Source: Escherichia phage vB_EcoP_P64441
DNA length: 42,960 bases
Sequence record: PQ847473.1
Reading direction: 5' to 3' (one strand)
The notes beneath the pieces were generated by a model, which had not been told where the DNA came from, did no database searches, and was given only the letters and a program-made list of their open reading frames with translations. Within the stretch, counting starts at the first letter, position 1, and the number at the start of each line of letters is the position of its first letter. A program made the position numbers and the translations under genes. Shown here one piece after another: positions 1-42,960 of this stretch.

Positions 1-9908: not shown

Positions 9909-11465
9909 TTATTGAATTAAACCTAATTGTTGACCTGCTACAGTCGGGTCAGTAACTTGCAATAATGATTGCTGCTGCTGCTGGTCCTGCTGCTGCTGTG
10001 CTTGCTCTGCTTGCTGGCGTGCTTGCAATTCCTCTTCACTATAGAAGAAGGCACTGCTCTGAATGCCGAAGCTATCCATTACACTGTCAATCAAAGCATC
10101 AACGTTAGTACGTACAGTTGCCTGTTGCAGTACTGGTACAATTAATTGAAGACTCTGTACTGCTTCAAGTAGTCTATCAGCCTGGGCTGACTTGTACAAG
10201 CTAGCGGTCCCTACCGTTACATCCAGCTCCAATGCACCGAGCTCGAACATAGGTCGAATCTCAGGATACTTATTAAGAACGTACAGGTACGCGAGTTTAC
10301 GAAGCCAATTATCTGCAAGTGTAGAGTAAGCGTCACCTAAGGCTGATTGTGCTTCTTGAGCATTCTGACGAATCTCATAAGCAGTTACACGCTCACCTTG
10401 ACGAGTGTTACCGCCGTACATGAATGCACGGGATAGCTTCTGCTCGATAGTGCTAATCTCAGCTTGTAGCGCGGCAATCTTCTGAGCGTTCCCACCTTCA
10501 TGGGACCATACTCCAGAACTGGTACCTGCGGGCTGGTTAGTCTGTACGAACTCACCTGTCTCTGCATCTTGCAATGCATCAATATCTACACCAGAAGCTG
10601 AGCTAACCATGTTAACTACTCTCGCTGCTTCCACCTCATACAAGGTTAAGCTACGGGAAAGTACAGATAAACGGGCGAAGTCACCAGCGTAATCCTCAAC
10701 GAGGCTACGACCGTAGTGCTCACCATTAACAAGGTTCCATGCCAGTACTACGTACGGACATTGGTCCTCAGGATAATAGCTAGGCTCACCTACAGGGTAG
10801 GTTTCGACTTCCTGATATACTTTATATACATAACCAAGCTCACGACGCTCACGCATAATTCCAGTAAATAAGCGCACATCATCGTACATCTCCTTATTGG
10901 AGAAGTGAGCTCGTCGGATATCATCTGGGATATCCGCAACGCTGATACGTTCACGTAGGATTGTAGTCAGTACGTTACCGGCTCCATCACGCTTAGTAGC
11001 ATAATCGCGCACGCTGTATACGTAAGAACGTTCAGTTTCGGAGTCGAAGTATTCCAGAGCATTGCCAGTTACGAGTAATAGTTTAATAGCGCGTAGCTTT
11101 GCAGCATACCCACCTTTAGTGAATACGATACTAGATGCTACAGCTTCCATTTCAGCCTGAGCTGAGAAGACCGGACCTTGCAGACCTAATTGGTCAACAA
11201 TCCCTGTAAGGTCAGCGGATGCCGCGAATCTAAAGAATGGACTGCCTTGTGGAAACAATGCATCTACAATCTTAGTAGCTGCTGAGTTGACAAGCAGCGC
11301 ACCAGTACTCTGATAGTCATGCACCAGAGAAGTACGCTTACCGTCACTCGCTGTAATATCCTTAGTGAATACGTTAGGAAGTGTCCAGCGAGCGTATTGC
11401 TCAGCAGCGTCTAGTGTAGATGCATCCTTCAATCGAACGAATAAATCTGCTAAACGCTTTTGCAT
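9909..11465 (-). CDS. Portal (head-to-tail connector) protein (gp8-like)
   Basis: 518 aa. 'GERVTAYEIRQNAQEAQSALGDAYSTLADNWL' parallels T7 gp8 'GERVTAEEIRYVASELEDTLGGVYSILSQEL'. Gln-rich C-terminus. Confidence 0.85.
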   Translation of the reverse strand: MQKRLADLFVRLKDASTLDAAEQYARWTLPNVFTKDITASDGKRTSLVHDYQSTGALLVNSAATKIVDALFPQGSPFFRFAASADLTGIVDQLGLQGPVFSAQAEMEAVASSIVFTKGGYAAKLRAIKLLLVTGNALEYFDSETERSYVYSVRDYATKRDGAGNVLTTILRERISVADIPDDIRRAHFSNKEMYDDVRLFTGIMRERRELGYVYKVYQEVETYPVGEPSYYPEDQCPYVVLAWNLVNGEHYGRSLVEDYAGDFARLSVLSRSLTLYEVEAARVVNMVSSASGVDIDALQDAETGEFVQTNQPAGTSSGVWSHEGGNAQKIAALQAEISTIEQKLSRAFMYGGNTRQGERVTAYEIRQNAQEAQSALGDAYSTLADNWLRKLAYLYVLNKYPEIRPMFELGALELDVTVGTASLYKSAQADRLLEAVQSLQLIVPVLQQATVRTNVDALIDSVMDSFGIQSSAFFYSEEELQARQQAEQAQQQQDQQQQQSLLQVTDPTVAGQQLGLIQ

Positions 11466-11468
11466 AAT

Positions 11469-11699
11469 TTAAATCCCAAGTGCAGACGATGCTGCGCCTT
11501 GACGACGTCGCTTCTGGTCTGAGGTAATTGCAGTTGCAGATGCAGAGGCTGCGCCGCCTGAATCTACCTGAGTCAGGTTCTCACCAGAAGCATCGTTATC
11601 TAATGCAGCCTGTGCCGCGATGGCTTGCCGCTGTTGTTCAGCTGCTTTCTGCTGCGCTTCCAGTGCCGCAGTGTCAGTCAGTCCAACAAGGTCAGTCAC
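11469..11699 (-). CDS. Hypothetical protein (76 aa)
   Basis: Small ORF directly upstream of the portal gene. The called start is GTG. Confidence 0.3.
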   Translation of the reverse strand: MTDLVGLTDTAALEAQQKAAEQQRQAIAAQAALDNDASGENLTQVDSGGAASASATAITSDQKRRRQGAASSALGI

Positions 11700-11758
11700 A
11701 GATGATAATGCTTTCTTAATCCCGCCGATGATGCTACCCTCCGCCCGAAGGCTATATG

Positions 11759-12187
11759 TTAGTTGAGTTTGATTCCGCGCTGAAGATAGTCCTTATCCGA
11801 CACCGCACGGGTGAGTATTAACCAGTCTGCACCGTTCTCTCGAACAATACGTTTTAAATTCCTGTAGAGTGTAGCAACTGCCTGGGGATGATAAGGCTCA
11901 ACTACCAAGAAGCCCGTAACCATACTCTTCCCAGGGTAATGTGAATTCTCTAGTAATTCAGGCAGGATACTTACCCCACCTACCAACTCATCTCCACTGA
12001 ACACAGCTAAGACACTGTGCCCTTGTATCTCCTGGACAACCTTCTGGAAGTGCTCTTCCTCGTCCATACCTAGCTTAATGCCAATGCCCCAGATATGAAG
12101 CTGTTTTACAATCTTGATTATGTAATCACTGGAAGTATTCCAATTGTATAATCTAGTGTTGTAGAGAGTGTTGTTTTGTTTGCTCAT
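11759..12187 (-). CDS. Hypothetical protein (142 aa)
   Basis: ORF between the RNA polymerase and portal genes. No recognisable motif. Confidence 0.4.
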   Translation of the reverse strand: MSKQNNTLYNTRLYNWNTSSDYIIKIVKQLHIWGIGIKLGMDEEEHFQKVVQEIQGHSVLAVFSGDELVGGVSILPELLENSHYPGKSMVTGFLVVEPYHPQAVATLYRNLKRIVRENGADWLILTRAVSDKDYLQRGIKLN

Positions 12188-12249
12188 GTTGGTTGCTACC
12201 CCTTACTATTACCTGTGGTTTCTGAGATACCTGTAGTACATTTAATGAA

Positions 12250-14700
12250 CTAACAGAAAAAGAATCTGCTACCCAGTACCTGCTTAAGGTCCAAAGAACC
12301 TTTAGCTGGTAACTCCAGCCCTTCTAAGTCTGCCCCACAAGCTACTGCCGCATCAGTAATCTCCTGAAGTACGTCATGCTCTGTGTACAGACGTAGGAAC
12401 TGTTCGCGGATAGCAGAATGCATTTCATCTACATCGCAAGCGTGAGTAGCTACCGAGTCGTGGATAGGCATAATGTCTCCTGAGAATGCAGAGATAGTCA
12501 TACCTAAGTGAGTAGCGTCTAAGCTGTGCACCCAATTAGGGGAGATGCCTGACTTAGCCTTACGCTTGTTGTTTACATTGTAGTTACGGTTGTACACCAG
12601 CAGGTGTGTCAGGTTCATGCTCTTAACAGAAACCTTAGTCTCTTCTGATTCAGTGTATCGGTTGATAACCAGCCCGCCTAACGGAGTCTTCCATTGAAGG
12701 TGGTTGGCTGCTGGTACACGATAGCACAGTGACTGTACATATTTCATCGCCTCAGTAGCTGCTGGGTTAGCGTCCTCTACTGCTGCCTTCATGCGAGTAC
12801 TCAGATATCCTGCCAGCTTGAACAGGCTGTACTCTTCCGTCCCTTCGTAACCTTCTTCCTGTGCAGACTGAAGGATGTACTCTGAGCAAGAGCGCACAGT
12901 AGCCGAGTATACGTGTGTCATGCATGGACGTTTAGCCATGCTGCGGGTAATCTCGTTCCCACGCCAGTAGTTAGCCTGCACTACGAAGTCAGGATTGTCC
13001 AGGTCCATGATGACCTTAGCATCAGTACGGCGCTTAACGTCCATGTACATATCTGCTTTCTCTTCGTTACCCTCCCAGAACAGGTTAACTAAACGACCAC
13101 CTACTGAGTCACGCAGTAACGCGGCGAAGTGCTGCTGCCCCGAGTTGGTTGCATCCATAGCCACCGGAATGCGTGATTCGTATGTTTCCGGGCTGCCCGA
13201 GTCAATAGCAGCAACGAGGTCGATGCAGGCTGCCAGAAAACACCACGGGCTGTCTGCACTCCTGAAAGCTTCTGCATTAAACGGATTTGATGCGACAAGT
13301 CGAATCTGCTCGATATTAGCATCAGTCCAAGCTGCACGCTTTTCGAATAAGGCTTTATCATAACCATAGCAGGTAGCGACGTGTACCTTGAGCCAAAACA
13401 AACCCCGCTCTCCCAGAGGCTTTGCCCGACTGAAGGAGAGCAAAGCTTTCTGCATGTCAGGACCCTGAGGGTGCAGGCTTGATTTGAAGTACAGGCGGTA
13501 GCGCCAGTCAACGCAGGTTGGGAAGTACAGTTCTTTCTCATCCTTAAACTCCTCGCAGAGTTGAACCAGTGTCACCATGGAACGCAACTTACTTACGCGA
13601 GTACGCTCTTGGATGTACCAGTTACGCATATTCATCTTCCAAGTCTGGAAGTCATCCATCTGGCGCTCGGTGTAATCCTCTTTAGGTACACCGTCCAGAT
13701 ACCACTCAGGTTTAGGGGCTGGGTAGGAACTAGGCATACCTGTCGTTACACCTTCACGACGTGCTTGGTTAAGCAGATTAAGTACTTCCTTGTTGATAAC
13801 GTAAGGCACTTCCTGCGCCTTGTTCAGCATATCCTTCAGTCCCTCTGCCTGCTTGAATGCCTCTGCTACTTCACGTTTCATTGCACGAGTAATCTGGTGA
13901 TTATGGTAAGTACCGCGCTTGCAAGTGCTGCTTAGAAGGTATCCACCTGAGAACATGTCTACATGCTTCTGCGGAGGTACAATCATTGGGGGTTTAATCT
14001 CTACGGTATCTGCGTCCAGTACTAAATCGCCTAGTACCTCAGCTAATACTTCAGACGGTGCCAAGTATTGTAGCTGGGTTGCGTCAGTGCTCTTATCCCA
14101 CGTGAACAGGCCTGTTTCCCACACAGGTTGTAGGATTAATTTACCTACTGCTACACACTGAGAAGCGGACCAAGGTTCATGCCCGTAGTGCACATTCTCT
14201 GCTGAAGCACGTAAGGTCTTCATAATATGCGACTGACTTGTAGTGTTACGTTCTTTCAAGTACTCAAATACACGATTCATATATGCGGGTGCAACTACTT
14301 CTAACTGTATGCTAAGGACCTCGGCTTGAACCTGGCGCCCTAGGCTAGCCAGCAAAGCTTGTGCAGATGTACGGCTTCCACCAGACTCTTTAAGGAAGAG
14401 GGAGTCAATGCATTTAGTGAGTGCCATTACAGCGAGAACGTCAGTAGGGACCAGACGGATAATGCTGCGGTACTTACCGCCGACGCCTGCGGTCTTCTGT
14501 GCCTTCATCTCGTCAATGCCTTGAGCAACAGTATCATAGGCTGCTGCAATCATGCGACTTACCTTAGGCAGGCTGCTTAAGTTACCTGCTGCCAGTGCCT
14601 TCTGCACCAGCTCACGCGACTTGTTCAGGCTACGAGTGCGGTAATCTTTCTCTAGCTGTAACTGGCGTTCTACTTTCTGTTCTAATGTTTCGTGTTGCAT
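12250..14700 (-). CDS. T7-like single-subunit DNA-dependent RNA polymerase
   Basis: 816 aa. 'MDATNSGQQHFAALLRDSVGGRLVNL' matches the T7 RNAP motif A region '[25 protein letters not shown]'. 'IHDSVATHA' matches motif C (HDSFG). The C-terminus 'LGSRFFFC' parallels T7 'ESDFAFA'. Confidence 0.9.
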   Translation of the reverse strand: MQHETLEQKVERQLQLEKDYRTRSLNKSRELVQKALAAGNLSSLPKVSRMIAAAYDTVAQGIDEMKAQKTAGVGGKYRSIIRLVPTDVLAVMALTKCIDSLFLKESGGSRTSAQALLASLGRQVQAEVLSIQLEVVAPAYMNRVFEYLKERNTTSQSHIMKTLRASAENVHYGHEPWSASQCVAVGKLILQPVWETGLFTWDKSTDATQLQYLAPSEVLAEVLGDLVLDADTVEIKPPMIVPPQKHVDMFSGGYLLSSTCKRGTYHNHQITRAMKREVAEAFKQAEGLKDMLNKAQEVPYVINKEVLNLLNQARREGVTTGMPSSYPAPKPEWYLDGVPKEDYTERQMDDFQTWKMNMRNWYIQERTRVSKLRSMVTLVQLCEEFKDEKELYFPTCVDWRYRLYFKSSLHPQGPDMQKALLSFSRAKPLGERGLFWLKVHVATCYGYDKALFEKRAAWTDANIEQIRLVASNPFNAEAFRSADSPWCFLAACIDLVAAIDSGSPETYESRIPVAMDATNSGQQHFAALLRDSVGGRLVNLFWEGNEEKADMYMDVKRRTDAKVIMDLDNPDFVVQANYWRGNEITRSMAKRPCMTHVYSATVRSCSEYILQSAQEEGYEGTEEYSLFKLAGYLSTRMKAAVEDANPAATEAMKYVQSLCYRVPAANHLQWKTPLGGLVINRYTESEETKVSVKSMNLTHLLVYNRNYNVNNKRKAKSGISPNWVHSLDATHLGMTISAFSGDIMPIHDSVATHACDVDEMHSAIREQFLRLYTEHDVLQEITDAAVACGADLEGLELPAKGSLDLKQVLGSRFFFC

Positions 14701-14739
14701 TTGATTCCCTCTAGCTAATCGTGGCTGTATGTGAGGTTA

Positions 14740-15504
14740 TTACTGGTTTGCTAGGAACACTGCCTTAGCAAACCCTCTTGGAGTTAATGAGCGAATTACT
14801 TTAGTCTTAACAGATTTACCGCCCAGTTTACTATGTTGGGCGCTGTACCCTGCTTCCACTTCTACAGGTTTAACTTCAGGTATATTAAAACCATTACCTA
14901 CCCATAAGCACGTCTTCTTAGGATAAGCGTCCCGTGGCTTTATATAGTCTGGGAACTCAGGATGACTGTCGTCAGTATCCAAATAGCCGCCATACTGGTA
15001 TGGGTGAAAGGAGTAGTCCGGCTTACGCCACTTACTACTCAGTACACTTACTGGATTCTCAATCATGTAAGGTACAGCGTACTTATCCCCTAAGATAGCA
15101 GCTAGCTTAGCCGTAGCTACTGCCTTGTTCTGTACCTCTGGGTCTTTAGCTATCTTAGCTGCAAAGTGCGCGGCGCCGCTTACTGCTAAGTCAGTACATG
15201 GAGGGAATGCGAGTATTAAATCAGGCGTCTCTTCAAAATCAAATGAACTATCTAACCACACGTTAACGTATGTAATATTAAGGTGCTTAACCTTAATACC
15301 ACTATAAGGCCCGTGGTCGGCATCGTCAGAGTTAAAGCAGTAGCACTTGTAACCGGCCTCAGCGAAGGGAAGAACAGCATACCCTGAACCGTCAAATAAA
15401 GACCATACAACTTTACCCATAATTACCTCACTTGGACTCGCGTCCCTTCCAAATCTGATAAAGCTCTTCGTAATCCTTAGCTGCTGCCGTGTCTCCACGC
15501 TCAA
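14740..15504 (-). CDS. Putative SAM-dependent DNA (cytosine-5) methyltransferase-like protein
   Basis: 'SLFDGSGYA' resembles C5-methyltransferase motif I (FxGxG), 'FPPCTDLAVSG' motif IV (PC), and 'YMIENPVSV' motif VI (ENV). Only 254 aa, so a full target-recognition domain is doubtful. Confidence 0.4.
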   Translation of the reverse strand: MSVETRQQLRITKSFIRFGRDASPSEVIMGKVVWSLFDGSGYAVLPFAEAGYKCYCFNSDDADHGPYSGIKVKHLNITYVNVWLDSSFDFEETPDLILAFPPCTDLAVSGAAHFAAKIAKDPEVQNKAVATAKLAAILGDKYAVPYMIENPVSVLSSKWRKPDYSFHPYQYGGYLDTDDSHPEFPDYIKPRDAYPKKTCLWVGNGFNIPEVKPVEVEAGYSAQHSKLGGKSVKTKVIRSLTPRGFAKAVFLANQ

Positions 15505-15543
15505 CAGCCTCTGACCACTTCTGCATTGCCCACTCTGAATTAC

Positions 15544-15735
15544 TCAATGTAATACTTCCCCTGTAGACTCTGTACCTTCCATTAGGTAGAAGTCGTAATC
15601 ATGCTCTACTATGCCAGCTTGCTGCCCAGCCCAGAACAGGTCCTGCATGAACTGCTCTGCATAGTCTAAGTCAGTACTGTCAATCTCAATTACTGCAATA
15701 ATCTTGTTTGGTTTATGCATTCTCAAGTACCTCAA
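15544..15735 (-). CDS. Hypothetical small acidic protein
   Basis: 63-aa ORF. No motif. Confidence 0.3.
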   Translation of the reverse strand: MRYLRMHKPNKIIAVIEIDSTDLDYAEQFMQDLFWAGQQAGIVEHDYDFYLMEGTESTGEVLH

Positions 15736-15934
15736 TCAGTCGGTCAGTGTACCAGCGTGCCTTCTTCAGGTCTTCCACCGGATTAATCTTCTTCTCATAG
15801 CGCCAGAAGTATTTCTGTGCATTCCCTTTCAAGTATCCACAGAAGGCTTCCTCGGTCATACTAGCTTCAATAGCTTCAATGCACTCAATGCTGCCATCAG
15901 CATAGTGTGATGGGTGATTTACCATATCAGTCAT
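15713..15934 (-). CDS. DUF3310-like phage protein
   Basis: 'NHPSHYADGSIECIEAIEA...KGNAQKYFWR' matches my recollection of the DUF3310 signature (HPxHY ... IEcIdai ... KGNaiKYiwR) that is common in phages. Confidence 0.5.
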   Translation of the reverse strand: MTDMVNHPSHYADGSIECIEAIEASMTEEAFCGYLKGNAQKYFWRYEKKINPVEDLKKARWYTDRLIEVLENA

Positions 15935-16356
15935 TTCTTAATCTCCCGTGCTGCGCGTTTAACTGCGCGTTGCTTACGTGTCTTAGCGTTAGCTGCTAGA
16001 CGTTTCTCTTCTTCGGTCTTATGTGTAGGGTAAATATAATTGGTGGGTTCACGGTCTAAGTAATCTGCCATATTGCGTAAAGCATTGGCGATAGCAGCAC
16101 TACTACCCATGCTGCCAACAATCCACCTACCACAAGCGGACGCCACTTTCCCCTCACCCCCATTGCATGACCTATGCAATGCACCACGTATACGCCCATT
16201 ATTATGGTCATGGTCACATACAACACTGTCACCTTTAGCCCCCTTAATTGAGAAATCTAGCGGCTTACCGCAGAGTAGGCAATTGCCACCCTGCTCCTTA
16301 GCAAGCTTCATAGTAATGGTACGAAGCTGTGCTCGTGTAACCTTCCTTAAGGCCAT
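15931..16356 (-). CDS. Recombination endonuclease VII (Holliday-junction resolvase type)
   Basis: 'CLLCGKP...VCDHDHNNGRIRGALHRSCN' gives the CxxC ... DHDH ... G..RG ... C.CN pattern of the endonuclease VII family. Confidence 0.7.
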   Translation of the reverse strand: MALRKVTRAQLRTITMKLAKEQGGNCLLCGKPLDFSIKGAKGDSVVCDHDHNNGRIRGALHRSCNGGEGKVASACGRWIVGSMGSSAAIANALRNMADYLDREPTNYIYPTHKTEEEKRLAANAKTRKQRAVKRAAREIKK

Positions 16357-16529
16357 ACCTGCTCCTTAACGCAACGTTTATACTGGATTACCCTAAGTGC
16401 TTGTTCGAGAGTAACGTATTCGTAATCATTGTATCTAAACCACCAAAACAGTGCCTTTACCTCTATAGCGTAGTAAACGCGCTTTAATGAAGTGACCTTA
16501 ACTACACGTATCTTATTAGGCTTTACCAC
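16347..16529 (-). CDS. Hypothetical protein (60 aa)
   Basis: ORF only. Confidence 0.25.
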   Translation of the reverse strand: MVKPNKIRVVKVTSLKRVYYAIEVKALFWWFRYNDYEYVTLEQALRVIQYKRCVKEQVWP

Positions 16530-16759
16530 AGGTTCAACTCCTCGCCTTCATCTAAATAGTGCTGCTCTGCAATCAAGTCTTCAAGCTGTACCTGCGCCTG
16601 CTTATACAATGCAGGGTCTTGCTTGTACAGCTCAGCCAGCTTGTCTTCCATCTCTGCGAAGTTCTCTTGGAAGTACAGTTCAATTACTGCTTCTACTGCT
16701 GCGTTGAAAGTCGCCATGCCTTGTATTCCTCGTTGTATTGATGCAAGGCTTCCGCCCAT
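16523..16759 (-). CDS. Hypothetical acidic protein (78 aa)
   Basis: ORF only. Confidence 0.3.
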   Translation of the reverse strand: MGGSLASIQRGIQGMATFNAAVEAVIELYFQENFAEMEDKLAELYKQDPALYKQAQVQLEDLIAEQHYLDEGEELNLW

Positions 16760-17619
16760 TTCTGGAGGTCGCCCTCCAGTAGGGGGTGTATATAACTGAA
16801 TGCCGAGTCATCTGGACTGCGACGAAGGAACAAGCATTCCATCTCAGCTAGGAAGTTCTGGTTAATCTCTGCGTAGGCCGCGACTACTTTGTTAGCCGCT
16901 CCCTTCTCCGTACTGCAATCCTCTAGGAACTCATACGCACCAGCTGGGCCTATGTTCTTTCCCTTGTACTTAGTAAGTCCAGCAACGTGGTCAGCAGCGT
17001 CACCCATTAGCATCTGGGCGAACATGAAAGCTAAACCATGACCGACTACCTTACCTCTGGATTTATCGTACTCAATCCAGCCGTAAGCATCATCAATCGC
17101 ATCTACAGTACCTAGCTCAGGGTTCCACTTAGGACCTCGGCAGAGGTTCATATCCTTATCGAAGCTGCTTACTAAGCCACGCTCACCAAACAGGATACTA
17201 TCGGTAATGATAAGGTCATCGGCCTCCTGCTGGTAGTCGAAGATAATCTCAATCCCTTGCTGAGCATACTCATTCGGGTTAGCTATGAGGTGTGCCTTAA
17301 GCGGCGCCTTCAGCGGTATCTCTGCTCTAGTTGCACGCTGACCTTGGTAAGGCTTGACGGTAGGCAGGAGGAACCTGCCGCACTTAAAGTTATCAGAAGG
17401 AGTAATGTAGGCGCGTACTTCCTTAGCGTTCGTGTAGAACTTATCTTCCAGAACCAGTTGATAGAAGCGCCGGATAGCTGTATCTAAGCGCTTCACTGTA
17501 CTGGCTGCCTTGTACACTGCTTGGTCTGCATCAAGCAGCAGCACAGTATCTGAAGGAGCAGGCGTCTCTAACTGAGCGCCTAACTCATCTAAGTTAATGC
17601 CTTTAAAGTTAATCAGCAT
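16693..17619 (-). CDS. 5'-3' exonuclease (T7 gp6-like, FEN/PIN fold)
   Basis: Acidic clusters 'LLLDADQAVYKA', 'DDLIITDSIL', 'SFDKDMN' and 'GDAADHVAGL' parallel T7 gp6 'SCDKDFKTIP' and 'GDITDGYSGIAGWG'. Confidence 0.65.
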   Translation of the reverse strand: MLINFKGINLDELGAQLETPAPSDTVLLLDADQAVYKAASTVKRLDTAIRRFYQLVLEDKFYTNAKEVRAYITPSDNFKCGRFLLPTVKPYQGQRATRAEIPLKAPLKAHLIANPNEYAQQGIEIIFDYQQEADDLIITDSILFGERGLVSSFDKDMNLCRGPKWNPELGTVDAIDDAYGWIEYDKSRGKVVGHGLAFMFAQMLMGDAADHVAGLTKYKGKNIGPAGAYEFLEDCSTEKGAANKVVAAYAEINQNFLAEMECLFLRRSPDDSAFSYIHPLLEGDLQKWAEALHQYNEEYKAWRLSTQQ

Positions 17620-18130
17620 ACTTTAATCTCCAGTGACTTAGGCAGTAGTCATATTCCCTTAATGCAGCCATACGACAGGCTACTGCCTCTAATAGCTCCG
17701 GATAGACCCCCAAGTGCTTACGAGACCCTTCTACATTTATATACACCTGCCACTTGCATAGCCTAGACACCCAGGTTACACCTGCAATTCCAGATTTATT
17801 ATTACGCTGAATACTTCTGTTCCGCTGGTTCTCTGCACATGTGACTAACCTAAGATTTTCAATTCTGTTATTAAGAACATCCCTGTCCACATGAGCTACT
17901 TCTAGGTTAAAAGGAATAGCGCCGTTATGCAGTTCCCATACAATCCTGTGAACATACCAATTGGTACCCTTCAGTGCTACAGATAACCTACCCTCAGAAC
18001 CGCTGGGCGTACCTGCTTCAGTGCCAACTTTTATCCGTCGAGCAGCAGCTACCTTCCACAGTAACTGCCCGTCCTCATATTGGAAGTAATCTTCCCAAGC
18101 TATACCGTAGTCGCTAGCTGCCTTCTTCAT
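17609..18130 (-). CDS. HNH homing endonuclease with AP2-like DNA-binding domain
   Basis: 'YVHRIVWELHNG...EVAHVDRDVLNNRIENLRLVTCAENQRN' is an HNH motif, followed by 'GIAGVTWVSRLCKWQVYI...KHLGVY', which looks like an AP2 domain. Confidence 0.7.
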   Translation of the reverse strand: MKKAASDYGIAWEDYFQYEDGQLLWKVAAARRIKVGTEAGTPSGSEGRLSVALKGTNWYVHRIVWELHNGAIPFNLEVAHVDRDVLNNRIENLRLVTCAENQRNRSIQRNNKSGIAGVTWVSRLCKWQVYINVEGSRKHLGVYPELLEAVACRMAALREYDYCLSHWRLKYAD

Positions 18131-18504
18131 CAGATGTAGCCCATTTCTTCCAAGATTAAGAGTGTACCAATCATCTCATTGATAGCACCTACTGCGTGCA
18201 GACCCTGCTCAATGTCGTAGATGATTGAGGCGATATTACTTACGTGAGCGAACAGGCTACCAGTGATACGAACATACACTAGCTCATCACCAGTCAGCTT
18301 ACCAGCCTGAGCTGTAATGTCGTTGTTATCCTTCAGGACCTGTACGACCTCATCAGCCGTGATGCCAAAGTCTTCAGCGACTGCCCAGAGAGCAGCCTTA
18401 ATATCACATACGCCCAGACTTTCATCTGAGGTGTACAGGCTAACTACAAAGTCAGACACAGAGTTGCAGAGTTCAGTGTAATGGTTAAGTACTTTATCAG
18501 TCAT
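18130..18504 (-). CDS. Hypothetical protein (124 aa)
   Basis: ORF only. Confidence 0.35.
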   Translation of the reverse strand: MTDKVLNHYTELCNSVSDFVVSLYTSDESLGVCDIKAALWAVAEDFGITADEVVQVLKDNNDITAQAGKLTGDELVYVRITGSLFAHVSNIASIIYDIEQGLHAVGAINEMIGTLLILEEMGYI

Positions 18505-18518
18505 AGCCTAATCCTTAA

Positions 18519-19319
18519 TTAAAGTGCAGGAGGAACAACAGCGAATGTAGGTGCGGCTGGAGCTACTGGAGCTACTGGAGCAGCAGGTGCAGCAGGTGCA
18601 GCAGGTGCAGCAGGTGCAGATACTGAAGCAGGTGCAGCCATAGCCGCCATGTCAGGAACATCGCCCATTAGCATCTGCTGAAGAGCCGAGCCTTCGAAGT
18701 TAACAGCGCTTAAAATATCTTCTTGCAGAAAATTGTTCTTCTCAATATGCAGAGAATCCCAAGTTTCTTTAGTCGGGTTATCAAACAGGAACAGACGAAG
18801 ACCTGATTCGTCCAATGCTGGCAGCTCTACCGGAGCGCCAGTCTGCGGGTCAAACTTAGGTAGAGTACGCAGACTCAGGAAGTCGATGGTGTTAGAAGTC
18901 TTACCAGCCTTACTGGTGTACTGCTCAACCTCAAACATGAACGCTTGGCCTAGACGTTGTGCCATGTGCTTCAGCGTGCCGTCATAGTTCATCTTGTCGA
19001 AGACTTGTTTAAACTTAGCTTTCTCGAAGCTGCTAATGGCCATTGGGAACGGATTAATACGCTTGATAGAACCATCAGGGGTGTAAACGATGAAGCCTAA
19101 GCGCACGTTCATTACTGCTGGCTTGCCAGTCGGCTTACCCATGTGCATAGGAATCTTTTTACCTAACTCGATGTACTCCATGAAGCGACCAAAGTAAGTA
19201 CCACGCGGAAGCAGTACATCAGCGAAGTTACCGCCAGCCTGTGTTACTGACTGGTCGATGCCCTGAGTAGCTACGGTTTCGTTAACGAGGGAAGACAGTG
19301 CGTTCAGATTGATAGTCAT
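18519..19319 (-). CDS. Hypothetical protein with C-terminal (Pro-Ala-Ala)n low-complexity tail
   Basis: 266-aa ORF. The C-terminus 'APAAPAAPAAPAAPVAPVAPAAP' is encoded by a 9-bp tandem repeat (gcaggtgca)n at about 18556-18625. Confidence 0.45.
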   Translation of the reverse strand: MTINLNALSSLVNETVATQGIDQSVTQAGGNFADVLLPRGTYFGRFMEYIELGKKIPMHMGKPTGKPAVMNVRLGFIVYTPDGSIKRINPFPMAISSFEKAKFKQVFDKMNYDGTLKHMAQRLGQAFMFEVEQYTSKAGKTSNTIDFLSLRTLPKFDPQTGAPVELPALDESGLRLFLFDNPTKETWDSLHIEKNNFLQEDILSAVNFEGSALQQMLMGDVPDMAAMAAPASVSAPAAPAAPAAPAAPVAPVAPAAPTFAVVPPAL

Positions 19320-19416
19320 ATTTAAATCCTTAATTAGTTACTGAGGCGGCGCGATATGCGCTCGCCGGATTAATGTAATTTTAACGTGCTTATGCAGGGC
19401 TTACTTCTTAAGGTAA

Positions 19417-20403
19417 TTAAGTACGTTTGTTTCTTCCAATCCAACGACCCTCATCATCTAGAAGCATAGGTACTAGGCTTGGACAGCCTTCAGTTATTGT
19501 TAAAATTCCCAGAATCGGTTTGTTACGGCTTAGCTTCCCGTAAGCAAATGCCATTGCCTTATGGTCAATTAAGCAGCCGGCATGCGCCCCGAAGTACAGC
19601 GATGTTGAACTTGCTTTATAAGTTACATCGAAGGCTCCATGGAAGTGACCTATTACCATAGACATCCGCTCATGAGCAGCATTAATCAGCAAGTCACCGG
19701 CTACTTGGTGTTGAAAACGAACCGGGCCTAGCGGAGTATTCAGTACCCACGCATCTGACCAAGACCACTTCTTAGCACCATGCTCAGGGAACAGTATGTC
19801 GCGGTACTTCTTGATGAACTGTACCGGAAGGCCATGCGCCTTGGCTCTGCGATAGATAAGTGAGCCGTGGTTAGAGTCACATACCAGTAGGTTAGGGAAT
19901 AGTGCATGCACCTTCTCCAGTACCATCTTAGCTTTCTCCAGCTCAACCCCTGCGCTGTCTAGGTCAGGGTCAGAGTTGTGGAAGCTGATAGCGTGCCCAT
20001 CTGTCTCATCACCTACCTGCACTACCATGTCAGGAGCATAGCTATCCCGGACGCTGCTAAGGAAGTCAAGAGCGTCAGGATGAGTATAAGGAGCGTGCAA
20101 GTCTCCGACCACAAGGATGCGATGGCACATCTCAGGTACGTCAGTAGTTCCTATATCATCGGTCGGGGAAGGCTGGATGAGTTTACGAGCTTCAACCAAA
20201 CCCTTGTTAGCTTTTGCTTTACTGCCATTAGCTGCCTCATAAATTCTGCGCCAGTATTTAACCAGTTGACGGTAAGCTACTGGCTCGCTCAGACCAGATG
20301 CCTTGTTATAAGCTGCCGCTGCCTCAGCGTTGGATTTGTACTTGCTGAGAATCTCTTGGTGTTGCTCTTTAGTGAACAGCTTAATAGCGTTAATGCGTGG
20401 CAT
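19417..20403 (-). CDS. Calcineurin-like metallophosphoesterase (phosphatase or Mre11/SbcD-like nuclease)
   Basis: 'VVGDLHAPY' (GDxH), 'VGDETDGH' (GDxxD), 'CDSNHG' (GNH) and 'GHFHG' are the signature metal-binding motifs of the metallophosphoesterase fold. Confidence 0.6.
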   Translation of the reverse strand: MPRINAIKLFTKEQHQEILSKYKSNAEAAAAYNKASGLSEPVAYRQLVKYWRRIYEAANGSKAKANKGLVEARKLIQPSPTDDIGTTDVPEMCHRILVVGDLHAPYTHPDALDFLSSVRDSYAPDMVVQVGDETDGHAISFHNSDPDLDSAGVELEKAKMVLEKVHALFPNLLVCDSNHGSLIYRRAKAHGLPVQFIKKYRDILFPEHGAKKWSWSDAWVLNTPLGPVRFQHQVAGDLLINAAHERMSMVIGHFHGAFDVTYKASSTSLYFGAHAGCLIDHKAMAFAYGKLSRNKPILGILTITEGCPSLVPMLLDDEGRWIGRNKRT

Positions 20404-20489
20404 TGTAATTCCTCAGTTGTCTGTGCTATACCTATCAGACCTATCCCTCAAGTTTCATACTCAAGGGAATAAGTCAACAGTTTATTTAA

Positions 20490-21071
20490 TTATTCGCTTA
20501 CATTAACCCAATCAGGACGCTCACCCTTACCGCAGTAAAAGTCAATCAGGTCTAGTAAGCGTGGATAATACTTCAGCGAACTCTTACCGTCCATTTCCGC
20601 AACCTGGCGCTTACTGAAGCTGCGCCACTCTGCTGCCGTATGCTGCTGACATCCTACACGCACTATGTCATTACAGATACTAATGAAGTACGTTTCTCCG
20701 TATATAATGACAGTCTTGGCGCCGCGCAGGTCAGCGCGGCGCAGGTTAGCGCTGCGCAGGTCAGCTTCGCGCAGGTCAGCGTCGCGCAGGTCAGTGCCGG
20801 TCAGGTCAGCGCCGCGCAGGTCAGCGCCGCGCAGGTCAACGTCGCGCAGGTCAGCGCCGCTCAGGTCAGCGCCGCGCAGGTCAGTGCCGGTCAGGTCAGC
20901 GCCGCGCAGGTTAGCGTAGCGCAGGTTAGCGCCGCGCAGGTCAACGTCGCGCAGGTTAGCACTGCTCAGGTCAGCGTCGCGCAGGTCAGCGTCGCGCAGG
21001 TTAGCGCGGCGCAGGTCAACGCTGTGCAGTCTTCCTAACTTATACTTTTCGCAGATTTCTTGATAGTTCAT
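20490..21071 (-). CDS. Pentapeptide-repeat protein 2 (about 22 A(D/N)LxG/R-type repeats plus a roughly 75-aa non-repeat C-terminal domain)
   Basis: '[56 protein letters not shown]...' is a continuous pentapeptide repeat as in Qnr/MfpA DNA mimics. Encoded by a 15-bp tandem DNA repeat. The N-terminus is paralogous to 27205..27741. Confidence 0.8.
20718..21030. repeat. 15-bp tandem repeat array (coding; pentapeptide repeats)
   Basis: Units such as 'gcgcaggtcagcgcc' / 'gcgcaggttagcgcc' repeated about 20 times. Confidence 0.9.
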
Positions 21072-21111
21072 AGTTAACCTATATGTAAAGAATTATTTAT
21101 TACTGGACAAA

Positions 21112-21160
21112 TCCTGATATTCATGATATAATAAAACCCTTCCTACGCAGGGCTACACCT
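21112..21160. repeat. Copy B of the conserved ~45-bp element (inverted relative to 1418..1482)
   Basis: Plus strand 'catgatataataaaacccttcctacgcagggctacacct' is the reverse complement of the match at 1438-1482. Confidence 0.5.
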
Positions 21161-21347
21161 ACTTCTCCACAACTTCATACTCAGAGGGTGCAAAAGTAAA
21201 CTCCTCATCTTCATCTCCTAAATCAACCTCTCCTGTGTCAGGGAAGAACTCATATACTTCGTGAACACTGCCTACCGGGAATCTATCCATGTACTCGAAC
21301 ATCTCGCCTACACCATATGCACTGTAGTTAAGAATGCGAACTTTCAT
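21159..21347 (-). CDS. Hypothetical small acidic protein (62 aa)
   Basis: 'DTGEVDLGDEDEEFTFAPSEYEVVEK' is strongly acidic. First ORF downstream of promoter P1. Confidence 0.4.
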   Translation of the reverse strand: MKVRILNYSAYGVGEMFEYMDRFPVGSVHEVYEFFPDTGEVDLGDEDEEFTFAPSEYEVVEK

Positions 21348-21461
21348 ATTGAATCCTCTTAAGTCTGCAACCTCACCGCGAAGTTGCTTAACTAAGAGAC
21401 TTCCTTAGCGAGCCTTATTTCTCTTAGACTCTTATCTACATCGCACTGTATTACCTGTGCA

Positions 21462-21512
21462 CGGGAGGAACCGCTCAAGCTCGTACTATCTACCCAGAGC
21501 TTTCAGGAGGGC
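21462..21512 (-). promoter_or_regulatory. Conserved leader element copy 1 (6-bp stem AAGCTC/GAGCTT, 14-nt loop with invariant GGGTAGATA on the transcribed strand)
   Basis: Flanks 'gggaggaaccgctc' and 'caggagggca' are conserved with the copies at 28797-28850 and 30337-30391. The stem sequence differs between copies but pairing is kept. Confidence 0.55.
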
Positions 21513-21579
21513 ACCGGGATTAAAGTCCCCGGTGACTATCAATCCGCTTTGCTATCTGCATCTCGTCTTGATGAAATGA

Positions 21580-21607
21580 ATTCTACAGCATTCTAAAACT
21601 GTGTCAA
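21580..21607 (-). promoter_or_regulatory. Sigma70-like promoter P1 (TTGACA-16 nt-TAGAAT) reading the minus strand
   Basis: Minus strand 'gtgTTGACAcagttttagaatgctgTAGAATtc'. Sits between the DNA polymerase gene and the 62-aa ORF. Confidence 0.5.
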
Positions 21608-21619
21608 CACTTATTTTAA

Positions 21620-22807
21620 TTAAATTACCATCTCCCCTTTAAAGGACTTACCAATCTCACATTCAGCGGGAAACTTAACTTCAGACAGTATGCCAAAGTT
21701 AGGCCACAGCTGTAGCATCCTATCACGGGCTCCTTCCATAACGTTTTTGATGAGCTTACCCGCCTTACGGGCCGTCTCTTCGTCAGCACAATCTATGTAC
21801 AAACAGTCATGGACGGTAACCAGCAAACACCATTTACCCCCCATCCAATTGTCAGCTATACCAGCCCTCATAGCCATTCCGGTTGCAATAAGCATAAGCA
21901 GGGAACCTGATCCTTGAAACGGATAGTTAGCCATCTCTGTGGGCTTAAAGTCCATTACCTGCTTACCTTCGCGCCACACCGGCTTCTGACGGAAGCGGTA
22001 GCGAGTACCGCAAGGCGTAGTGAAGTAGCCCTCGCGATAGATACGCCAGCTGCCGTCATCTGCTTGTTCACGGCGTATAGGCTCCAGCAGCGCAGTACGG
22101 TTTACTTCAGCTGCAATGACATCCCTGTACTTAATAGACTCAGGGAATAGTGCCTCCTCGTTAGCTAAGAACTTCTCAGCGTCGGCTAAGCTAGCACCTG
22201 AGGCGAACGCCAGTCCTTTAGCGGATGCTCCATATTGTGCTGCGAAGCTGAAGGTTTTGATGGCTGTTCGCTTCTTCTTCCATCCTTTATGGTCCGGTGC
22301 ATCCAGGTTATGGCAAAGCTCGTAGACTTCTTCATAAGGCATACCTTCTTGGAATGCTAGACGATAGCAGTGCATATCCGTACCGGCTTCAAGCAAGCTC
22401 AGTAATTTCTTATCACCAGTGATTACACAGCCCATTACAACCTCCATAGCTGAGTAGTCACACTGTGCAATCATACCCTGCTCACCATAGCGGCTACGCA
22501 GAATCTGCTTAACCTTAGACTCACGCGGCAGCTGCTGCATGTTCGGGTTAGATGTTGACAGGCGTCCGGTAGTAGTTGAGCAGTGATTCGACCTGTGGTG
22601 AATGATGCCAGAACCATCTGCTGATGTAGGGATGACGTACGGCAGCATGCCCGTCACCTTACGCAGACTGCCATCCTTATTAGTCTCACGTACTTCATAG
22701 AAGCCGAGGTCCTTCTGGCGTGTAGTCATTTCTTTGTATGTTTTGAAGAAGTCTGAAGCTAACTTAGCCATCTTGTTCCATCCCAATAAAATAATGTGCA
22801 AGGTCAT
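21620..22807 (-). CDS. DNA polymerase (family A), polymerase-domain ORF
   Basis: 'GRLSTSNPNMQQLP' (pre-motif A), 'CDYSAMEVV' (motif A, DYSxxE), 'RTAIKTFSFAAQYGAS' (motif B), 'VTVHDCLYID' (motif C, HD). Overlaps the upstream exonuclease-domain ORF by 44 nt in the +1 frame. Confidence 0.8.
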   Translation of the reverse strand: MTLHIILLGWNKMAKLASDFFKTYKEMTTRQKDLGFYEVRETNKDGSLRKVTGMLPYVIPTSADGSGIIHHRSNHCSTTTGRLSTSNPNMQQLPRESKVKQILRSRYGEQGMIAQCDYSAMEVVMGCVITGDKKLLSLLEAGTDMHCYRLAFQEGMPYEEVYELCHNLDAPDHKGWKKKRTAIKTFSFAAQYGASAKGLAFASGASLADAEKFLANEEALFPESIKYRDVIAAEVNRTALLEPIRREQADDGSWRIYREGYFTTPCGTRYRFRQKPVWREGKQVMDFKPTEMANYPFQGSGSLLMLIATGMAMRAGIADNWMGGKWCLLVTVHDCLYIDCADEETARKAGKLIKNVMEGARDRMLQLWPNFGILSEVKFPAECEIGKSFKGEMVI

Positions 22808-23915
22808 TCATTGCGTCCATTCCTGTGCTGTACACAGGGCTACCATCCGCTAATGTTTGAGCACCTTTGTATTCACCGCGGTCTCCGTACTTCTCACGTA
22901 GAGACTGAGGTAGGTCCTGAATATTAACCAGCCCGTCGAAGCGGTACAGGCGTTCACCCCACTTCATAGCTTGCTCGTCAGTGTCTACTTTTATGAACTT
23001 AGGCATACCCTTATTACGCCCAGACTTATACACCCCGTCCTGTACTTCCTTCTTAATGTATTTAGGTGGGTCATAAGGAACCTTGCACTTGTACTTAACC
23101 GTGCCGCCATACACTAAAGCGGACATATGATAACCGCTATTCCATTTAAACTCGAAGCCCTCTGGCAATTCTGGCAAGAATGTCTGAAGTAACTCCCGCA
23201 GATTCCGAATAGCGTCCTCCTGCTCCTTCTGATTAGCTCTGGCTGTAGGCATATCAACGTACACGCCATTGAACTCACAGTATGCCAGAGCTGCGACTGC
23301 CTCCATCCTTTCCCAGACCATAGGCATCTGTCCACGTTCCGCAAATACTGCGCATTGCCCGTAGAAGCACAGCGCTGTGTTGACTATGTCACCGTTAGGC
23401 CCTGTTAAGTATTCATGTAGTAGCATAGGGTCAATGTCTGCTGTCAGAACCCCTTGCTGCCATAGTAGCTTAACGCCGTCGACTTTGTGTGACCCGCCAT
23501 ACTTAGGGGCAGTCTCATCTAGTGACGGGTAAAGATTCTGGAAGTCGCTGGCAATGTACTCGCCCTGCATAGTATCAAAGACTCGACCTCCTCGTCTAAG
23601 GAACGACTCGAACTGCTCACGGGCAAAGGTCAGCGCCCAGCTAATCTCGTACGCTGCGTTGTGCGCTACGATTAACCACGTATCATCCTGAATAGGTAGC
23701 CACTGCTTAGGGTCAGCTGCTAAGAAATCAGTTCGGGATTCATAGCGTACACTCTGCACCTCGCTGCACTGTACAGTCCCATCCGGCATAGTCCTATCGA
23801 TGCGGAAGCCTGATTCTACGATGTAGTTATCAGGGCAGTACGGAGTTGCGACCCCGCCGTAGTACGGATGATTTTGAGTTTCAATATCCCAAATTAGAAT
23901 GCTACTCATTTCCAA
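22764..23915 (-). CDS. DNA polymerase (family A), N-terminal 3'-5' exonuclease-domain ORF
   Basis: 'LIWDIETQ' is an Exo I (DxE) motif. Contiguous with the polymerase-domain ORF. The called start at 23915 is TTG; a likely ATG start lies at 23909 (MSSILIWDIET). Confidence 0.7.
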   Translation of the reverse strand: MEMSSILIWDIETQNHPYYGGVATPYCPDNYIVESGFRIDRTMPDGTVQCSEVQSVRYESRTDFLAADPKQWLPIQDDTWLIVAHNAAYEISWALTFAREQFESFLRRGGRVFDTMQGEYIASDFQNLYPSLDETAPKYGGSHKVDGVKLLWQQGVLTADIDPMLLHEYLTGPNGDIVNTALCFYGQCAVFAERGQMPMVWERMEAVAALAYCEFNGVYVDMPTARANQKEQEDAIRNLRELLQTFLPELPEGFEFKWNSGYHMSALVYGGTVKYKCKVPYDPPKYIKKEVQDGVYKSGRNKGMPKFIKVDTDEQAMKWGERLYRFDGLVNIQDLPQSLREKYGDRGEYKGAQTLADGSPVYSTGMDAMNDLAHYFIGMEQDG

Positions 23916-24047
23916 TTACTCCGACGTGATTTATTAATGGCTGCCCGTACAATCATCTCGCTACTGTCCAGCGTGTAGCGCCTAACCTGCTTACGATTGT
24001 TAGCAATTGCTCTGATGACTTCGTAGTCTGCCTCAGTAATATCACTT

Positions 24048-24203
24048 TGCTTTAGCATTGTTATTCACCTCACCTTTAAGGCCAGCTAGATGGGATTTAA
24101 GGCACTCGACTAACTCAACAATAGTATCCTCATCCAGTTCGAACATTCCTGAATCCCCCTGCTCCAACTCTATTAATTTTAAAGCTGCTTCATGTAATGT
24201 CAT
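24048..24203 (-). CDS. Small ORF (about 52 aa), below the track threshold
   Basis: Hand translation of the minus strand gives 'MTLHEAALKLIELEQGDSGMFELDEDTIVELVECLKSHLAGLKGEVNNNAKAK'. Acidic. Unverified. Confidence 0.25.
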
Positions 24204-24256
24204 TGCCTTACCTCCTAGTTAGTTGACACTACGCCCCTTGCGAGACGTAGTAGCTA

Positions 24257-24682
24257 CTATACTACGGCTTTCCACTTCTTACCAGTACGTGCCTCACATA
24301 CTGTAGCAGGGTCTACTCCGAATTTAAGGGCTAATGCCCTACCTCCAAACTCAGGATGTCGCGGCACATAGTTCTCTCGAATGTAACGTACTGCATCCTC
24401 AGTAAGCTTAGATATGTAGTGCTGACTTCCTTTACTCATACGCCCCTTTCCTTGCATATCCTTCATGTTATCATCCTGACTACCTAACCTTAAGTGTTCA
24501 GGATTAACACATCTTGGGTTATCGCAAGTGTGCATCACTACGCTACCTTTTATCTGGCTGACTGGAATCTGCTTATTAAAACAGTAGGCCAGCCTGTGCA
24601 GCATTACCTGTTCCCCTTCCCAATACCCATTACCATAACCAGCCTTATTACCTTTCTGATTATGCTCTATGCAATTACTCAT
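24257..24682 (-). CDS. HNH homing endonuclease
   Basis: 'LHRLAY...VVMHTCDNPRCVNPEHLRLGSQDDN' is a classic phage HNH motif. Inserted between the helicase and DNA polymerase genes. Confidence 0.75.
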   Translation of the reverse strand: MSNCIEHNQKGNKAGYGNGYWEGEQVMLHRLAYCFNKQIPVSQIKGSVVMHTCDNPRCVNPEHLRLGSQDDNMKDMQGKGRMSKGSQHYISKLTEDAVRYIRENYVPRHPEFGGRALALKFGVDPATVCEARTGKKWKAVV

Positions 24683-25965
24683 GCTAACCCCTCGCTAAAT
24701 TGACATGTACCACCGTTAAACTCTACCTGAAATTGAACATACGCTGGACTGCCTGACAGTCCTAGCTTATTTTTTGGTGTCGAGATTCCACGTACCGTAG
24801 CCATATCCGGCCTATCGTTAACATTCATGCGACCCATCATAATACACAAATCTAAAGCCCCTTGAATTCCTATCTTAGAACCTTTCAGCGCTGTCAGCGG
24901 GGGGTACATACAGTCATACCCTTCGACTGACAGCTGCACAGTTCCTAAGATTATACAGTCGTGTTCGCATCCTAAGATTCGTAACTGCTGCCACTTCTGC
25001 TCTAATGCCTGGTATTCAGATTCAGCGTTCCCGCCTTTGATGTTACTTACCATGTCCACCACCAGCACAGCTGGGCGCATCTCTTCCAGCAGACTGCTAA
25101 TCTGCCCGAGCCCAATGCTATGCGCATCCTTAACGCGAATCTTATCCCACGTCCCAACCTTCTTCAGATACTTATCAGCGAACTTACCTTCTTTATGCTG
25201 CTCAACAATCTGCTGCAAGGTAAGTCCAGTAGCTGCCTGATAGATACGCGGAACAGTACGCTTAGCTAGTGATTCGTTCACTAACCAGAGTATAGGTCTG
25301 TCAGAGTAGATGTCAGGGCTTTGATGCATCTGCTCTGCAAGCGAGACAACGGTAGCAGCAAGCAGACTCGTCTTTCCCGCGTCCACTGGTGCAGCAACAG
25401 CGACGCAATCACCACCACGCAGGCCGCGAATGTTCCGAGATAACTCAGAGAATACAGTAAGCTGTAACCCGCCGCTTTCATCAGTAGCTGCAAGGATATC
25501 ATCTACACCTCCGTCTTCCCATTTCAATAATGAATCATTAGCAGCTGCTACGCCTGAGTACTTACGCTCAAGCGCTTTAGCTTCTTGTACGAAATCTATT
25601 TCCCCTCCTGCCTGATACTTACTTACAAGCGCAGCCATCTCACCTGAGTAAGCCAGCTCGTTCAGAGTCTTAACTGTACCAGCTACAAGCTCGTTAGGTA
25701 CGTTCTGGATAGTCTTAAGCATATGCTTCAGGATATCCATCTGCTCTTTCTGAAGATGCGTACCGCGCATATCCAAGAGCGTATTCATCGTCTCAAAGTT
25801 AACTTCGTTAGAGTCAGGGTAAGTTGCAAAGTACAGTTGCAGCCAACCAATCATCGCTACTGTATCAGGTGCTAACAGAGACTTAGGTGTCTGCTCATAC
25901 AACCTGTCCATTATCTTACGTTCACAGAAAGCGCGTAGTAAATTAAAGTCCATCAAGTGCTCCAA
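24679..25965 (-). CDS. Replicative DNA helicase (DnaB / T7 gp4 helicase-domain-like)
   Basis: 'VAVAAPVDAGKTSLL' is a Walker A motif; 428 aa; directly downstream of the primase gene. Confidence 0.75.
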   Translation of the reverse strand: MEHLMDFNLLRAFCERKIMDRLYEQTPKSLLAPDTVAMIGWLQLYFATYPDSNEVNFETMNTLLDMRGTHLQKEQMDILKHMLKTIQNVPNELVAGTVKTLNELAYSGEMAALVSKYQAGGEIDFVQEAKALERKYSGVAAANDSLLKWEDGGVDDILAATDESGGLQLTVFSELSRNIRGLRGGDCVAVAAPVDAGKTSLLAATVVSLAEQMHQSPDIYSDRPILWLVNESLAKRTVPRIYQAATGLTLQQIVEQHKEGKFADKYLKKVGTWDKIRVKDAHSIGLGQISSLLEEMRPAVLVVDMVSNIKGGNAESEYQALEQKWQQLRILGCEHDCIILGTVQLSVEGYDCMYPPLTALKGSKIGIQGALDLCIMMGRMNVNDRPDMATVRGISTPKNKLGLSGSPAYVQFQVEFNGGTCQFSEGLA

Positions 25966-26713
25966 GTATTTGGCTGCATTGAGCAGCCTTTGGGTCTACG
26001 TTCAGATGCCTATCATGCACGGGCACGAAGGGCTTAAGTTGCTTAGTAATTGAAACCGTGCCGTTCCAACCTGCACGGTCATCGTCTAACATACAGATTA
26101 CTGGCTTACCTTCTTTAATAAGTTGGGCCTTAAGCCCAAGCGGAAACTTCGTCCCAAGCAAAGCTATTGCCTGAGCAGTCTGTGAAGAATACTTCTCCAA
26201 GACCTGCTGAACCTTCAGCGCTGAAAGGTAGTCCTCGGTCAGTATCGTTATGGTTCCAGTATTCCCAAGCTGCACCCACTGTAATGACTTCCCTAGCATC
26301 ACCCACTTCGGATGCTGGTACTCGTGCAGTGCTCTTGCTATGTAACTTCCCGTTGATAATTTCCACACTAACCTCTTGTATTGTTCTGAGTAATAAACGT
26401 CGCCGACCATATCAGGCCAGATGCCTTTCTGTATTAAGAATCCGTATAGGAACTGCTGAAGCCCTACGTCCAGTTCAGGCAGCGGCTTCAGGTCCTGAGG
26501 GGCGGCTAACTCACGCCCCAGCACTTCTGGTACTGCTAATTGAGCGTACTGCTTACGCTCTGAATGATATGACTTGCATCTGAAGCAAGAGCAAGTCCAC
26601 TTATCTGGCTCGTTCCTGATTACTGCTGCTGCTGTTTTACCGCAGCATCGGAATCTTTCAGTTTGACCAACAGCCAATCTCTGTGCTGCTCTAAGCCATT
26701 GCTCGTTAGCCAT
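25943..26713 (-). CDS. DNA primase (zinc-ribbon plus TOPRIM-like)
   Basis: N-terminal Cys cluster 'CCGKTAAAVIRNEPDKWTCSCFRC' looks like a zinc ribbon. 'VICMLDDDRAGWNG' is an acidic TOPRIM-like motif. Overlaps the helicase gene by 23 nt. Confidence 0.6.
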   Translation of the reverse strand: MANEQWLRAAQRLAVGQTERFRCCGKTAAAVIRNEPDKWTCSCFRCKSYHSERKQYAQLAVPEVLGRELAAPQDLKPLPELDVGLQQFLYGFLIQKGIWPDMVGDVYYSEQYKRLVWKLSTGSYIARALHEYQHPKWVMLGKSLQWVQLGNTGTITILTEDYLSALKVQQVLEKYSSQTAQAIALLGTKFPLGLKAQLIKEGKPVICMLDDDRAGWNGTVSITKQLKPFVPVHDRHLNVDPKAAQCSQILGALDGL

Positions 26714-26892
26714 GATTCTATTAACTCCTTAACGTTATCACTCGTAACAAATACCGTACTGCATGCAGGGTTATCCTCAAATCCGTGCAGCTGGTCTATA
26801 CGGTAGATACTGCTACTCCCTGTCTTGATAGGGGAAATCTTTAAGTTGTGCTCAACGAAGTTCATTAGATGCCTCTGTAGGATGTCTGCCAT
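26620..26892 (-). CDS. Hypothetical protein (90 aa)
   Basis: ORF only. Confidence 0.3.
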   Translation of the reverse strand: MADILQRHLMNFVEHNLKISPIKTGSSSIYRIDQLHGFEDNPACSTVFVTSDNVKELIESWLTSNGLEQHRDWLLVKLKDSDAAVKQQQQ

Positions 26893-27194
26893 TCATAATA
26901 CTCAATGCAAGCAGCCTTAAACGCCTGCTTAGCGCCCTCATACCCCAGCTGCTGCAACTGCCTTACTATATCGAAATTGATGCGTCGCAGGACCTCTGAG
27001 GCCCTTTCAGCATCATACTTATAATAACCTACCAACAACCGCATACCTTCCTTAGTATCGTAGTCCCTGCACCATTTTAAAGGGCAGAGCTTACGCAGTT
27101 CAATCGGTACGTCCTTTAACGTCTTAAGGCCTAAGCTGCTCTGGCTCTCGAGCATACGCCAGTACTGCTCTGTTACTTCTTCTACTGGTAACAT
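26865..27194 (-). CDS. Hypothetical protein (109 aa)
   Basis: ORF only. Confidence 0.35.
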   Translation of the reverse strand: MLPVEEVTEQYWRMLESQSSLGLKTLKDVPIELRKLCPLKWCRDYDTKEGMRLLVGYYKYDAERASEVLRRINFDIVRQLQQLGYEGAKQAFKAACIEYYEWQTSYRGI

Positions 27195-27204
27195 GCCTAG
27201 CTCC

Positions 27205-27741
27205 TTAGATACTAACCCAATCAGCGACGCGCAGGTCAGCGTCGCGCAGGTCAGTGCCGGTCAGGTCAGCGCCGCGCAGGTCAGCGCCGCGCAGGTTAGC
27301 GCCAATCAGGTTAGCGTCGCGCAGGTTAGCGCCGCTCAGGTCAGCGCCGCGCAGGTTAGCGCCGCGCAGGTTAGCGCCGTGCAGGTCAGCGCTGCGCAGG
27401 TCAGCGCCGCTCAGGTCAGCGCCGCTCAGGTCAGCGATGTTCAGGTCAGCGTAGCGCAGGTCAGCGCCGCGCAGGTCAGCGCCGCTCAGGTCAGCGCCGC
27501 GCAGGTTAGCGCCAATCAGGTTAGCGTCGCGCAGCTTAGCGTCGCTCAGGTCAGCGACGCGCAGGTCAGCGTCGCTCAGGTCAGCGTAGCGCAGGTCAGC
27601 GCCGCTCAGGTCAGCGCCGCGCAGGTCAGCGTCGAGCAGGTTAGCGCGGCGCAGGTCAGCGCCGCACAGGTCAGCGCCGCACAGGTCAGCGCCTTCCAAG
27701 GATTCCAACTTGTATTTATTACAGATATTGTCATAAGTCAT
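27205..27741 (-). CDS. Pentapeptide-repeat protein 1 (about 30 contiguous pentapeptide repeats)
   Basis: '[44 protein letters not shown]...' runs almost to the C-terminus. Likely start is the ATG at 27741 (MTYDNICNKYKL) with a GAGG ribosome-binding site; the track ORF extends to 27792. Confidence 0.8.
   Translation of the reverse strand: MTYDNICNKYKLESLEGADLCGADLCGADLRRANLLDADLRGADLSGADLRYADLSDADLRVADLSDAKLRDANLIGANLRGADLSGADLRGADLRYADLNIADLSGADLSGADLRSADLHGANLRGANLRGADLSGANLRDANLIGANLRGADLRGADLTGTDLRDADLRVADWVSI
27225..27695. repeat. 15-bp tandem repeat array (coding; pentapeptide repeats)
   Basis: About 30 units of 'gcgcaggtcagcgcc'-type repeats. Near-identical at the DNA level to the array at 20718-21030. 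Confidence 0.9.
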
Positions 27742-27751
27742 ATTAGTAACC

Positions 27752-27991
27752 TCAGTTAATTTTAATATTAAAACGTGCACAATACCCTTCAAGGGTCATC
27801 CCTACTTTAGCTGCTTTAAGACTGTAAGCTAACTTAAGAGCTTCCTTAGCGTCATGCTCACGAGCCAGCTTCTCAATCGTTACTTCATCATTACGCATCA
27901 GAATCATTTCGGGGTTCCGGTTAATCATTTCTGCATCTCCAGTTTGAAAAGGGCCATTGCAGCGTTCAGGCGAAACGCGGGTTGCATTCAT
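27752..27991 (-). CDS. Hypothetical protein (79 aa)
   Basis: ORF only. Confidence 0.3.
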   Translation of the reverse strand: MNATRVSPERCNGPFQTGDAEMINRNPEMILMRNDEVTIEKLAREHDAKEALKLAYSLKAAKVGMTLEGYCARFNIKIN

Positions 27992-28048
27992 TGTTAATCA
28001 GGAAAGTGTGATAAGCCTTAGCAATCTGCTGTGCTTTCTGTTGCTGTG

Positions 28049-28261
28049 TCATTCTAAATTCCTCTGTAAGTAATACATGTATACTTCACGAGCTCGCATT
28101 TTAGCGTAATCTTCGCAATGCCCTCTCTTAATCGCAGCAAGGTAAGTTTCGGTAGCCGCCTTCCGAGCGCATGTCTTTACATAAGAGTTAAACCAGTTAT
28201 TAAAGCCCATCATTTTGTAATCCTCTGTAGAAGTAAGTTTGCTGACGCTGACGTTTCTCAT
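28049..28261 (-). CDS. Hypothetical protein (70 aa)
   Basis: ORF only. Confidence 0.3.
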   Translation of the reverse strand: MRNVSVSKLTSTEDYKMMGFNNWFNSYVKTCARKAATETYLAAIKRGHCEDYAKMRAREVYMYYLQRNLE

Positions 28262-28375
28262 TAAGGTAGGCGCTAGCTTCGTTAGCTGCCCCGCCTGTCA
28301 GGAATTCGAAAAGCTTGAACATCTCAGCTTCACGTTGACGCTCAACCTCAACTGTCTGGCTAGTTTGACCGACCA

Positions 28376-28702
28376 TTATTTAACTCCTTTCGGTGTAGAA
28401 GACTTAGATTTAAAATAACTGTTAATGCGCTGGCAAGTCTTGCTACTAGGGCGGCAAGTGCGTTCACCACGTTCTTTGTACTCAGCGCTCTTAGCACTGC
28501 GCTGAGAGGCTTTATCTGACCAGTCATTACTAGGAATGGCTTCTGCTTTATAAGTATGCGTCATGAGCTTCTTAAGAGCTTTACGGGCCTCAGTACCCTC
28601 AGGCTTCTGTGCCAGCTGAACTAATTCACTACGATTAGCTTCTAACTTCTTAGCATCTTCAACAGAGATACCGAAACGACGTGCTTGAGCTTTAGCGTTC
28701 AT
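28376..28702 (-). CDS. Hypothetical basic protein (108 aa)
   Basis: Lys/Arg/Ser-rich. First ORF downstream of promoter P2 and its leader. Confidence 0.4.
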   Translation of the reverse strand: MNAKAQARRFGISVEDAKKLEANRSELVQLAQKPEGTEARKALKKLMTHTYKAEAIPSNDWSDKASQRSAKSAEYKERGERTCRPSSKTCQRINSYFKSKSSTPKGVK

Positions 28703-28796
28703 CTTAACTCCTTAGTGGTTTTATTAAAGCCCTCCGCAGAAGGCTTTGTAAAACTACTTTAGTTTCTTTCATCTCAGACCCACTGAATTATCCGTG

Positions 28797-28850
28797 GACG
28801 GGAGGAACCGCTCGAGCCTGTTCTATCTACCCTAGGCTCTCAGAAGGGCA
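28797..28850 (-). promoter_or_regulatory. Conserved leader element copy 2 (stem GAGCCT/AGGCTC, loop with GGGTAGATA)
   Basis: Plus strand 'gacgggaggaaccgctcGAGCCTgttctatctaccctAGGCTCtcagaagggca'. Confidence 0.55.
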
Positions 28851-28890
28851 ATCACTTAGCGTTGTTGATTAACGTCCTGCTATGAATCCA

Positions 28891-28918
28891 ACTATACTCC
28901 TATTTTATTTTGTGTCAA
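28891..28918 (-). promoter_or_regulatory. Sigma70-like promoter P2 (TTGACA-16 nt-TATAGT) reading the minus strand
   Basis: Minus strand 'gtgTTGACAcaaaataaaataggagTATAGTtgg'. Confidence 0.5.
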
Positions 28919-28921
28919 CAC

Positions 28922-29587
28922 TTATTTTGAAATTCTTTCTGAAATATACACAAATCCCTTAGGAGTAAACTGCGCAGAGATGCGTGCAACCTTTAATCTG
29001 TCAAAAGTAACCTTATGCTCCCCACGTTTAGCCTTTAGCCAGCCTGCACTGAATGTCCACGTACCATTCAATTTATACATATGCTTATTCTCTACCAGCC
29101 AACTTCTTACTTCAGCTTCAGTGTAAGATAAGAACTTACACATCTCACGTAAAGTCATAAGACCTGTAGTATCTACATAGTTACCTACGAACTCAACCTT
29201 AGGCGCTGCTTCTTCTACCTTCTCTTGGAGCTTCAAGTTCTCTTCTGCGTAGTTCTGGAGAAGTCCCAGCAACTGCTTAGGGTCATGCAAGTTAATAGTA
29301 GGCTGACGTTGCTTACGCTCCAGCTCTTCCCAACGGTCAATGATACGGGCGCGCAGTTCTACATTGTAGCCAGAGATAACAAGCAATGTATCACGTTTAG
29401 TTAAATGCCACTCGCGCTGTTGCTGATTATTATATCCGGCGTAAGTTACTGATTTACTTGATTGGCTCAAAACTGAGCCAATGCTTTCAATGTCCCTAAG
29501 TACGTTCTTATGCAACTTACCAGTCAGCTCAGCAATCTCGCGGCTAGTCATGGTCTGTACATCAGTAGTAGTAGTTAAATCAAACAT
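28922..29587 (-). CDS. Rha-family phage regulatory protein-like
   Basis: N-terminal 'QTMTSREIAELTGKLHKNVLRDIESI' resembles the Rha-domain signature (MSSREIAELTGK.H..VLRDI). Confidence 0.6.
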   Translation of the reverse strand: MFDLTTTTDVQTMTSREIAELTGKLHKNVLRDIESIGSVLSQSSKSVTYAGYNNQQQREWHLTKRDTLLVISGYNVELRARIIDRWEELERKQRQPTINLHDPKQLLGLLQNYAEENLKLQEKVEEAAPKVEFVGNYVDTTGLMTLREMCKFLSYTEAEVRSWLVENKHMYKLNGTWTFSAGWLKAKRGEHKVTFDRLKVARISAQFTPKGFVYISERISK

Positions 29588-29838
29588 TACATAGTCCCCA
29601 TAGAATCAACAAAGCAAGCAACAACGATAGTCTTATCTTCATAAGGCATAGCCTCGACACTGTTGAGAGTGTCTACAAGGTCCTTCAGCTCGATACCTTG
29701 TGTGTACGCCCACTTACCCCAGTTGCACAGCTCAATACTGTTAGGCGCTGCTTTAGACGGGTTACAGTACACCATAGCCGCAGTACCTACCAGTGCCGCA
29801 CAGAACCAGATTTTAAACGTATTCAGTTTCATATACAC
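29587..29838 (-). CDS. Small secreted protein (signal peptide) of unknown function
   Basis: 'MYMKLNTFKIWFCAALVGTAAMVYC' has a hydrophobic N-terminal signal-like segment. 83 aa. Confidence 0.4.
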   Translation of the reverse strand: MYMKLNTFKIWFCAALVGTAAMVYCNPSKAAPNSIELCNWGKWAYTQGIELKDLVDTLNSVEAMPYEDKTIVVACFVDSMGTM

Positions 29839-29933
29839 CTCAGGAGAGTAGTTGTATTAAGCCGTAAATGGCTAAGAAAGGTGCTGCTACCTGCAACAGC
29901 ATTAAAGGGATGATGAACAGCATGTACAGTGCA

Positions 29934-30272
29934 TTACGCATTATGTGCATTCTCCTCACAATACTGTAACGCAAAGCGCAGCAATTCATTATACAGCGAA
30001 GTAGTCAGAATCCCTTCATTATAGTACTCAGCCTCATGTTTACGGACAGTATCCTTAGCAATGCATGCTACCTTCAGACTGCACCCTGTAGCCTGCATAA
30101 GGCTGCGTACAAGCTGTGTATCCTTATAAGCTTTCTTAGCATGCCATTTAACAGCGCTTACTGCTGCACCTACAACAACCATACCACCCATCACGACAAA
30201 GCCAATTGCACTAGACATATCATATACCTTTAATTCTGTACCCTCGCAGCGAGGATACTTAACTAAAGACAT
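29934..30272 (-). CDS. Small membrane protein of unknown function
   Basis: 'AIGFVVMGGMVVVGAAVSAV' is a single predicted transmembrane segment. 112 aa. Confidence 0.4.
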   Translation of the reverse strand: MSLVKYPRCEGTELKVYDMSSAIGFVVMGGMVVVGAAVSAVKWHAKKAYKDTQLVRSLMQATGCSLKVACIAKDTVRKHEAEYYNEGILTTSLYNELLRFALQYCEENAHNA

Positions 30273-30336
30273 CTTAGCGAAGCTCTTGTCTCTTCAATCT
30301 AGTGAGCTTCTCATCTATTCCCTCTGTATAATCCGA

Positions 30337-30391
30337 GGACGCTAGGTAACGCTCAGAACCTGTTTATCTACCCCGGTTCTTCAGAAGGGCA
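30337..30391 (-). promoter_or_regulatory. Conserved leader element copy 3 (stem AGAACC/GGTTCT, loop with GGGTAGATA)
   Basis: Plus strand 'ggacgctaggtaacgctcAGAACCtgtttatctaccccGGTTCTtcagaagggca'. Confidence 0.55.
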
Positions 30392-30430
30392 ACCAGTTAT
30401 CGTATCTGGCTAACGTCTTGCTATGTACTG

Positions 30431-30459
30431 ACTATACTTCTACAAAACAGGTAAGTCAA
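30431..30459 (-). promoter_or_regulatory. Sigma70-like promoter P3 (TTGACT-17 nt-TATAGT) reading the minus strand
   Basis: Minus strand 'TTGACTtacctgttttgtagaagTATAGT'. Confidence 0.5.
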
Positions 30460-30465
30460 CAACTA

Positions 30466-30612
30466 TTTAAACTTTCTTCTATCTGCTTTAAACCTTATAG
30501 CATACTCCTTAGGGTATCGTTCTTTAAGCTGTAGCCTATAATAGTGAAACCCTTCCATATCATCCTGATTTAAACATTCATACATTCGGTATACTAAGTA
30601 ACTTGCTGTCAT
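30466..30612 (-). CDS. Micro-ORF (49 aa), paralogue of 30634..30747
   Basis: Hand translation 'MTASYLVYRMYECLNQDDMEGFHYYRLQLKERYPKEYAIRFKADRRKFK', with a GAGGA ribosome-binding site. Shares the MT..YL..M.EC...DM.G(F/Y)FHY pattern with the upstream micro-ORF. Confidence 0.4.
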
Positions 30613-30633
30613 GGTTTAGTCCTCATTGTTTTA

Positions 30634-30747
30634 ATTACCTTTAAACGCATACATCTCACACAGCTTGCACCAGTAATGAAAGTACCCGTTCATATCACCT
30701 ATATCAGCGCATACCTCTACCATCTTCTCTAAATACTCTCGAGTCAT
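30634..30747 (-). CDS. Micro-ORF (38 aa), paralogue of 30466..30612
   Basis: Hand translation 'MTREYLEKMVEVCADIGDMNGYFHYWCKLCEMYAFKGN'. Its 5' leader ('caacacatagtaataggagataattgagac') is near-identical to the leader of the 244-aa gene at 31539-31572. Confidence 0.4.
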
Positions 30748-30803
30748 GTCTCAATTATCTCCTATTACTATGTGTTGTGCGGAGGCTCTCGCCGAACGCA
30801 CCC

Positions 30804-31538
30804 TTACCTACGCTGTTGCTGCATCCATTCGTACAACTCACCCTGCGACCACTTAACCTGACGCGCTGTAGCGCCCTTAGTAGTCTCTTTAATCTCTTCA
30901 TACTCTACTACAGCATCCTTACTATGTATATACGTAGTACTATCATTACTTAGTATACTGCGCTCATACTCCTTCTTACTAAGCTCCGGCTTAGACTCAT
31001 GCTTCAGCCACTCATTATGTCTAGCATCAAGCATTGCATCTATCTCTAGTGCTAAAGCATCCAACGGCTCAGCGTCTATCCAATCCCTGTCCTCGCACCA
31101 CGTAGGGTTAAGATAGAGGCTATCATCCATATACCGCTTATCCTTCCTAGCGTTGTACTGCTTGTAATGCGCTGTAGCCTCATTAACTGCGCTCAGTACA
31201 GTACCAGCACGCTGCATAGTCTTAAGCCCTGCATAGCCTCTACTACGTCCTTCTAAGTAATCGTTCATGAGATTGTAATGCTTCAACTGGAAGTCATCAC
31301 TGTATGCCCAAGCCAGCACTACATCCTGCATCTTCAACGTAGCATCAGCTACAGCTATTATATTACGCCTAGCTACAGGCTTCTTATCGCTCCTAGCAGG
31401 CTTACTAGTACCTAAAGCAGCGTATGCCTCATCTTTAGTTAAGTACCAGTCATCACCTACTACATACACATTACAGCGCTTCCCATCTATAGTCTTCTTA
31501 CTGCGCTTCATCAATGTACCCGTCTCTTGCTTAGTCAT
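30804..31538 (-). CDS. Hypothetical early protein (244 aa); first gene after the putative left end
   Basis: ORF with an AGGGGA ribosome-binding site. No recognisable motif. Confidence 0.5.
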   Translation of the reverse strand: MTKQETGTLMKRSKKTIDGKRCNVYVVGDDWYLTKDEAYAALGTSKPARSDKKPVARRNIIAVADATLKMQDVVLAWAYSDDFQLKHYNLMNDYLEGRSRGYAGLKTMQRAGTVLSAVNEATAHYKQYNARKDKRYMDDSLYLNPTWCEDRDWIDAEPLDALALEIDAMLDARHNEWLKHESKPELSKKEYERSILSNDSTTYIHSKDAVVEYEEIKETTKGATARQVKWSQGELYEWMQQQRR

Positions 31539-31539
31539 A

Positions 31540-32085
31540 ATGTCTCAATTATCCCCTACTATTATGTGTTGGTAGTGTATTGGCTGTGACTCACCTTATT
31601 GTTAAAAGCTGTACAACTAATACACCAACTAATACAACTACCCGCAGCATAACACAGCACTAACCCTGCGTCAACCATTGCACAGCCTGGAAGCAAAAGA
31701 GGTAAGCCTAACGATACACCTGCACTACCTCTGACTCTCTACTGCGGATAAAATAGGCAAGAGCAGAGAGGACAGCATCTCCCTGTGCTCCACAAAATAG
31801 GCAAGACTAACCTCTCCCGCACCCTCAACAGAGAGCGCAGAGACAGCCAGCCAAGCCAGGTCCTGCCAGAGATACGCAGAGGCACCCCCTACCCTCCCTC
31901 CAGAAGATTCCCAGAGGCCGCCCCTACGGGGGGAACAGCGCGTTGGTCGGGTGAAGGAGGCCCTCGCGTGAGTATAATAAATTCAAGGTGCCTGTTTACA
32001 CTTGCAATCCTGAGCTATGTATGCTATGCCAAAGGATTCCCCAGAGATTCCAGGGGATTCCATTAGCAATTTCTCTAGCTATTCC
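31540..32085. other. Non-coding region, candidate genome-end / terminal-repeat region (collapsed in this circular assembly)
   Basis: About 550 bp with no credible ORF, lying between the last late gene and the first early gene. Contains short direct repeats ('aaaataggcaaga' twice, 'actaatacaNc' twice) and G/C-rich tracts ('ccctccctcc', 'cccctacgggggg'). Confidence 0.35.
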
Positions 32086-33648
32086 TTAGACAATACGAAT
32101 TTCACCACCATGCGGAGAGATAGGACTAGCTAAGTACGGACTACGCACTACTACGTACCCGTTCTCATCAGAAGAGATAACTGGAGGCTTACTAACGTCG
32201 TTAGTACTGAGCGCTACAGCTGTACCACCTGCTACGTGCCCTAACCAGAACCATGTACCCAGGTTGTGGTCAATCTTCAGTGCAACATACAGGAGCTGCG
32301 TATCCGTGTACTCAATGTTAGTGCTCCATACTGCGCGGCTATCAGCACCACTGGTTTCAGTACTAAGAGCAGCGCCTACAGTGAACTGTGCCTGACTACC
32401 GTTAGACATCTTCCCGTTCACCTTCTGAGGATGGTACTTGCTGGTCTGTACTGCCTTACCTACCAGTGCATCCAGCCCTACGTTCGGGTCGTACACTGTG
32501 TAAGTCTGCTGTACAGTACTGGCTTGCTTAGCGTTAGCTAGTGCTAAGCGCTGGTTACCTGCGATGATTCCGGTAGGGAAGTGCAAATCCGAGAGGTTGT
32601 AGTTACTGCCTTCGATAATATCCCACCATACAGCACCACCACCAATGCGGTTGTTAGGCTGCATGATAACGTTCGTGTTCTCATTGAACCCACCGAACAT
32701 CTTTAGACTGCTTCCGTACACCCAGCAGTTATCCATAGTGATAGCGTTGGCACTGGTAGCGATACAACCATAAGCACCAGCGGCATTGCTCTCGATATAG
32801 CAGGAGTCGAACTTAATGTTGTAAGCGCCTTGGATAAACACACCATGTGTCTGGAAGCTCTCGATACCGCAGTTAAACAGCGTCAGTGCTTCTACAGCAG
32901 ATACGAACTTAATACCTACGTCGCATACACCTGTATGCACAGAGATAAGCGGTTGGATATTCACTTCATCACGGAACTCATAACGATGCAGGCCTACTGT
33001 GTAGCTGCCGTTGCACTGCAAGTTCTTGAACGAGCTGTAGAAGCAACGTTCTGTATAAACCAGCTGCTGCACATCCACTGCTACAATGTCCGTAACCTCA
33101 CACCCGAATACATGGTTACGCAGGCGCATACCTTGATAGAAGGACATGAGCGTAGCGTTTCGGATACAGGTACCAACAGTAAGGAACTCCTCCTGACCGC
33201 TACCAAATACTGATACAAGTCTCCCTGAGGTATTGATATAACCAGTCTCAAGGAAGATGTTAGTACTGTCTGCGGTATCTGTGCGCCCTACAATGCGAGC
33301 ACCCTGCATATCCAGAGTAGTAATGCGGCGACGAGGTGTAGTAACTTCAATAGCACTAGGGGACTCTGAGGCCAGCACATACACTTTATTAGCAATATAG
33401 TAGCTCTTCCAGCCTGTAGCTTTAACTGTACCACCACCACGGCGATAGCACTCTACAAGCGCAGCCTGAAAGGCAGCCGAGTCATCTGTAGCGTTAGGGT
33501 TGCGTGTACCATCTGGAAGGAGGGCATCACCTTTAGCCCCGAAGTCGTCTACATAAACGTCACGACCTAGTGCTTCGGATACGCTACCTCCGTTATAGCT
33601 TACCCCTTCTGAATCTACACGTACTTCAATATTAGCGACTAATGTCAT
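32086..33648 (-). CDS. Tailspike 2 / putative capsule depolymerase (pectate-lyase-like beta-helix)
   Basis: 'VYVDDFGAKGDALLPDGTRNPNATDDSAAFQAALVEC' is the N-terminal signature of pectate_lyase_3-type beta-helix tailspikes. 520 aa with no T7 gp17-like N-terminal anchor. Confidence 0.65.
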   Translation of the reverse strand: MTLVANIEVRVDSEGVSYNGGSVSEALGRDVYVDDFGAKGDALLPDGTRNPNATDDSAAFQAALVECYRRGGGTVKATGWKSYYIANKVYVLASESPSAIEVTTPRRRITTLDMQGARIVGRTDTADSTNIFLETGYINTSGRLVSVFGSGQEEFLTVGTCIRNATLMSFYQGMRLRNHVFGCEVTDIVAVDVQQLVYTERCFYSSFKNLQCNGSYTVGLHRYEFRDEVNIQPLISVHTGVCDVGIKFVSAVEALTLFNCGIESFQTHGVFIQGAYNIKFDSCYIESNAAGAYGCIATSANAITMDNCWVYGSSLKMFGGFNENTNVIMQPNNRIGGGAVWWDIIEGSNYNLSDLHFPTGIIAGNQRLALANAKQASTVQQTYTVYDPNVGLDALVGKAVQTSKYHPQKVNGKMSNGSQAQFTVGAALSTETSGADSRAVWSTNIEYTDTQLLYVALKIDHNLGTWFWLGHVAGGTAVALSTNDVSKPPVISSDENGYVVVRSPYLASPISPHGGEIRIV

Positions 33649-33657
33649 GTTCTTCCC

Positions 33658-34221
33658 TTACTTAGGCATAGCAGCGAGTGCTGCTTGCACTGATTTGAAT
33701 TCATTGCCGATAGCTTTAGCTTCCCACTGACGGCGCTCCCAGAGGCCCCAGCACACCTTATTAGGCTTAACCTTTACCAACGTACTGCAGTCGTACTTAA
33801 CCCCGTTACGGGTGATGTAGCGCCAGCTGAGCACGGCTTTAGCTGCACCTGCAGTATCGCCTTGCATTAGCTTTTGCTTCGTGGTACTGTTCTTAAAACC
33901 TGAGATGCCGATGTTATAGGTCATGTCCAAAGCACCGAGAATCTGTACGTCCGTAAGCGACATAGGAAGCCCGTCAAGAGACTTAGCATGCTCACCAGCT
34001 GATTCTATCAGTTGTTGCTTACACTGCGTCAGCGTGGCTGTATCACCCATCCTAACGCCCTTAGTCTCACCATAGCAGATGGTAGGTACGCCAGCTGAGT
34101 CTTTGTATGCTTTAAGGGAGAGGCCTTCGTTATGCTGTATTACCATAGCGATGCTGGCGCCCAGCAGGGAAGTCCCTGCCAGCGCAGCCTTAACCTTGTT
34201 GCTTATGCTCATAGTATTCAA
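33658..34221 (-). CDS. SAR endolysin (GH24 lysozyme, T4/lambda-R-like)
   Basis: N-terminal Gly/Ala/Ser-rich weakly hydrophobic segment 'KAALAGTSLLGASIAMVI' (signal-arrest-release type), followed by 'EGLSLKAYKDSAGVPTICYGET', which gives the E...D...T catalytic triad spacing of GH24 lysozymes. Confidence 0.8.
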   Translation of the reverse strand: MNTMSISNKVKAALAGTSLLGASIAMVIQHNEGLSLKAYKDSAGVPTICYGETKGVRMGDTATLTQCKQQLIESAGEHAKSLDGLPMSLTDVQILGALDMTYNIGISGFKNSTTKQKLMQGDTAGAAKAVLSWRYITRNGVKYDCSTLVKVKPNKVCWGLWERRQWEAKAIGNEFKSVQAALAAMPK

Positions 34222-34438
34222 GGCCCTTCTCTAATGCTCGCTCCTTGAGCTTGTACTCTTTGTGTTTGTAGTATGCGTTCCATGCAAAGGTCAGTACAGC
34301 TACAACCGTACCGACTATGAAGGAGATTGTCCCCCAGTTCCAAGACATTATGTCTGCCATCCATCCACCGCCCATAGTGGCGACAGATACGTTTGTTCCT
34401 ACACGGGTAATAGTTTCCCCGTTAATTGGTAGACTCAT
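34190..34438 (-). CDS. Putative holin (pinholin-like)
   Basis: Transmembrane segment 'WGTISFIVGTVVAVLTFAW' and a charged C-terminus, immediately upstream of the SAR endolysin. The track ORF runs to 34513, but likely starts are the internal ATGs at about 34438 or 34375. Confidence 0.5.
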   Translation of the reverse strand: MSLPINGETITRVGTNVSVATMGGGWMADIMSWNWGTISFIVGTVVAVLTFAWNAYYKHKEYKLKERALEKGLEYYEHKQQG

Positions 34439-34847
34439 CGCTCTCGTCCTTAGTTCTTCCGAGTTTGCGGAACAACAGGACGATGATGAGGATTGCGATT
34501 GGAACCGCTGCACCTGCCAGTCCTGCTAGAATTATGCTAGTACCATCGTTGTTAACAACCTGTACTCGCTCCGTGTTAATGGTTCCAGTAGTAACTGAAC
34601 TGGACTGCTTCTTGGTAGAAGTATCCAGCGTGCCTACGTTAGAATCTTTAATTGATGTTTCATTGTCCGTGCTGGAGTCGGACTTGCCATTAAGGCCTAC
34701 AGTTTGTTTCGTATTCTCTGCGCCAGCTTGCACGGACAGGTCTGGCTTAGAGCCAATAAGATCTGTCAATGCAGAGGTCGCTGAGCAGCCTACCAAACAC
34801 CCTGTAAGAGCCGTAGCGAGGACTAACCCAGCGACCTTAGCCCGCAT
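34422..34847 (-). CDS. Putative unimolecular spanin (outer-membrane lipoprotein with C-terminal transmembrane anchor)
   Basis: N-terminus 'MRAKVAGLVLATALTGCLVGC' has a lipobox (LTGC). C-terminus 'IILAGLAGAAVPIAILIIVLLFRKLGRTKDESDESTN' is a transmembrane segment with a charged tail. This matches the T1 gp11-type u-spanin topology. 141 aa. Confidence 0.5.
   Translation of the reverse strand: MRAKVAGLVLATALTGCLVGCSATSALTDLIGSKPDLSVQAGAENTKQTVGLNGKSDSSTDNETSIKDSNVGTLDTSTKKQSSSVTTGTINTERVQVVNNDGTSIILAGLAGAAVPIAILIIVLLFRKLGRTKDESDESTN

Positions 34848-42960: not shown

Follow-up and report, generated by a model that had tools for sequence, protein, structure and literature searches.

Two adjacent micro-ORFs, encoding proteins of 38 and 49 amino acids (ORF38 and ORF49), are located on the minus strand of the window, by which we mean the whole stretch of 42,960 nucleotides that was analyzed. 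Both are found where the earlier note had placed such a pair. When read along the minus strand, a non-coding stretch is followed by a gene for a 244-amino-acid protein (gene 1), then by ORF38, ORF49, a sigma-70-type promoter, and further small early genes. A short leader sequence is present ahead of both gene 1 and ORF38, and a structured RNA element lies behind the promoter. ORF38 has a Shine-Dalgarno box (AGGAG) 11 nt ahead of its ATG. The gene 1 product matched no Pfam or PHROG family. The positions of these features are collected in Table 1.

Table 1. Features at the micro-ORF locus, in minus-strand order
Feature	Position	Strand	Description	Basis
Non-coding stretch	32085-31540		~545 nt, ahead of gene 1	
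Leader copy 1	31542..31571	-	CAACACATAATAGTAGGGGATAATTGAGAC + ATT, ahead of the 244-aa gene 1	
Gene 1	30804..31538	-	244-aa protein; upstream neighbor of ORF38; homologues open phiKDA1 and Entb_48	
Leader copy 2	30748..30777	-	CAACACATAGTAATAGGAGATAATTGAGAC, directly ahead of the ORF38 ATG	
ORF38	30631..30747	-	38-aa micro-protein MTREYLEKMVEVCADIGDMNGYFHYWCKLCEMYAFKGN; gene 2 of the putative left-end early operon	ORF list
Shine-Dalgarno of ORF49	30620..30624	-	GAGGA, 7 nt ahead of the ATG	Read from sequence
ORF49	30463..30612	-	49-aa paralogue MTASYLVYRMYECLNQDDMEGFHYYRLQLKERYPKEYAIRFKADRRKFK; gene 3	ORF list
Sigma-70-type promoter	30431..30459	-	TTGACT-17-TATAGT, 4 nt past the ORF49 stop	Consensus scan, 10/12 matches
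Structured RNA	30320..30425	-	Repeat family D2, behind the promoter	Alignment, covariation

The genome is ~42.8 kb long, complete, and circularly assembled, and all of its genes are on the minus strand. It encodes a single-subunit RNA polymerase (RNAP) at 12250..14700, directly ahead of the structural genes, as well as a T7-type portal and terminase, and is thus the genome of a T7-type phage (Autographiviridae). By RNAP, the closest deposited phages are Escherichia phage ECO104 4-5-2 and Salmonella phage S.Kent 1-2-1 (90%), followed by PAS7 (85%) and phiKDA1 (72%). The classified phages nearest by RNAP belong to Autographiviridae, subfamily Slopekvirinae, and the phage is of the KP34/phiKDA1 type. 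Window positions 1-127 and 42834-42960 are identical over 127 nt, which resembles an assembler's circular overlap rather than a true terminal repeat. Judged by synteny with phiKDA1, the physical genome ends probably lie within the non-coding stretch upstream of gene 1.

The same synteny places ORF38 and ORF49 as genes 2 and 3 at the early end of the genome. In phiKDA1, the homologue of the 244-amino-acid gene (start at 512) heads the rightward genes, behind the left direct repeat of 267 bp, and by this correspondence and the genome map ORF38 and ORF49 lie just past the terminal-repeat and promoter region. Sigma-70-like sites were found upstream of gene 1 in a consensus scan, but at chance frequency. 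In T7-type phages, the DNA of the leftmost operon enters the cell first and is transcribed by the host RNA polymerase. ORF38 and ORF49 would therefore be made within the first minutes of infection, an early expression that we infer from the synteny together with T7-group biology.

Several observations speak to whether such short frames are genes. Public gene callers have called both ORFs in related metagenome contigs. The ORF49 protein occurs in identical form on 15 public contigs, and contig L005 encodes a homologue of 46 amino acids that is 80% identical. ORF49 and this homologue differ by 11 synonymous codon changes, of which five follow one another across FHYYRL, and by nine replacements that are mostly conservative. 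For this pair, the dN/dS ratio (Nei-Gojobori) is 0.12 in the coding frame, whereas the other two frames give 1.19 and 1.71; the alternative frames of ORF49 also carry 4 and 7 stops. Likewise, ORF38 gives in-frame values of 0.10 against its homologue from L017 (P0009) and 0.22 against that from L018 (P0010), versus 0.88-1.87 in the other frames, and comparing the L017 and L018 homologues with each other yields 0.27 in frame. Across all comparisons, which represent a small diversity of three to four informative lineages, dN/dS is 0.10-0.27 in frame and 0.88-2.61 in alternative frames. Substitutions at third codon positions predominate in these comparisons. Open frames are kept in all family members, with lengths of 38-51 amino acids. 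The earlier note had tied its claim to the conservation of the reading frames in related genomes, and on checking both frames proved to be kept under purifying selection.

The edges of homology in related contigs are also informative. In L011, both the gene upstream of the ORF38-ORF49 pair and the leader differ from those in the window, and the ATG of ORF38 is exactly where homology starts. L005 carries an ORF49-type gene only, again behind a different upstream gene and leader, with homology beginning exactly at its ATG. These edges are module boundaries at start codons, as would be the case if the ORFs behaved as gene cassettes. The predicted RNA fold of the micro-ORF region is not unusual (z = -0.28), and the region matched no Rfam family at the gathering threshold or with E values up to 1.

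By these sequence comparisons, ORF38 and ORF49 are genuine protein-coding genes under purifying selection. That they are instead chance open frames in non-coding DNA, as might be supposed from their shortness and from the lack of a tblastn match in any deposited phage genome, is scarcely credible, since purifying selection is frame-specific, lengths are conserved, Shine-Dalgarno sites are present, gene callers have found the ORFs independently, and module boundaries coincide with the ATGs. A related idea is that they serve as upstream or leader-peptide ORFs, for which the act of translation (through coupling or attenuation) matters rather than the peptide. Their very small size, the regulatory-looking early region, and the tight spacing of 18 nt between the ORF38 stop and the ORF49 start would fit such a role. 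However, the amino acid sequence itself is selected (dN/dS 0.1-0.27), a confident fold is predicted for both micro-proteins, and ORF49 is followed by a promoter rather than by a coupled gene, all of which make this role highly improbable.

Two allelic differences in ORF38 were noted. Codon 30 (30658-30660) specifies Cys (TGT) in the window and Arg (CGT) in all other sampled alleles. In L008 (2867..3004), a 1-nt deletion in an AAA run replaces the last two residues of ORF38 with a nine-residue extension, giving a 45-amino-acid protein whose gene overlaps the ORF49 start. Either the extreme C terminus of ORF38 is dispensable or the L008 assembly is wrong.

The two micro-proteins are similar to each other beyond chance. 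A BLASTP comparison reports 12 identities over 34 positions (35%) with a pairwise E value of 2e-5, and their Smith-Waterman score of 54 was reached by none of 20,000 shuffles (shuffle maximum 50). The motif that the earlier note had quoted as shared is broadly correct, except that aligning GYFHYW with G-FHYY requires a one-residue indel. At the nucleotide level, identity is 48% and synonymous sites are saturated (pS 0.92), so the pair is either old or was assembled by recombination. Sequence similarity of this kind marks ORF38 and ORF49 as true paralogues of ancient divergence, not as a recent tandem copy. The proposal of paralogous micro-genes, arranged in tandem within the earliest region of a T7-type phage, is thus supported by this similarity and by the phiKDA1 synteny.

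The family is very narrow and was previously unnamed. An exhaustive HMMER search of 1.84 billion representatives recovered four small proteins only (P0002, P0003, P0009, and P0010), and a word-indexed search of 5.8 billion proteins found three clusters only. All family members occupy the same syntenic slot of related KP34/phiKDA1-like Autographiviridae contigs, in one or two copies. Residues M1, T2, Y5, L6, C13, D18, Y25, L29, and Y33 are invariant in the family. P0009 (41 amino acids, L017) and P0010 (46 amino acids, L018) are single copies that look intermediate between the window paralogues. A further hit, P0011 (2111 amino acids), was rejected because its E value of 1e-4 is summed over ten KYYYHWLKGF-type repeats and reflects a repeat-driven match to a surface-protein repeat rather than homology.

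Searches for more distant relatives were negative. A profile search revealed no further family copies in the window, phiKDA1, KP34, or other loci, and a tblastn search with both micro-proteins through 50,697 phage records returned chance-level matches only (E of 5 or more). Neither micro-protein had a tblastn match in the closest deposited phages by RNAP (90% identity). No Pfam match was obtained for the four family members with E values up to 10, PHROGs gave no match, and the best hit of a profile search against PDB sequences (E 0.051) was judged to be chance. Scans of IMG/VR and JGI metagenomes with degenerate patterns likewise yielded no family relatives.

The slot behind gene 1 is filled differently in related phages. 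It holds an 88-amino-acid gene (gp04) in phiKDA1, a 62-amino-acid gene in Entb_48, and a 58-amino-acid family in PAS7 and L004. These small early genes of Slopekvirinae thus share their location with ORF38 and ORF49, whereas their proteins are unrelated in sequence. No HMM match to the micro-ORF family was found for phiKDA1 gp04 or the Entb_48 protein. The PAS7/L004 protein, which contains a HADMxEFH segment, was considered as a distant relative and was ruled out by an hhalign probability of 0.2%. The promoter that follows ORF49 is also found in two relatives without the micro-ORFs, PAS7 (92% conserved) and L004. The cassette therefore sits between two conserved non-coding elements. The micro-ORFs form an exchangeable accessory cassette whose 3′ boundary is marked by the promoter.

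This distribution also bears on whether the micro-proteins act on the phage's own gene 1 product, as a small subunit, chaperone, antidote, or regulator, instead of on a host target. The micro-ORFs are directly downstream of a gene of the 244-amino-acid family in the window, L006-L010, and L012-L018, and in L011 the upstream gene (184 amino acids) is a weak relative of the gene 1 N terminus. However, phiKDA1, Entb_48, and L004 have gene 1 homologues without any member of the micro-ORF family, and in L005 the ORF49-type gene follows a 198-amino-acid gene for which no similarity to gene 1 or to any other part of the window could be detected. A role as a gene 1 partner is less likely because gene 1 is found in genomes that lack the family, and family members in turn occur where there is no clear homologue of gene 1; we consider it unlikely overall.

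The leaders of gene 1 and ORF38 are nearly identical, as the earlier note had observed. The two copies form a 30-mer with three mismatches, for which zero occurrences are expected by chance, and the gene 1 copy is followed by an extra ATT before the ATG. Each consists of a core (TAGGRGATAATTGAGAC) and an upstream half rich in ACAC and ATA. The element is found exactly twice, once before gene 1 and once before gene 2, in the window, L006-L010, L012-L017, phiKDA1, and Entb_48, and in a slightly diverged form before both genes in L018. It precedes gene 2 even where that gene encodes the unrelated phiKDA1 or Entb_48 protein, and the leader of ORF49 is another sequence. Duplication of the micro-ORFs therefore does not account for the origin of the element. 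Of the "duplicated translation-initiation region" proposed earlier, the repeat is real, but it is not a by-product of the micro-ORF duplication. The leader is ~90% identical between the window and phiKDA1, versus an identity of only 48% for the gene 1 proteins.

An extra copy of the leader was found in phiKDA1 and in three other ~44-kb genomes from an IMG/VR scan, on the strand opposite to all genes. These copies are at 8066-8082 in phiKDA1 (L019/L022), 3468 in L023 (reverse-complement coordinates), 6260 in L024, and 8479 in L026. The antisense copy is located in the gap that separates the helicase gene from the following gene. Behind it comes a conserved stretch of 45 nt that has a hairpin but no ATG. 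There is no antisense copy in the window. On the mRNA strand, the phiKDA1-like antisense copy reads as the complement of the gene 1 and gene 2 leaders. It may thus serve either as an antisense promoter or, acting as an anti-leader, to switch off the translation of early genes.

These properties raise the question of whether the leader is, or overlaps, a promoter of the phage single-subunit RNAP or is another regulatory site at the DNA or RNA level. If it is a promoter, gene 1 and the ORF38-ORF49 pair would each be under their own phage-specific control element, and the micro-genes would also be made later in infection. Such a function is consistent with the conservation of the leader across genera, which exceeds that of the genes behind it, and with the antisense copies that lack an ATG. 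The KP34 RNAP promoters have been defined experimentally as T(A/G)ATGTTACAGGAGTA followed by GGA; one is at the left genome end (475-490), and another stops 3 nt short of the ATG of the gene that follows the RNAP gene (Lu et al. 2019, PMC6834552). The leader, in which A(G/A)TA is followed by GG(G/A)GA, matches these promoters in shape. It also resembles the strong KP34 promoters in its similar length, in the AGTA-to-GGA type of junction, and in its placement, with a copy at the left end of the genome and another that overlaps the region where ribosomes bind ahead of a gene. In sequence, the KP34 promoters differ, with no match within three mismatches save one at chance level.

Additional evidence comes from the region directly behind the RNAP gene, where a leader-like motif is present in both the window and phiKDA1. 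The conserved motif reads GAAACCACAGGTAATAGTAAGGGG in the window (intergenic region 12188-12249, minus strand) and GAAACCACACGTATAGAACAAGGGG in phiKDA1 (~21050-21098). In the window, it is a 12-of-16 look-alike of the leader, and its location corresponds to that of the verified KP34 S1 promoter. This motif is a candidate phage promoter. Furthermore, the phiKDA1 gp04 leader was picked as a candidate promoter (phiKDA1_3) in a study in which it was inactive with EM1 RNAP (Han et al., PMC9596486). That inactivity is weak evidence against promoter function because EM1 RNAP is a heterologous enzyme, with 71% identity to that of phiKDA1, and because the construct replaced everything downstream of the AATA segment.

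Other observations weigh against a promoter. The window has two strict copies of the leader only, both exactly at start codons, and this number rules out the leader as a general many-copy phage promoter there. EM1-like and KP34-like promoter sequences are not enriched in the window. The specificity of T7-type promoters comes from their upstream part, whereas the best-conserved half of the leader is the 3′ part that contains the Shine-Dalgarno sequence (TAGGRGATAATTGAGAC). Moreover, an AGGAG or GGGGA box located 11-14 nt ahead of the ATG is a workable ribosome-binding site. A promoter or other regulatory site is quite possible, although we lean slightly away from it; otherwise, the leader would be a conserved strong translation-initiation region.

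The RNA element behind the ORF49-proximal promoter is one of three copies in the window, the other two being at 28779-28884 and 21442-21547 on the minus strand. Each copy is just downstream of an early sigma-70-type promoter of the form TTGAC(A/T)-17-TATAGT/TAGAAT, and the element is also present in L003, L005, L008, L009, L011, L017, and L018. It spans ~110 nt and forms three hairpins. Over ten non-identical copies from the window and its relatives, hairpins P2 and P3 are 99.3% paired, and nine of their 15 pairs show compensatory changes. The observed pairing and covariation values were reached by none of 500 shuffles, and slid-register controls pair at 48% or less. Hairpin P1 also covaries, with six different helix sequences, and its pairing was derived from per-sequence folds and a manual stem table rather than from RNAalifold. 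RNAalifold had been applied to a MAFFT alignment in which the first hairpin was misaligned, and it therefore paired the 5′ part differently. The loop of P2 (GGGTAGATA) is invariant. No Rfam match was obtained for the element at the gathering threshold or with E values up to 1. A repeated 32-mer of KP34 was considered as its counterpart and was ruled out as an unrelated GC hairpin. The element could be a cis-acting component of early transcripts that functions in antitermination, processing, or stability.

We then turn to the proteins themselves. AlphaFold models predict helices at residues 3-16 and 19-37 for ORF38 (pLDDT 91.8) and at residues 3-15, 19-32, and 34-47 for ORF49 (pLDDT 87.9). Each micro-protein is thus confidently predicted to be a helical hairpin, to which ORF49 would add a basic C-terminal helix. 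As read from sequence, the net charges are -2 for ORF38 and +4 for ORF49, the tail of which is basic. Foldseek produced no significant match (E ~1 or worse; 0.88 at best) and nothing significant among viral structures. The best matches of the hairpin are TPR proteins with E values of 1.0-9.9, namely PilF, PilW, Sti1 (TPR2B), and BamD; the PilF match has a query-normalized TM score of 0.75 and 30% identity over 46 columns. These E values are high because the query is so short. TPR proteins are the top matches but with E values of ~1 or worse, and we therefore call the fold TPR-like and do not claim membership.

The likeness to a TPR repeat lies in the predicted helix A-turn-helix B hairpin of ~34 residues. 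In our reading, it extends to a pattern, GD-x-x-x-aromatic followed by Y-x-K-L-x-E-x-Y-P, that recalls the TPR consensus GDY..A...Y.KAL.L.P. In contrast to TPR proteins, which are tandem arrays of three or more repeats, the micro-proteins are single units of 38-51 amino acids, and no Pfam TPR model matches the family. A lone TPR-like hairpin is usually unstable by itself.

With modest confidence, we favor an explanation in which these paralogous hairpin genes, the second and third of the leftmost operon, form an accessory cassette and likely encode host-protein binders. ORF38 and ORF49 would be cytoplasmic proteins built on one TPR-like helix-turn-helix hairpin, with a core formed by the invariant residues Y5, L6, C13, D18, Y25, L29, and Y33 and with an aromatic-rich second helix. 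Their cassette would be bounded on the 5′ side by the ~30-nt leader and on the 3′ side by the sigma-70 promoter and structured RNA; in relatives, its slot holds a single copy, a pair of copies, or small genes that are unrelated. The most likely mode of action is that the conserved aromatic face of the hairpin binds a host protein stoichiometrically, which may serve host takeover or neutralize a strain-specific defense. The two diverged copies may address two targets, or they may pair together, as their charges would permit.

By analogy with other phages, a host-takeover or anti-defense role for ORF38 and ORF49 is plausible. Small early proteins of T7 include Gp0.4 (51 amino acids, an FtsZ inhibitor), Gp2 (64 amino acids, an RNAP inhibitor), Gp5.7, and Ocr, of which Gp0.4, Gp2, and Ocr bind host factors or defenses. 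ORF38 and ORF49 resemble the takeover proteins of the T7 group in that they are very small, non-essential-looking, encoded in the early host-transcribed region of an Autographiviridae genome, and variably present among related phages. They differ in that two paralogous copies are found here. The pair fits the class of small early host-binding phage proteins in several respects: its operon enters the cell first, the proteins are tiny and have a conserved aromatic face, their distribution is patchy and accessory, and the copy number varies. No homology of either micro-protein to characterized inhibitors was found in the 50,697 phage records, Pfam, PHROGs, or PDB sequences.

A more specific proposal, which we regard as possible if somewhat doubtful, is that the family represents a minimal, single-repeat TPR-like "hairpin inhibitor." The acidic 38-amino-acid and basic 49-amino-acid proteins would form a four-helix heterodimer, or each would dock on a host TPR-binding surface. 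Such complexes would, in the first minutes of infection, put out of action either a host takeover target or an anti-phage defense that is specific to certain strains. The leader on one side and the promoter and RNA on the other would serve as recombination handles, letting related phages swap cassettes.

It is well established that precise inhibitors of bacterial machinery, as well as anti-defense factors, can be found among small early phage proteins, yet most of these proteins are unannotated because they fall below ORF-length cut-offs. Given that the micro-ORFs are real, selected, and predicted with confidence to fold, they are reasonable candidates for a toxicity or interaction screen in Escherichia coli, an organism suggested by the K1-type endosialidase that the phage carries. 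Regardless, the result is an ordinary one, as it adds one more ORFan family to a mosaic early region, and ORF38 and ORF49 are an ordinary kind of phage accessory gene. As to how KP34/phiKDA1-like phages control their early genes, more general interest may attach to the flanking elements, namely the leader, which phiKDA1-like genomes also carry in antisense, and the covarying RNA.

Some further features of the genome were observed. Two receptor-binding proteins are encoded on the minus strand, namely a full endosialidase (K1 capsule depolymerase) tail fiber (37197..40445) and a second, beta-helix tailspike (32086..33648), which suggests dual host specificity in a KP34-type phage. Two mutually related minus-strand ORFs of 193 and 195 amino acids (20490..21071 and 27205..27792) consist largely of tandem repeats with a 15-nt period that encode pentapeptide repeats (repeat family D1, ~37 copies). 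The family-A DNA polymerase is apparently split between overlapping minus-strand ORFs of 383 and 395 amino acids (21620..22807 and 22764..23915), whereas phiKDA1 has a single gene for 794 amino acids; the split could be a frameshift, a sequencing error, or real. Finally, two short records labeled "Listeria phage" (OR846985.1 and OR848265.1) encode an RNAP that is 90% identical to that of this enterobacterial-type phage, and they are probably mislabeled or contaminant contigs.

Follow-up and report, generated by a model that had tools for sequence, protein, structure and literature searches.

The 520-aa protein encoded next to the probable right genome end of Escherichia phage vB_EcoP_P64441 is most probably a second receptor-binding protein (RBP2), belonging to an adsorption apparatus of the KP34 anchor-branch type. 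We give this reading a probability of about 0.8. Its partner would be the 1082-aa primary fibre (RBP1), whose trimers would bind the tail via a T7 gp17-like N-terminal anchor. A branching segment (residues ~158-225) would lie just distal to this anchor. RBP2 trimers would dock on the branch via a short N-terminal peptide (MTLVANIEV...) that is otherwise disordered. Two enzymes, the RBP1 endosialidase and the RBP2 beta-helix spike, would then be present at each of the six tail positions. The endosialidase would degrade the polysialic acid (K1-type) capsule, and RBP2 would bind, and probably cleave, a different surface polysaccharide in a groove that contains E263, Y284, and E286. The RBP2 body was probably gained by horizontal module exchange. 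Other phages and prophages of E. coli and Salmonella have this same body on P22-, TSP/gp66-, or T7-type anchors. The analysis shows the gene, where it lies, its fold, the border between its modules, and that the peptide and the RBP1 segment are conserved, whereas physical docking, trimer state, enzymatic activity, receptor identity, and virion incorporation of RBP2 are inferred.

Genome type and position of the RBP2 gene

The window, the whole stretch of 42,960 nucleotides that was analysed, was assembled as a circle. The first and the last 127 bases are identical, the unit is 42,833 bp, and the cut lies within a gp16-like gene. The nearest annotated genome is that of Escherichia phage vB_EcoP_PAS7, with 78-88% nucleotide identity over the matched 68% and 33% of two query halves. 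Lesser nucleotide matches were to phiKDA1, Buco/HRP29, and KP34. PAS7 has been placed in Slopekvirinae, in the proposed genus Cepavirus. Gene order and sequence are of the KP34 type, and the genome is one of the KP34/PAS7-like Slopekvirinae. The features of the right end are as follows.

32086..33648 (-), RBP2 gene, predicted second tailspike of 520 aa (ORF; KP34 gp57/PAS7 slot; beta-helix model)
32086-32088 (-), RBP2 stop codon
33652..33657 (-), Shine-Dalgarno-like GGGAAG, 4-9 nt 5' of the RBP2 ATG (sequence)
33658..34847 (-), lysis cassette of spanin, holin, and endolysin, lying along with the terminase genes between the RBP genes (ORFs and Pfam)
31915..32006 (-), conserved end-proximal element (blastn to ~60 KP34-type loci)

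The open reading frame is present in the ORF listing of the window, as the sequence-only reading had claimed, and it starts at the first possible ATG. That reading had also placed it after the lysis cassette, and it is indeed preceded by spanin, holin, and a Phage_lysozyme endolysin. The full order, 5' to 3' toward RBP2, is the 1082-aa fibre, the small and large terminase, a 60-aa ORF, spanin, holin, and endolysin, so that six genes lie between the two RBP genes. Only 9 nt separate the endolysin stop from the RBP2 ATG, and the GGGAAG lies inside this gap. A terminator scan of the gap found no terminator-like site. RBP2 is apparently co-transcribed with the lysis genes.

The RBP2 gene is real, since three other public contigs encode an identical protein among the same neighbouring genes, and ten intact variants of 519-520 aa with at least 90% identity were found. 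A 98% variant from a different sample has the same 1082-aa fibre as its partner, and the RBP1/RBP2 pairing recurs across independent samples. RBP2 differs from this variant by five synonymous and eight non-synonymous codons, which gives a pN/pS of ~0.48, although 13 differing codons are too few for a firm statement.

The same last slot, directly after the endolysin, holds gp57 in KP34 and the tailspike in PAS7, and in KP34 only the right direct terminal repeat follows gp57. The conserved element lies within a 547-bp spacer past the RBP2 gene. Its KP34 counterpart (L002 10546-10637) spans the annotated start of the right repeat at 10595. Transferred to the window, this homology would put the start of the right terminal repeat near 31957. 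This slot synteny and the conserved element together indicate that no further gene would lie between RBP2 and the physical right end. The end had to be placed in this indirect manner because the terminal repeat is collapsed in the circular assembly. The earlier proposal of a putative genome end at this location is supported by synteny and by the element, but it could not have been read from the circularised window itself.

Predicted docking peptide and primary fibre

In KP34viruses, the RBP2 gene follows the endolysin gene and its product starts with the heptapeptide MALxxLV, and RBP1 consists of a T7 gp17-like anchor and a T4gp10-like fragment (Latka 2019, PMC6872550). In 'group B' of these phages, RBP1 additionally has an enzymatic domain (Latka 2019, PMC6872550). 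A 2026 study at the phage level, using the KP32 scaffold, found that RBP2 incorporation needs the branching domain and the conserved peptide (PMC13352976). Putative counterparts of both parts are listed below.

33616..33648 (-), RBP2 residues 1-11, MTLVANIEVRV, predicted docking peptide (variant of the KP34-type MALxxLV)
33550..33615 (-), RBP2 residues 12-33, shortened neck/linker motif before the beta-helix (aligns with P22-, TSP-, and T7-anchored necks)
37197..40445 (-), RBP1 gene, 1082 aa, anchor, branching segment, endosialidase, and S74 chaperone (PF03906, PF12218, PF12217, PF12195, PF12219, PF13884)
40026..40445 (-), RBP1 residues 1-140, T7 gp17-like particle-binding anchor (PF03906; KP34 gp49, PAS7 gp17, 8es4_G)
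39771..39974 (-), RBP1 residues ~158-225, branching segment, predicted docking site of RBP2 (KP34 gp49 alignment)
37605..39635 (-), RBP1 residues 271-947, endosialidase (polysialic acid/K1 capsule depolymerase) module (PF12217, E 1e-197, and partner domains)
37200..37604 (-), RBP1 residues 948-1082, C-terminal region with Peptidase_S74 intramolecular chaperone, match at 948-1007 (PF13884)

The peptide was surveyed in 80 related loci, which were fetched via the endolysin and from which the next gene was extracted. The motif M[ASTP]Lxx[LNIVMT][VI] begins 58 of the 64 post-endolysin ORFs of at least 400 aa in these loci. The spike bodies of the post-endolysin ORFs fall in 24 clusters that are mutually dissimilar. 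As a control, only one of the 110 ORFs of the window begins with the motif, and this is RBP2. Across all ORFs of the loci, the motif begins 58 of 2,518, comprising 55 post-endolysin spikes and three others, and the background is three of ~2460 other ORFs (~0.1%).

Compared with the heptapeptide MALxxLV, the RBP2 start MTLVANI fits at M1, L3, and I7 (for V) and deviates at T2 (for A) and N6 (for L). An NI sub-variant is found among the closest endolysin relatives, MALVQNIQV (L005), MALVRNIQV (phiKDA1, L006), and MALVENIHV (L008), and the common pattern of this phiKDA1 clade is MALVxNIxV. Another spike (L004) starts with MTLVKLVEV. The peptide is unchanged in nine of the ten RBP2 variants, the exception being T2P. 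Any co-variation of the peptide variant (NI or LV) with the RBP1 branch sequence could not be separated from phylogeny. In the alignment, residues 1-11 are the sole part of RBP2 that has no counterpart in differently anchored homologues. MTLVANIEVRV is predicted to be a lineage variant of the KP34-type docking peptide. The protein had been described as anchorless. This is correct in that Pfam finds no PF03906 gp17-like domain, but a short docking peptide is predicted at its N-terminus.

The first fibre had been regarded as the enzyme-bearing partner, and its Pfam domains do make up a complete endosialidase. Phage_T7_tail (residues 14-140; PF03906, E 5e-12) is followed by a YadA-stalk-like stretch and then by End_N_terminal, End_beta_propel (E 1e-197), End_beta_barrel, End_tail_spike, and Peptidase_S74. 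Identity over residues 1-245 is 59% to PAS7 gp17 and 48% to KP34 gp49. Residues 1-239 match chain G (HRP29 Gp44) of PDB 8ES4, the virion structure of Shigella phage HRP29, with an E-value of 1e-86. Residues ~158-225 align with the region of KP34 gp49 that holds the T4gp10-like fragment (aa 186-242). This branching segment is conserved across 38 loci, and its sequence profile matches HRP29 gp44 (142-243), PhiM1 gp47 (175-272), and the multi-branched PhiK64-1 S2-4 spike. The profile did not recover T4 gp10 itself. The endosialidase is ~64% identical to K1G, K1H, phi92, and phAPEC8-type endosialidases. The fusion of anchor, branch, and endosialidase appears to be without equivalent among deposited phages, because full-length matches to RBP1 are K1F-like only (~45%).

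The proposal that the second spike docks onto the first is supported at the level of sequence by a KP34-type architecture with a candidate RBP1 branching segment and a predicted RBP2 docking peptide.

Fold, mobility, and probable target of the RBP2 body

32614..33549 (-), RBP2 residues ~34-345, right-handed parallel beta-helix, receptor-binding and probably catalytic (predicted model)
32089..32517 (-), RBP2 residues ~378-520, C-terminal beta-rich domain (model secondary structure)
32860-32862 (-), E263, candidate active-site residue
32797-32799 (-), Y284, candidate active-site residue
32791-32793 (-), E286, candidate active-site residue

An exhaustive HMMER search with RBP2 gave 144 clusters (50% identity) at E<=1e-3, 12 of these at E<1e-30. 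A monomer model from a 66-row alignment reached a pLDDT of 89.4 and a pTM of 0.81, with residues 1-22 disordered. Structure prediction had been suggested as a check for a right-handed beta-helix, and the model has one at residues ~34-345. The C-terminal domain is co-conserved with the helix among full-length relatives. In a Foldseek comparison with the PDB, the HK620, Sf6, and AS12 tailspikes were the top matches (E ~1e-8). There is no close structural twin of RBP2 in the PDB, because the TM-scores were just 0.35-0.47. Most of the structural neighbours of the model are active depolymerases. A first AlphaFold model, made from a seven-row alignment of close homologues, had a pLDDT of 36.6. It was discarded as uninformative and was not counted against the beta-helix.

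The single Pfam match of RBP2 is a sub-threshold Beta_helix (22.1 bits against a cut-off of 25.9), and RBP2 is below threshold for every Pfam enzymatic family. PHROGs gave a weak match to a 'tail fiber protein' family (E 5e-11). Sequence and profile searches of the PDB returned no solved relative of the RBP2 body, with matches limited to the foreign N-terminal anchors of other alignment rows. A fold search of BFVD returned no spike of known specificity. The N-terminal motif quoted in the sequence-only reading is present, with DDFGAKGD at residues 34-41 and ATDDSAAFQAAL at residues 53-64. The description pectate-lyase-like, which accompanied this motif, is acceptable for fold and superfamily, given the model and the 31 of 66 diverse relatives that match PF12708 (Pect-lyase_RHGA_epim, the former Pectate_lyase_3) at E<=1e-3, but RBP2 itself has no match to PF12708 at E<=0.1. 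Overall, the predicted fold is depolymerase-like, a right-handed beta-helix of the pectin-lyase-fold superfamily.

Among the 66 relatives, which have ~20-80% identity, Y284 and E286 are invariant, and D55, Y204, N230, and E263 are nearly invariant. E263 (in CGIESF) and E286 (in CYIESN) are 23 residues apart, approximately one helix rung. This spacing suggests that E263 and E286 form a carboxylate pair in the groove.

Homology to other spikes begins at about residue 12 and extends to the last residue. A large database search found differently anchored homologues that are 66-82% identical over ~96% of the RBP2 query. The same body is joined to the P22 head-binding domain (PF09008) in tailspikes of 638-639 aa from E. 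coli and Salmonella, to the TSP1/gp66 N-terminal domain (PF18668) in proteins of 650-683 aa, and to a T7-tail N-terminus (PF03906) in one 738-aa protein. Compared with these three kinds of homologue, the RBP2 neck has a 7-residue deletion. PF09008 was not found in RBP2 by Pfam, and homology to the P22-type tailspikes starts after this domain. In E. coli EC6, the copy is the genuine tailspike of a P22-like prophage that lies at tRNA-Arg. An 82%-identical relative belongs to a podophage with an SU10-type portal, and a 53%-identical relative of 519 aa (P0124) is encoded at the right end of an SP6/K1-5-type genome, next to a second spike. Since the relatives sit in such different genomic settings, the body can be regarded as a mobile module that serves on five or more virion platforms. 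A homologue search seeded with three distant phage relatives returned two proteins.

BLAST found no similarity of the RBP2 body to the PAS7 and KP34 RBP2 proteins past the first residues (gp57, E 0.19). Therefore, membership among KP34-type RBP2 proteins comes from position and peptide and not from the body.

The target of RBP2 is most likely an O-antigen or possibly another capsule. P22-like phages generally use O-antigen, and the PAS7 spike, which occupies the same slot as RBP2, is O103-specific. O-antigen is our best guess for these two reasons. Among 5,426 complete E. coli genomes, the RBP2-type spike occurs as one intact and two truncated copies. The strain that has the intact copy carries a wzm/wzt cluster of the O60 family, and the spike is absent from the other two O60-family genomes. 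One Salmonella source of the P22-type version is serovar Rubislaw, which is O:11 in the Kauffmann-White scheme. No obvious common O-type was seen among lysogens with the P22-type version (O60-family E. coli and Salmonella Rubislaw), and a literature search found no published link between the spike and the serotypes of its lysogens. The specificity of RBP2 may have shifted relative to its 66-69%-identical relatives.

Alternative readings and comparable systems

RBP2 could instead be a virion adhesin, a lectin-like beta-helix that binds glycan without depolymerase activity. This is unlikely in view of the two invariant residues, the nearly invariant E263 and D55, and the placement of E263 and E286 about one rung apart, which is a typical arrangement of an acid/base pair. 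The many relatives that match PF12708 and the active depolymerases among the structural neighbours also argue for an enzyme. An enzyme could, for its part, be soluble. Made late and freed when the cell lyses, it would remove polysaccharide from nearby cells or from debris. The gene does lie directly after the lysis cassette with apparent co-transcription, the protein has no folded particle-binding domain, and non-incorporated RBP2 can still give halos in engineered phages (PMC13352976). Such a role is nevertheless quite improbable. An N-terminal peptide that is kept across unrelated bodies is hard to explain for a free enzyme, and same-slot proteins form complexes with a fibre or set host specificity (HRP29 gp44/gp52 and PAS7). 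RBP1, moreover, keeps its branching segment despite having an enzyme of its own.

Attachment in the manner of K1-5/SP6 would bypass RBP1 and use either a separate adaptor or the tail tube or nozzle itself. It would agree with the setting of P0124 in its SP6/K1-5-type genome and with the short N-terminal peptides that are used there too. We consider it very improbable, as the window has no visible gene for a separate gp37-like adaptor, RBP1 is the only PF03906-bearing protein and bears the conserved branching segment, and gene order and sequence both place the genome with KP34. There is hardly any likelihood that RBP2 is decaying or has fallen out of use, in the way of the truncated RBP2 proteins in 'group C' KP34viruses. 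Relatives L023, L031, and L037 do have truncated RBP2 proteins of 61-84 aa in the same slot, and both truncated E. coli prophage copies are of the P22-type version. The RBP2 ORF is of full length, however, with helix and C-terminal domains that are confident in the model, and the ten intact variants and the pN/pS value given above also speak against decay. The anchor-branch reading of RBP2 remains the one that is preferred.

Within that reading, the system can be identified as a branched dual-RBP system of KP34 'group B', because RBP1 keeps the anchor and branch of KP34 gp49/HRP29 gp44, fused to a K1-type endosialidase. The sequence-only reading had compared it with K1-5 and KP32-type phages. 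A dual-RBP apparatus is what was found, but KP34 'group B' and HRP29 gp44/gp52 are better comparators. KP34 gp49/gp57 (PMC6872550) share with this phage the position of RBP2 after the endolysin, the gp17-like anchor of RBP1, and the peptide motif. The RBP2 class that they represent has a beta-helical, putatively enzymatic central domain, as is modelled here. KP34 gp49/gp57 differ in host (Klebsiella for KP34, E. coli here), in the RBP1 enzyme, which here is an endosialidase with an S74 chaperone, and in the RBP2 body, which is unrelated in sequence to gp57 and starts with MTLVANI instead of MALxxLV. In HRP29/Buco, the spike after the endolysin is a P22-family (Sf6-type) tailspike body that lacks the head-binding domain, and RBP2 here is built in the same manner. 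HRP29 gp44/gp52 is a purified fibre-spike complex, shown biochemically and structurally, and in the Pectobacterium phage PhiM1 the gp47 fibre 'adapts' gp39 spike trimers. However, HRP29 gp44 (group A-like) is short and serves as an adaptor, with no enzyme of its own, whereas RBP1 here is a 1082-aa endosialidase, and the RBP2 body here is from a different family.

The PAS7 tailspike (WMX18832), documented as a specificity determinant for O-antigen (O103), is in the same slot, starts with MSLVSLV, and has a body that is shared horizontally with unrelated genera. Its body is unrelated to that of RBP2. The PAS7 RBP1, of 402 aa, has not been annotated with any enzymatic domain, and PAS7 has a further fibre gene (366 aa) ahead of the endolysin. 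K1-5, K1E, and SP6 resemble the present system in having two enzymatic spikes per tail position, one an endosialidase, with short docking peptides and dual polysaccharide specificity. They belong to another subfamily and have a separate adaptor, gp37, and adjacent right-end spike genes, whereas here the right end has one spike gene only, and the gene in the gp17 slot encodes anchor and endosialidase as a fusion. KP32 gp37/gp38, of the Przondovirus group A, follow the same anchor-branch logic, and the dependence on branching domain and peptide is experimentally validated there (PMC13352976). The KP32 backbone is T7-like, not KP34/PAS7-like as here, its RBP genes are adjacent, and its conserved peptide is longer and different. 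The P22-like prophage tailspikes (E. coli EC6 and Salmonella, for example serovar Rubislaw; 638-639 aa) are 66-69% identical to RBP2 over residues ~20-520, covering the helix and the C-terminal domain. They have PF09008 instead of the 11-residue peptide and are on another virion platform.

Branched dual-RBP design is already known. The combination of modules is all that is new, and no new principle is involved. The anchor-branch design of KP34, worked out mainly in Klebsiella phages, would be extended to an E. coli phage. It is unusual to find a K1 endosialidase RBP1 that has kept its branch naturally paired with an RBP2 body of the type carried by E. coli/Salmonella phages and prophages. This pairing would be a natural counterpart of hand-built chimeras, such as K1F endosialidase in KP32 scaffolds. 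For engineering, the module borders would be the predicted 11-residue docking peptide and the junction at about residue 12. RBP2 also brings with it an uncharacterised tailspike family of 144 clusters with invariant Y284 and E286.

It is possible, though doubtful, that the spikes act serially on one cell and do not serve alternative hosts, or else that RBP2 provides a second, cross-genus host range. In serial action, the RBP1 endosialidase would first remove the K1 capsule. RBP2, with a body that would come from P22-like prophages that use O-antigen, would cleave the underlying O-antigen afterwards. If true, this would be a podophage with a natural device for penetrating two layers, first the capsule and then the LPS. 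The cross-genus possibility is raised because close RBP2 bodies are common in Salmonella prophages.

The primary fibre and an extra fibre gene in PAS7

The primary fibre of the phage is a fusion protein.

37197-40445, minus strand: primary fibre RBP1 (anchor, branching segment, endosialidase and S74 chaperone)

Its anchor and branching segment are of the KP34 gp49/HRP29 gp44 type, and the endosialidase is joined to them complete. The endosialidase part shares about 64% identity with the endosialidases of K1G, K1H, phi92 and phAPEC8-like phages. This fusion of anchor, branch and endosialidase is absent from deposited phages; the only full-length matches are K1F-like, at about 45%. The related phage PAS7 (L001) possesses an additional fibre gene that has no counterpart in the window.

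L001 8919-10019: 366-aa "putative tail fiber protein", between holin and endolysin

Relatives of the second tailspike

The post-endolysin gene, which in the window encodes the second tailspike, RBP2, is reduced to 61-84 aa in three related loci (L023, L031 and L037). These short genes keep the MALVELV start, a form of the KP34-type docking heptapeptide MALxxLV, and in L037 the part encoding the peptide is in tandem repeat (MALVD-MALVD-MALVELV). They look like the truncated RBP2 remnants of the "group C" KP34viruses. Many distant relatives, approximately 470-580 aa long, begin with M[AS]LTKVSYSMI...DFGAVGDG (P0144, P0145, P0167, P0170, P0171, P0177, P0197, P0203, P0217, P0220 and P0251). The M[AS]LTKVSYSMI start resembles the MALTKLV of KP34. 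L093, the sole context inspected for these spikes, belongs to another type of podophage, one that has P22 gp7-like and SLT ejection proteins and in which two small proteins are followed by the spike.

In two complete E. coli genomes, the P22-type version of the tailspike body is present only as truncated remnants. Both are about 88% identical in nucleotides to the copy in the E. coli EC6 prophage.

NZ_AP027790.1 3818168-3819322: truncated P22-type tailspike remnant, 76% of the probe
NZ_CP019961.1 3209913-3210939: truncated P22-type tailspike remnant, 67% of the probe

Genome ends, spacer and early region

The window stems from a de Bruijn assembly closed into a circle, whose unit is 42,833 bp long. 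When both ends were compared, positions 1-127 were identical to 42834-42960. With this 127-base overlap the window is circularised, and the true terminal repeat has therefore been collapsed. The circle was cut within the gp16-like internal virion gene. This gene encodes 1256 aa in the phage contig L083; in the window it is represented only by an 818-aa C-terminal ORF and, where the window begins, by an open stretch of 461 aa.

A spacer lies beyond the RBP2 gene.

31539-32085, minus strand: 547-bp spacer after the RBP2 gene
About 31794-31806 and 31750-31762: 13-bp direct repeat TCTTGCCTATTTT, two copies 44 bp apart

The spacer also contains a GC-rich stretch and, at the terminal-repeat boundary, an element of approximately 90 bp that is conserved in about 60 KP34-type genomes. 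These features could possibly serve in packaging or end recognition, or as early promoters.

The near-identical phage contigs L083 and L091 differ in one early gene. It encodes a 272-aa KilA-N/ANT protein in one and a 249-aa Phage_pRha protein in the other.

L083 14062-14880 and L091 14082-14831: variable early gene

This suggests that the early region is mosaic in an otherwise conserved lineage.

Follow-up and report, generated by a model that had tools for sequence, protein, structure and literature searches.

The lysis genes of Escherichia phage vB_EcoP_P64441 (PQ847473.1) form, as judged by sequence comparison, an ordinary and already described KP34-like (Slopekvirinae) lysis module placed between the terminase and the tailspike, in which only one feature is odd: the lipid-attachment motif of the spanin is doubled by a 12-base insertion. 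The window, i.e. the whole stretch of 42,960 nucleotides that was analyzed, corresponds to the complete genome of a Slopekvirinae (Autographiviridae) phage, which shares 78-85% nucleotide identity with E. coli phage PAS7, ECO104 4-5-2 and S.Kent 1-2-1 and gives weaker nucleotide matches to Klebsiella and Enterobacter relatives. Three overlapping genes on the minus strand, in the predicted order spanin, holin, endolysin, occupy positions 33658-34847 as had been claimed, the two limits coinciding with the endolysin stop and the spanin start, and close the late gene block downstream of the large terminase. The spanin and holin genes overlap by 17 nt and the holin and endolysin genes by 23 nt; translational coupling of the three genes is likely from these overlaps. 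The genes of the region are the following.

32086..33648, minus strand: beta-helix tailspike, in the position of KP34 gp57 (PF13229, weak; phrog_17640)
33658..34212, minus strand: gene for a GH24 endolysin, 184 aa from ATG 34212 (PF00959, phrog_7)
34190..34438, minus strand: gene for a P21 S-like holin, 82 aa, candidate pinholin (PF04971, phrog_20)
34422..34847, minus strand: gene for a putative unimolecular spanin, 141 aa, T1 gp11 / KP34 gp54 family (homology, topology)
34847..35029, minus strand: conserved 60-aa ORF directly upstream of the spanin (phrog_7375, 4e-24)
35056..36879, minus strand: large terminase subunit, preceding the cassette, as also in KP34 (PF22530, phrog_38)

The 60-aa ORF, 63% identical to KP34 gp53 and 78% to its PAS7 homologue, overlaps the spanin start with its stop codon (TGATG). 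Its AAGGAG is the one strong Shine-Dalgarno sequence that precedes the cassette. At the other end, 9 nt separate the endolysin stop from the downstream tailspike, and nucleotide similarity to ECO104 4-5-2 ends at the border between these two genes. Scanning of positions 31500-37300 for sigma-70 promoters and terminators returned counts that were not above those of shuffled controls. A weak terminator-like hairpin was noted at 35064-35083, at the very end of the large terminase gene (TerL). In NCBIfam, no model matched the spanin, the holin or the 60-aa ORF, and the lysozyme gave sub-threshold matches only.

The three proteins belong to the same families as gp54, gp55 and gp56 of KP34 (Drulisvirus, Slopekvirinae), to which they are 67% (over the full length), 53% and 60% identical, respectively. 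The order TerL, gp53 homologue, spanin, holin, endolysin, tail protein (the tailspike) is identical in the window and KP34, and the lysis genes overlap in both, by 8 and 17 nt in KP34 versus 17 and 23 nt in the window. The two phages differ in that the window has no homologue of KP34 gp52 between TerL and the 60-aa ORF, in that the KP34 endolysin contains a 15-aa insertion relative to that of the window, and in their hosts, relatives of the window having been isolated on E. coli and Salmonella whereas KP34 was isolated on Klebsiella. In ECO104 4-5-2, the closest relative, lysis gene order and overlaps are as in the window. The spanin-first order and the overlapping gene starts, both regarded as unusual in the original prediction, are thus found in KP34 and ECO104 4-5-2 and have a published counterpart: in 2015 Eriksson et al. 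named the spanin-holin-endolysin order with overlaps as characteristic of the "Kp34likevirus" group (PMC4411677), and the same order and overlaps are given for KP34-like phages in PMC10194101. In both papers the cassette is read, on an in silico basis, as u-spanin, pinholin and SAR endolysin.

Other phages arrange these functions differently. In T1, holin 13 and endolysin 12 precede spanin 11, so that the spanin comes last, whereas it comes first in the window. In P21, unlike in the window, the endolysin is followed by a two-component Rz/Rz1 spanin. The phiKMV lysis cassette, reportedly described by Briers et al. 2011, begins with the holin and the endolysin and continues with Rz and Rz1, a two-component spanin, in contrast to the one-piece spanin that opens the cassette of the window. 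The pinholin KMV44 and the SAR endolysin KMV45 of phiKMV (Autographiviridae) are encoded at the right end of its genome (summarized in PMC4411677), and the phiKMV and KP34 cassettes show no more than about 30% similarity, at 22% coverage (PMC4411677).

The small membrane protein that had been put forward as the holin matched PF04971 'P21 holin S' with 30.8 bits (gathering cut-off 26) and the phrog_20 holin family (2.4e-19), and is 78% identical to its PAS7 homologue; these matches support its membership in the P21 S family. The PF04971 match pairs holin residues 14-66 with positions 10-63 of the 64 of the profile and spans both hydrophobic segments, a weak one at residues 13-31 (Kyte-Doolittle 0.77) and a stronger one at residues 35-56 (1.38); the C-terminal tail is charged, with 7 K/R and 5 D/E. 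The ATG start is preceded by AAGGA. A 107-aa form beginning at GTG, the start chosen by the ORF finder, was considered as a dual-start antiholin and rejected, since a stop codon lies directly upstream in PAS7 and KP34 has no upstream in-frame start; the Shine-Dalgarno-like AGGA of this form sits inside the conserved spanin coding sequence LAGLAGAAV. Compared with PAS7 and KP34, no dual-start motif was found in the holin, which has a single ATG, whereas S21 of P21 has a dual-start antiholin.

Based on these sequences we infer the pinholin subtype, pinhole size itself not being predictable from sequence. It is possible but not probable that the protein instead makes large holes as a canonical holin does, or belongs to another class of holins with one TMD; the other two proteins of the cassette would keep their assignments. 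The weakness of its first hydrophobic segment would suit such a holin, yet this segment is no less hydrophobic than S21 TMD1 (0.77 versus 0.22), and pairwise alignment with S21 (~22% identity) puts both segments in register. In this alignment the small residues S39, G43 and A47 fall on G40, S44 and G48 of S21, to which a role in that holin is ascribed, and this speaks against a holin of another kind. Phobius/TMHMM, as run by the annotators, gave only one transmembrane helix in the KP34 and JKP2 homologues (JKP2: PMC10194101), whereas the PF04971 match exceeds the curated threshold and covers both segments. The missing dual-start motif also counts in favor of a large-hole or one-TMD holin, and the neighboring SAR-type lysozyme is compatible with one, as SAR endolysins are not exclusive to pinholins; in P1, the SAR endolysin Lyz is found together with the holin LydA (PMC9025707). 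We keep the candidate pinholin as the preferred reading.

The downstream gene had been predicted to encode a GH24 lysozyme with a SAR-type N-terminus, and this assignment is supported by matches to PF00959 (7e-24), to the phrog_7 endolysins (1e-40) and to the P21 endolysin (PDB 3HDE/3HDF, ~1e-13). The start was set at ATG 34212; TTG 34221, the mechanical ORF start, was discarded because the N-termini of the KP34 and PAS7 proteins fit the ATG. Two features were located in the N-terminal part.

34081..34128, minus strand: catalytic triad E29-(8 aa)-D38-(5 aa)-T44 (pattern match)
34138..34194, minus strand: candidate SAR segment, residues ~7-25, VKAALAGTSLLGASIAMVI (composition, 3HDE alignment)

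The triad columns are invariant in the window, KP34, PAS7 and T1 gp12. The resemblance to P21, seen for the holin in its PF04971 match, extends to the endolysin: an alignment with R21 (3HDE) starts at residue 4 and so takes in the SAR segment as well as the E/D/T triad. A weakly hydrophobic N-terminal segment is present in the window endolysin, where K6 and K8 are followed by AALAGTSLLGASIAMVI. Cysteines are absent from residues 1-28 and occur at positions 46, 64, 142 and 154; because the SAR segment has no cysteine, activation would be of the R21 type and not of the P1 Lyz disulfide-isomerization type.

The same N-terminus could be read as a cleaved Sec signal peptide giving soluble export, which appears quite unlikely. 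A 'signal peptide' was predicted in the JKP2 homologue by its authors (PMC10194101), and direct reading reveals an acceptable -3/-1 pair, S-I-A, before Met23, but this pair is not conserved, being A-I-T in KP34, L-F-A in PAS7 and S-I-T in ECO104 4-5-2. Moreover, the 17-residue core of the segment is 59% Gly/Ala/Ser/Thr, a composition typical of SAR domains, and the segment aligns with the R21 SAR, which is part of the active fold of R21; it ends at I25, four residues before the catalytic E29. A constitutively secreted active lysozyme would also make the adjacent holin pointless. A SAR-type lysozyme thus accounts better for the N-terminus, and its release from the membrane would be expected by homology.

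Topology and homology both support the view that the 141-aa protein is a unimolecular spanin. The prototype of these proteins is T1 gp11, for which Summer et al. 2007 is said to be the source. As predicted, the protein is T1 gp11-like (36% identity, E 3e-22 by BLASTP): both have a lipobox, a C-terminal TMD, a comparable length (133 aa in T1, 141 aa in the window) and strongly conserved periplasmic motifs (GCS-SAL, PD, Q-GAENTKQ, DSN-G-D-S-KK), whereas their TMD sequences are unrelated. In T1, too, the spanin is paired with a lysozyme bearing a hydrophobic N-terminus. The window protein also matched phrog_1804 'Rz-like spanin' (2.5e-39), is 86% identical to the 'putative spanin' of PAS7, and has homologues by tblastn in 1089 phage records. 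Kongari et al. 2018 (PMC6139136), who assigned proteins to the T1 gp11 family when they were at least 40% identical to a member across 40% of the length, list KP34, F19, phiKDA1 and LIMElight in it, and full-length identity to KP34 gp54 places the window spanin in this family. Complementation of a lambda RzRz1 defect has been shown within the family only for T1 gp11 (PMC6139136).

The N-terminus consists of a basic MRAK followed by a hydrophobic core (MRAK-VAGLVLATA-LTGC-LVGC), the lipoprotein signal being tested by the lipobox pattern [LVI][ASTVI][GAS]C together with homology. The C-terminal transmembrane anchor that had been announced was recovered as the most hydrophobic 19-mer of the protein, residues 105-123, with a Kyte-Doolittle value of 2.81.

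34470..34535, minus strand: predicted C-terminal transmembrane anchor of the spanin, residues ~105-126, then a basic RKLGRTK tail (Kyte-Doolittle 2.8-2.9)

An AlphaFold model, built on a 34-sequence alignment, was of low confidence overall (pLDDT 51, pTM 0.20), its best-scored part being a helix at residues 103-135. In the periplasmic part it contained a short helix at residues 24-28, no strands and no confident fold. The periplasmic domain of the gp11 family is described as a short helix followed by several beta-strands, with no periplasmic Cys (PMC6139136); the beta-strand pattern was not reproduced in this low-confidence model.

The protein is the only ORF of at least 40 aa, on both strands of the whole window, that carries the lipoprotein-signal pattern, and no Rz1-type partner was found, there being no second lipobox ORF of at least 40 aa on either strand of the genome. 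A separate Rz/Rz1 pair elsewhere was rejected on the same scan, the other hydrophobic ORFs being mostly short frames inside large genes, which agrees with the one-piece spanin proposed at the outset in place of the usual pair. That the 141-aa lipoprotein is a superinfection-exclusion or receptor-blocking protein, like T5 Llp or the Cor proteins, is highly improbable: phage lipoproteins can act in this way and one database source labels homologues 'outer membrane lipoprotein SlyB', but the homology to T1 gp11, which complements a lambda spanin defect, is clear, the protein has a C-terminal membrane anchor that exclusion lipoproteins lack, its gene lies inside the lysis cassette, where overlaps couple it to the neighboring genes, and the lipobox ORF scan yielded no other spanin candidate in this genome, whose host is Gram-negative.

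The signal peptide of the putative spanin departs from its relatives. The lipoprotein signal and its LTGC lipobox were present as predicted; the single lipobox was not, as a second one, LVGC, follows.

34785..34847, minus strand: spanin signal peptide with tandem lipoboxes (regex and direct reading)
34797-34799, minus strand: Cys17 of lipobox 1, LTGC (regex and direct reading)
34785-34787, minus strand: Cys21 of lipobox 2, LVGC (regex and direct reading)
34792..34803, minus strand: 12-nt in-frame insertion, AGGGTGTTTGGT on the coding strand, which creates the second lipobox (DNA alignment)

In contrast, T1 gp11 has a single lipobox, LSGC, and the KP34 spanin has no second one. The residue at +2 is Leu18 if Cys17 is used and Ser22 if Cys21 is used, neither being Asp. 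In E. coli, lipoproteins whose +2 residue is not Asp are sorted by the Lol system to the outer membrane, and by this rule outer-membrane sorting of the spanin is expected with either cysteine.

The 12-nt insertion is missing from ECO104 4-5-2, PAS7 and KP34 in the DNA alignment, and the doubled lipobox occurs in only 7 of the 120 closest spanin protein clusters; by these comparisons, the insertion is confined to a small subclade. A recent tandem duplication was rejected as the origin of the second lipobox, since on direct reading the two 12-nt units agree at no more than 6 of their 12 positions; if the motif arose by duplication, the duplication is not a recent one. Should Cys17 be acylated, the signal peptide would have the same length as that of the KP34 spanin, and the mature spanin would start Cys-Leu-Val-Gly-Cys, with a free periplasmic Cys four residues from the lipid anchor. 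Two-component spanins require intermolecular disulfides. In the survey of Kongari et al., a periplasmic cysteine was absent in 58 of 58 u-spanins (PMC6139136). The insertion may be functional and not neutral, the subclade making disulfide-linked u-spanin dimers or using alternative acylation sites, a suggestion that we consider doubtful.

The whole locus is very probably the lysis module, expressed late, of a podophage of the KP34-like group (Slopekvirinae, Autographiviridae) that has an enterobacterium as its host. By analogy with the P21, T1 and lambda paradigms, the lysozyme would be exported by Sec and kept inactive at the inner membrane, its weakly hydrophobic N-terminal segment serving as the tether, while the P21-S-like holin would build up in the same membrane until timed small holes collapse the membrane potential. 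Upon depolarization, the N-terminal segment of the lysozyme would leave the bilayer and the enzyme would refold and degrade the peptidoglycan. The lipid-modified N-terminal Cys of the spanin would anchor it in the outer membrane and the C-terminal helix in the inner one, with a ~82-residue Ser/Thr-rich periplasmic stretch threading the murein; once the murein is gone, the spanin would be free to join and fuse both membranes, destroying the outer membrane. That the spanin gene comes first would do no harm, as a spanin stays inactive as long as the peptidoglycan is in place.

The cassette confirms the KP34-like lineage of the genome and matters little beyond correct annotation. Since the assignment of KP34-type proteins as pinholin and SAR endolysin appears to be in silico-based (PMC4411677, PMC10194101), any KP34-type member would be equally suited to a first functional test. 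The window spanin adds a further natural variant to the u-spanin family of T1 gp11. Its doubled lipobox offers a small natural experiment on which Cys is acylated and on whether a periplasmic Cys is tolerated or exploited by a u-spanin; if the insertion does prove functional, members of the subclade could be the first u-spanins to form disulfide-linked dimers or to use alternative acylation sites.

The minus strand carries every gene from the tailspike through the terminase large subunit, and the coordinates originally given for the lysis cassette, 33658-34847, are exact: the lipoprotein start codon lies at one end and the lysozyme stop codon at the other. The genes of the region are, from upstream to downstream:

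35056-36879, minus strand: terminase large subunit (TerL), upstream of the cassette
34847-35029, minus strand: 60-aa ORF, homologue of gp53 of the Klebsiella phage KP34 (phrog_7375)
34422-34847, minus strand: lipoprotein (predicted spanin), 141 aa
34190-34438, minus strand: membrane protein (holin), 82 aa
33658-34212, minus strand: lysozyme (endolysin), 184 aa
32086-33648, minus strand: beta-helix tailspike, 520 aa

The spanin and holin genes overlap by 17 nt and the holin and endolysin genes by 23 nt, and a TGATG is common to the end of the 60-aa ORF and the spanin start. Good ribosome-binding sites were found only at the 60-aa ORF (AAGGAG) and at the holin (AAGGA), with none at the spanin start; the overlaps suggest that translation of the cassette is coupled through them. 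Two longer gene versions, both from a mechanical ORF list, were rejected: a 107-aa GTG form of the holin, whose frame runs into a stop codon in E. coli phage PAS7 and has no start codon in KP34, and a TTG start of the lysozyme, three codons before the ATG that fits the homologue N-termini. The 60-aa ORF, which provides the strong ribosome-binding site upstream of the lysis genes, is conserved (63% identity to KP34 gp53), Ala-rich and probably helical, without a hydrophobic segment. An 11-nt direct repeat rich in A and T (TTAATTAATAT, 2.2 copies, 35041-35064) lies between TerL and this ORF, and a weak terminator-like hairpin at 35064-35083 (minus strand) overlaps the final TerL codons; repeat and hairpin may mark a regulatory boundary before the lysis genes.

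There is little doubt in our view that the 141-aa protein is, as proposed, a unimolecular spanin (u-spanin). Its N-terminus comprises a basic MRAK, a hydrophobic core and two lipoboxes back to back, LTGC (Cys17) and LVGC (Cys21), and its most hydrophobic stretch, residues 105-126 (Kyte-Doolittle 2.8-2.9), is followed by RKLGRTK. The protein matched phrog_1804 'Rz-like spanin' (2.5e-39) and the prototype u-spanin T1 gp11 (36% identity, E 3e-22), with periplasmic residues conserved in blocks, and is 67% identical to KP34 gp54 and 86% to the PAS7 'putative spanin'. Matches by tblastn were obtained in 1089 phage records, with at least 80% query coverage in 256; most of the matching records are Klebsiella and Escherichia phages, annotated u-spanin or Rz-like spanin, and homologues were present in 1001 clusters of a large protein collection (E 1e-5 or better). 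T1 gene 11 complements the lambda RzRz1 defect, and the T1 gp11 family lists KP34, F19, NTUH-K2044-K1-1, phiKDA1 and LIMElight (Kongari et al. 2018, PMC6139136). No other lipoprotein-signal ORF of at least 40 aa was found on either strand of the whole 43-kb window, which indicates that no Rz1-like partner is encoded elsewhere in it.

An AlphaFold model of low confidence (pLDDT 51, 34-sequence alignment) contained a signal helix, a short helix at 24-28 and a C-terminal membrane helix at 103-135, and no others. The periplasmic part, 82 residues rich in Ser/Thr/Asp/Asn, was coil in this model. A beta-strand pattern was reported for the u-spanin family of T1 gp11 (PMC6139136); the low-confidence model, which has no strands, speaks neither for nor against it. 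We infer that 82 residues would span the ~20-25 nm periplasm only if largely extended, in keeping with the lack of a compact fold.

The GH24 lysozyme with a signal-anchor-release (SAR) type N-terminus was recovered as predicted. It matched PF00959 (7e-24) and carries the catalytic triad E29-8-D38-5-T44, invariant among relatives; its N-terminus has two lysines followed by AALAGTSLLGASIAMVI, 59% Gly/Ala/Ser/Thr and without Cys. Among its best matches of solved structure is R21, the P21 endolysin (3HDE, 3HDF, ~1e-13), and the 3HDE alignment starts at residue 4 and thus includes the SAR segment. Leader peptidase might cut after S-I-A, just ahead of Met23, but this site is not conserved (A-I-T in KP34, L-F-A in PAS7, S-I-T in ECO104 4-5-2). 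From triad, N-terminus, R21 alignment and unconserved cleavage site, an R21-type SAR endolysin is the best reading and a likely one.

The small membrane protein was assigned as a holin by PF04971 'Bacteriophage P21 holin S' (30.8 bits vs a Pfam curated threshold of 26, residues 14-66 matched) and phrog_20 holin (2.4e-19). Its hydrophobic segments, a weak one at 13-31 and a stronger one at 35-56, precede a highly charged C-terminal tail. In a pairwise alignment both are in register with those of S21. For the KP34 homologue, annotators had one helix only with standard predictors, as was the case for the JKP2 homologue (PMC10194101). No dual-start motif was found at the holin when the frame upstream was compared with PAS7 and KP34. 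Sequence is no guide to pinhole formation; we lean towards a pinholin.

A likely mechanism may be proposed after the P21, T1 and lambda paradigms (summary in PMC6139136). The lysozyme would be exported, and its SAR segment would hold it inactive on the inner membrane while the holin builds up; on triggering, the membrane would be depolarised, the SAR segment would exit the bilayer, and the lysozyme would refold and degrade the murein. The spanin, tied to both membranes, would then be released from the murein mesh and fuse the inner and outer membranes.

The spanin-first order and overlapping starts, originally considered unusual, turned out to be the norm of the lineage (KP34, ECO104 4-5-2; PMC4411677, PMC10194101). 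KP34, the Drulisvirus type phage and, like the phage studied here, one of the Slopekvirinae, is laid out alike (TerL, gp52, gp53, spanin gp54, holin gp55, endolysin gp56, tail protein gp57), with overlaps of 8 and 17 nt. Eriksson et al. set the KP34-type cassette against that of phiKMV (holin, endolysin, Rz, Rz1) and, from the SAR signal of the KP34-type endolysin, concluded that its holin is a pinholin (PMC4411677); a later Drulisvirus paper gave the same account and noted the gene overlaps (PMC10194101). In T1, in contrast, the order is holin 13, endolysin 12 and spanin 11, with the spanin last. The spanin-first order is thus unusual only against lambda, T1 or phiKMV.

ECO104 4-5-2, the closest relative over the locus in the phage collection, shares the cassette but differs in its tailspike. 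Nucleotide similarity to it ends exactly at the endolysin/tailspike junction, the pattern expected of host-range module swapping. Besides the 520-aa beta-helix tailspike (32086-33648), a second receptor-binding protein, a 1082-aa tail fiber/spike, is encoded at 37197-40445 (minus strand; phrog_1171, 3e-252). In PAS7 (record L001, 1946-4470) the cassette is split, the order being spanin, holin homologue (annotated hypothetical), small ORF, 366-aa 'putative tail fiber protein', endolysin and tailspike; a receptor-binding gene is inserted between holin and endolysin.

The window ends are identical over 127 bases (1-127 vs 42834-42960), indicating that a complete phage genome of ~42.8 kb was assembled as a closed circle; its major genes are all minus-strand. 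Judging from KP34, the physical ends (terminal repeat) are probably located downstream of the tailspike, within 31539-32085, where ~550 nt are free of genes. Nucleotide identity was 78-85% to PAS7 (Autographiviridae, Slopekvirinae) and to unannotated wastewater phage contigs. Several 'Listeria phage LM ...' GenBank records (collection matches H2, H3, H13-H16) are 80-85% identical to this Slopekvirinae genome of an enterobacterial phage and encode a Gram-negative spanin; E. coli-labelled ECO104 4-5-2, of the same wastewater series, is flagged UNVERIFIED_ORG. The host labels are almost certainly wrong. Two pentapeptide-repeat proteins are encoded on the minus strand, of 195 aa (27205-27792, PF00805 3e-58) and 193 aa (20490-21071, PF00805 4e-38), by 15-nt tandem arrays of 31.5 and 20 copies with ~82-84% matches between units; that they act as DNA mimics or in anti-defence is no more than a guess.

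The three-gene cassette was confirmed, and its interpretation was supported except for the claim that its organisation is unusual: overall, it is very likely a KP34-like lysis cassette, of a kind already known and published. Its one real peculiarity is the doubled lipobox, a minor variant and no new kind of system. A 12-nt in-frame insertion at 34792-34803 (minus strand), clean against ECO104 4-5-2, PAS7 and KP34, which all lack it, converts LTGC-SATSAL into LTGC-LVGC-SATSAL. The doubled motif occurs in 7 of the 120 closest spanin protein clusters (P0001-P0006, P0008), with LVGC, LAGC or LSGC, all valid lipoboxes, as the second box; the other 113 have a single box. Either Cys17 or Cys21 could be acylated: Cys17 is as far from the N-terminus as the lone Cys of KP34, and the conserved mature N-terminus follows Cys21. 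A periplasmic cysteine was seen in none of 58 u-spanins (Kongari et al., PMC6139136); if Cys17 is acylated, Cys21 would be such a cysteine in the mature u-spanin.
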